DNA of 58,114 nt, filler included, from Circinaria calcarea (lineage: Eukaryota), in NCBI GenBank assembly GCA_051942165.1. It is 3 parts of 3 records of this genome, joined end to end, with 100 filler letters (N's around TTAATTAATTAA, not from the genome) between each part and the next. Parts side by side here need not be neighbours in the genome. Positions count along the whole stretch, not along the records: positions 19,476 to 38,756 come from JAVECS010000212.1; 2 more parts are not named here. One strand, given 5' to 3'. Positions within the stretch are counted from its first letter, which is position 1; each line of letters begins with the position of its first letter. The notes beneath the pieces are model-generated. The model saw only the letters and a program-made list of their open reading frames with translations, searched no databases and had not been told where the DNA came from. Made by a program: the position numbers and the translations under genes. Below are positions 1 through 58,114 of the stretch, piece by piece.

Positions 1-1
1 T

Positions 2-2212
2 CTCTCCGAGGATGAGCCACATGTTAGACTGGGCTACCTTGATCCACCACCTGGATGGAGAACCCAAGCAGCAGTGGGTGACTTGACAGACTCCATAGGT
101 AGCTTTGTCACTGGTAAAGATGGGAAGCCTCTGAGAAACTACGACATGCCGAGGTATTTATCTAGCAAGATCAGCCCACACCGAGTGGACGCCTACTTTC
201 GCCTCCACCCCAAATTCTCCTACGATGACATCGAAGCTCGCCAGCCTAGCTGGTGTCCACGGCTGTCACGCAATATGCTGAACAACGATCGGCTTCGAAA
301 AGGCCGCCGGCCGTTCTCTGCGCGCTGCTGGACTTCAACATGCAGCTACCCGTCCAAGGTTGATGTCGAGTTTGTGGAATCTCTTAGTATGCTTCAAATC
401 ATGCTTAACACTGGGTGGGTTGTCACGCCTCGTGGAATACACAATCCCAAAAACTCAAATAGACTTTATCCTTTAGACCATTTTCTCCATGGAGAACGCT
501 GGCACACCCCTTCTGTGGAAGTTGCAGAAGCTCTAGCAGATAGCCATAGGCTTCAAGTCTTGGCCGCCGCCCATGGCAAACCTCACTGGAGGGAGTTACC
601 TGGAGAGCTACTACCGAGAGAGTGGTTCAAGCGCACCCGTGCAGCGAAGGCTAGAAAGGGTTTTACGGATGGGGTTGTCGAACAAAATAGCGCGCTAACG
701 GGAGGTCCGCGAGCTATTAAAAGAACATTAACAACCGTAAAGCTGGATGCTGAAGAAAGTGCTGAATCCGATTTTCCATCATCCAAGCGAAGTTGTTCAG
801 CTCCAATGCGCAATGCAAAACATCAGACAAAAGTGAAGACCGCCAGCTCTAAGCGGAAGAGAGTTCTGGAAGATTTGAATGATGAGAACGTAACTAAGGA
901 TGATGAGGAAGAGGGTAGGGCTAGCTTACGATCATTGAAGCGTGTTTGTGCGAGAGCCAATGCTACCGATGGAGAGGCCGAAACCCTTGATGTAGGATAC
1001 AAACGATTTCGTGTCTCAAAGAGCGCTCAAGAACAAAGAGAGACTGTTCTCTCAGGACGTCTTACTCGCTCTGGCAATCTTGGGAACTCTGATGACGCCG
1101 GGAGGCTTGTGAAGATCGAAAGAGCTCGATTAACAGATCATGATCCTGTACCGAAAGGGAACATAATGCCTTCCGCAGGAGAGCTTTTACCAGGTGATCG
1201 ACCACATAGGATTAGTTTCGAGCATACCATGCACTCACGTAGGAGCTCTGAGCCTGACAAACTTAGCTACGGGGTAGGCAGTCAAGAACTACCACAGAAG
1301 ATACCATCCCGAAACCAGTACGCAAATCTCTACGCAGATGCACTTACCAAAGCCGCCCAACCTTACTACAGAGACGGTAATCAAAACGTGGCACAAGTGG
1401 AGGCGCCGTTTGTGGCTAGTCAGCATAACCTTAATGGAGGTCGAGATAAGCCTGTGAGGTCTAGACTTGGATATGGCAATGGCTATGAGGGACCGAAGGC
1501 CGGACCCCCAAACGAACAGCGAAACCATTGTGTAGGGGGATCACATGAATCTTTCGGTCATAGCTATAATCGTGATAGCCAACCCGTGAGTACGCGCTTC
1601 ATTTCAAATTACTAGACTTTTGCTAATACTGTATATCAGGCAAGCTCTCCCAATAAGTCCCCTTGCGGAGCGCGTGATTCTCTATCGTCCCATTCGCAAA
1701 CTCGCGGAGTAGCTGACTTTGACCCTCACCTCTTGGATCCACGGCCAAGAGGTTTAACTTCATCTTATCTACAACAGCAATCTCTAGGACTACCTTATCC
1801 ACCCAGCCGTATTTCCTCGCCTCTTGCTATGAAGCCTTCCGGATTCGAAATTATGCATCATAATAACGAAAATGCGCAGCTTGCACACTTCGATTCAGGT
1901 GCTCCGGGATATCAGGACCTAGCAGCCGATGATTTGAATGAAAGACCTAGTGGCCCTTCTGATATTGCTTCTTACTTGCCGTTGCAACCAGCTGGAGACA
2001 GTCCACAAGAGCAGAGTTTAAATGCCGCCTCTCAGCCTTCACAACTTGGATACCCTGTCAGGACCATCGCTAGCAACCCCCTATCTCGATCGGCCCTTCC
2101 TTCTCTGGAGGATGATTTCTTCAACCAATTCGTCCACCCATACGACTTGTATGAGGGAGAAGCTATTCCTGCAAATTTTGACTCGAATATCTGGCGATTG
2201 AGTGATGATTGA
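2..2212 (+). CDS. Uncharacterised protein, 5'-partial; exons <2..1585 and 1640..2212; paralogue of the gene at 5478-7977
   Basis: The frame of ORF 74..1615 is open back to nt 2 (LSEDEPHVRLGYLDPPPGW...). A GTGAGT...GCTAAT...CAG intron at 1586-1639 (phase 0) joins it in frame to ORF 1733..2212. The N-terminal ~190 aa align by eye with the 6049..8088 ORF. Confidence 0.8.
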
Positions 2213-3557
2213 AACGAATCCAGCATCCTCTGAGTTATGAATGATGAAAGGCTTTCTCTTTACTATGTTCTCCACAATGCTATTGTACTCTAGCTGTTAT
2301 GGCCATCGATGATTACGACGTTACGACTTTAAGTTTCTACGAATTTTCTTCTACGCGATGCGAAAGTCTTTACCATAATTACTGCTGATACTCCTGCAAA
2401 TGACCATCAGAAACCGTCGCCTGCAGGAGGAAATCGGTGGAGAGGACGAAAGCAGTGAAAGTAAGGCAGTAGATGGATAAAGAAAGCATAGTATGGGCGT
2501 GTTGAGCTGGGCCCTGAATTGGCGTTGGAAAAGATAGCATTTGGGGCTGACCTGTTGGAGTGTTACTCTGGTTGCATACTAGTAGCCATAGCCAGCCAGA
2601 GTCCGAGTTCTACACAGAATAGTGTTTAGTACAAAGTAAACTTTCAGATGATCCATCTTCTTTGATAAACCTTTCCATAACCTGCTACCAGGGTAATTTT
2701 GAGATTCGTTAATCGCTAGCAGGCTACTAGAAAAGGGGTAGGCGCTAAGCAAATAGGGGCTACTACGGCTTATCAGTAGGGCCGACACCGAATCACCAAG
2801 TGTGCAAAGCCCAGTACACGAGCCGCTAACTCTATATACTTAAAGTATCGGCCTACTGTGGTACGGCTTCGCTTCTTGCAACTGCTGCGATGGCTCGGAG
2901 TGGCAGCGCTTGCTCCAAAGGCTTCTCGGAACGAATATTGGAAGGTCTCAATCCTCAGCAACAGGCAGCCGGTAAATGGAGTCTGATCCCTGTTTATCAT
3001 CGGTACCTGCACGATGGAGGATTGATTAGCGGGTCGCTGAACCGGAAATCGAAGCAGTGCGATCCTTGCATCCTGTCCCTTCCGACCTATCCTAGACGAC
3101 CGCTCAGGGAAGTACCCATTACATTTGATTAAGAATGGTGTGGAGATGGACTCAGCAATGGCCTGGTACGGGCGCTGTGGTGCTCGCGGATCACGAGATT
3201 CGGAAAGCTGAGAATCAGGTAGGTCCAAAGGAATAACTATACTTGAAGAGCGACAGGAACTCTATTAATAGAGCATCAATTCCTTGTCTCAATTTGGAGG
3301 ATCTACAATTGCTTGAGAATTTCATCGTTTTGGCTTCATTCCTAATCTGTGGCGCCATCTCGGTGATTGGTATTCGTTCCGTTTGCGCTTTAGCGGGTAA
3401 TCGTGAATGCCGCTCCTTACTAACACGGATCCTACGGTCTGTCCCCGCGCATTATGTGATCGGTTGAAGAGTTGCCTACTCTGTTTTTCCTAATAATATT
3501 ATTTTGTCGGCCCTCAGAGAAACAAGAGCGCCGAAGCATTCAATACCTCAAGCAAAC

Positions 3558-4459
3558 ATGCGGGCCATCGACAGAGAGCCCAAAGTCAATAAGAGGGAAA
3601 AGGAGATGAAGGTGTTGGTTCTGGGCATGTCCCGCACAGGCACTTACTGTACGCCCAATTGCACGCATCAGGAGAGTTCACCCACTGCTTCGCTGACTCC
3701 TACGTAGCCATATATACCGCTCTCCAACAGCTCGGCTACCATCCCTACCATATGGCCGAGGCAATGAAAGATCCGAAACGGCAGCTTCCGCTTTGGGAAG
3801 ATGCCGTGAATGCCAAGTACCGTGGCATTGGAAAGCGCTTCGGACGGACAGAATTCGACAAGATTCTTAGCAACTTTGATGTAGGTCTCTTACCGATCGT
3901 ACCCGTCAGTCTTGCTGATGTAGCATAGGCCATTGCAGATATGCCCTGTGCTCTTCTCATCGATGAAATGATAGCTGCTTACCCCAACGCAAAAGTGGTC
4001 CTCACCAATCGCGATGTGGACAAATGGCTAGTTTCAATGCAAAGTACTGTTTTCAACGTCGCGACATGGCCTACCTGGCGCTATTTGGCTCCCTTCGACT
4101 CAACAATGGTGGGCCCATGGTGGCACTTTTGCGAATGTCTACTCGGCGCCTGGCCTGGTAAGCCCTACAACGCCACGGCCCGCCAAAAGTATCTGGAGCA
4201 TTACGCATATATAAGGAAGGTAGTACCCAAGGAGAAGTTACTCGAGTTCAAAAGTCAGGATGGCTTCGGTCCGTTGTGCGCGTTCCTCGGGGTCGAAGTA
4301 CCCCCTTTCGAGTATCCGAATATCAACGACTCGAATAGTTTTGTATGGAACCACACCTTGCTATGGTTCCGCGGACTCTTCTTCGCGTTTATCAAGATTC
4401 TAGGAGCGTGTGCACCGTTAGCGGCTTTGGTATTCGCATACTACTATATCAAGCGGTAA
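3558..4459 (+). CDS. Sulfotransferase-like P-loop protein (Sulfotransfer_4 type, often annotated 'NAD-dependent epimerase/dehydratase') with a C-terminal hydrophobic anchor; exons 3558..3648, 3708..3880, 3929..4459
   Basis: The spliced product has MKVLVLGMSRTGTYS...ALQQLGYHPYHM, D-M-P-C, YPNAKVVLTNRDVDKWLVSM and VPKEKLLEF...GFGPLCAFLG...YPNIND. Two canonical introns at 3649-3707 and 3881-3928. Confidence 0.85.
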
Positions 4460-5477
4460 GGTCGCGTTCGGGAAGCTTGTAGACTATAAAACTATACCTA
4501 GGACATCTCAACAAAAGCACAAATATTCACATCGATTTCTCTCGCAATCTGCAGTGTCATACGGTTAGAGTTACCACACCTAATGCTTCTTAATCCTCCC
4601 TCCCGGCTCAAAGGATACCCTGTTCAATTTACCATACCCCCGGATGGGCGAAGTAGAGTATCAGATGATTATAGATTCCACATCGCACAGGAGTGTTTAA
4701 CTGAATTATCCTTACAAAACGGATGGGCGCTGCCAAAGGCATGGGCTCTCACACTCTACTAACTATACTCAGAGGAGTATATCTAGTATTACTAATACTC
4801 TAATCCTCCATTCCCCGGCCCCCTTTTAAACTCCATCTAAGAACTACGATTATTCCCGTACCCTCCTGCTCGGCTCTGAAATATTAATCTACGTGAGCTT
4901 GGATCATTATTTTCAATCGTTTTTCAATTGTTTTCTATGTTTTTCTTGTCTAATGCTACTTGCAACACATGCAAAGAAAAGAAACGTGCAATGTACCCAA
5001 CGCGATGCGACTCGACGACAATTTCGGGTGAGGAGTAGTTTGAGTCTCGCAAAGGGTACAGAAGTGCAGCATCATGCTGGGGCTTCGAACCCTGGTGGTG
5101 GTGCTGCTGCTGCTATGAAAGGAAGGGAGAGATGGGATTTTGGGAGGTGAGAGGAGAGCAAGGGGGCGGAATGTGTACACAATCTAGCTTCGACAACAGA
5201 GAATGGATAATACACGGGCTGTAAATTTCTTGGGTACAGAGGCCATCGCATCCTCCCTCTCATAGTACTCCCACATCGGACCTCGGATACTAGGCATTGG
5301 GATGATAGCTCAAGCATAAGCGACACCCCGAACTGTGTTGGACAACGGAGCCACGTCAGTGAAACGGACATTAATGGCTCGAGTGAAAGAATAGCAAAAA
5401 GACAAACGCATGCTGAAGAGAGGTGAAAAGAAAAGGAAATACAGCCTTGATCCTAGAAGAAATCTGCAAGATGCCCA

Positions 5478-7977
5478 TCATCTCATGAATTCGGGCTCAA
5501 TTGATTCAGCCCAATTATCCAGCACCTCTACGGGAATGTTTCTAAGGAATTCTAGATCGTCATCGTCTAGGGTTGGTAGTGAGATATCTTCCAGGGCGAA
5601 GGTGGTGTCTGGGGAATTGGCTTGTGGGTCGAAAGGTGGGATTATGCGATTTGCTCGTACGTTGTTCAAGAAATCATCATCCTCATCGTAGTCGAGGCCT
5701 TGCGGTGCAAAGTCTCCCAGTGCGAAAGTCGTGTTTTGATCGTCGAATTGCAAATCGGAAGGTGGGCTTGTGTAAGTTGGCGAAAGCGTTTGAAGTGGTG
5801 GGATTGTTCGAGATGGTGAGGCGGGTAGCAGTGCTTCGGATGAGGGATCCCACCCACTTCCCTCTCCATGCAAGTCCTGTGGACGATCTGCGTAACCCAA
5901 AAATGTGCTGGGATTGCTTCCGTACAAATCAGGTACATATGGTGGGACTCGTGTATGGCTCTCTAGAATCGGTTGCGTAGGAACTGGTGCTGGCGAGCTC
6001 TGGGAGGTGGGCGAGGTAGATGCAGAGACTGGTTCCTATTGCAAACAGTCAGATAGGGGTTGCCGAATGAGAAGAGTGAATTATAATTACCCCCGCGTAA
6101 GCGTTTGCAAAGCTGGGTAGCTCTGCTGATGTATCGATACCGATGCTAGCAACATTATAGTAAGGTAGGCCAATGTAGGTTTGAGCGGCTGGCAGTTGGG
6201 GATTTGGGTCAGTGTTAGGAAGGATATGCGGTTCTATCACCCCAAACGCGTTTCGAGGGTCCATCTTCTGAGCCTTCATGTCCATATAAAGATCATTACG
6301 CGATGTTGGTATCCTATTTGTTTCGTTGGTGAGCGTGGCTTTACCTATACTCGGGTGAAAAGCTAGCACCGGATCGTATCGCCCTTGGTCGAGTAAAGTC
6401 CTATTCGCTGAAGAATTAGAGTACAGTAGAGCTGAAAGCGGTGGATTCAGTGAGACATCTCCGAGAGATGACGCTGTGGAACACTGATTATCCGCTTCTG
6501 TGTAGGGAGGATAAACTGCCTTCTTAAGCCTATGTCCGGGAGCTGAAGCTGCTTGTACGAAAGTGCTAGTATCCGGAGAAGCAAGCTGGTACAGATCGGC
6601 TGATCTGGGTGTTATGCTTGAAGATGATGTAGATGCATCAACTCTGCTTCTCTTTCTTGATTCCATTTCGACATGGTCATCTATTACCATGGGTCTCTTA
6701 CGCGGGTTGCTAGCTGTGATTTCTGCTTCTCGTAATTGCTTTTGATAGTGAGGCGGATCAGGATGCACTGACTGGAATCCGTCCTTATCGCCAACTGGCG
6801 CATATTGCGAGTTTCCGACTGGTCCCCTACACCAAATATCCCGCTGGCCCCACCCTTTGACTGTGCCTCCACTCACATAACCTGTTGGCCTGGCAGGGAT
6901 GCTCCTACTACTCTCGGAAAAGTAAGCTGGGTGATTGCGTTTAGTAATAGAGCTTTGTGGGAAATCCACGGATTCGGCTGTCTGAAGCTCGTCTGTCACT
7001 TCACCGTCTTTAGAATTGTGTGAAAGAGGTTCTCTGTTATCGTAAAGATGTTCATCTGAATTATGACTCCTATCCACTAGATCGATCCTTGGCGTATTTA
7101 CTGCATTGGGAACAAAACTTGTGCTCTTAGGTTTAGATCCTCTTGAACATCCCCACGCTATCCGTGAGGTCTTGAAATAACCTTTGCCAGTGTTCGAATG
7201 AGGAACCTTAAGTTTCACTTCAAGTTTGCTCTTCTTAGATTTGGTCTTCCCATTATCACTATCTTCCTCCTCAGTCGCGTCAAGGTCATCTGACTTCCGC
7301 TTTTTCCCCTTGACGTGACGTCCTAACCACTTCTGTGGAACCCCATCACTTGATTTCTTCATTGGTACCTCCTTCCAGTGGCCATAGCCTTGACTAGTGG
7401 CCAATGCTTTGAGGCGTCTGCTCTCGGCAAGTGCGTTCAAGACGTCGTCATGGGGTGTGTGTTCTACACCATTTTCAAGGAAAGAGTCTAGATGTAAAAA
7501 GACATTGGGATCGTCTGGATGCTGGATACCACGAGCGGTAATCTTCCAGTTGCAGTTCTTCTTGAGCATGTCGTCAGTCAAATTCTCAACTTGCTCGATC
7601 AACACTTTTGCGGGCTGCCCTCCGTTCTTGCGCCATACACGGGCATTGTAGGGTTTGCGCGCTTGTCGAAGGCGTCTGTTGTTCATTTGATTGGTCAGGT
7701 TGTAAGTGAGTTCAGGGCAGCCTGCAGGCTGCCGTGATCCGAGGTCGTCGTAAGAGAGCGCCGGGTGCATTCGGAAATAAACCTCAACATCTCGGGGATC
7801 CATATCCATGACACTGCATGTGAATTCTCTCGGCAAGAAAGGAAAGTCTCGAAGTTGTTTACCATTGCGGCCTTTTGCTGGCGTCCCAGTCAAGGAGTCC
7901 AGGAGCGGTCCAGGCGTTGGTAGATCATAAAACCCAGTAGGCGGATCCAACTGACCTAACAAAGGCCACAGAGACAT
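5478..7977 (-). CDS. Uncharacterised protein; exons 7977..6091 and 6035..5478; paralogue of the gene at 2-2212 (further upstream exons possible)
   Basis: The first ATG in the 679-aa ORF is at 7977 (MSLWPLLGQLDPP). A GTAATT...CTGAC...TAG intron at 6090-6036 (phase 0) joins it in frame to ORF 5478..5927. TATAAAAG lies on the minus strand near 8391-8398. Confidence 0.8.
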
Positions 7978-9634
7978 CGTATCTATCTCGTGTGGCTTGA
8001 GTAGGGGAAGTAAACGGAGAGTATCAGTTTTCAAGAAAAGGTGCGTCAACGATGGTCGTAGTAGAGGGAGGGAACAATTCGACCTCAAGTATCTTGGTCA
8101 AATCAGAGTGCAAGGAACAATCAACATAAGCGTGAGCTTCAGTATCTGAAGGAGTAGCACGCACACTGGTAACGGCGTCAGTTTTGTTTTCGAATTGTTA
8201 ACTTCGAAAGAAGCTGCAAAGCACTACCTACGTGGTCCTGTAGATGTTGTGTTTGGATACCGTTGAAATCGGCGGCTGAGGATCGTGTAAAGATGAAGAT
8301 GCTCCGTGGAGGAATTGACGGTAAGATAGTGTTGGATAATTAGAGATTAGGTCCCTCTTCAACGCGCTAGATGCTGGCGAGCATCTAACACTTTTATACT
8401 TGTGTTACTTAAATCTTTTATTTACCGAGTAAATAAACGAAGTAGATTAGCAGCCCTACCAGCTCTTATCATAAGACATACCCGGATAAAGGCCGGTTCT
8501 TACCATCGATATCAAATATCTTCTTCATCAATATAGGTTGTTCCCAGAAATTTCTCCAACCACTTCAACTTACCGACCCGCCAACAGCCATAAAACTTTC
8601 TAAGCTTTATTGAGTCTCGAAAACCTCATCGTGCCTTCGCTTGCGACGAACTGCTCTTTGGGCCCGTATATCCTTCCGGCCCTAAGCTCTGACCGTTTTT
8701 CCACGGATATATCCAACCTGGACAATATTCCTTGGCTAGTAGCCAGGGAGTGGAGACGTCTGATGTTTCAGCAACCACCTTGTTGACATGCTTGGATGGT
8801 GTATGCTCAACACGGTTTCATTTTCGGTTATACGTATCGAAAGAGCAGTCCATCGTCGAAGCTGCATCATAGCTTCGTTCATATATATGAAAATCCTTCT
8901 GCGAGTGAAGGACATAAAAGCCGTCTTCAAACCAGATTTCTTCTCCTCGACACCATTCTCCAGCAGCTTGAACTCCATGGCCGGAATGAGGGGAGCTGGG
9001 CCATCCCGAATAGAAGCTATGATCTTCTTTTGCCCGATTTTCTTCGCCTAGGGAATATGAACGCAAAAAACAGCAGTGTAAGGAGAAAACAAAATACCAT
9101 AGAAGGGAGTCAACAGATCAGATCATAATATATAGTGATAAGGAGAAGAAGGCAATATAATGGCCATAGAGAACGGATTGTCTCCAACCCGTGTCTATTC
9201 ATCGAAGACAAACAAATTGCAGCAGGTTTTATTTAGGAACTCCAAGGACCACATATCGTTCATCCCGGAATCAATTCACCAACCCGCCAAGCTAGGTGAT
9301 GGGCAGTCGCCGAGCCGTGAATAAAGGTAAGGATTCACAACGAGAAAATTGGGGCATTTCTAGCCTTGATACTCATACGTGAATTAGTCGAGGCTGGGGA
9401 AGGCTCGCTTCTTCTTGACCTTTAGAAATGGGGACCGTGACAGTGTGTGGTGGACCTTTTGAGGCCGGTGGGCAAAAGTCGTCGCGGGTGGAAGACGGTC
9501 AGTGTACGATGGGGGTACTCCGTTCCCATCACCCATAGATTGAGTTCTTTCAAGCAGCATAACTATCAGCTCGAGGTCTTGCTATCTTCGACAAGCTATC
9601 ACTCCTGTGCGTGAAGGGTTCTCCGGTACCATGT

Positions 9635-9782
9635 CACATGGGTGACAAGAAAAATGCGACACAACCCATCCATAGCTTAGCGATATCTCGCACTAACATT
9701 AGTGGGGATTATAGCTAAGCTTGGGGAGAAATGTCACTAAGGTGTTATAGGGCTCTGTCGCATTTTGTTTGTCACCCGCGTG
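9635..9782. mobile_element. MITE-like / foldback element with ~33-bp imperfect terminal inverted repeats
   Basis: Left arm CACATGGGTGACAAGAAAAATGCGACACAACCC versus the reverse complement of the right arm CACGCGGGTGACAAACAAAATGCGACAGAGCCC gives 27/33 identity by hand. There is an internal nested IR (GCTTAGC...CACTAA CA TTAGTG...GCTAAGC) and no coding capacity. Confidence 0.55.
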
Positions 9783-10182
9783 CATGTTGTTATTTTCAGC
9801 AACAACTTTTGCTCACCCATCTCGTCTATCGTTAATTTTATCCGCGCCTATATGAACTGGATCGCGGTAAACAGCCCTACCAAAAAACTATTATGGTAGG
9901 GATTTCTAAACGATGCCGCACTCGGCCCGGCTCGGCCCGGTATTATATATTCCCCGCCATTTATTTATTACTTCAGTTGAAATGTGGCTGCTATGGCTAT
10001 GGCCATAGCACCCAATAAGGTTTTCACTATACGCCAAGACGCCAACTAAACGAGGTATGGCCACCCCCTAAGCGTCGATGTAAGGGTGCTAGGATAAATG
10101 CTACGGAGGTGTATTGCAAAACTCATGGCATTAAGCCTGACGGGTTTCCCCACGATAGAACTGGATCCTTCGCCTTCATGTA

Positions 10183-11259
10183 TTATCTTAATCCTATCGT
10201 AAATAACATCTCTGCCTGCGTAAGCGCCACGATCTCACACAGCTCCTCGGGCTTTCCATCCGCCGCATCTGATACCATCCTATAGTAGTCCTTCCTGTCA
10301 ATACTAACAAAAACCACAGGCAGATACCCCTGTCTAACCATATAGTCTGCCATCAACACGCGACCCACTCTCCCATTGCCATCAGGAAAAGGGTGGATGC
10401 TGCAAAAATAAACGAATAGATGGGTAGCCAGAATGAGCGGGTGTAACTGGGAGGACGCATGGCACTGATCGCGCCAGGCTATATATCGCTCCATACAGGC
10501 CGGCACTTCTAACGGATAAGGAAATATGGCCATCGGATTAGATTTGACAGCAATGGGCGTTGAGCGGAACTCTCCAAGAGCAATGCGTTTGCCCCATCCG
10601 TGGGTATAAAGAGCCTCAGCTGCCGTATCCGTCAACATGAGGCGGGAGAGCTGCTTGATATCTGGGATCGAAACCCCTGCTGTGCCTGGGTTTGCAAAGC
10701 CAAATTCTGTAAGGTACCGCGAGACGATAATGTGATTTCTCAGTTCTGCCACTTGGGCTGCGTCTTTACTGGGCAGCAGTGTGTCTGGTGACGGCAGAGC
10801 AAGGCTTGCGAGGGCTTGAGCACCTACACTAGAAAGATCGCTTAAGCGAACGAAAAACTGCTTCTCCAGCTCATCCTCAATGAGTGATGTGTCGACAATC
10901 CTTAAAGGGTTACCTTCGATAGCATTGCTCTGATGGGCGTATTCCTTAATAAGAGCTCTGCAGGTTGATTTAAATAAGTCCGCACGGGCAGAAAAGAACG
11001 ATTTGTATTGATCGGCGGAGGCAAGGGTCTTCTCTAACTTCGTCTGGGCTTCGAGGTATGGCTTAATATTCTGGGGTCTGAAATAGTCTTCCCATACCTT
11101 GCCCGAGTAAGCAAGTGCATCCCACTCTGGGGAATTAACTGGAAATTTTCGAAAAGCCGAGGTATAGACGGCTTCCAGGAGTGCGCGACGAGACGGGAAA
11201 TGTTGGTTGGAAAAAAGTCTTCTACCGACGCGTAGGGGAAGTCTATTGGCGATCATCAT
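10183..11259 (-). CDS. Fic/Fido-domain protein (putative AMPylase/deAMPylase), intronless, with possible mitochondrial presequence
   Basis: Complete Fic motif HPFPDGNGRVGR. Upstream (S/T)xxxE(G/N) regulatory motif SNAIEGN. Arg-rich, acid-free N-terminus. Confidence 0.9.
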   Translation of the reverse strand: MMIANRLPLRVGRRLFSNQHFPSRRALLEAVYTSAFRKFPVNSPEWDALAYSGKVWEDYFRPQNIKPYLEAQTKLEKTLASADQYKSFFSARADLFKSTCRALIKEYAHQSNAIEGNPLRIVDTSLIEDELEKQFFVRLSDLSSVGAQALASLALPSPDTLLPSKDAAQVAELRNHIIVSRYLTEFGFANPGTAGVSIPDIKQLSRLMLTDTAAEALYTHGWGKRIALGEFRSTPIAVKSNPMAIFPYPLEVPACMERYIAWRDQCHASSQLHPLILATHLFVYFCSIHPFPDGNGRVGRVLMADYMVRQGYLPVVFVSIDRKDYYRMVSDAADGKPEELCEIVALTQAEMLFTIGLR

Positions 11260-14200
11260 GACGAGTTGCTGTTAATATTAAATGGACAGATTATAAAAGC
11301 CCTGAAACGACGAGGAACGAGGAGAGGAAGTATTTATTTGCCCTGAAATTCAAAATAAGAAGGCTTATTATCGGCGCAAGATTTTCCGATCCGAACCAAA
11401 ATCTTGCACTTCGGCCCTTTTTTCGGCTGAAAAAGTCTATGTGAACTGATCGCGGCAAACAGCTTTTATGACAAGTCCCCACGTCCCTTTCAAGCTGCTC
11501 ACAGTCCACCTCAAAGTAATACATCACCACATTTGACACCCCCACAATCCATGGAAAGCCTGTATCGAACGTCATCACAGAGTCTTTTATACTGGAGAGT
11601 TGATAACGCGAGTATTGTGAATAGGTTATTAGATACTATAAGCATGCGAGATTCAACTAGCTAATCGAACACTGAATTAGGATCACCCGATCACAAATTT
11701 AGATTACTACCGCTTGGAACTTCCTATAACCTCAGCCTGGGTCCCGAGCTATTGGATCGGCCCCGAGCCATTGGACTCACCCATACGAATTCCTTTTTTC
11801 TCGAAACCCCTCCCTTTCAAGCCTTCGATAATAGCTTGGGCATAATTCCTTACTGCACATTGGCACATCCTAATTCTCACGAGATCTTCGGGTGACCATG
11901 GATTCTGAGAACATTTGTATACGGATGTCTAACTGCCGGGCATGGTTACGGATGGAAACACAACATAGAATCCGGGAATTCCCAATACTACATCCGATTC
12001 ACTACATATTAGAGGAGAGAAGAGTTCCATTTCCTACGCGATGGTTGCAAATAGGAAACCCGCCCACTTCCAATTTCCAGAGAGACTATCTCAAGGATTC
12101 GCGATTACCCAGCGGGTACCCCAATAGGACCTCCTGTTCCCGAGGAGCCCCGTTGGAACGCTAGTTTATCCACAACAAAGGCTCTTTATGGGAGCCCTAT
12201 TGAACCGCATGACGCGTTCTGCTGTACCCTAGGTACCTGAAGGTATGTCACCCACCTCCTCAAATCCTAGAAGCTTGATCATGATTCCCCCTATCCCAAC
12301 TCTTTGAGGATAGACAGGGTAGACGTTTTAGAAAACAGGATCGCTTAACGAACCTTAACTTAATGAGGTTCTGATCCTGCGACTAGAAGTATACAGTTAA
12401 GGAATCCCCAAGTTCTCATTGCTTTATGGTTTCTTTGTATTACTTGATTGGGACCTAGTGGACTTTGAAAACGCACTAAAGAGTCATATGATTTTGCATG
12501 AACCTCACCTCTTCATCTCCAGGCCACTCAGGTGTCCTAATCGGCGCATCCTCGCAGTACAATTTACTATGAACTGTGAGATGTATACATCTACTGAGCG
12601 CTCGTCACAAGCACGGTAATTTCATAAATTGCTATGTGTCTACTAGACAAGCGTTTCAGCCTTGCTAGTTATTCGCGATGGTAAAAAGACCGAGACCATA
12701 TTCAGCAATAGTAGCAATAGTGCTCTGACCCATAAATCCTCCCGGTAGGCTAACTAGATCTCCTTTTTGCAGTTCCACCTATAAACCCTACAAGTTCCGA
12801 CCTCTTTCGTCAGTAGATAGTCTCAGAAGCTACTTCCATCCCTATAAAAACTCCCTTATTGATGCTACACTACGAATACGAGAGTCAATGAGTTCCTCGC
12901 TCGGAGAGCGTCCATTTCTAATGCGCTGGTAGCTCTTAGCTCTATATCAACGCCATAGCGAGTTTCGAGAACGTTTCGCCATACACCCTATTCGATCGTG
13001 GGTCGATTACATCACGATGTAATTGAGCGTCGCCCATATGCTGCATCATCTGAGCTCTCCGCACACAATCCTTTGCCCAGGCCCTTTGTCGATGCAGACG
13101 GAGCACCCTAAATGCATCTGTAGCACTCTACGTGCACCAAGCATATGGCCAATGGGCCTATTGACTCCGAAGCTCCTTGGAACCAGCCGAGAACCCATAT
13201 AATGCACTGGGTGGCCATCACAGGCTTCCTCACCGCGGGTCAGCACCATCCAGCCCTAAGACCCTCTGACCACCCGGATCCCTAGTTCTCCGCATTGCCC
13301 TAGCTTCACTGCTGTTTTCTAATCCCCTAGCCAAGACCAGGAAGCTTCAAGAAGCCCCATGAATGAGACTTCCCACATCTATGAATTGTTCCTTAGCATT
13401 CATCGGAGGGTTTTTCAAGGACCAAGTACCTCATTATCTTTTTGTCTTTTCCCTTCTGTGCATACATCAAGTCAACCAGACATAACACGTCCGACCTGGA
13501 TTGGATCAAGTGTCTCTTGAGCTTTTCTCCCATTACCATTTCCCTTGTTGCAACTCTCTTGACTCTCGCTCCATTATGACATACTATGCCAACCAAATAC
13601 CATGCTTCCAACACTTTCAAAGTATCTCCACGTCGGGAACGCCGGGAATACCATAAGCCTTCATCACCCCTTTTGGTATACCTCCATGGGAACCTTCGCA
13701 CGTTCGGTGTCAATAATTTGCTATGGTGAAGGTGACCGCTCCCCGTCGACTGTGGGCAGAGGATTACTTTCCACTGCTTCCGAGATAACTGCCTTGAGTT
13801 GTTAACTAACATCATCAACGACGTGCTCGATACCTTGGCCAGACACAACAGCCTCGGCAGTATCAACTCTCTTACACCCCCCTCAGCATCCCCTCCTTCC
13901 AACTTGACTCATATATACCACCATTTCAACCACGACCGGACAGCCCGTTACGAGCAGGTAAGCTCTCCTCTCCACTTTACTTCCTCCACGCCACCGGTTC
14001 ATGTCACCATGGAGGATGCTGCCGGTGTACCTCGTCAATAGCGTCAATCTTCAAGAGTGCTGACACTGAACCATACTAGGTCGTCTTGACGCAACCTTAA
14101 CAGAACCACCCCCTAACGGCATAGTCTCTTGACAGTGTTCCTCCTCGTCAGCATCACTGTTCAACACCATATACCTCATATATAAATTCACTCGCCAACG

Positions 14201-17200
14201 AAAAACTCAGCAACATATTTACTTAGCAGTATATACACTCAACAACGTACAGAACCAAACAGCATACGCACTCAACGATATACTCTCCTCCAATGGCATA
14301 CCTTTCCAACGATATATAGCTTTGCATGGCATGCGATGTCCATAACACGCGCCATGCTGCCTGCACATATACGGCTATGTTACTGTGCGTAGTCCCCCGA
14401 CGACATACTACCTCCATGGCGTCCTTGATAGTAACTTGCCTCCTCATCCGTACCAATATAGGCAATACAATACATCGCCAACATCTCCCCTCGTTGACCA
14501 TTTGGGCTTTTTAGAGGTGGAGCAACCGTTGCTGAACTCTTTATTGTATAAGAATAGAAGGGTCTTTGCTGAAGCGTTGAAGAGTAAGTATTTCTACCTC
14601 CTTCTTGTAGCCTTTCTTTTCTGCCCTAATGACTATATCTTTCACATACTATCGTCGTTGAAGGCATTGCTTTGTGCATTGTCATGCATGCTAATTGCGT
14701 ACCCTGATGTATGCTCAGTATTCGCTATTACTTTACCAGGGTTAGCTCATGCCACCACTGCTTTCTCCACCAACAACCTTTGATCGAGCGCTCTCCGCAT
14801 CATGTTTGTTGTCTCCATCTAAGGTTGCAAATAGTTTTGACTAACAACATACCTAAACTTAATAGCAGTCGAACTCCTGAGCCGATTGCTGCCAACTACC
14901 TGGACCTCAATCAGAAAATTAATAAAATAATCATTGTCTACAGATATATTGAGTTTCCCACCTCCTCTTTCTTGTGCAATATACACTGGGTATATACTGT
15001 ACCACTTCTAGACAAGACTGCTAATTCGAGGATGCATTAAGTTCTTTTAACGTTCATCTTGATATAGGCTCCAGCTCATTTTCCGTAGCACTCCGAAGGA
15101 GTGTTGCAAATCTATCTCCCCTCCTGTTTGGGCCCTTAGGGTATCATGGTAATGGTATGAGACATGCAAAAGCACCTACTAGCTCTGTTCCCTAGCTCGT
15201 TGGGGCTGCCTCCAAAGGAGAAAACATTATTATTAGGGGGATTCGTACCCGTTTATCCATGGATACTACTCTTCCTTCATATCATATATATTCTCAAATA
15301 CATCACTTCTTATTCATCCCCTTTTTGAAATTAGCCAGCTAGTCCCAAAGCTAGTGCAAGTAGAATCATACCTCGTGCGTCTGAGGGCAGCAGCAACAGA
15401 TGCAAACGGAGCAGCAGCAGATGCAGGGTCAGTTTGAGGGATTTGCTTCTCAATTGAACGAACGCACTTCGTACCGTTCATTGTCTCATATATATGAGCA
15501 TTATTTCCAGCCCGCTCGTCCTAACTATTTATTGTTTGCCCCACTCCAAGCTCTGACAAGTCTCTGGCTGTGTCTGATATTCTTATAGAGTTCAAGTTTC
15601 AAAGGGGTTTCAACATTAGCTGTTTGCCTTGAGCAATCGTCTCGGACTATGCTCGAGGAACGGCAGACCTAGCAAATAAGCAACACGTACCCGCTACACA
15701 TCATAATGGAGACGCTGCAAGTTCAGTGGGCTTACGAGCATTTGTTATAAGGTTGAAGCACGGCTTAACAGACGTTCCTGTGGAAGAAGGTTTTTACCGC
15801 GAAATTGAGGAGGACTTGCAGAGTGGACCATCCGGTACGTAGAACGCGTTGGTTATCTAATGAAGGTTCTCTCGAAACAGATTTCAACAATTTTGCAAAC
15901 TTCGTTATATAAATGAACAATAAGAGCTCGGTTCCGTTATCGCTGAGCAGTTTACATTGGACTCCACAGAGTGGAAACAGTCGATTGCGGAAAACACACG
16001 TTCATGTTTTTGTGATTGCCAATGTGGTAATATATTTTCTCTTCTTCGCCCTTTTCTATAATCTTCATCTCTGTTTTTTCATTCCCCTATGTTCCCATTC
16101 CGGATCCATGTTGGGAAACATCCATCTCGAACGCTACCCTCTGCGATTCGAAGTGACAGATACTGTCTGCAGACAGAGAGGAGAAAGAGTCGATGCCGTT
16201 GAGGATATCGTTGCCGCTGCTGCTTATGGTACAAGCAGCTACGAGAACTGGCACCCTGCCTTTATAATTTTGCCACCCATTCTCCTTCTTCAAACCCATC
16301 TTCCTTGACATACCCTTTATTATATAAAGAATCATCAACTAATACAATGTCATGTACCATGTCGACCACTATCAACCCGGAGCCACACGGTACCAAACGC
16401 GAAGCTGATGAAGAGAGAATCGTTGCAAGCAGCAATCAGTGAGGGATTAGGTTTTTTAGTTCAAGGCAGGATCCCGGCATATTAGGGTATTCACTGCCAG
16501 TGTTAGTACTCTTGAGAGGAGATAACTGGTGCTGAGAAGAAACGTAGGAGAAAGGGTTGCATAGGACAAGAAGTCAATCTTGGCTCTTGAACTCTTTGGC
16601 TTTCATATGCGAATCTTGGACAAGAATATCATAAGATATCTCTGTCTGCGTCCGTTTCTGCGGTTGGTAAAAGGTGGTTGGAGCTCAGGACTCTCCCACG
16701 GGGGCGACAAATTTCCCTACAAGGCTTGGACCATACCTATCTGGTGCGCGGTCTGTACTCGATGAAGCTGGAGCCTGCCCGTTGTGTTCACCTGAGGGTG
16801 CTATCTTTCTGCTCTAATCATGAGCGTTATCTCGAAGAGAGTGGAGTGGGTCGAGGGTGGACAGATGAGTCAATAAGCTTGAGCCTCACAAAGTCGCTGT
16901 GCAATTGTAAGCAGTTGTCTCTCATTGCAATAAATGCAAAACATCTCGACTTCATGACGATTTACCTGTTTTTAATTGGGGCAAAGCTGAAGCAATGCAT
17001 GGCAGCGCAGGCAACGATCGACGTCGTTCAAGCTACTCTTGATTGATTAGTGATTCAAGTTGCAAGACTTACTCCGGTATTATCTGGGTGAGGGAAGTGA
17101 CTGTTTGCCTATCGCGGACGGCTGCGACATGGAACGATTGCCAAAGCCAGGGTTAAGGCCAGGAGTATGAGCGAACGCTTTAGTATCCTTGTGGTGCGTC

Positions 17201-18287
17201 TGGGCTTCCCCGATCTTGCTAATAGGATGAAGTGTGAACGAGGCAAACGATCCTACTCGGTCGGCAGACTATGGGACTAGGCTTTGAAGAAGTAGTAAGT
17301 TATATCCAAGTTGTCAGCATGACTTGCCTAGAGGGGGCCGTGGCTGAAGTCTTCCCGGCCGTTGTGCGACCTGCTTCATCTGGCGTTACAGTCGCATGTG
17401 GAGTATTGGAATCCCGATGAGCCAGATGCTAAGGTCCATCGTACTTACCACTGTACTCTACATAAGCCGCTCTGTGATTTGCGCAGGTGTGATGAGTAGA
17501 GGAGGTTGAGCAGCTGGAGGTAGGAGACATCAAGGCTGCTTCTGGAGTGGGTGCTCGCGTGAATGGGTCCATGGGATAGGTAGAGGACTTCGAGGTAGAA
17601 GATATCAGGCTATACATGGTGATAGTGCAGCTCGAGGATGATAGAGCTGCCGGAGTAAGGAGACATAGGGTCGCTGCTTGGGTATATACAAATGTGATGG
17701 CAAGAACAGGAAGAGCTGGGAGATTGGGCTTTTATCGAGATGACCAGTGGTAAATTCATTGGAGAAGCTGACACGAACTGACGGAGAAGGGTAATAGGAG
17801 ATGAATAAAGAAAATAAAAAGTTAGGGACTGACGGGAGCTTATGCTCGAGGGTCGCCACTGACATCCAAGAGCATTAAAAAGGTCACCGGGGATGCTATA
17901 GGCTATTACACGCACTTCTCCTACTTCTACGCAATCTTGCTTGTTTTAATTCGTGTTACCTTGTGTATTCCGGACTGCTGGCGTATGGCGATAATGGACT
18001 TACGGCGTACGACGATAACGGACTTACGGTGCAAACCCCGAACTATGTTAGCCCTAAAACGCTCTTGGTTTATTGAACCGAGATTTGTGGGCCAAGATCT
18101 CGCGTCGTTATATAAGTCTTAATGGCCACATTCTTTGGTTATGTTAACGGAAGCCGCTATTTAGAAGCCAAACCTTTTTAGTGCTCATCCTTATACAACA
18201 AGGAACACTCATCGCACCGAGGTCGCGATCCTCAAGCAGACGGAGTCTCATTTCAAGCCGAAGGGATAGTGCCATACGACAACCATA

Positions 18288-19375
18288 ATGTCTCCATCAA
18301 CAACTCCCTTGCCGGAGGCCGATAAGCCCTATGCGAGCCGAGAAGTAACACCTTATCTCGAGCCTGAAAAGGGCAAACAGAACGTCGAGTTTAATAATCA
18401 GTCCACTGGGGCACCTTCGACTGTCGAGGCGGAGACAGAGAAGAAGGGAATACTTGCCGAAGACGGTGGTACTGCTACCGATGAAGAAGCTGCGGTTGCG
18501 TTACCAACTGGTGTCAAGCTAGCATTCATCTTGGTTGCGCTCGTACTCAGTGTTTTCCTCTTTTCTCTGGATCAGATGAGTTTACCGCTCGAAGTTCTCG
18601 CGCGGTCATGTCGTGCCAATCACACGGCGACATGCTGATTCCCGATTCAGACCATCGTTGCAACCGCCATTCCAAAGATTACCGACAAATTTCACAGCCT
18701 CGACGATATCTCGTGGTACGGTTCGGCTTTCTTCATGACGCTCGCAGGTTTCCAGTCAATGTGGGGTAAAGCATACAAATATTTCCCCCTCAAAATCAGC
18801 TTCCTGACATCCATTTTCATCTTCGAACTTGGGAGTTTGATCTGCGGTGTCGCCCCGAACTCAACGGCCCTAATTGTTGGACGTGCCATCGCCGGTCTTG
18901 GCGCCGCGGGTGTCACGTCCGGAGCATACACGATTATTTTCTTCATTGCTGAGCCCAAGAAGAGACCCACGTTCACCGGGATTGTCGGCGCCTCATATGG
19001 CCTCGGCGCTGTCATTGGACCACTCATCGGCGGGGTGTTTACGGATAAGGTATCCTGGCGGTGGTAAGTCAAGAATTTTGTGCTTGTTTGTCTTTCTTGC
19101 AAATAAAGACTATTTCCACTCATGAACTTCTGATATGACTCGACCTGGCCTGACCCGACGACTTTAGGTGCTTTTATATCAATCTCCCAATCGGTGGTTT
19201 GGCCGGCTTTATCATCGTCCTCTTATTCCGGGCTCCTCCGGCCGCCAAGCCGGCCGAGGCTACGCTCCAGGAGAAGCTTCTACAAATGGACCCCCCAGGC
19301 ACCGCGCTCATGATGGGTGCCGCCATCTCCTTCATTCTGGCTCTTCAGTACGGTGGTACAACGAAGCCGTGGAAT
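18288..19375 (+). CDS. MFS drug/toxin efflux transporter (DHA2, GliA/AflT-like), 3'-truncated by the assembly gap; exons 18288..18575, 18651..19063, 19168..>19375; first donor non-canonical, so possibly a pseudogene
   Basis: Motifs [40 protein letters not shown]...WGKAYKYF...[27 protein letters not shown]...[26 protein letters not shown]. Intron 2 (19064-19167) is canonical; intron 1 starts ATGAGT. Confidence 0.85.
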
Positions 19376-19475
19376 NNNNNNNNNNNNNNNNNNNNNNNNN
19401 NNNNNNNNNNNNNNNNNNNTTAATTAATTAANNNNNNNNNNNNNNNNNNNNNNNNNNNNNNNNNNNNNNNNNNNN
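19376..19475. other. Artificial contig linker / assembly gap (N44-TTAATTAATTAA-N44)
   Basis: Exactly 100 nt with a six-frame stop palindrome in the middle; identical structure at 38757-38856. Confidence 0.97.
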
Positions 19476-19669
19476 AGGAAGAGGAAGAGGAAGAGGAAGA
19501 GGAAGAGGAAGAGGAAGAGGAAGAGGAAGAGGAAGAGGAAGAGGAAGAGGAAGAGGAAGAGGAAGAGGAAGAGGAAGAGGAAGAGGAAGAGGAAGAGGAA
19601 GAGGAAGAGGACGAGGAAGAGGAAGAGGAAGAGGAAGAGGAAGAGGAAGAGGAAGAGGACGAGGACGAG
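19476..19669 (+). repeat. (GAGGAA)n hexanucleotide microsatellite, ~32 visible units, a few GAGGAC variants, abutting the gap
   Basis: Directly visible; it begins at the contig edge, so its true length is unknown. Confidence 0.97.
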
Positions 19670-20685
19670 GGGAGGGATTGTGGTGCGGTATACGGTGCTG
19701 ACGATTTGAAGGTTCGGGAGATGTGTATGTAAGCTTTTTATTGGCATGGGGGAGAACTTGGGGACTAGGCTTTTTGGTGTCATGCTACGTGAGCTGAGAA
19801 CTGTGGGACATGACTGACCGAAGTTGGGATTGTAGGTCCGCAAAATGTAGAGGCACTGCGGGGGAGGTTTACAAAGTTCTTGTAGATCCCTGGCGGTTCC
19901 CCGCTTGCTCCGATTTGAAATATTGAAAGATTGTATGTAGGTAGTATTTCACTTTTATTTGATTCCTGTCTACTACTCTTGAACGTTTTTCATTAGCAGC
20001 CTGACACTCCTGTTCGGAAGGAAGAGATGATGCTCCCAAATCCTGGATGCCAACTATACAGCCTGGGAAGGGCGAAACTGAAAAAAATCATCTGGAGCTT
20101 CGACGACAATAGCCTCCCCGGTTTTTGGGCATGAGCCATGGCGTAGAGTCTTCGATGACCGGCTGAAAACCCACACCATTCACCATCCAAATCCGTCGAC
20201 CCCGCTGTTCTCCTTACCGCTGGGGGGAAGAGTCCGAGAAATTTACATCTTGGCTGGGTAAGGATGCCGTATGGGAAAGATTTGGCACCTTCAATAAGAC
20301 AGATTGTGGTGCTCGAAGGCGAGGGAGCTAGAGGTAGGTCATGAGTGGCTTTCGATGGCGGTAGAAGCGTGATGCGATTTGACATGTTTGCAGGCGACCG
20401 AGAAGAAGGTGTTTGAGGCCATGGAAGGGGAAGATGTCGAGAAGAACGAAAAGGGCGAGCTGGCATTGTATGGGCAGGCAGTGTGGTACTGGACCATAAC
20501 ATTACCGGGTACGCCATTTAAGAGTGGTGGATAGTTTGTGTCGGAGTAGGTCTCCTATTCGCTTCCACCGAATACAAAGTTCTGTAGATAGATCGGGGCC
20601 ACCCTTAAGTGCTGCTCCCTAGAAACGCCCATCGCTATGCATCACACGATGTGTATGTAGTCCGGGCGCACAACCGTTCTCTGCG

Positions 20686-21099
20686 CTACGAATCGGAAGA
20701 TATGTACATGACTGTATCGAGACATCAGCATAACAGCCATGGCAAATTAAACCCCCCCCCCCGGGGCTCCCACCCAAAGCTCCGCCGATAACATACCATT
20801 ATTCCCCCTCACAAACGCATCCCCGTATCGGCGCCTCAGCTGCCCATTGACATACTCCTCCGTCTTCTCCAGCGCGATATTCATGTATCCGTCCACCGAT
20901 TGCAGCTCGCCTGCCCAAAATGAAACAGCACATTAGTTTAAATGCATCCCAGGTAAGGTATCTACGAAGAGGGGCGGCAAAAAACATACTGACCTTTGTA
21001 GACGACGCCCGAGTTCAACTTGACGGTCACGGGTGCGCCGATGATTTCGCTGAGGAAGCCGGAAGGATCGCGTCCTTCGGAGCCGGCGCCGTTTTCCAT
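20686..21099 (-). CDS. LSM6: U6 snRNA-associated Sm-like protein LSm6; exons 21099..20994, 20910..20797, 20711..20686
   Basis: Spliced product MENGAGSEGRDPSGFLSEIIGAPVTVKLNSGVVYKGELQSVDGYMNIALEKTEEYVNGQLRRRYGDAFVRGNNVMYISSDS* carries Sm1 and Sm2 motifs of LSm6 type; two canonical introns. Confidence 0.9.
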
Positions 21100-21359
21100 T
21101 CGGTGTGTGGAGATGGTGATGGCAGATGGAAGTAAAGTTGGACGTGGTTGTGGAATCGGGAGGGGTTCTGAAAACAGTGCTATAGTAAATATCGAAGTGG
21201 GGTGCTGCGACTCGGTTTTCTTTTCAACTTTCGATACTAGCCAATAATTTTCAAATCTAAGGAATTGGGGCTACTTAGATGGGCGATATTCAATAATACT
21301 AAAATTTTAAAAATGTTCGTTCAAAATTAGAAACAGAGAAAAGAGTCAAAATGTAAAAC

Positions 21360-21447
21360 TGCCTCAAATCTGGATCGAACAGACGACCTTCTCATTGTCG
21401 GAAATCAAGATACGAGTGAGACGCTACTACCACTGAGCTATTGAGGC
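21360..21447 (-). tRNA. tRNA-Thr (anticodon CGT) with a 15-nt intron (21396-21410)
   Basis: The minus strand reads GCCTCAA TAGCTCAGTGGTAGTAGC G TCTCA CT-CGT-A [intron] A TGAGA AGGTC GTCTG TTCGATC CAGAT TTGAGGC A. Acceptor, anticodon and T stems pair; the intron is at the canonical 37/38 position; a T-run follows. Confidence 0.95.
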
Positions 21448-21940
21448 TGAATCATCATTATTTAGTTTTATCTCTTATATATTCTTTCATTACATGTATG
21501 TGTAAATAAATAAGATGATTGCTTACCTACTGTCAATCCTTGCTTGCAGCTAATGTTCTACCTCACGGCATTTCAGTTTCTTTACTGGGGAATTATATTG
21601 AAGCAGATCAAGCAACTTCCAATTAGCCATGCGTATTCGGGTAACTACTTAGTTTGCAGATCTGGGAAAGCTCGACGTTGACAGATCAACAGCGCCTAAG
21701 AAACTCAGAGTATCACATTCCTTCATGTGGAATTGTAGAAGAGTGTTTCTTCGCCGAACGACAGAGATCCGCTAGCATAGACCCATCCAGGTTAGCCACA
21801 GCCCACATACCCGCGTAGACATTTTGATACTTTATTACACCAAACCCATATGTACCAGAGACCCTTTGTACAAATGCACAACCTCAGGCCCGATACGCCG
21901 AGACCCTGTACGCTGAAATCCGCCCAACACCAAAGACCCT

Positions 21941-24198
21941 CTATGCGATATTTCCAGCCATACCCATGAACAGAGCCTGTACAGCCAGTTGAAGAGACCA
22001 CAACCCAACCTTCCTGAACCGCCGGAGTCTCGCTTGTTCATCCACGACGTCTTTTGCAAAAGCAGTATAGGTCTGCATGTGTTAGAACAGTTGGCCAACA
22101 CAAAAGGTTACTGGCAACTCACCTCGGCAGACAGATCGTCCATCAGACCGCTGTCGAAAATCGTCCAGCTTCCGTCGAAATCAGAGACATGCTTAATGAC
22201 ACGACAATTTATAGGAATAAATGTTCTTCTCGAGTTGATGTACGCCACAATTGGCCGGATGAGTGCGTTGTTAACGTAGGAAAGGTCCTTAGTGAATATG
22301 GGTACCGCCGCACGGACATCGTTCAAATGGACTCTCAGATCCATGACCAGGAACTTCCCATCTCCATGGTGGCGCGGTGAAGATATTAGAGTTTCTTGTG
22401 GCATAGGACCATGGCTGTCCTCGTTGTGGATGATGTTAACACTATCGTCTGAACTCATCTGTCGCGAAGAAGTAACTGTAGCTTCCATTCGATCATACAA
22501 ATCAGTTACTACTTTGACAATGCTCTCATCGTCGTCAGCGGGGAACATAATATCCGCTACAATATCCACGTTCCCTTCGTGGATCCAAGAAAAGGGGCCT
22601 TCAACACCCCGGTTTAGGTGGTCTATATTCAGCCCATCAATGCGTAACCGACTCTGCTTCTTCCAAGTGCTGGGTTCTCCGTTGGCTTCAGTACCAAAAA
22701 GAACTTGAGATCCTGTATGTCCGTGCATCTGGCGAGGGTGGATGGTAAATAAAGAATCATCAAAGGACCCGGACATCATGTTCGCGGATAAGAAGTCGTA
22801 AAACAGGTACTGCTTCCGCAGTTTGGGTAAGTCACACGAGAAGATGCTGACAGAAAAGGGCCTGAACCCTTTGGGTTGATAGACCGTTACCAACAGATCT
22901 TCCATCTTGAAAGAATCGATCTCAAAGTCACCTGGATTGTGCTCGTGTCTGTATGTTTTTGGATCGACATGTTGCCCAGACCAATGTACAAAGGTCCTAT
23001 CTATTACTCCCCGAATTCCTTTGATCTCAACATTCTGGAGTAGACCTCTGCTGTTAAACCATTTGGTGAAAGAGAGGGTAACGTTTACAGTTTCAAGGGA
23101 GACATCGAACTGGGTATAGTTGGTGTCTTCTTCGTCGAGGTTCGTTTGATTAACCGGGTTTGCATCTCTTGATCGATCTGCGGCTGCTGCAGCTGCAGCC
23201 GCTGTTTCGGGCGAGCCTTTGCTCACCCTTCCAGTCCCTTGTCCTGGCCGTCTTGAGATAAAGACATTCTTGAAGGTGATCACCCCGTCCCCCCATTTGG
23301 GAACAATGGCAGATTCAAATACTACTTTAATCCCTGATGATTTGGTTAGGTAATTCCCAACCCATCTGGCTAATGTCTCTTGAGCAAAGACTGTATTAAC
23401 AGCGAAGATAGCTAGCGAGAAGAAAGTTGTTGTTCCCACCACTATCCATATAACGTGTCCTAGTAAAACCCATGAAAAGAAAGCCCCGATCTCATCTGCG
23501 TTGAAAGGTCGTGCACTTCGGATAGAAAACCACTTGAATCGAAGCTTTAACCGTGACCAGAATCCCGTGGCAGCTGCAAGTATCTCTTCCTTGGTAGGTC
23601 TATGCATCTGCGGCATATGGGGTAGGCGGTCTATGAGGTGTTTGTTGGTGATCGACGTGGCTGTGGCCTTGACTGATGTTGCAGAGTTCTTCAAGGTCGA
23701 GGTAGAGGACTGTTTCGATGCCTGATTGCTAGAAGGCTGTCTGCCGTTCTGCTTTTCTGAATTCGAACTCAGATTCCGTCTACATCCCGTGCTTCGGCGG
23801 TTGTTGCTGTGTGCAAGACGCCTCGAGCCGTCTTGTATTGGGACCAAGGATTTCCGCCGATCTAGAGTCCATTTTGCAATACTCGAGTATTTCGCGGCCG
23901 TGCTTCTATTGTTTGCCCCTGAGAACCGAGCGGTGTTATTAAAAGAGCGTAATCTTACTCTCGAAAGACCTCTAATTGTGGAAGCTGGAAGATCGCCATG
24001 TTGTGTCGCTGGATGGAAGAGCTTCTGGGAGAATCGAGACGCACTGTGCAGTATACCAACTCCAAGCTGAGCTGTTGTCGGATCGTATGAGTAGTGAGAG
24101 AAGATGGGGCCCCGGCGAGCTCCTCGGTTGAATAAAGGACTGACAGACGGCCATATTCTGGCGCGCAGGTTGCGTCCTACATTGCTATTCATTATCAT
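21941..24198 (-). CDS. MDM31: Mitochondrial distribution and morphology protein Mdm31/Mdm32 family; exons 24198..22123, 22072..21941
   Basis: Presequence-like N-terminus; motifs RPTKEEILAAATGFWSRLKLRFKWFSIRSARPFN, GIKVVFESAIVPKW, LRKQYLFYDFLSAN and LSYVNNALIRPIVAYINS. The last exon TYTAFAKDVV...KVGLWSLQL follows intron 22122-22073. Confidence 0.92.
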
Positions 24199-24510
24199 GT
24201 GGCCATGACCACTGATTTCAATGCAAGAATCATTAGAGGCTGGAGAGGCACGCGATCTCCATCGATATGAGGATATTTGTGAGTGGATGACGGTTATCGA
24301 AAAGTGCTGATCTGCATCTTCACAAGCTTTGTCGGAACCGGAAAAATGTTTTTCGTGTGAGTAAACTCTAAAAGTTCATCCCACAAATCGACCAATCATA
24401 CTACATTTATGTAGATGGTAGGCTGTCAATTAAAAGGTACACATTTTGTGTACACATTCATGAGTCTCTGAAACCTGGTCTATAATCAAGTCTTGCCGGG
24501 CTGCTCCAAT

Positions 24511-25350
24511 ATGCCTGCTCCTACGGCTCTGCTCCGGCGCCCTGATGATTTGGCTGAAGCACTAGCAACACCACTACCCCAGGATGGTGTGTATGAAGCC
24601 GTGTGTGTAGAAAGAAAATGATGTTACTGGACTAATAGATTTCTTGTAGAAGATGATGACATCCTCGTTGATGCGACTAGCACAGTGGCTACAAGTAACT
24701 CGCCGAGTCTCCCAGTATCAATCCCGACAGATGACAACGAGATGCATGTGGATGAGGAGGGACGCCCCAGGTTTCCTCCTGCCAAAGATGTAGATGGGCC
24801 ACATCGGTCGGAGTCAAGAAAAGTCCCAATGCCTCCTCATCGGATGACACCTCTCAAGTCAGCATGGCCCAAGATCTACCCACCTCTTGTCGAACATCTG
24901 AAACTGCAAGTGCGCATGAATATCAAAAGTCGGGCGGTAGAAATGCGTACATCAAAATATACCACAGACTCTGGCGCACTGCAAAAAGGAGAAGACTTTG
25001 TGAAGGCGTTCAGTCTAGGTTTCGACGTCGATGATGCGATTGCACTACTTCGACTGGATGATTTGTACATCGAGACTTTCGAAATCAAGGACGTTAAAAC
25101 TCTAAACGGGGAGCATCTAGGGCGCGCTATCGGTCGAATAGCTGGAAAGGACGGAAAGACAAAATTCGCCATAGAGAACGCGAGCAAGACTCGAGTGGTT
25201 CTAGCCGATTCAAAAATACACATTCTAGGTGGCTTTAAGAATATTCATATAGCTCGGGAAGCAATTGTCAGTTTGATTCTTGGGAGTCCTCCCGGAAAAG
25301 TCTATGGCAACCTTCGCACTGTTGCCTCACGCATGAAGGAACGGTTTTAA
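24511..25350 (+). CDS. PNO1: Pre-rRNA-processing KH-domain protein Pno1/Dim2; exons 24511..24586, 24650..25350
   Basis: RKVPMPPHRMTPLK...IYPPLVEHLKLQVRMN...GRAIGRIAGKDGKTKFAIENAS...GSPPGKVYGNLRTVASRMKERF. Divergent from MDM31 with ~310 bp between them. Confidence 0.95.
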
Positions 25351-25647
25351 TGAGCATGATGCTGTGGATATTGCATTAGCGCGGAGTTCAAATCGCTCGG
25401 TTTAGGACAGACTGGGAGGGTTGATATGTTGCGATCACAAAAGTCCGAAAGCAAGGCTACGAAGACCTTCTTATTGCAAGCTTTGAGGAGACGCTGGAAG
25501 CTATGAGCGGGCATGAATGCATGGTCAGGAATGACCTTATAAATCTAATAGCCATGGGAACTCATGTGATACACATCACATTACCGTCGAAGGACTGTTT
25601 GAACATGCAGTGTTACTAAAACACGCAATTCGGCAGTATGTTCCCTG

Positions 25648-26485
25648 TTAATCCTTCTTCAAATCATCGTAGATCTCCTCAATCCCATCTTTCGTTATCA
25701 CCATCATCTGTAGTCCATCCCCAACCTCGATATGCCTTTCCACCGCGCTCGTAAAGGCATCCCTTACCAGTTGCTCCACCTCTTGTCTTGGTAAAGCTTC
25801 TGCCTTTCGCTGCTCCAACGCATGACCCTTTCCGCTTCCAGGAATGTATTGATTTTTATAGTTGACTTGGTTGTCCAGGAAAGGCATGATCAAACTCGCT
25901 GCAGCTCCTGCAGCTCTGCACTGTTCCCGCTCATACGATCCCACAGGATCGTAGCTATACAGCGCCCCTTTACCATCTTCGTCTAGACCTCCGAGAATCG
26001 CTGTGACGTAGTAGGGGAAGAAACGTTTCTGGTAGAGTATCGTCGATAACCGTTGCGCACATGCCTTGACTGACATCTTCTTGCCGTGCTGGTACCTGTA
26101 CATCTTGACGATAGCATCCAGACGTTCTTTCAGAGCTTGCCCATCTGCCGCGAAGCCTACAACCGACAAAACAATGTGAGCTCCAGCTCCAGTTTCATCG
26201 TCGCCTCCTATCCTGAAAACCTTTGGTGCATAACGGGTGTTGATATTGTAGCCTGAAGTTGATCGGGTGTCTCCAGCTAGAATGGCGAAGTCATTACCAG
26301 TGATACCCAAGGTTGATCCACCATTATCGGTATACCTAAGAGTGTCAGGCATAGCTCCGTAAGTAAGAAGCTAAAACTAACGGATAGAACCCATGTTGGC
26401 GTGGACCTGATGCGTTGGTAGCTTCAGAGAAGGAATAGCTAGGACCACCGGCTGACATAGGATTTGCAGTGAGTAGAGATGCCAT
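25648..26485 (-). CDS. PRE7: 20S proteasome subunit beta-6; exons 26485..26382, 26335..25648
   Basis: FYPYTDNGGSTLGITGNDFAILAGDTR...LSTILYQKRFFPYYV...YSYDPVGSYERE...AVERHIEVGDG...LKKD; canonical intron at 26381-26336. Confidence 0.95.
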
Positions 26486-26626
26486 CTTAGTGTTCAAGAG
26501 AATCGCGGAGAGTAGTGGGGAAGATATTGGGGTTAGAGATGGAAGATATCTATCAAACGATGAGAGCTGGTTGGTTTTCAGATCTGAATGCGGATGCTGT
26601 TCACGACTTCAGTTCCGTGACGCGGA

Positions 26627-26632
26627 AGCTCC
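26627..26632 (-). promoter_or_regulatory. GGAGCT element (in GGAGCTTC) ~140 nt upstream of the PRE7 ATG
   Basis: The same GGAGCT(TC) word occurs three times upstream of PRE4. It matches the hexamer I recall being reported upstream of filamentous-ascomycete proteasome genes. Confidence 0.4.
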
Positions 26633-26747
26633 TACCTAGCAATGTAGGGCTGAGCGGGCGCTAGAGCGTTATCCCGCGTCAATCCGATCACGGCGGGACC
26701 TCTCCCTTCAACATGCGCAATGCTGCTAAAGATCAACATCCCTTGCC

Positions 26748-27786
26748 ATGTCTGGCCTTGTGGGATATGATAGCAGTGATGGAGGAGAAGAGTCCAATGG
26801 CACAGAAGAGCCTCAAGTGAAAGTACCTATACTCCTATGCTGCAATTGGAGATCATAGAAAGTGGTCGCTAACCAGGTAGACACTAGGCTTCAACAGACC
26901 TTGATTCGATACACTCTCTTTCATCTAATGCTCAGGGTGAGATTAGGGCATCTCCTTACTAGGCAGCTTGCATTACTAATTACTCATAGCCCGGGTGCCA
27001 AACGGACACACAGAACTTGGAGCTGATGATATCTTAACAACTGGCCCAACACGATCCCAAGATGCCGACAATGGGAATTATATCGGTCCGTCATCCCAGT
27101 CGCTAAGTGCGCTGACGACTTTCGGAGGTGGATTGGTACCTCAGTCTCCGTACTCAGCCAACCGCGCAATGACCCGTGATCTCACTTTACCTACCATTCC
27201 CAACCTGGACATTCCCCCATCACCAACTGGATCGCCCCCTCCTGGAATAGATCAAAAGTTCAGCCACTTCCTCGAGCTCAAAAGGCAAGGAGTTCACTTT
27301 AATGAGAAGCTAGCTCGCTCATCGGCGCTGAAGAATCCGAGTCTCTTCATGAAATTGATGGATTTCGCAGGTATCGAGGAGGATGACCAATACACGACAA
27401 CACTCTCCGAGGGTCTATGGGATCCAACAGGATTTCCTCCTTGGGCTTATAAGGAAGAACTAGCCAAAAGTCAGCAACAAGTTTTAAAGCAGAAAGAGCA
27501 GGAGCGAGCACGAATCCAACGGGAGAGCATCGAGTTTTTATCTGCATCTGCTTCGGGAAATTCAAGTCGAGCAGCGACTCCTTCTGGACTCGGTGCAACA
27601 AAGGGCCTCAGGGGTAGTGCTTCGGAAAGGGTCATGGCTGGTCTGGATAGAGAACGACTGCGATCTCCCCAGATCTCTAATCTAGTTACAAGGAGCGGAG
27701 TTGAACGAAAAGGTGTAAGGGAGGGTAGCAGCTATCAAGCGCGGTCGAGATCTCCTAGCCGGCGGAAGCGATCAAGGTCGAGATGA
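26748..27786 (+). CDS. HCNGP / SAP30-binding-protein-like nuclear protein (5' exon boundaries approximate)
   Basis: Starts MSGLVGYDSSD; conserved block LDIPPSPTGSPPP...KFSHFLELKRQGVHFNEKLARSSALKNPSL...WDPTGFPPWAYKEEL; RS-rich tail. Divergent from PRE7. Confidence 0.8.
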
Positions 27787-27951
27787 TGACTACACTAACT
27801 ATATTTATCCTTTGTCCTATACAGCAAAGCCTCTTTGGCCCGTATCAAACGATAGGTCTACTATAGAATGCAATGGCATCTCCAATAGACCATTTTAGAT
27901 TCACGTGGCCAATCGTAAGTTATGTAGATCTACAAGGCTTAGCGCGAACCG

Positions 27952-28105
27952 TGGAGCTTCAACCGCGTACACCTTTGAAGCTCCAGTATATGAGAAGGAC
28001 ATACCGAACTAAGCACCAGCCCTGTCACACCATAACCGTCAACTTACATGAACTGCCGCAGCCTGGATTTATCAAACTCTGAGACTACCATCTTAACTGA
28101 GCTCC
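27952..28105. promoter_or_regulatory. Three GGAGCT elements upstream of PRE4, two of them forming an 11-bp perfect inverted repeat
   Basis: TGGAGCTTCAA (27952-27962), a 12-nt spacer, then TTGAAGCTCCA (27975-27985); a further AGCTCC at 28100-28105. Confidence 0.5.
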
Positions 28106-28130
28106 TTCTTCCCCTACCTTTGAATAAACC

Positions 28131-29038
28131 ATGAACCATCTTCCGCAAGCTTGGGGCCGAGTAGGTCAACAGCTCCCCTAGCCAGGGCTATCATGGCTAA
28201 AGCGAATACTATAGCCCCGGGATGATATATATGGACCTTACGATCCTTCATATCTCCACTCCACAGGTCCTAAGCAACATACGCAGTCCCCCATAGTAAC
28301 AGGAACCTCCGTCATCGCCGTCAAATTCAAAGACGGCGTCGTCATCGCCGCCGACAACCTTGGTGCGTACATACTCTCCAACTCATCCTACACTTCCCCT
28401 TATATACTGACCTCCTTTCCCCCCTTGCAGCATCCTACGGCTCCCTCGCCCGCTTCACCGACGTCAAGCGCCTCCGGCCTTTCAACGAGACCGCCATCGT
28501 CGGCGTCAGCGGCGACGTCTCGGACATGCAATACCTCGACCGCCTGCTACAGACCCTCTCCACGCGCGAAAACTACTCGTCCGCGGGCCACGGCCTCCAC
28601 GCCCGGAACCTGCACACCTACCTGGCCAAAGTCATGTACAAGCGCCGCTCGGACATCAACCCGCTCTGGAACCAGATCCTCGTCGCCGGCCTCGACGGCG
28701 ACGACAAGCCCTTCCTTAGCTCCGTGGATCTGCTGGGTACCACGTTTTCGGCGCCGACGCTGGCGACGGGCTTCGGCGCCCACTTGGCGCAGCCGCTGCT
28801 CAGGAAGCTGGTGGATGATGAGAGCAAGGTCGAGGGTGTGAGTCGGGAGCAGGCTGTTGAAGCGGTGAAGCAGTGCATGAAGGTTCTCTTTTATCGGGAC
28901 GCGAGGAGTTTGGATCAGTATAGTATTGCGGTTGTGACCAAGGAGGGTGGGGTGGAGCTGAAGGAGAATGAGCAGCTCGAGGGGCAGAGTTGGGCGTTTG
29001 CGGAGACGATCAAGGGGTACGGGACTCAGGTTGTGTAG
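28131..29038 (+). CDS. PRE4: 20S proteasome subunit beta-7; exons 28131..28160, 28215..28362, 28431..29038
   Basis: [43 protein letters not shown]...GDVSDMQYL...[13 protein letters not shown]...[15 protein letters not shown]...[11 protein letters not shown]...[15 protein letters not shown]; two canonical introns. Confidence 0.95.
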
Positions 29039-29654
29039 GGGAAGGTGGTGTGTACTTTGGGGGGGATCTTGTTGAGGATGGTGGTGACATGGCATTTTAA
29101 CCATCGAGGAATGGATCGTCGAAGAATTGATCGCTGAGGAACAATCATGTTTATCAACATGGCTGAAATCCATGCTTCGGACCAGGTGGCATGCTCCAGT
29201 ATCAGTCCTACCATCTACTTGTTTAACACGTTATGGGATTCACAAGACCTCCCTCTATTAGCGGTATGGTATACTTTTTTTTTTAAAAAAAAGCCTTTTG
29301 CATGTATCCGGCTCCCTGACATCTAGAGTAAAGTTCCCAAGGAAGCCCCAACCTCAGCATGTACCAAGCTCCCCGTGTATCATTCAGTCAAGAGGTATTA
29401 ACTCCACTAGCCAGGTGTAAAATCCCCTCCCCTCCCTATCTTAGCACGGTTCGTCTGAAATAGGGGTGAAATTCGTTGCCGGCCCAGGTGAATTTCGACA
29501 CCATCTGTATAAAGCTACTTTCAGTCAGGGTAATAGTGAATTCGTAGTGTAGTGGGACCAGCGTGTGTTGTGCAGCATTCCGAATCTGTATACGAATGCT
29601 TTTAGTGGGGACTTGGAGCGGAGTAAGTCCGTTAAAGAAAATATCCGCGCAGCC

Positions 29655-32600
29655 CTATTCCTCGCTCCCGTCGGTCATCTCCTCATCTCCCTCCGATGCC
29701 TCGAGATCGTCTTCGTCATCCATTTCATCGTCCCCACCGTCCCCTTTGAGGCCGTAATCATCCTGGAAGAACGCGAGGGTCTTGACTTCGGGGTTGAATC
29801 CCATGCCCTTGAATCCTTTGACGAGGTCCTGCTAGTGATCAGAAATGGAAGTCATGATCACAGAACGTAGGAAGACGACTTACCTCTTCCATAATCGGGG
29901 CACAGGTGACAAAGATGTTTGCCGTCTCCGGTTTGAAGGCCGGTAGGAGAATCTCTTCCATGACCTTCTTGATCTCGTCGACGCCCACACTCCTGATTTC
30001 TTTCAGAATAACATCGTTCCAGTCGTTTGGCAGTCCCCGGATGACTTGTCTGATGAAGCTGCCTTGTGCTGCTGTAGTCATCGTAGCCTGCGCGTTCGCG
30101 AATCCCAACACTATCGAACTAACTGCACCCTCTAGGGCTAGCGAATCGAAAGGTGTAGCACCAGATACAAAGTCTTCAACAACTTTCTTACTGGTTGCGA
30201 ACGCCTTGAAGGCATCCGGCGAGCGGTAGACATCAAAGGAGATCTGACCCGATTCTACCTGGCGCGAAAAACTTGTGCCGTATGCTAGGCCCGTTCCGCG
30301 GACAGCCGTCCAGAGGGGACCTTCAACTGCGTCTAGATATGACACTGCTACCATGAGAGCGGGGACCCGAGGGTCTTGGAGCGTCTCAGGACCTTTTGCT
30401 ATAGAGAGGCAAAAGGAGGAGTCAATGGTCGGCAACGGTATAATGTATGACAGTCCTCCTGGATTCAGGCCTGCCTTGCTGAGTCTTGATAACCGGGTAT
30501 CTAGAGGAGCTAGTGGTTTGCTGGTGTCAAGATCGGAGACGAGAAGATCCCAGGAAGAGACCGGCTTATCGATCTTCTCAACATTGGCAACGACAAGGAC
30601 ACGGAAATTTGGAAACTGGCAAAGAGCGTGGCGGATTTCTTCAAGTTGAGAGATTACTGTTTCCGGTTCGGAATCGAGAAGTCGTTTCACGCGCTTCAGA
30701 TAAAGGGCTTTAACCAGTGTACCTCGAGCTCGACCGATCGACTCAGGGGAAGCATGAACCATGATCTCCGCAGCAGATGTCATCTACCAATCTTAGTTAT
30801 CCGTTACGCATTACCAGGACTCGTAAATCTTACACTACTCCCACTTCTCTTCTCTTCAGGAACGTCTGCAAGCAGCTTGGCTGTCGTGGCTTTAATCCTC
30901 TGTTACGAATTAGTAGTGGAAAGTGAGCGGCGAAGAAGGCCCACAGTCATGTCAAAAACCCCATCCCAAAGTAAATCTCTGAGCCATCTAATCGCTGTTT
31001 GATATTTCTCGCTTTCCGCTTGGATTGTGATCTTCAGCATCTCGGGATTGCCGAGCTGCGTCGCGGTGTCGATACTGTAGCCGACCGTGTCCTTTTCAAG
31101 CTCCATTACCACCTGTTCAAATTCGATCTTCTTTCCATCTCGTATGATAGGCGCATTGAACAAATTCTCAATATAAATGGCAACTAATGGGCGAAGATGT
31201 ACTGGAATAGGCCCAGTCCCCAAAAGCAAGGTTAGGTGAACGAAGTTTGATTTCACATGCTCGAAGTGGATGAAGAGTGGTGACTCCGAATTGTCCTTGT
31301 CAATAATATGCTGTATAGGATTTTCAAGCTTTCCCATCCTACGTGCCACCCCTGCTCGGGCTGTGGTGGTCTTGATGAAATGGATGGAGCTGGTATCGGG
31401 CACTCCGAAGCGCTCAAGTAAGTCTCTGGGAATCTCCTTATCGTTCTCGGCTTTTGCAGCAGCCAGCTTCTTCTCAAGTTCTTTGAGTCCTGCTTCGCCT
31501 AATTTCTCTATCTGGGCAGCTATCCGATCCTTTTCTTCTTGTTTGAGCTGCTTAGACATCTTAGCAGAGGGTTTACCTAGTATAGAGACATGGGGCGCAT
31601 CCGATATCCACTTTCTTAAGAACTGCTTCCATTGGAACTCGGTCCATTTCTCCAGTTCGTCATATTCGTGGAGAGTCTCTAAATCTCTTAGCGTCGACCC
31701 GTCTCGATTACCAAACAAGAAGTCGCCGATAATTGAGTCGGTAAAGAATAATCCACTGTTTTCGGCATGGAACTTCACTTGCCGTCTTTCCCTGTGTACA
31801 CAGTCCATCATGTAAACCATGTCCAGATCCCTATCGGCGGTTTCATGCAGAACTTCGAAAAATCTTGCTTCAATTTGAGACAGCTTATCTGTGTCGACAC
31901 TGCTGAGCGTAAATTGAATGACAGTGTCGGGCCGAGACTCTTGCCCATAGTACACAGCACTTGCAAGTTGCTCTTTCTCGACTAATATATTTTCCAGGAC
32001 CGACGCAGATGATCCCGCCAGGTACGTTAGTAGAATGCTTAGTGCCGCCACTGTGTAATATAGTTATTATCTTGTTGCTCGAAAAAGGTATTCAGTTACT
32101 TACTTTGCAAGGTATCAGTGCAAGTGGGCCCGAAAAAGCTGATCATTATCTCGCCTGAAGACTCGTCCTCTTCTGGAAACTCCACTGTCTCAATCGAAGA
32201 GCTTTGAAGCGCCGGCGGCTGCTTAGACTCAGTCCAAGGTCTTTTGAAAGGTGCATCAGGTTTTGGGATGTCCTCCAAGATTGTTTCTTCAAAGTCATCC
32301 AGGATTTTCAATAGAGCAGTATGATCAACCTCACCAACGATAACAAGGCATAAATTCTTCGGCTGATACATCTCTCGATGAAATTGGCGTATACGATCTG
32401 CTGTGAGTACACGAAGATTCTCCATCATGCCCCCTGTCTCGTATCGGAAGCCGACCCCTTCAGGGTATAGCAACCGCTTCGATTTCAAATCCATGAGTTC
32501 ACCTTGATTGTTTTGCACGCCTTGCATCTCTGAGTACACAACACCAGCATCATGTCCGGTACCGTCAACATGATGTACCTCGGTATAGCATCCCGCATCT

Positions 32601-33001
32601 GTCAGTGTGGGAACGATGACATGCTCTAAGTAGACTGGTAGAATTTGAGCAAAACCTGCCCATCCAGCCGTATCCAGCGTATAAGCAGTATGGTCTGTTG
32701 CCGTCCATGCATTGGTATTCGAATACGCTCTGGTAGCCAGTCTATCGAGGAAACCTTTATATTTGTAGCTTTTTGATCCCATGAAACACAAATGCTCTAA
32801 AGTATGTGGGGCACCAGAATCATCATGAATCTCTGTGGCGAGAGCAAAGAAGCCCAAGACTTTTGGGCTTTTTTGGTCAACGACTACCACTTGCATACCC
32901 GTCCTCTCGGAGACATACTGGGACAGTACATCTGGAGAGTACTCGATACCAAACTTTTGTATGGTTCGGAAATAGCTGCTTCGAGTAGCCGAAGGCATCA
33001 T
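29655..33001 (-). CDS. M16-family zinc metalloprotease (YOL098C/Sdd3-like, ~1047 aa); exons 33001..32104, 32050..30945, 30899..30834, 30783..29884, 29828..29655
   Basis: Inverted zinc motif HTLEH in DDSGAPHTLEHLCFMGS; TNAWTATDHTAY, GVVYSEMQG, YETGG and EGPLWTAVRGTGLAYG; acidic C-terminal tail. Four canonical introns keep the frame. Confidence 0.9.
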
Positions 33002-33770
33002 GGGTATCACGGCCCGTGAGGCTGGTGAGAGAGAGATGGCTTTGAGTATCGAACAAAAGATCGTCTGCCAGGAATAGCTCGCCCTTTTAACTCATTGTTA
33101 GCTGATGTCCGACTGGGACTCAGCCGCATAGAATAAGCTTCGTGCTCCACAGAAAACACTCTGCAGCCTCAGGCCGGCCTTATCAGACCCACCGGACTGA
33201 CATACCAATATAGAAAGACAGAGGAAGTAACTATGAGTAGCGGGAAAACAAGGAACAGTAAGTAACTTTGACGTATTGTTCCCATGCTGGGTACGGGACA
33301 GAATTGTTGAAGACCAGATGATTATAAAAATGAGTTGATTGTGCTTTGATTTCACTTCTTGTGCGACATATAGAAAGGTGCCAATCTGCAGGAAGCCGTC
33401 GCGTCGTACAAGGACTTACCTAAATATGAGTCTCGAAATGAGTGTGAAGCCGCCCTACTCGGTGGAGATCTTGGCATCAAAAGACGATGGAAATGTTCCA
33501 CGCGCTTACCATAGCCGGGGCTCGCCCAAGGCGCGCCGCCTTTAGCGCCCGAGCAAGGCGCACTCAATATAGCCATCAGAAAACCGCGTCCTCTCCTTTT
33601 GGATTTACAATCATGAAAATACATAAAGGGTGAGAGGGTAATACAGGCTGAGGGAAAACAAACAGAGGAATGGTACAGCAAAATGTTTACGAATAATAAA
33701 AAGGGGCATTATTCATATAGTATATCTGTGCATCTGAAGCTCACTACGTTATGTCTATGAAAATTTTGGC

Positions 33771-33920
33771 AGTGTACACTACTGGTACAGTTGTGGAACT
33801 GCCACACTATATTGTCGGTGCAATTTGCAGTTCCACACTGCCATAACAGTATGGTGTGGGCTCTATACTGCACCGGCAGTGTCAATATAGCCTCCACACT
33901 GCACTATTGACACCACTGCC
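33771..33920. repeat. Cluster of short inverted repeats/hairpins built on CACACTGC-like words
   Basis: Palindrome AGTGTACACT (33771-33780); 11-bp perfect IR TGTGGAACTGC/GCAGTTCCACA (33792-33802, 33827-33837); CAGTAT/ATACTG (33847-33870); imperfect GGCAGTGTCAATATAG/CTATTGACACCACTGCC (33875-33920). Confidence 0.55.
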
Positions 33921-34271
33921 AGCGTTGTACTGGACAAGATAGGCGCACTCATCTCTCATACTTTTGTCCTTTTCTGCAGGGACGATAACTTGCTGGTCCC
34001 ATTGTTAAGGCTGCACCATGGACCAATGAAGCCAAGTTACGGAATAGGTTTGATTCACATTTAGAAAAATCCTAGGTAAGACGCGAATCGGTCCTAACTA
34101 GGCTAGCCCGATTGCCAAGCAATGCGAGGCACGGCGACAATAGTCATGGATGTTAATTGTGCGACAAGGCCTGAAAGAGATCCCAAGACCGAACGATTTC
34201 TGATAATCGTTGATGCCACCGAAAGTTCTGTTGAAGGTAGGAGCAGTGCCCTATCTGAGATGCTCAGTAAA

Positions 34272-36619
34272 CTAATACACCCCAAATAATTTCAACACGC
34301 CTTCTTTCTCCTCTTTCGACATCCGAAGTAGTGCCGCCTCATCGAACACGGTCCCACTACTTTTTAGTAGTTCTATTAAACGACAAGTCTCTTCGCGATC
34401 CCTCTTATACAATGCTGCAGCCAGAAGACCGTTTTCATCGGACACCAGGGCATTCGATTCCCCAGTCCCCATCCCGAGGTTGGGCACCCCAGTACTAGAG
34501 CCATACCGTCCTTCACCTAACATGAAGGTGGCTTTCAACTGCATATCGTAGGTATATATTTCGGCGGTACGTTCATGAGGATCTATTGCAATTTGCATAA
34601 TATGAGATTGGAGCTCGCTGTCTATAATCCAGTTAAATTTAGGTTAGCTAAATGTAAGCTAGATAGAATGGACGGAGTTTACCTTGAATCTCGAGGTTTC
34701 GAAGCTTAGGTTTAGGACAGAAACTGAGGACGATATAATCGTCAAGGATGTTCCATGTTCTGTATTTACCTTCTGGTCCAAACCGAGCCGCATGCTCCAT
34801 AATTTGTGCCTTGCTTCCAGACTGAAGGATTTCGACACCCCATTTTTTGTCGAAAATATAGAAGTCAACCCCTCCATTCGAGGAATGGGCATACTCGGAT
34901 AGGATGGGCAGGTGGTTAAGCTCGCGATGAAGGCAACGATATATCTCATCCTGGAATGCTGCCTCGGGAATGCTCCAACGATTACTGGATCGGCTTTGTA
35001 TGGCAGACGGACTTATCCCTTCGATCGCATTCAGGCATACCTGTAAGAGCGTGCGGCCATCAGGTGCTGCGTCTGGGTCGGGACCTGGTAAGAGGCGCAT
35101 ATGCGCAACTCTACAATAACGTTTAGCATCACCATCATCTTACGGATTGTCATTGTGTACCTTCGATGGATTGGAGACGCAAATACGTATGTAATTTTTC
35201 TTTGATCAAGCCCAGCCGACGGTTCTGTATGGAGAAATCCCATTTTGTGACAAAATGCAAATGCATCAAAACCTGTCTGTAAATGGGTGCAGCCGTCGCG
35301 TTTCATCGCTGTATGTAACATGACTCTGAAAATGTCTGAAAACTTAATATCGCCATAGTCTTTTGTCAACAAAGTATTTTGGCAGGATTTTTCGGCCCAC
35401 TCCGTCCAGACTCCTCTACCATAACGACCAAGCTCAGCCATGAACCCGGCTTGATCGGCAATGATCGCGTGACAAAGTTCGGGTGTCCATGTCTTTGAGA
35501 ATCGGACCTTGCTGTTCAGCTGTGAAAAGCTTGTCAGCACAAGATGATCATCAGGAATGATGATCAAATATTTACCTGAGGGAAGCGAGATTCAAAATGA
35601 CCGAGAAGCAATCCAATCATGCCGGGGTGACCACTAGTCGCTATATGCATGTACTCGCACACACTTCCCATGAGCTTGTACTTGTTGTCAAACGCCCACT
35701 TTTGGACAACGTCTTCAGTCTCTTTCGATGTGAATTGCATACATAATCCGCCCGTAACGGAAGGGAATAACCCAATCCGTTGGCTCTGATCAATCCTAAT
35801 GGCTTCGGATTGAATGTTCTCATTCGGTCCTGCCAGTAGTTCGGTAGTAGATCCATAGACACACACCAATATATATAATGATCGTGATCTGGTGAACATG
35901 TTCTTCAGCTGGCGAGACCAAAAGTCAGGCTCAAGATAAGAATTCTGCGCTTCGTCGATGAGATATATCAGCTTTGCATTTGGATTGTGGTCTCGGTATT
36001 TAGCGTTGATTTTCCGCCAATGCTTTGCTTTCTCGTCGAGATAGTCCTGATAAGGAAGGCCATTCCGCTTTTCTGCGCTTTCCCATTGGATCCAGATTGG
36101 CTCTAAAGAGGGATACTCCGCCAGAATATGTCGACCTAGCAGTATAAGCAGTGTCGATTTTCCGACTTGTGGAGTGGCACGGATGACTAATACTCCTTTC
36201 TCTAGCACAAGTCTAATGGTAGCAGCAACAAGTTCTTCTCTCTGACTTATGTAGGAACACTCCGGATTCCATGCCATGTTAGAAAATGGAAGTTCATGTT
36301 CACTCATATCGTGCTCACAAAACATGCACAAATCAATCGGTGGAGTGAAAACACCTTGAGGACAGGAACAACTTCGGCAAGGCCAATGAACGATCGCGTT
36401 GTCGGGGAGTACTCGAGCCGACTTTTCCGATAGAGCTGATGCGAGGTAAGAAGGCTCCTTCGCCTTGCGGGAACTGGGAGCGGGAAGCTGTCGCGTCGGT
36501 TGCCTTGGATTGCTCGCAAACGGGGAAGATCCGGTGTTAGAGGACTCTCGTATTGACACCTCCGGCGGGGAGGTAGAGCTAGAAGCCTTCGCTGCTTTGG
36601 ATTTGGTAGTAGGAGGCAT
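34272..36619 (-). CDS. Crinkler-type (CR) protein: Cys/His header + P-loop NTPase + restriction-endonuclease-like domain, ~726 aa; exons 36619..35576, 35519..35161, 35110..34683, 34621..34272
   Basis: Three canonical introns fuse four track ORFs into one frame. Walker A IRATPQVGKST, Walker B LIYLIDEAQ, TSGHPG, FASPIHRR, then PEAAFQDEIYRCL...ILSEY...GGVDFYI...WGVEIL...EHAARF...GKY. Confidence 0.75.
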
Positions 36620-37239
36620 GATGCGGAAGTTGAGTTGGTGATAAATAATTAATGTAGATAGGGAGAAGATTCTAGTCTTGAGGAGAAGTGCATTTCTTCT
36701 TCGTTGTGCTTCTTTGTTTAACCATCTTGCATGCACGACAGTTCATACTTCCCGAAACAACGTGTGCTTTTCTTTGTATTTCTTCCGTACGACATGTCGT
36801 GTTCCGGGAACTACCAATTTCAGCGTAGATGCCTAGAATGTGATGCTTTATACATGCGTTACTGACATTCCACATCAATGAAGAGCATGTTGCATTAGTA
36901 TAGAGAATGCAAACAAAGAACTAAGCATACGAATAGTAGCCCACGCGGTTTGATCGAATAATTAAAAACGACTTTCCGTACGACAAATCCGTTTCTTCAC
37001 TGATTCTCTTATAGAAAAAGTCATTTTCTTCTGTGAATGTGCCCGAATTTGTTTTGCTCGAGCAGCATAAGCCTATTGGGCAGCAGGGAGGTTCTTATTT
37101 AAGAGCCACATGGGGTACAATTATTTGAATGGAATGCGATCGTACTAGAGATTAGGCATTGCTGTGACAACAATGCTTCGGCCCTGGTTTATTCCTCAAG
37201 AAAGTGCTTCGAACGCTCAACTCCCTCCTCGAAGCCCCG

Positions 37240-37510
37240 TGTCTAAGGGGGTCGTCGCTTAAGCTCCGGGGGAGGTTTCTCGCCCGGTAAAATACCAAGC
37301 GAATTATTACCCCAATCCATAATAATTAAGCGTATTCGGCTCCTCCGGGATTATACCTTCTATCTACGGAGGCTATATTGCCTAATACTCGCGCTCTTGC
37401 CCTATTTTTCTGCTTAAAACTCGTGCCTTTACTTCCGCTTAACGCTCGCGCCTCTGCCTCCGCTTATTGAAAACCGGACCAGCCAAAAACAAGCGAGTAT
37501 TATAACTGAA
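37240..37510. mobile_element. RIP-like degenerate repeat remnant
   Basis: Hand count over 37321-37470 gives 0 CpA and ~16 TpA in 150 nt. The minus strand gives a charged reading frame broken by TAA/TAG stops. Confidence 0.35.
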
Positions 37511-38288
37511 GCGCATGGAGAAGATGTCAGGGAAACAGCGTTAATTGAACACGCCTTTCGTTCCATATCTCAGCGATCTCCCGAGCATTCTTACACATAC
37601 ATTGCACTTTTACGCATACGTCACATACACGCAGTGTTTCATAGTATCAACATAATATTTCAGTAGCCCTTATCTATACATACATTCCGGTTATACCGTG
37701 TAGCCTGTTGAAGACGTGGCGCCCTCCCTGTAATGCACTCCTTTCTCCTGGCTTGGGGCGAATGCGCCTAGTATTTATTACGTACCGGGATGAAAGGTGA
37801 GGCCGTGGAAGATTTTTGTTGTCTTGGCGGTAGGACACGAAGAAGCACGACTACCTAGGTATCCTCCTGTGAAATACTGTCGACGGCTCTGGAATGAACT
37901 CTCCGTATCGCTTTGGTGCATTCGACTTTAATTTTATAATATGACGGGAGTGAAATAATCTGGCATGTTCAGTCAAACACAAAGTCGGGGGCCTATTTGA
38001 CCCAAACGAATTTACAAACGCCAGCACAAGTCGAAGGACGGAACGGTAGGGTACGAGAGATAGTACAGATGCCAAGTAACAGAGGGCCAACAAGTGCAAG
38101 ATATGTAGTTGGCTAAATCGTAGGCACTATCTACTAACAGCGCATGTCTGTTTGCGGTAGCAATTCCTCAGCCTTACCGAGATGAGCCAACGGCGTGCAA
38201 TTCCTGGGGTGAACGAATCCTTTAACCTGAGCATGGATGATTACAACCTTAGGCACTTCTTTCCTAGACAAGCGCGTGCGTAGCACCG

Positions 38289-38756
38289 ATGCCGTCGCGG
38301 AGCTCAGGCGACTACTTGAGCAATGCCATTTTACAGTCGGTAGAAGATGGGCGGTACCCAGAAGATGAGGGCGTCATTTCGGCAGAGCTCCTACCGCCGG
38401 CGTTGACAGGACTATTAGATTTACTTGAACAGGCTCGTGCTGATGTCAAAGTAAGGGACCTCGATTTTTCTCCAAGCCCTGGCTGATTGAAAATCCTAGG
38501 CAAGCATACGGGAGCTCAGTAAGATAAGTGCACCAGACATCGATGGTTGGATATCGCAAGCCAAGCGGCTTCGTCATGACATTGAGGACTCTCAGCAACT
38601 TTCTCATGGGATAATAGCACAAGCAGATGAGGGATCACAGCTTCAGGTTGTAGTGGATGATGGGGCGGCAAAAGTCGGTTTGCTTAATGGCGAGGTTGCA
38701 TTCAACGAAGCTTTAGCTAGCACCCTCCAGGAAATCAAGGAGCTACAATCTACCTT
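38289..38756 (+). CDS. ZW10/Dsl1-like tethering/kinetochore protein, 5' part only (gap-truncated); exons 38289..38450, 38500..>38756
   Basis: MPSRSSGDYLSNAILQSVEDGRYPEDEGVISAEL...ARADVK|ASIRELSKISAPDIDGWISQAKRLRHDIEDSQ...EVAFNEAL resembles the N-terminus of filamentous-fungal ZW10 homologues; canonical intron at 38451-38499. Confidence 0.65.
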
Positions 38757-38856
38757 NNNNNNNNNNNNNNNNNNNNNNNNNNNNNNNNNNNNNNNNNNNN
38801 TTAATTAATTAANNNNNNNNNNNNNNNNNNNNNNNNNNNNNNNNNNNNNNNNNNNN
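38757..38856. other. Artificial contig linker / assembly gap (N44-TTAATTAATTAA-N44)
   Basis: Same 100-nt structure as 19376-19475. Confidence 0.97.
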
Positions 38857-39240
38857 TGGGGAAGTAAGGGGGTTTGGGGGATATCTACTGTATGTGATGA
38901 AGCGGGACTTACTCCATGGGCACACCTGTCAGCGCGATATTTACAAGGTAGATTTACAAGGATAGAACGAACTCGAGTTTGGGAAAATAATCTCAAACCA
39001 TCAGATTGCAAAAGGGTGCAATTCTTCTCTATATACTCCCGTCTAGCAAGCAGTTCATAGAGAAAACCGGCTTTAGCCCATCGTTCTCGTTCTCAGAACG
39101 AGTGTCACAGCAGCAAAAACAGTTTTTTAAGAGAAGAAGAAGAAGATTTTAGTGTCTTCTTCGGAGAATTTTACATGTGGAGAAAAAAAAAGCCGCTCTT
39201 CATCCTCGCATGCGGTTGGAAAAGCAAATGCAAAAAAACA

Positions 39241-41864
39241 TCAGGACCCTGATTTCTCTTGCCGGAAGGCTGTAGCCTGGGGCCATCGCTTCGTCGCTGC
39301 AGCCATGTAGTCCTCTACATCTCCGTCCCATTCCCGTATCAGCTCCAGCCCTGCAATGGCATCTTCGAGCGACAGATCCTTTTTGTCCAACTGTTCCAGC
39401 AGCAATTTCTGGTTCTCCTCTCTGCTGTTCGGTTCGAGGTACTGTCGTGCTTGTAGCCCTGCGCAGAGGCTGGACCAGTCATCCTTATGCTCGGCCAGGA
39501 AATCTTCATTGAATTTTCGGAGGTCAGGGTTCGGAGATGGAAAGAGGGGGGTGAGCTCAGCCGTGATGATTTCGGCAATCTTGGGTGGGAGAGGTGATGA
39601 GAGGGTCGAAAGTGTTTGTTGGAGGCGGACAAGGCGGTAATGTGTAGCAGGGTTGGAAGGAGAGAGAGCATGTGCGGCCAGGAGGCATCGCAGGGCAAGG
39701 AGGTACTTTTCTATAGTGGGTCAGCATATCATCATCTCCTCAACCGCTATAGTACTTACTTCGCCGGAGGAAGACTTCAAAGCCCATATTCTGGACTCTT
39801 ATATCCTTGGGACTAGATTCTAGTAATGGCGTCAGAAACTTCATCGCATCTTTCAGCGGCTCCGAAGTCTGTACTAGTGCTGCGCCTTGCGGATCTTTGT
39901 CGACTTTCGCAGGGTCAACCGTCTTATTTGATACACCTGCCGTCTTCTTCGCGTCGTTCTTCTCTGCATCGACCTGATCTTGCTTCTCTTGGGCCTTCCG
40001 CGCTTTCTTCAAGGCTTTCTTCCGCTCGGCTGAGTCCACTTCGTGATTACCGTTGATACCATTGGTCGAGGGTCCATTCGCGAGATGAGGCTTATCGTGA
40101 AGTAATATGTAGCATTTGACGGCTGACAAGGCAGCACGTGTGAAGAACGGATGTTCCCGAAGATGGTCTTCCCATCTAATCATATCAATGTAGGCTCTTA
40201 TCTGGGCTTTCCGTAGCGAAAAGCTATGAAAATCGAATTGATCTTCTTGCCACATTTCAAATATGCCGTTGATAGAAGTAAAGCGTTTCAGTGCAAGACC
40301 CAGTTTGCCTTGACGCAGAAAGGATTCTCCGTCTTCAGTGATATACCATATACACTGCATGTCGTGAAGATCTCCGAGCGGACCACCCGCAGCTTCATTT
40401 CTTGTAAACTTGCTCATTATGTTCAAAGCTGCCTCATTCTCATCATTCCGTATCTTGTACTTTGCGGCTCTGGTATTGATATATCGGTCCCTCTCATCCA
40501 GGGTGCGTGCCTTCTCCATCGTTTCAGATGCCCTTTCAATGCTACCATAGTGCTTATATATCCTGGCTTTCGTCATGTGGAGGTCGACCGAATCTGGAGA
40601 TAATTCTAGTGCTTCATTGATGTAATGCATTGCCTTTGTCAAATCCCGACTGAGATGGTAGTTGTAATGTTGGGCGAGGAAAAAGAGTGTAGAGGACTCG
40701 AATGGCGAAGTATTGCCGTTGATCTGTTTCTCGGTGTAACCATTGGCATAGGGTTTATGCGTACCAAAGGCATAACTCTCGACTAAATCCTGTATCGTCT
40801 GCCGCTTAGCGGAATCCGAATACAAAGCTTTGAGATTTGCAAATGTCGAGGGAACCCCTTTGTGAAGCATGCGTTGGAGATACTGATCTGCGGCTTCCCG
40901 GAAATCATCGCCGCTCAGATAGTCCAATGGTATCCTCCTGGCCGCGTCTCCTCTTGGATTCTTCGAGGCATATTCGTCAAAGAACTTTCTCACAGCTTCT
41001 GCGTCGTTTGTGTCCAACCCCACTGCCGTTTGCAAACCTTCGTAATATGATCGATATTCTGCGTTACGGTCAAGTAATGCCCGATAGGCTTTCTCTGCTT
41101 CCTTTTTCCTTTCCAGCTTTAGGAGATAACTTGCTCGCATCTCCATGATATTGGTCCGGTCCAGCATACCTTTCGACACCGCATCGAGGTGCTCCAAAGC
41201 CCTCTCCGTTTCTCCCATCTCGGCAATGATTGTGTTCTTGTAAAGGATAGCTTCCGCATGCTCGTTATCGGTCTTTGGTGGTGGACTCCTCAGGGTTTCC
41301 TCGTACGTGGTTAAAGTTTTCTCCGCATCTACCAGATCACCCGCTAGATGCTGTGCTATGGCAAGCGCAGTCCAGTTTGATCTTAATCCAGACCGAGCGC
41401 TCAGCATTGCTCGTCGACTTTGCACGTAGCCTTCGTAATCTCGCATCTGTATTTGTAGCAAAGCCAAGTCCCGCTGAATCTGCTGCGACTCTGGCTCTAG
41501 CCTTAGTGCAAATTTGTATGCCTTGATAGCCTCCTCGAAATTCTTCGCATGCCGGTACAGTAGCCCATAGACATGCCAGCAGATGTGTGATCTCATATCG
41601 CTCTTCAATGCTTCCTTGGCTAGCGCAAACGCTTCGTCCGAGTGTCCCTGGGCGTTGATGATAAGCGCTTTCATGGCCTGTGTGTCGCCATGATTAGGGA
41701 CTTTCCGCAGAATCTGTTCCGCGGCCTTGAGACCTGCCGTGTGTTAGGCATTGCCTTGATGTGAGACTGGGGACCATCATACCTTTCTTGTACTGCTTGT
41801 TGTCATAATTCTTCACTACCTGGGCAAAGAGGTTTCGCTCCTTCGAGCCCAATGGTTGTGGCAT
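39241..41864 (-). CDS. NAT1: NatA N-terminal acetyltransferase auxiliary subunit (Nat1/NAA15), TPR-rich; exons 41864..41783, 41733..39760, 39710..39241
   Basis: MPQPLGSKERNLFAQVVKNYDNKQYKKGLKAAEQILRKVPNHGDTQAMKAL...SHICWHVYGLLYR...EDQFDFHSFSLRKAQIRAYIDMIRWEDHLREHPFF...KYLLALRCL; two canonical introns. Confidence 0.95.
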
Positions 41865-42720
41865 CTTACCAAAATGGTAGACTCAATCCTTGAAACGGTC
41901 GAGGACGCTGGATATGGATGGTATCGCCCAAACTGCGGAGCTCTGTAGCTTCAAGTCCAGCTCAGGGGACAGAAAATGAGCGCCCTCAATCTTCAGTCGC
42001 AAGAATAGCAATGGAGTTCAGGCTCCGATACATAGCGTTGAAGTTATCTTTAGCAGAGGTAAATGATGAGCTGGTTTGATTACAACCATCGGTTTCTGGT
42101 GTTAAAGAATACTCCAGTACTCTACTTGGACTGGTGTAGACCTTGACTAATCTATGCTAGAGGATGACTTTGCAGTACGGAGTAGATCCCAGTGACCTTC
42201 GGCTATTCTACAGTTATCAACCACAAGCTCCTCCCGCTATCTTCTGCAAAGCATGTCACGAATCATTCCACCATTTCCTGATCAATGCAGAATACATGCT
42301 GCACGTGTTGCACAATGTTCGAACTCCTTTAGCCTGCCCCATGACGCTCCAATCTATGACACAAACTAGTTTTGCAGGATCCATCCCCCCTCCCAGCAAG
42401 CCGAGTTTAAGTAGGCGGAGTATATCACCACGCTCGCGCTTCCTTCCAAAGTCGGTACTCTGCTGGATAACGGGAGCTGTGGTTAGATGCGAATCATGGC
42501 ATCGACTTATCGTTGACAGCTTGAAGGGCGGGGACTGCGAGGGTAAGGGGGTTGATCATTGACCTCTATCGCAGCATCGAAGACCCCCAAGTCGAGATGT
42601 GATACTAACATGGGGATGGAAACAGTAAACAGGTGGCAGTTCGAAATCTTATTGGGCAATCTGCCGCGAGATCCATGGTTCTCTTTACGCTCGTTATGTG
42701 CACTCATCCTATGTAGCCAA

Positions 42721-44157
42721 CTAGGCACGCTCAGAGACAGCCTCCACCCATCTTGCCACACGTTTCACAATCTCTACTTGATTCCTCTCCATGAAGCAGA
42801 AATGCCCGTTCCCGTGTATGCCCTCTTTCGCCAACTCTAAATGCTCAACGTCCAGCACTCCCGCTTGTCGCAGGTACTCCACTGTGACAAAGTCGTAGAC
42901 AGCGTGGTACCCAGATTCGCTGGTAACTACCATGATTGGAATCTGAGCAGGGTTGACGAGTTTCCGTGCGGGCTCCGCCTGTAACTTGTAATTCGCGAGT
43001 CCCGCTCTGCCGCTACTTGGGGAAAGGTCGATAGTTGAAGTGGGCAAGTCAGTGGTCGGGTCTACCACGGGGGGATCGTACGTGAGGGAAGTAGACGCAA
43101 TACCATAAGGTCTAGCAGGGCCTGTCCCTAGAAACTTGTTTTCGAAAGGTGGTCCACTTGGTTCAATTGCTAGGATACCTTTCACAAGAGCTGGTCGAGA
43201 GTCGGCGGTGACCCAGCCGTATGACCCGGATTGAGAATGTGTCACTAGTATTGACGGTCCTATGCGGTCGAGTAGGGAGGTTATAGCATGGCGGTTATTC
43301 TTCTCGGAGATCAGCTAGAGTCAGAGAGTCAGCGCTGAAGTGGTGCAGAAGTGAAAGACGATCGATATCAGGTGAACTGATATACTCAGAAACTGAGACG
43401 GGGCCTACCGGATCTTCCTGCTGGAGAACCTGAGAGGCATAGAAGGCATCGAAGATGGGATCTCCTTGTCGACCCGTCTGAGATCTTAGCTTAGTCACTT
43501 GTCAGCTCGGAAGTAAGATATACCCCAGGCCATTGAGTGTGAAGTTCCGCCTGAGGCCAGAGCTTGAAATGTTTGGTTGCCGTGAAATATCTCTCTGTGA
43601 ATTGGACCGAGACAACACCCATGCTATCGTTTACAGGTTTGATGGGGGAACGACCGCGCTCAGGCTGGTCGACGAGATAGACTGCATATCCACGTTCCAG
43701 AAACCAAGATGCCCACCCTTGCCGGCCGTCTGGAGTATTCAGCCAGTTCTAGTTCCATAAGTACCATCAGCTCGGGTAGTCAGGTTTATATACGCTACTA
43801 AGAAACTAAAGCACGGAGGGCTGCTCCTTACTGTTCCCGTCTGCGCACCTCCATGCACAAACACGAGTGGATGTTTCTGCTGTACCCCTTTAGAAGGTAA
43901 GAGCTGTTCAACGTACATCTGGCCCACCATGACAGTGGTGCCATTTCCTAAGCCGTCCTGACCAAGACGTGATTAGCAACAACGTTCGGTAGTCAGTACT
44001 CGCCTAGCCAGACTCCAATGTGTTAAAGGGCCCAATTATTGATGGTAACAAGCGTGCGTACATCTACATAGCTGCCGCCGACATAGAAGTAGCTCCGCCG
44101 TGCCAAAGCCTCGGGCGAAGAAGAGTCGTCATATGCAGTTTGTGACTTTAAGCCCAT
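42721..44157 (-). CDS. Alpha/beta-hydrolase (esterase/lipase-like), 5 exons
   Basis: Spliced: RRSYFYVGGSYVD|...MVGQMYVEQL...PLVFVHGGAQTGT|NWLNTPDGRQGWASWFLERGYAVYLVDQPERGRS...QWPG|TGRQGDPIFDAFYASQ...|LLDRIGPSILVTHSQSG (nucleophile elbow)...EPSGPP...GIHGNGHF. Confidence 0.85.
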
Positions 44158-47100
44158 GGAGTCTAGAAGACCGGTTGCATAGGAAGAAATCAGAATTCTG
44201 AATATAGCCTCGTCTTATGAAATGACTGACCATCCATGGCTGCTCAGTATTTTCGTTATGGTGTACACCGCGTTAGCTGTATCTCGTACTTAAGATCCCT
44301 GAGACAGACGGACTCGAGGAACGTAAACAGCACTTAACAAAATAGAGGAACCAAGTTCCACATGTACAAGTAAAGACTGGGAAATAGATGAAAATGGGGT
44401 GAAGGGATTTTCCATGGCTGAGAGTGAGGCTCAAGATACAGGTTAAATTCTTACTCATCCAATTCTTACTATACGATCTTATTCGTATTATCAGATCGGC
44501 AAAAAGGCTCTTGGTAGCCAACCCTTACAAAAACCATGGAGTTCAGATCTTTAATGCCGAATTAAAGATCTATCGAAACCGTTTAGTTTTCTGATCAAAG
44601 GCGACTGTGTATGAGGAGCCATTATTTGGGATTAAATGCCTATTCCACCTTAGGATGCCAGAAGTGCGAGAAAGTCGTTTGAGAGAGGCGGAAACTACAT
44701 AGTATTTGAAGGTAAAGGGGGGGAGTTCCTTGTAGCAATACCGCACTACCAGATACCCATTATATACGGTAGCTTAGTTGAGCCAGACAGAGTGCACTCT
44801 CATACAGTTCAGGGATGACGAAAGCTCATCTAGTACTTTCCCGGTGCATACATATGATGGCGGATGACAGTCGCCCATGGCCTTCTGCTGCTGTTAATGC
44901 ATCTGTTGCGTTTAATGTCAGCAAGCGCAGTGTGCCGTTTCTACATGATAGCTGACTCAGGACGCAGAGAGAGCAACTGCGAGGGGCTCGGGCTTTATTG
45001 CAGGGTAATAATTTTCAAAGAATGCATCAGCGGAAACGCTCAAGAGGGCAGGAAGGGAAGTTGGGATCATAGATTGCTTTCAGCCGCAGCGAAAGCGTCT
45101 GTTGATTGGAATAGATTAGGTTTGAGGTGTGGTGCCATAACAGAGACAGACTTCTCATCGCCAGCCAAAGTCGTGTAGATTATAGACCGTTAGGTAAAAA
45201 GTATATTCTATGATCGAAAGTATCTGTGGTCGATTAGTAGTAGGTCTTGCTCCTCTGGCCATCATGCATCCCCTAGTTCGGAATACGCCTAATAGGACGC
45301 TTCACGGGGTAAAATATCCCCAGCATGGCTGACGATCAGCATATTGGCCCTTACTTTCATCACTTGAATTGGTTTCGGGCTCTTCTTTACTAGAGCAAGG
45401 CCGAGTAATGTAAGTCTAGGTTTTGAAAGTTAAATTGAGACCGCTTACCAGTTGCAGCACGAATCGAATCACCAGTGACATCTCCTTACCTCTAATAACA
45501 ATTTCTCAACTTGCCAGCGATGATCTCACCATTCGCAGGTCATGGTCGCTTGCTACAACAGCTCTATGAATACTTGGTAACCAATTACCAAGGAGTAGAG
45601 TTATCGTGAAGCAGGAGCAGAATTCGTCATCTCGCACGGAAATTTACAATTTGGAATACTAAAACAGCAGCTTGTCCATACCTATCGTATACCCTCACGG
45701 TTGTAGGTATCAGCTGGTAGGTATGCAGATTGCTCGTAGGAAATGGAGAACCTTACATAATCATGATGATCGGTCATCGGTCGGAAGTAAGTCTTTAACT
45801 TATGATGCGGAGTTTTGATTGCCGTAAAGGCATGCCAATGACTTGTAAGTACTGGGTTAGGTTATCGAGCAGGCAAGCATGCAAGGGTCCAGACTTTCTT
45901 TACTGAATCTTATGTATTACCGTCTGAAAGGCGACACTGTGAGCCGTGGAGAACCCTTGCACGGTCCAAGGGGATATACGCCTTTATGTACGATCTGTTG
46001 CTCCAGGAGTTAACCGTACTCGATTGCATTGGCATTGAGATAGCACGATCGTAAGGGCTCAATAGATTCAGTCGTCCTTGGGGACAGCCAGGTAGATGCA
46101 AGCGCGTATACTGAGAATGAGACAAGGAATAGCAGCATTCCCCTAATGCAACCCGTCTATTCATGCCGTGGAAGCTTACAAACTCCGTGATCATAGCCTA
46201 GCGACGGGTAATGGGATGCCGTTCGCGTTCATCCCTCGTTTCGGTCGTGTACAAATGGAAGAAAAGACCAGCCATCTACCATTGAGCTTCGTAAGGCAAG
46301 TTGATGGTCCATCACATATACAGGTTTCAGGCAATCCGGAGCATCCGACTTAGGTTAGTTATCAGGGAAGATGGCGCGGTATACTGCTTGACCATGGGTG
46401 TTCCTTACATGGCGTGATCCCGCTAACCTTGACGTTATCCGAAGCTTCTATCTCCAATGAGTGGGCAACCGCTTAGGCACCAAAACGTGGAACACTCACG
46501 TCTCGTCGATCTTGTAGCCCGTACCGCTGCACGTAGCCGGCCGAAGCTGGGGTTATAGTAGTACCGTACGAGCTTCTATAGAGGAAACGCTGTTCAGGGT
46601 GCTTCGGATAGAATGATCCCTGGTAGAGGTTCATTCCCATAATGTACTTTTCCACCAAGGATATCTTGCACGATACTTCGAGAAGGGTACCTCATGCCGC
46701 GGATACATTAGACGCCGTCACTCAATGATCACAACGGCACGAATGAAACCTGAAACAGCGATAGATCTCGTTCCGCCAAGGTAGCCAAGGAGGAACTTCT
46801 CTAATTCGCAGTTTGCACATCCTAGACCGCTCGCGCGTCCGTCATATACTATTGCAAGGTATTGCTCTTGTGCAGACTCTAACCGGTACTACCCGTAGAT
46901 AAGTAGGAGGTCTCCGGACCGTCATTGTATTTCTTGTCGACTCCTGAAGGTAGCTGCCTGACTCATGGTTTGAGCAGAAGGTTCCTTCATTTCGCATCTA
47001 ACCACCCACTCTCGGGCCAATGATAAGCTGATAGTCGATCTGTTACAGGCTCCAGGACAATCGACTCCACGGAGCTGCACATGGTCCATATCCGCAGGCT

Positions 47101-48879
47101 TCCCCTTCGATTTGGCCGCAGTGGTTCAGGACTAGGCGGCGACCTTGGGCTTGTTCAAGCCCCCTGATCTTATCATCTCTTGCATCTTTTTTCATTCCAC
47201 ACCCACCATTAAGGCTTAGCGTGGGAGAGGAGTTGCCTCCCATCCAAGCCCAGCCACTGCATTACCACAGCGTCCCTGTCTAGCATCCAAAGGTACATAG
47301 CCAGCAATTCTCCGATCTCTGATCGACGCCTGGATGCGCGTCCATGGATGTAGGATAGGTTAAGACGTGACGTCTAGGGAGTGAAAGTTAGTTTTTCGGT
47401 TACTCGTACAAGCGATCTTCCAAGCGCATGGAAGGAATTTCGAAGCATCGATACAGGTACGTTGCATCAATCGTTTGCTTCCTTTGACCGGGATTGCTGT
47501 GGCTCTGTATACGCGCTCCGTTGGAAGAAGCGCTCGTCATTGGATCCTGGGAACCACCACGCATAATTGGCCGTTTCACCTGCGACTGCAGAACCTTGGG
47601 GATATGGAGTTCCGACTAGGATTGCCTGTGGCTTTGGACGCCCGTCCTACTCCGTAGGAAGGTTTGAGAGAGAGCTCGTCCAGTCTGAAGGCCAGCTTCG
47701 ATTTACAAGGATCTCGAATGGCTACTCGGGGCAAAAGAATTCGGGATGTTTGCGTTGTGCCGCATGTCGTATCAGCAGATCATCGACTGGCACATACGCA
47801 TGGCGTCGTCGGCGTCGTCAAACTACCGTGGATATTCGAGGCAAGCTGCCTGCAATGCCATAGGTCGATTGATGGGATCCTTATTACTCACATAAGCTTG
47901 ACGGTTCACGCCGTCGGTCCCGCTCTGGCCCAAGATTGGGCTTCAACACCTTTGGGTCCAATACGGAAGAATGGCACGGACCAGCCCGTTGAGCATCCAG
48001 ATCCCTCCGGTCGTTTTCCCAATCTCACGTCCACCAACATTCCTGCAGTCAACAACCCCACACACAAGCCCGGCATGGAGGGGGACTGATGGAGATAGCA
48101 GAACACACAGCAGCCACCGTGAAGAGTCCTCGATTCCCCTCTCAGCCGAAGCGTCTACTCGCTGCATCGCCTAGCGCGGCACCCCGGGAGAAGTTTATTG
48201 TGGTGGACGGATAGAGAGAGGTACGTACGGTAAACTGCAGATTTCGATTGGAGCCGCCGTGTCTGCGCTCGCTGTAGCAAATGCCCACCTAACATCCGGT
48301 TTGCCCTCCAGTTCCTCTGGGGATCCGCTTCTCTGCAATTTCGAGGTAGACGGATCTCGAGACCCACATCCCGGCCGAAGAGAAAATTACGAGGTATTCA
48401 AGTACGGGATCGGGATTACGTGTCAGGTATGCCATCTAAGTGTTATTTTCCCCAACTCCACTCAGTTCCGTCTGGATCCCTCTCCCCTTGCCAATCATAT
48501 CCACCAGTGCAAGGCCGTTCACCGTTCACCGGACTGCCGTATTGTTACTGACGGAGCCCTCGGCGGCCACCATTTAAAGTCCTCGCTTCTCTCTCGCTTC
48601 GAGCAAGCGACCGCGCCCAATTACGGTCCAGGGCTATTGAGCCGTTGGCAGTAACGCGCATATACAGACTAATACGGGTTAAAGGGCAGGGCCAGCTATC
48701 AGCTTGCCAGAGCAGCGTGAGCGTGACCGCACGGCGCGCACACACCTGCAAAGTAGATCCTCGACCTGACTGGTCAATATTCTTCGCTATCCTAGCCCTG
48801 AGGGTGACGGCCCCGCTGCCGACCACTCTAATCTTCGCCGGCATTTTCAATAATCAACCCTCACCGCCCACCTTGAAAA

Positions 48880-51010
48880 ATGTCGCAACAGAGTGCTGCG
48901 CAGTCGCGTCAACCCACTTCTTATCCCTCTCCGCACTCCTACCCATCGCCGACAATGTCCCCCTACGCGTACCCTCCGCCAACCTCGGGCCACGGCGTCG
49001 AGCCATATCGTGCCTCGCCGACCGGGTCGCACATCTCGTTGCCTTCCGTCAACACCCTACCTCCCATCCGGAACATCGACACCAGGTCGCCGTCGCAACC
49101 TCAGTCACAGAATCATCAAGCCTCATCAGCAGCGCAGCATGCGCAGCAGCAGACGAGCGGTCAAAATCCAATGGGGTCCCCATTACCTCCTCCTCCCATG
49201 ACGCAGAACATGACGCAGTACTATCACGCCCAGGTGCAATCGTTACCGCCTCCTGCGCAGCATATAAATGTCACCTCCGATCCCAATCAACCGATTCGAT
49301 ATCCTTTGCCAGCGGCCGATAACAGGATGATGTCGGGAGGGAGGCACAAGAAGGAGATCAAGCGGAGGACGAAGACTGGATGCCTGACATGTCGAAAGCG
49401 ACGCATTAAGGTACGACACTCTTACTCGTGCACGCAAACACCTCGGTGGTCCTTTGATGTCTTGCGCCTGCCATGCTTTCGATGGAATGTAGTTGCTTCG
49501 TTTAGCATTTACCGAGATCCAAAGTCTTTTGGGGTCGGTTAAGGCCGATCAAGCGAGATGCTGTCGCTTCGTTCGTTCTTGCGATCAGTGAAACCTTCTA
49601 TACAACTCTGGTCTTCAATCACTGACACATCTTTTCCTTTTCCATAGTGTGACGAACTCCATCCAATTTGTCGAAACTGCATAAAGAGCAAGCGAGAGTG
49701 CGCAGGCTACGATCCGATTTTCAAGCCACAGCCTGGACCTGCAGCTATCCAGCCTGCGCCGAGTTCTGCTCCCTCGATGCAACCCACGTCGGCAAGTTCT
49801 TCGCAATACCCACCTCCCCCGCAAGGCTACATGCCAGTAGCCGCACAGCCATATGCCCCAAGCTTGACCGCTGGTGTAAACTCACCAGGCTCGTCGGCGG
49901 AACCATATGACTACAGTGCGGCCATAGACCCGGCCTTGGAGGGTGCTGGTACATCACAAATGCAAGTTCCAATTTCTTATGATGGGACACTGGATATCCG
50001 ACAAGGAGGTATGCATAATGGCAACTTTTCCTAGCTGTAGCGTAGCACCTCATCCTCACGGCGTTTACCTGTGTCTTGCTCAGATCATGTTTTAGATAGG
50101 ATGAGATTGTTAACACGTCTTATCAGTAGCTAAACCGACTAAGATCGAAGATCTTCTGCTGGCCAACGGCGTTCCTCCTCCAACCGTCTCCACACCTACA
50201 TCCATTCCCCCATCTGCCTATGAAGAGATTAAGAATGTCTACTCCACTATTTATGCTGGCGCTATCGATAAGTTCTTAGAGACTCGATGGTTCACGACGC
50301 GGGGCTTGATACATTTAAAAAAGAACAGCCACCTGTGCGAACAGTATGCGACCCTTATCAATAGGTTCAGTTCTAAGCTCCCTACCGATTTCCCTCACCA
50401 CGCAACCCTGAGTTTAGAGTCGACGGTCATCTGGTCTACCATGTGTATGTGTCGCGAAGTCTCGGCCGCCGTAGCGGCTAGCAACGAGCAAAACATTGAA
50501 GTCACGGAAGGCGTCCACGAGGCGAGCAAGCGGCTGGATGTCCTTGAGACATTAGTGACGAACCAATACCACGATGGCGAAACCCTTGCTCACCCTACAT
50601 CATCTACCCCGCGGAATGTTCCTGTGCTCAATGAACAACTTAAATACCGCGAACGCGAGTTCTGGCGGCTGATCAGCAAATTTGTCACCCTCCATGATGA
50701 TGAAGCTTCTTCGGCAAAGGAGATTGACGACACTCTTACCTCTTGCCGCCATCTCCTTGATAGCCGAGAAAACCGGGATGTCATATACAGCATCGCGATC
50801 GCTAGACATGTCGGACAGCGTATGGCAGAAGCTCATGGCGCAGGCAACGAACCTATCAAGGGAAAGGAGATGAACGATGAAGCGGACGGAAGACAAAAGT
50901 TGCTCGTTGCCAAGAATTTTATTCATGCCCAGGCGACAGGGAAAGGTACTACGCAAGTGGTGCAAAGGGTCTGCGAGATGGCAATCCGGAGCTGGGCTGG
51001 GGGGAGGTAA
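48880..51010 (+). CDS. Zn(II)2Cys6 transcription factor (OefC/Wor2-like subfamily, tentative); exons 48880..49410, 49648..50008, 50130(or 50127)..51010
   Basis: P/Q-rich N-terminus, then MSGGRHKKEIKRRTKTGCLTCRKRRIK|CDELHPICRNCIKSKRECAGYDPIFK (six Cys split by intron 49411-49647). The C-terminal domain contains LLDSRENRDVIYSIAIARHVGQR. Confidence 0.88.
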
Positions 51011-51747
51011 AAGGAAAGGATTGCAGTCCGCAAGGGGAATGTGCTCACAAACCGCTGTATTCTCAGAACGCCTTTGGTTGACAGACCCACACGAACATCC
51101 CTGCTTGGCTGACTATGAAAGATTTCACAACGAAGCGTACTTCTAGACGATGGAGCGGATCACTTCTTTACTTGCCTGCTTGCCAGCTCTCACCCCAGCC
51201 GAACAAAAAGCCTCGGTAATCTACACTTGCTAGGTACCGTTTTCTTTTCGCCAGGCCCGAACGGCCTTTGGATGAGATTTACGTCCCGAGCAGCAAACCC
51301 CTACTCGGGTACATTTCCTGGCATACCCCCAAAATCATTGTATTTTTAACAAAGATCAAAAAACTCGGTGTTCCGCTAGCCGTCAGCGATGGGAAGCGGG
51401 ATAGGCTCGCTGGCCTAACCATGTTGCCTCTGAATGAGCAGCAAGATGATTGGTAGCCAGCCTAGAACATGTAACACCTACTTTAATCCCCAAAAAAAAA
51501 AAAAAACTCCATGTCAATGATGATGAGCATTTGGTACTTACTGATGTGGTAATAATAAGCCTCCAGGATTTCTGTGAGACACATACGTGATTAGAAGCAT
51601 TACTACCTAAGGGAGGGAATCCTTCCTCTCCAGGCTTTTCCCCACGGGTATCACTGAACGACGCTTCGGAAAGTCAAAACGGCTCCGCTATATAGTTAAA
51701 ACGCCATCACAATGCATACCCCAAAAAAAGTTCATTTTATCTTTCCA

Positions 51748-53056
51748 TCATCCATTCATCTGGCTCGCTCGTAAGTATCTCGTAAAGCTATGATCGTCAT
51801 TCGATGGCCCCGCCTTCCCTCCCCCTTCCTCCGCCAACGCCGCCTTATACCTCTGCGTCAGCCCTCCATCCTCTGCTTCCCCGCCCTCTTCCTCTTCGTC
51901 GTCGTCGCCGTCGTCAGGGTCCGTTATTTCGGCTTCGACTTCCGAGTCTTCCATGTCGCTGAGGCTGCCTCCGTCTTGCAGTTTTGCAGCGCGGGCGGCT
52001 TTGAATCCACCCGTGGTGTTTTTGGCAGAGGAGGAGGACACGTTCAGATCTTTCATCAGCTTGCCGAGTTCTTTTTCCCTGCGGCTGGACTTGGCGGCTT
52101 GGCGTTCTTTTTGCCGGCGCTCAAGCTCGGGTTTATAATCGCGCGTGTACTCTGCTGCTTTCTCGTCGACGGCTTCGAAGAACTCGGTTATGCCCTTTCC
52201 CGTCATGGCACTCACGCCGACGACGCTGAGGTGGCGGTAGAATTCTTCGAGCATGAGACTCATGCTGTTGAGGAGGGAACCCATGTATCCGCTCCCCCCA
52301 CCGAAGCCACCGTTCCCGCCTTCCATCCCGCCAAAACTGCCCATTTCCTCCTCGCGCCGGAGCGCGCCTTGGAAGGCTTCAAAGTCCGTCATCCATTCCT
52401 GCGCGAAGGCGGCGTCTTGGACGTCGGTTTTGTTGAAGACGAGGATCATGGGCAGTTTGGTTTTATAGAGGATGCTGCAGGCGTAGAGCATGTTGCTCAT
52501 GAAGGTACTGGTGGAATTGGTGCGCGGCGTATCGATCACGTAAGCAATTACGGTGGGGAAGCTGGAGGCGAGAGAGTCGAGGAGGATGCTGCCTGAGGCA
52601 CTCCAGACGAAGACTTCGATCTGCCCCGGGGTGTCGACTAGGATGTGCTTGATGGTTTTTGCCGTGGGGGTTTCAGGATTGGGGGCGGTGCGTTTCTCTA
52701 GGAGGGCGAGGATCTGGTCAATTTTGGTGGCGAATAGGTTGAGGGAAGTAAGGATGCCGCCGTTGGGGCCGAGGTTGTATTGCTTCATGACTTCTTTGTA
52801 GTTTATCGAATCCCGGATGTCGATGTTGCTGTCGAAGGGGACGGTGCGGACAGCGGGGTCAAGGTTTATTACGTAGGGAGGGGAGCGCTGCGAGTGGAGG
52901 TGGGAATTGATCCGTTGCATGAATGTGGTTTTGCCTGAACCTATGAGGGCATGATCTGTTAGTATACATGCTTCGGTCCATCGCGGGGTGGAGGGGAGGC
53001 GCTGTAGTTTTACCGGCCATGCCAATGCAGACTATTGCTACAGGTGTCGTCGCCAT
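51748..53056 (-). CDS. NPA3: GPN-loop GTPase 1 (Npa3/Gpn1); exons 53056..53014, 52940..51748
   Basis: [37 protein letters not shown] (GPN loop), [20 protein letters not shown]; acidic tail. Confidence 0.95.
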
Positions 53057-53252
53057 AATAAAAGACTTGCGATTGACCTGTCTTGCCTGAATGCCAGCAG
53101 AGATTAAAACGTAGGTATGAGAATGAGAGTGTTGATTACAGACCAGGTCCGCGATCAATCCGGATAGTGAAATAAAATAACTCGCTTCGCTTAAACCGCT
53201 AAGAAAGTTTGCCTATGACGAACTTCGTAGTCTCGAGGATGAGTTGTGAGCA

Positions 53253-55471
53253 ATGACGCTAGAAGACTTTGAAAAATCTTTGGGGAAGGAAGGAAGAGAA
53301 CAGGAAGGGTCTGACGGGCGAAGGCGTCAAGAAAAGGGCAGAGAACGTAGAAAGCATCACCACAAGCACCGTCGTGAACATCGCGAAAGGGGGGAGGACC
53401 AGCACAGGCACAAGAGACGGAGGCATTCCAAGGATGATGAAGGCCACATTCATGACAGCCGAAGATCTAGACACGAAAAGGAGTCCAATGGCCTCAAACG
53501 AGAGATTTCAGCCGAACAGGAAGACGAATGGGTAGAGAAGGGAACAGAAATCGCTCCACCTACAGAGGAAGTCAACGATGCTCGCTCTACAACCTCAACG
53601 GCTGAAAGGAAGCGAGATACTTGGATGGAGGACCCTGCTGCTATAGACATAGATTACGTGCAAATGGCTGTGAAAAAGGATACAGAGCTGGCTACATCCC
53701 GGCCAGGAAAGCCAGACTTCGATCTTAAGATTCATGAGAATGAACTCAACAAGCATCATCTACAAAGTCTCGCCGACGGCAACGATATTCCGGGTGAAAT
53801 TATCAACGAGCCGGCACAGCATGAGGTAAATTACACTTTTGGGGATGCTGGAGCACAATGGCGGATGACGAAGCTCAAAAGTGTATACAGGCAGGCAGAA
53901 GAGTCCGGCGAATCTATCGACGATTTGGCGCTGGAGCGTTATGGAGATCTGAGGGCATTTGATGACGCACGGGAGGAGGAGATCGAATTGGGGAGAAGGG
54001 AGACTTATGGGGAAGATTACGTTGGAAAGGAAAAGCCTAGCGGAGAGCTTTTCCAGGAACGCAAGCTGGATTTGGGCATTCGGCAAGACCATCATCACAC
54101 TTCAGATAAGGAGGAGATACCGCCGGCCAAGATTGAAGTTGTGGACGATGTGGAACCACCATCTCGCGCTGTTCAATTAGATCAAACTACTCTCAATCGC
54201 CTCAAAGCCCAGATGATGAAGGCTAAATTACGAGGCTCTCCAAACGCTCCGTCCTTGGAAGCTGAATACAACCTTACTGCCGCAGGTTTCACGAACCGTA
54301 ATCAGTCTGATCTTGTTATCCTGGGTACCATGGAGAACAGAATGCTTGCTGGAGGCCGAAAAGGGGAAGTCAAGAACGTTGAAAACAGACGAGGCCTTGA
54401 AAGAGGGCTAGTGGAAGAGAACGAAGACATGAGTATTGAGGACATGGTTCGTGAGGAAAGAAGGACACGCGGTCAAGCTGGCGGGGAAGGACAGCGATTT
54501 GCAGAGCGTATTGCTAAGGATGCAAAGTTTGACGTAAGTGCTCAGAACTGCATTTGGAAGAGCGAAGGGGGACTAATTTTCTATCTCATAGAACGATTTG
54601 GATTACATGGACGAAAACGCCTTCAAACTCGCCAAGCGCGTCCACAAGTCAGAGATTAACCTTCGCAACACCGCTATATCCGACTATCAGAAACTGAACC
54701 GCATCCTTGACAACTGCCCCCTCTGCCATCACGAGGACACTGGTATTTCTCCTATTGCTCCTGTAGTATCTCTAGCAACAAGAACGTACCTCACCCTCCT
54801 GCCCGAACCTGAAATCAGCCCTGGTGGCGCCTGCATAGTCCCTATCCAACATCATACCAACCTCCTCGACTGCGATGACGATGAGTGGGAAGAAATCAGG
54901 GTATGCCCTCAGCTGTTCCCCCTTATTGAGAAAAGACTATCGTGGCTAATACATCACTTCTTGCCAGAATTTTATGAAATCCGTCACCCGCATGTACCAC
55001 TCCCGCTCCCTCTCGGTCCTCTTCTACGAAAACGCCGCTCATCCCCACACGCACCCCCACGCCCTACTAAACGTAATTCCACTCCCCGCCTCTATCCTCC
55101 CAACCGCCCCCGCTTTCTTCCGCGAAGCCATTCTCTCTTCCTCTCCCGAATGGTCCCAGCATCGCAAATTGATTGATACCCTTTCCGCCGCCAAGAAGGG
55201 GTTGGGGAAGAATGCGTTCCGACGGAGTCTAGTGAAGCAAGCACCCTATTTCCATGTTTGGTTTGAGCTCGATGGTGGTATGGGACATGTGGTTGAGGAG
55301 GGATGGCCTGGAGGAGATCGCTTTGCGAGGGAGGTTTTGGGAGGGATGTTGGGGGTGGATGTGGGCGTTGTGAGAGCAAAGGGGAGGTGGGAGAAGGGAG
55401 ATCGGAGGGTGGAGAGTTTCAGGAAGGGATGGGAGAAGTGGGACTGGACGAAGGTGCTGTTGGACGGGTGA
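53253..55471 (+). CDS. CWF19: Spliceosome-associated Cwf19 / CWF19L2 (CwfJ C-terminal domains); exons 53253..54533, 54592..54900, 54968..55471
   Basis: YTFGDAGAQWRMTKL, EDMSIEDMVREERRT, CPLCHHED, IVPIQHH...DDDEWEEIR|NFMKS, FYENAAHP, EWSQHRKLIDT, PYFHVWFELDGGMGHVVE, WEKWDWTKVL. Divergent from NPA3 with ~200 bp between them. Confidence 0.9.
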
Positions 55472-56154
55472 GGAGGGTGGATTTGATATCCATGGAGGTT
55501 AGCTCTAGATTATTGAATGCGCGCACCTGCGAAGTGAGAAAGCTTAGTTGCTACCGATTGGGGTATGGATGTAAGATTCGCTTGGCATGATCAATCATCC
55601 AATGGTATGCTTAGCGTACACCAATTCATTGCGCCTTTTTCTTGTTTTGTGCTTCTAGTAGCCTCCCAGTTGAGTTAAGCGTGGCATATGTGAAGCTTGT
55701 AGCCTAATTAATCTTCACCTCCTCCGAGCGTCTATTACTTGATTCAAAAAACTTAAATATATTATGCGTATTAACAGCCGACGGACTTTCTATAATGTGT
55801 AGCTAATCACGCTGTTAATACACTTCTATCATAGTTGTAAGGAAATCTTTGACGACAACATCTTCCAAGTTTCTGACGTTTGATAACACATTATTCCTAC
55901 ATGATTACATGAGGAAGCCTTCAGAGCTGTATATGCTAATTAGGCTGGGGATATTTGCATTCTTACTTCGAATTAGCGTTCCTCCATGCGTTGCTCGTGC
56001 GTGTGACGGTCAAGTGAATACAGAAAATCTTCTTTGCTTGGATATTTCCCATATGTTAGTGGTTCCGTCTGCTTATATTAGCTCGTGCTTCAATTTCATA
56101 GACTGTATCATTGCTGCGGACTTTCAAAAATTTGCTTACACCAAATATACTCCA

Positions 56155-58114
56155 ATGACCTATTCACGTCCCAGCACCTTCCAACAATCTGATGGAAGTC
56201 CCGCAGAAGATATCGTTGGAGAAATGAGCATTGAAGCCTACATCGACAGATTGGACAGCTTCAGGTCAAGCTCAGCGCCATTTCATTACCCACTTCCTCT
56301 AATGGCGGAGCTACTTGACACTGAGACCTACGAGCATTGGAATGCAGTGGGAGTCCCCCTCCGACCTAAGATCACCGAAATTCTCAAGTCTTACGACGTA
56401 CAACATACTAGGTGGTGGCTCCGAGTATACAACTTCTCTAAACCGGGCTACCCCAATGGCGTGCTAAAGATGCCTACCGTAAGAGTTGAGCTTGAAGGTT
56501 CAAAGGGGAGGAATTTTGGAGTCGCTAGGGATGCCATTCTTCATCTGCTTAGGCAACATGGTCTCAGTGAATTTCATGTGGAACTTATTGACCTTGAGCG
56601 TTGCTTCGAACCTTCACTCTTCCCCCTTGGTCCAGAACGTGCAAGTGTGAAGTCCTACAATGCTATCAGAGATGAGCTTGCTGCGCTTATATCCCTGAGG
56701 TTGAAGTTGCGATGGTCTGCTATGTGCATCTTCCTGGTTGGGAAGACAGAGAATCTAGCAAGACCAACCATCGTCGTCATGGTAATACCCCTCACTACCT
56801 ACAACTGGAATAATCTTACTGCGGAAGTGAACGAAGTAATCCGGCCCAAAATGCCCCCCGGTGAATCTCTAGGAATTGGATTCCTGCCTGGAGACCGTGG
56901 CCTACTGACCGGCGAACGTGAGGAGCATCATGGTAAGTCATTTGCTTATGAAGATTTCAAGTATTTATCGCCCGATAGTAGTATGGGTATCAGGAATGGG
57001 ATAGGTGGCGGAACAGTGGGAGGCTTTGTTGATCTGACTTGCAACGGTGTCACTCGTCGTGGTATCCTCACGAATTATCATGTCGTTGCACCATTAGAGT
57101 CGGCTCCTGCACAGGTGCGACGACAAGCCGATAGATATGGATCAAGTCTCTTCCGGCAAGACCCTACCAGGACAACAGCCATCTTTATGGCGCTCCCGGA
57201 TATAGCTGCTACTAGAAAGCATCTGGAGGAGACAGCTTCTATACTTATGATAAAATCGGAGGAGATCCGCGAGGAACAAAGACTTAGGATAGCTGCGGGA
57301 GCTAGGCCCTTGGAGATGCATGAAATTCAGCTGCGAAATAGGGGAACAGAGCTTTACCAGAGGACGAGTAAGCTGAAGGCGTTGGAAAAGATGCCTTACA
57401 TGGTAGGGAATCTTCTTGTCTCCTCAGGCAAGCTCATGATCAGCCCTCGAGTTGACAGGAGTATCTTCCTTGATTGGGCTTTCATCGAACTATCAGCGGA
57501 TATCCCTCTACAACAACGTCGCAATGAGCTTCCAAAGAAAAAGAGTGCAGGATTGCATGGCAAGAACCCACAGGCTTATGGCATCGATGAAACTTATGTT
57601 GGGGACGCAGCGACATGTCCCATCCTAGGTTTTTCGAAGATTGAACCAGGAGAGTGGTACTTCAAGAATGGTCGAACTACGGGCATAACTACCGGCATCT
57701 GTCACGGCATAGAGCTTTACACTCCTCGGAGTGGGAATGATCTTGTGCGGTACGACACAGAAGGTAAAGAGGTTAAGGTCACAAACGGCATCATGAAAGA
57801 ATGGGTTATCCTAAACAGACGACTTCACGGCACTAGTACACAAAACGAGTTCTGCATGCAAGGGGACTCCGGCGCTTTCGTGATCAATAGCCGGGGCGAG
57901 GTTGCCGGTCTGTTGTATGGTTATCTGCATGGATTTTGTGGACCGCCCTCTGAGGATTCCGAAGAAGGTAGAGCCTACGTCAACGCCGGCCTGGTAACGT
58001 CGATGGATGATGTGTTGGCCTCTATCGCGGATAAGACAACACCCCGAGACGGCAACCAACGACCGACAGGCCCGCCTGGAGTTCTGAGTCTACCAAGTTG
58101 GCCAATGATAATAG
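56155..58114 (+). CDS. Trypsin/chymotrypsin-fold (PA clan; Ssy5/S64- or Nal1-like) serine protease with a long N-terminal pro-region, 3'-partial (>=653 aa, no intron seen)
   Basis: Not in the ORF track because there is no stop before the window end. Hand translation from ATG 56155 is open throughout: GGGTVGGFV...ILTNYHVV (His, 57079), FLDWAFIEL (Asp, 57472), FKNGRTTGITTG, FCMQGDSGAFVI...VAGLLYG (Ser, 57868). Confidence 0.85.
   Translation, partial: MTYSRPSTFQQSDGSPAEDIVGEMSIEAYIDRLDSFRSSSAPFHYPLPLMAELLDTETYEHWNAVGVPLRPKITEILKSYDVQHTRWWLRVYNFSKPGYPNGVLKMPTVRVELEGSKGRNFGVARDAILHLLRQHGLSEFHVELIDLERCFEPSLFPLGPERASVKSYNAIRDELAALISLRLKLRWSAMCIFLVGKTENLARPTIVVMVIPLTTYNWNNLTAEVNEVIRPKMPPGESLGIGFLPGDRGLLTGEREEHHGKSFAYEDFKYLSPDSSMGIRNGIGGGTVGGFVDLTCNGVTRRGILTNYHVVAPLESAPAQVRRQADRYGSSLFRQDPTRTTAIFMALPDIAATRKHLEETASILMIKSEEIREEQRLRIAAGARPLEMHEIQLRNRGTELYQRTSKLKALEKMPYMVGNLLVSSGKLMISPRVDRSIFLDWAFIELSADIPLQQRRNELPKKKSAGLHGKNPQAYGIDETYVGDAATCPILGFSKIEPGEWYFKNGRTTGITTGICHGIELYTPRSGNDLVRYDTEGKEVKVTNGIMKEWVILNRRLHGTSTQNEFCMQGDSGAFVINSRGEVAGLLYGYLHGFCGPPSEDSEEGRAYVNAGLVTSMDDVLASIADKTTPRDGNQRPTGPPGVLSLPSWPMII

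What the first reader, a model, noticed from the sequence alone, without database searches (positions are those of the whole stretch)
34272..36619. Crinkler-type NTPase + restriction-endonuclease-fold gene inserted among housekeeping genes
Seen: four separate track ORFs splice via three canonical introns into one ~726-aa protein. It has a variant Walker A (RATPQVGKST), Walker B (LIDEAQ), a GHPG motif, FASPIH, and a C-terminal E...D...ExL signature (PEAAFQDEIY; GGVDFYI; WGVEIL; EHAARF). Established: header + NTPase + PD-(D/E)xK-like REase is the architecture of CR (Crinkler/RHS-type) proteins, proposed to derive from transposons and to act as effectors or toxins. Inference: an intact, putatively active nuclease-NTPase of an accessory conflict system (self/non-self defence, symbiont/host effector or selfish element). 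Its position between a hairpin array (33771-33920) and a RIP-like island (37240-37510), interrupting core genes, suggests past mobility. This is the best candidate in the window for an undescribed system.
Basis: partly seen in the sequence, partly recalled or inferred. Interest (0 to 1): 0.72.

Follow-up and report, generated by a model that had tools for sequence, protein, structure and literature searches.

The report
Zinc-finger Crinkler-type nuclease in lichen fungus
This is an intact lichen-fungus gene for a predicted ATP-switched DNA-cutting protein of the known Crinkler/RHS class; it carries a likely zinc-finger front end instead of the usual one, and it likely crossed between two unrelated lichen fungi.

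Summary
The gene is real and intact: four exons, three GT-AG introns, 726 aa, matching an annotated Circinaria calcarea protein. A distant paralogue has introns at the same positions and phases. The NTPase + helical + nuclease module aligns over 466 columns with proteins bearing Crinkler headers (hhalign 100%, E 7e-55), so it works like a CR protein, a class described in 2016, not an undescribed system. It differs in its header: a Cys/His zinc-finger-like motif (36 of 73 full-module relatives), no Crinkler domain, no signal peptide. Predicted catalytic residues are kept; one conserved Arg is Gly. The flanking 'hairpin array' and 'RIP island' are relics of two separate repeat families that do not enclose the gene, and no gene is interrupted. 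No structure model or RNA evidence could be obtained. Most likely an intracellular, NTP-gated conflict DNase; function untested.

The parts
35576..36619 (-). exon 1 (aa 1-348): basic low-complexity tail, zinc-finger-like header, P-loop NTPase
36296..36379 (-). predicted zinc-finger-like header, C81-C84-C86...C98-C101-H103-H108
   Evidence: each ligand kept in 64-76 of 67-85 aligned rows; pattern in 36 of 73 full-module proteins; no Pfam match
36152..36181 (-). Walker A, K154 (aa 147-156)
   Evidence: K in 132 of 134 rows; weak AAA_14 match E 3.5e-4
35945..35962 (-). Walker B, D222-E223
   Evidence: D 135 of 137, E 119 of 137 rows
35621..35632 (-). GHPG motif (GxP-like motif of STAND NTPases; label recalled)
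   Evidence: G 131 of 132, H 125 of 131 rows
35520..35575 (-). intron 1, 56 nt, phase 0
   Evidence: same position in C504 paralogue
35161..35519 (-). exon 2 (aa 349-468): helical / probable winged-helix linker ending in FASPIH
   Evidence: H466 in 112 of 112 rows; fold inferred
35111..35160 (-). intron 2, 50 nt, phase 2
34683..35110 (-). exon 3: core of the predicted PD-(D/E)xK-like nuclease (E523, E540, D550, E561, H574); G548 where most relatives have R
34622..34682 (-). intron 3, 61 nt, phase 1
34272..34621 (-). exon 4: end of the nuclease domain (to about aa 650) and a variable tail
33663..33930 (.). end of a dispersed repeat with a palindromic terminus; internal unit amplified here (the 'hairpin array'); does not include the gene
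   Evidence: matches on 5 other contigs at 80-87%; alignment; fold
37232..37795 (.). copy of a roughly 530-bp MITE-like family with its left inverted repeat only (the 'RIP-like island'); does not include the gene
   Evidence: matches on 38 other contigs, 40 of 93 candidates scored; full copies with both ends
29839..33001 (-). left neighbour: M16 peptidase gene (approximate limits)
   Evidence: PF00675/PF05193; best named hits are Lecanoromycetes
38233..38756 (+). right neighbour: 5' part of a ZW10/Dsl1 gene, cut by the contig end
   Evidence: 96.7% to contig C1138, whose protein carries PF22766

Best explanation
This is an intact four-exon gene for a 726-aa Crinkler/RHS-type protein that likely works inside the fungus's own cells as an NTP-gated DNase of genetic conflict, and it was likely exchanged horizontally with another class of lichen fungi. 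Shown: gene model, domain order, conserved motifs, homology of the whole module to Crinkler-headed proteins, absence of a Crinkler header and signal peptide, a small family with intact and decayed copies. Inferred: the basic tail would bring it to the nucleus; the zinc-finger-like header would bind a partner or sense a trigger; the STAND-like NTPase plus helical linker would hold the nuclease off until nucleotide exchange; the released nuclease would cut DNA (invading or own) and kill or arrest the cell, as an accessory defence or non-self-recognition toxin.
For: Whole-module homology to five Crinkler-headed proteins, probability 100%, E 7.4e-55, 466 columns; 5 of 45 distant long relatives carry PF20147, 2 above the cut-off; language-model neighbours include a Crinkler cluster at 0.94 and, for aa 480-650, PDDEXK_3 clusters at 0.91. 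K154 132/134, D222 135/137, E523 119/120, E540 115/123, D550 118/123, E561 120/122 (rows include near-duplicates). nSTAND3 matches 7 of 19 close relatives below cut-off. No hydrophobic N-terminus in 7 of 7 proteins checked. Five family loci in this genome: this one and C504 open in frame, C367 and C1200 with stops, C232 apparently split by an insertion. Horizontal transfer: core identity 72.6% to Endocarpon, 45-52% to the 11 other relatives compared, while the M16 neighbour is 58.5-59.9% to Chaetothyriales; for two genera of one family the order is reversed (M16 80.7%, CR 58.8%); Circinaria + Endocarpon 100/100, Endocarpon + Pyrenula rejected, p-AU 1e-81. Known: in CR proteins toxicity is ascribed to the REase and control to the NTPase (PMC5289972); HGT between Lecanoromycetes and E. 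pusillum is reported for Starship genes (PMC13486527).
Against: No Pfam nuclease family reaches significance on any member scanned (best RE_HaeII E 0.1) and the Atlas score shares only about 155 of 256 features, so the fold rests on motifs and homology. G548 replaces an Arg present in 106 of 123 rows, which may lower activity. No activity, location, trigger or target is shown. The transfer case uses Capronia/Exophiala as stand-ins because Endocarpon's M16 was not among the 120 listed of 1194; hidden paralogy with loss also gives discordant trees; GC3 is not atypical (0.47 against 0.40-0.52); no Endocarpon DNA was seen.
Confidence: 0.52

Rival explanations
1. A single-gene poison-antidote selfish element: the nuclease would kill spores or nuclei lacking the gene and the NTPase part would give resistance, an NTPase counterpart of Spok and a fungal analogue of Medea1.
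For: Spok joins a PD-(D/E)xK killing domain to a resistance kinase and kills through DNA (PMC6660238, PMC12693581, PMC9972908); Medea1 is CR-NTPase8 + CR-REase7 (PMC11342252). Patchy spread, cross-class similarity, two copies 724/729 identical on different contigs in E. pusillum and one sequence under two locus tags in B. cinerea BcDW1.
Against: No segregation data. The CR-REase7/CifB hallmark (His three residues after the catalytic Glu) is absent: E561 is followed by I-L-Q. Relatives occur in many Botrytis and Sclerotinia species with a species-like tree, which fits stable retention. The duplicates could be assembly redundancy.
Confidence: 0.16
2. The transposase of a still-mobile element.
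For: NTPase + REase pairs are linked to prokaryotic transposons (PMC5289972); duplicates in other species; repeat relics on both sides.
Against: Gene DNA 33930-37230 is single copy; no terminal repeats or target duplication enclose it (13-nt inverted matches are near chance); paralogue loci share no flanks; no enclosing inverted repeats at five other loci examined; three conserved introns.
Confidence: 0.1
3. A delivered effector aimed at the algal partner or competing microbes, like oomycete and Rhizophagus CRNs.
For: Same C-terminal module as Crinkler-headed proteins; RiCRN1 acts in a symbiosis (PMC6131194); many close relatives are in lichen or plant-associated fungi.
Against: No PF20147 header in 19 of 19 close relatives; no signal peptide; relatives with the same header also in Aspergillus, Paecilomyces and Tirmania.
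Confidence: 0.1
4. An intact but catalytically weakened or silent copy at the start of decay.
For: G548 in place of the Arg of 106 of 123 rows; other copies in the genome are broken.
Against: All acidic catalytic candidates, the Walker motifs and seven zinc ligands are kept, with no stop or RIP signature in the gene; 17 of 123 rows have other residues at that site.
Confidence: 0.12

Closest known systems
CR (Crinkler/RHS-type) proteins with NTPase + HTH + REase C-terminus (Zhang et al. 2016, seen only through PMC5289972, PMC6131194, PMC11342252)
   Same: Header + P-loop NTPase + helical linker + REase-like domain; module alignable end to end with Crinkler-headed basidiomycete proteins; multi-copy, patchy.
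   Different: Header is a Cys/His zinc-finger-like motif behind a basic tail, not the ubiquitin-like Crinkler domain or a helical header; no large expansion (five loci); which numbered CR-NTPase/CR-REase clade it belongs to could not be read.
Oomycete and Rhizophagus CRN effectors (PF20147)
   Same: Related enzymatic C-terminus; predicted DNA target.
   Different: No LxLFLAK/Ubl header, no signal peptide, no evidence of delivery.
Spok spore killers (PMC6660238, PMC9972908) and Medea1 (PMC11342252)
   Same: PD-(D/E)xK-type domain fused to a nucleotide-using control domain, a cysteine cluster, patchy mobile distribution.
   Different: NTPase before the nuclease instead of a kinase after it; no drive data; the CR-REase7 His hallmark is absent; sequence homology to Spok or Medea1 was not tested.
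Bacterial AAA_35 / nSTAND + PD-(D/E)xK (PDDEXK_3, DUF8371) proteins
   Same: Nearest bacterial feature neighbours of the whole protein and of the nuclease part.
   Different: Similarity is by model features only; no significant sequence match to these families for the query.

Membership tests
CR (Crinkler/RHS-type) proteins | C-terminal module homologous to that of bona fide Crinkler-headed proteins | tested here: met
   hhalign 100%, E 7.4e-55, 466 columns; 5 of 45 distant relatives carry PF20147
CR (Crinkler/RHS-type) proteins | P-loop NTPase with intact Walker A and B | tested here: met
CR (Crinkler/RHS-type) proteins | REase-fold nuclease domain | tested here: inconclusive
   Conserved E..E..D..E pattern and PDDEXK_3 neighbours at 0.91; no significant Pfam or PDB match; no structure model obtained
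CR (Crinkler/RHS-type) proteins | Variable N-terminal header | tested here: met
   Zinc-finger-like header in 36 of 73 full-module proteins, Crinkler header in others
CR (Crinkler/RHS-type) proteins | Assignment to a numbered CR-NTPase / CR-REase clade of Zhang et al. 2016 | not testable with these tools
   Paper and its supplements not held
Crinkler (CRN) effectors in the strict sense | Ubiquitin-like LxLFLAK header (PF20147) | tested here: not met
   0 of 19 close relatives match at E 0.1
Crinkler (CRN) effectors in the strict sense | Secretion and translocation into a host cell | not testable with these tools
   Only indirect: no hydrophobic N-terminus
DNA transposon with NTPase + REase transposase | Terminal repeats or target duplication enclosing the gene; dispersed near-identical copies | tested here: not met
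Spok / Medea-type selfish drivers | Biased inheritance by killing non-carriers | not testable with these tools
   needs crosses
CR-REase7 / CifB-like nucleases | His three residues after the active-site Glu (PMC11342252) | tested here: not met
   WGVEILQ in the query; L at 563 in 99 of 122 rows
STAND NTPases | P-loop domain followed by a GxP helical domain and winged helix (definition recalled) | tested here: inconclusive
   GHPG conserved; nSTAND3 below cut-off in close relatives, above it in four distant ones; no model

The most novel reading that the evidence does not exclude
A zinc-finger-headed CR subfamily of ascomycetes is a single-gene poison-antidote selfish element, the NTPase counterpart of Spok, that duplicates and jumps between classes of lichen-forming fungi.
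Probability: 0.16. Interest if true: 0.8.

Novelty: new variant of a known kind. Interest (0 to 1): 0.42.

Why it matters
CR NTPase + REase proteins are mostly discussed as oomycete, chytrid and mycorrhizal effectors. This subfamily has no delivery header, sits in lichen, plant-associated and saprobic ascomycetes, and has no Pfam model, so annotations call it hypothetical. If it is an intracellular conflict DNase it is a new candidate for fungal innate defence or non-self killing; if it drives, it would be a new class of spore killer. The Circinaria-Endocarpon link would add a non-Starship case of gene exchange between classes of lichen fungi. As it stands it is an untested member of a described class.

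Tried and rejected
Structure prediction: no model could be obtained, so no fold search. RNA: no RNA holder was listed, so no reads were laid. PDB by sequence profile: one hit at E 1.4, P-loop only. PADLOC: only P-loop-level matches. Synteny by locus tags: the ZW10 search gave 4 proteins, 1 named, too few to test an empty site. Second haplotype lacking the gene: M16 and the gene each gave one copy; uninformative. Metagenome scan: 13 loci on contigs of 1.3-8.2 kb, too short for flank comparison. Composite element from the two flanking repeats: rejected. Left repeat as a Helitron end: its terminus resembles one (recalled), but it has no match in the first 10 kb of the two contigs that carry Helitron genes; left open. 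RIP of duplicated family copies: C367 and C1200 differ by 37 transitions and 14 transversions without CpA bias; not shown. Contaminant contig: rejected, the M16 gene on the same contig has Lecanoromycete best hits. Literature: Zhang et al. 2016 not held; searches for six locus tags, Spok + nuclease + Crinkler gave 0 papers; Crinkler + lichen and one search listed nothing on this subfamily by title or abstract start. Earlier scan findings: none.

Full report
Observation. The gene is as described. On the minus strand, exons 36619-35576, 35519-35161, 35110-34683 and 34621-34272 give 726 codons plus a stop; the introns are 56, 50 and 61 nt, GT..AG, in phases 0, 2 and 1. A homologue search with exon 1 returned a 726-aa annotated protein named by its source as Circinaria calcarea Q9187_001781, and each exon's translation is in it verbatim. 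That is another prediction, not proof of splicing. Independent support is that the paralogue on contig C504, 36% identical in alignment A4, has canonical donors at the same three positions and phases. No RNA evidence was obtained.

Anatomy. Residues 1-72 are a basic, low-complexity tail. Residues 81-108 hold C-x2-C-x-C-x11-C-x2-C-x-H-x4-H; each ligand is kept in 64-76 of 67-85 aligned rows, and a looser form of the pattern is in 36 of 73 proteins that span both enzyme domains (rows include near-identical Botrytis records). It has no Pfam match; 'zinc finger' is my inference. The NTPase has K154, D222 and E223 and a GHPG motif. Pfam gives only weak AAA_14 (E 3.5e-4) for the query and nSTAND3 below cut-off in 7 of 19 close relatives, above cut-off in four distant ones. 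The STAND reading of GHPG is recalled. The C-terminal domain keeps E523, E540, D550, E561 and H574 in 112-120 of 120-123 rows; position 548 is Gly here and Arg in 106 of 123 rows. No Pfam nuclease family is significant; Atlas features of aa 480-650 point to PDDEXK_3 clusters at 0.91, a lead. No structure model could be made. There is no hydrophobic N-terminus in 7 of 7 proteins checked.

Family. A profile of 19 close relatives found 1631 representatives at E up to 0.001, 139 at 1e-30 (best 150 listed). Of 45 long distant hits that I picked from that list, 5 match the Crinkler header PF20147, 2 above cut-off; those two are named from Tricholoma and Serendipita. Profile against profile, the close family and these five align over 466 columns from before Walker A to the end of the nuclease, probability 100%, E 7.4e-55. 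Named relatives with the zinc-finger-like header come from Aspergillus, Paecilomyces, Emydomyces and Tirmania. So the module is a CR module with an exchanged header. In PMC5289972 (passages and section 11 read) NTPase + REase makes up slightly over a quarter of CR C-termini, toxicity is ascribed to the REase, control to the NTPase, and the headers named are ubiquitin-like, helical or HTH. The source paper, Zhang et al. 2016, is not held; its supplements may already list this subfamily.

In the genome. Searches with each domain found four more loci (lower bound). C504 is open in frame; C367 and C1200 carry stops and are 84% alike in DNA; C232 appears split by an insertion; three of the four show the Cys/His pattern. 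The gene's own DNA is single copy and has no RIP signature.

Flanks. The gene lies between an M16 peptidase gene and a ZW10/Dsl1 gene and breaks neither. The window is a concatenation of contigs with spacers, so the NatA gene to the right is not a shown neighbour. The hairpin array is real (z -3.42) and is the end of a repeat found on 5 other contigs, whose homology stops at 33930. The RIP-like island is a copy of a roughly 530-bp element with terminal inverted repeats, matched on 38 other contigs with 40 of 93 candidates scored, here lacking its right end. The two are unrelated, neither includes the gene, and no paralogue locus shares them. They show an insertion-tolerant interval, not a mobile unit. 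An empty site could not be tested.

Spread. The first search (exon 1 words, proteins of 610-2000 aa only) gave 19 hits of 3726 candidates; the neighbour M16 gave 1194 at E 1e-50. The nearest named relative is from Endocarpon pusillum (Eurotiomycetes), while Circinaria is a Lecanoromycete. Core identity is 382/526 (72.6%) to Endocarpon and 45-52% to the 11 others compared. The M16 gene is 67-72% to four Lecanoromycetes and 58.5-59.9% to two Chaetothyriales used as stand-ins for Endocarpon. For Bathelium and Trypethelium M16 is 80.7% and the CR core 58.8%, so the family normally changes faster than M16. A careful tree of 18 proteins puts Circinaria with Endocarpon at 100/100 and rejects Endocarpon + Pyrenula (same subclass) at p-AU 1e-81; a quick tree of 48 adds two unnamed sequences to that clade. 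I put horizontal transfer at about 0.65; direction unknown; paralogy with loss is the alternative, and GC3 gives no support. PMC13486527 (passages) reports similar exchange between Lecanoromycetes and E. pusillum for Starship genes. E. pusillum has two copies 724/729 identical on different contigs, and one B. cinerea BcDW1 sequence stands under two locus tags; these are recent duplications or assembly redundancy.

Mechanism. Best reading (0.52): an intracellular DNase held off by its NTPase and released by a trigger sensed through the header, killing or arresting the cell in defence or non-self recognition. The domains and motifs are shown; location, gating, trigger and target are inferred. 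Rivals: a poison-antidote driver like Spok (PMC6660238 and PMC12693581 passages, PMC9972908 abstract) or Medea1 (PMC11342252 passages and section 19), 0.16; a weakened copy, 0.12; a live transposase, 0.10; a delivered effector like RiCRN1 (PMC6131194 passages), 0.10.

Verdict. It works like a CR NTPase + REase protein and meets the CR tests that I could run, with the nuclease fold inconclusive; it is not a CRN effector in the strict sense. Searches listed nothing on this subfamily, but the key paper was not readable. New variant of a known kind; interest 0.42, mostly for the header and the cross-class link.

Noticed in passing
window 19376-19475 and 38757-38856: N-run spacers join separate contigs (C211, C212 and the next); genes across them are not shown neighbours.
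   Followed up: yes
L063 (G000:C1138) 1-1056 against window 37796-38756: A second copy of the ZW10/Dsl1 5' region, 96.7% identical, preceded by a short internally deleted form of the same MITE with its right end; likely a second haplotype with a different deletion of one insertion.
   Followed up: partly
P0002 / P0168; P0172: Two copies 724/729 identical on different contigs in E. pusillum; one sequence under two locus tags in B. cinerea BcDW1.
   Followed up: partly
window 33663-33930; L011-L015: Small repeat family ending in a palindrome plus a CTRR-like tail, Helitron-like by recall; no link found to the Helitron genes on C126 and C264.
   Followed up: partly
L064 (G000:C232) about 5330-6150: The C232 family copy appears split between NTPase and linker by an insertion that matches repeat DNA in L012 and L014.
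   Followed up: partly
P0065: A 1143-aa Botryobasidium relative carries two NTPase + nuclease modules in tandem.
   Followed up: no
window 19478-19670: Long GAGGAA microsatellite at the start of contig C212.
   Followed up: no
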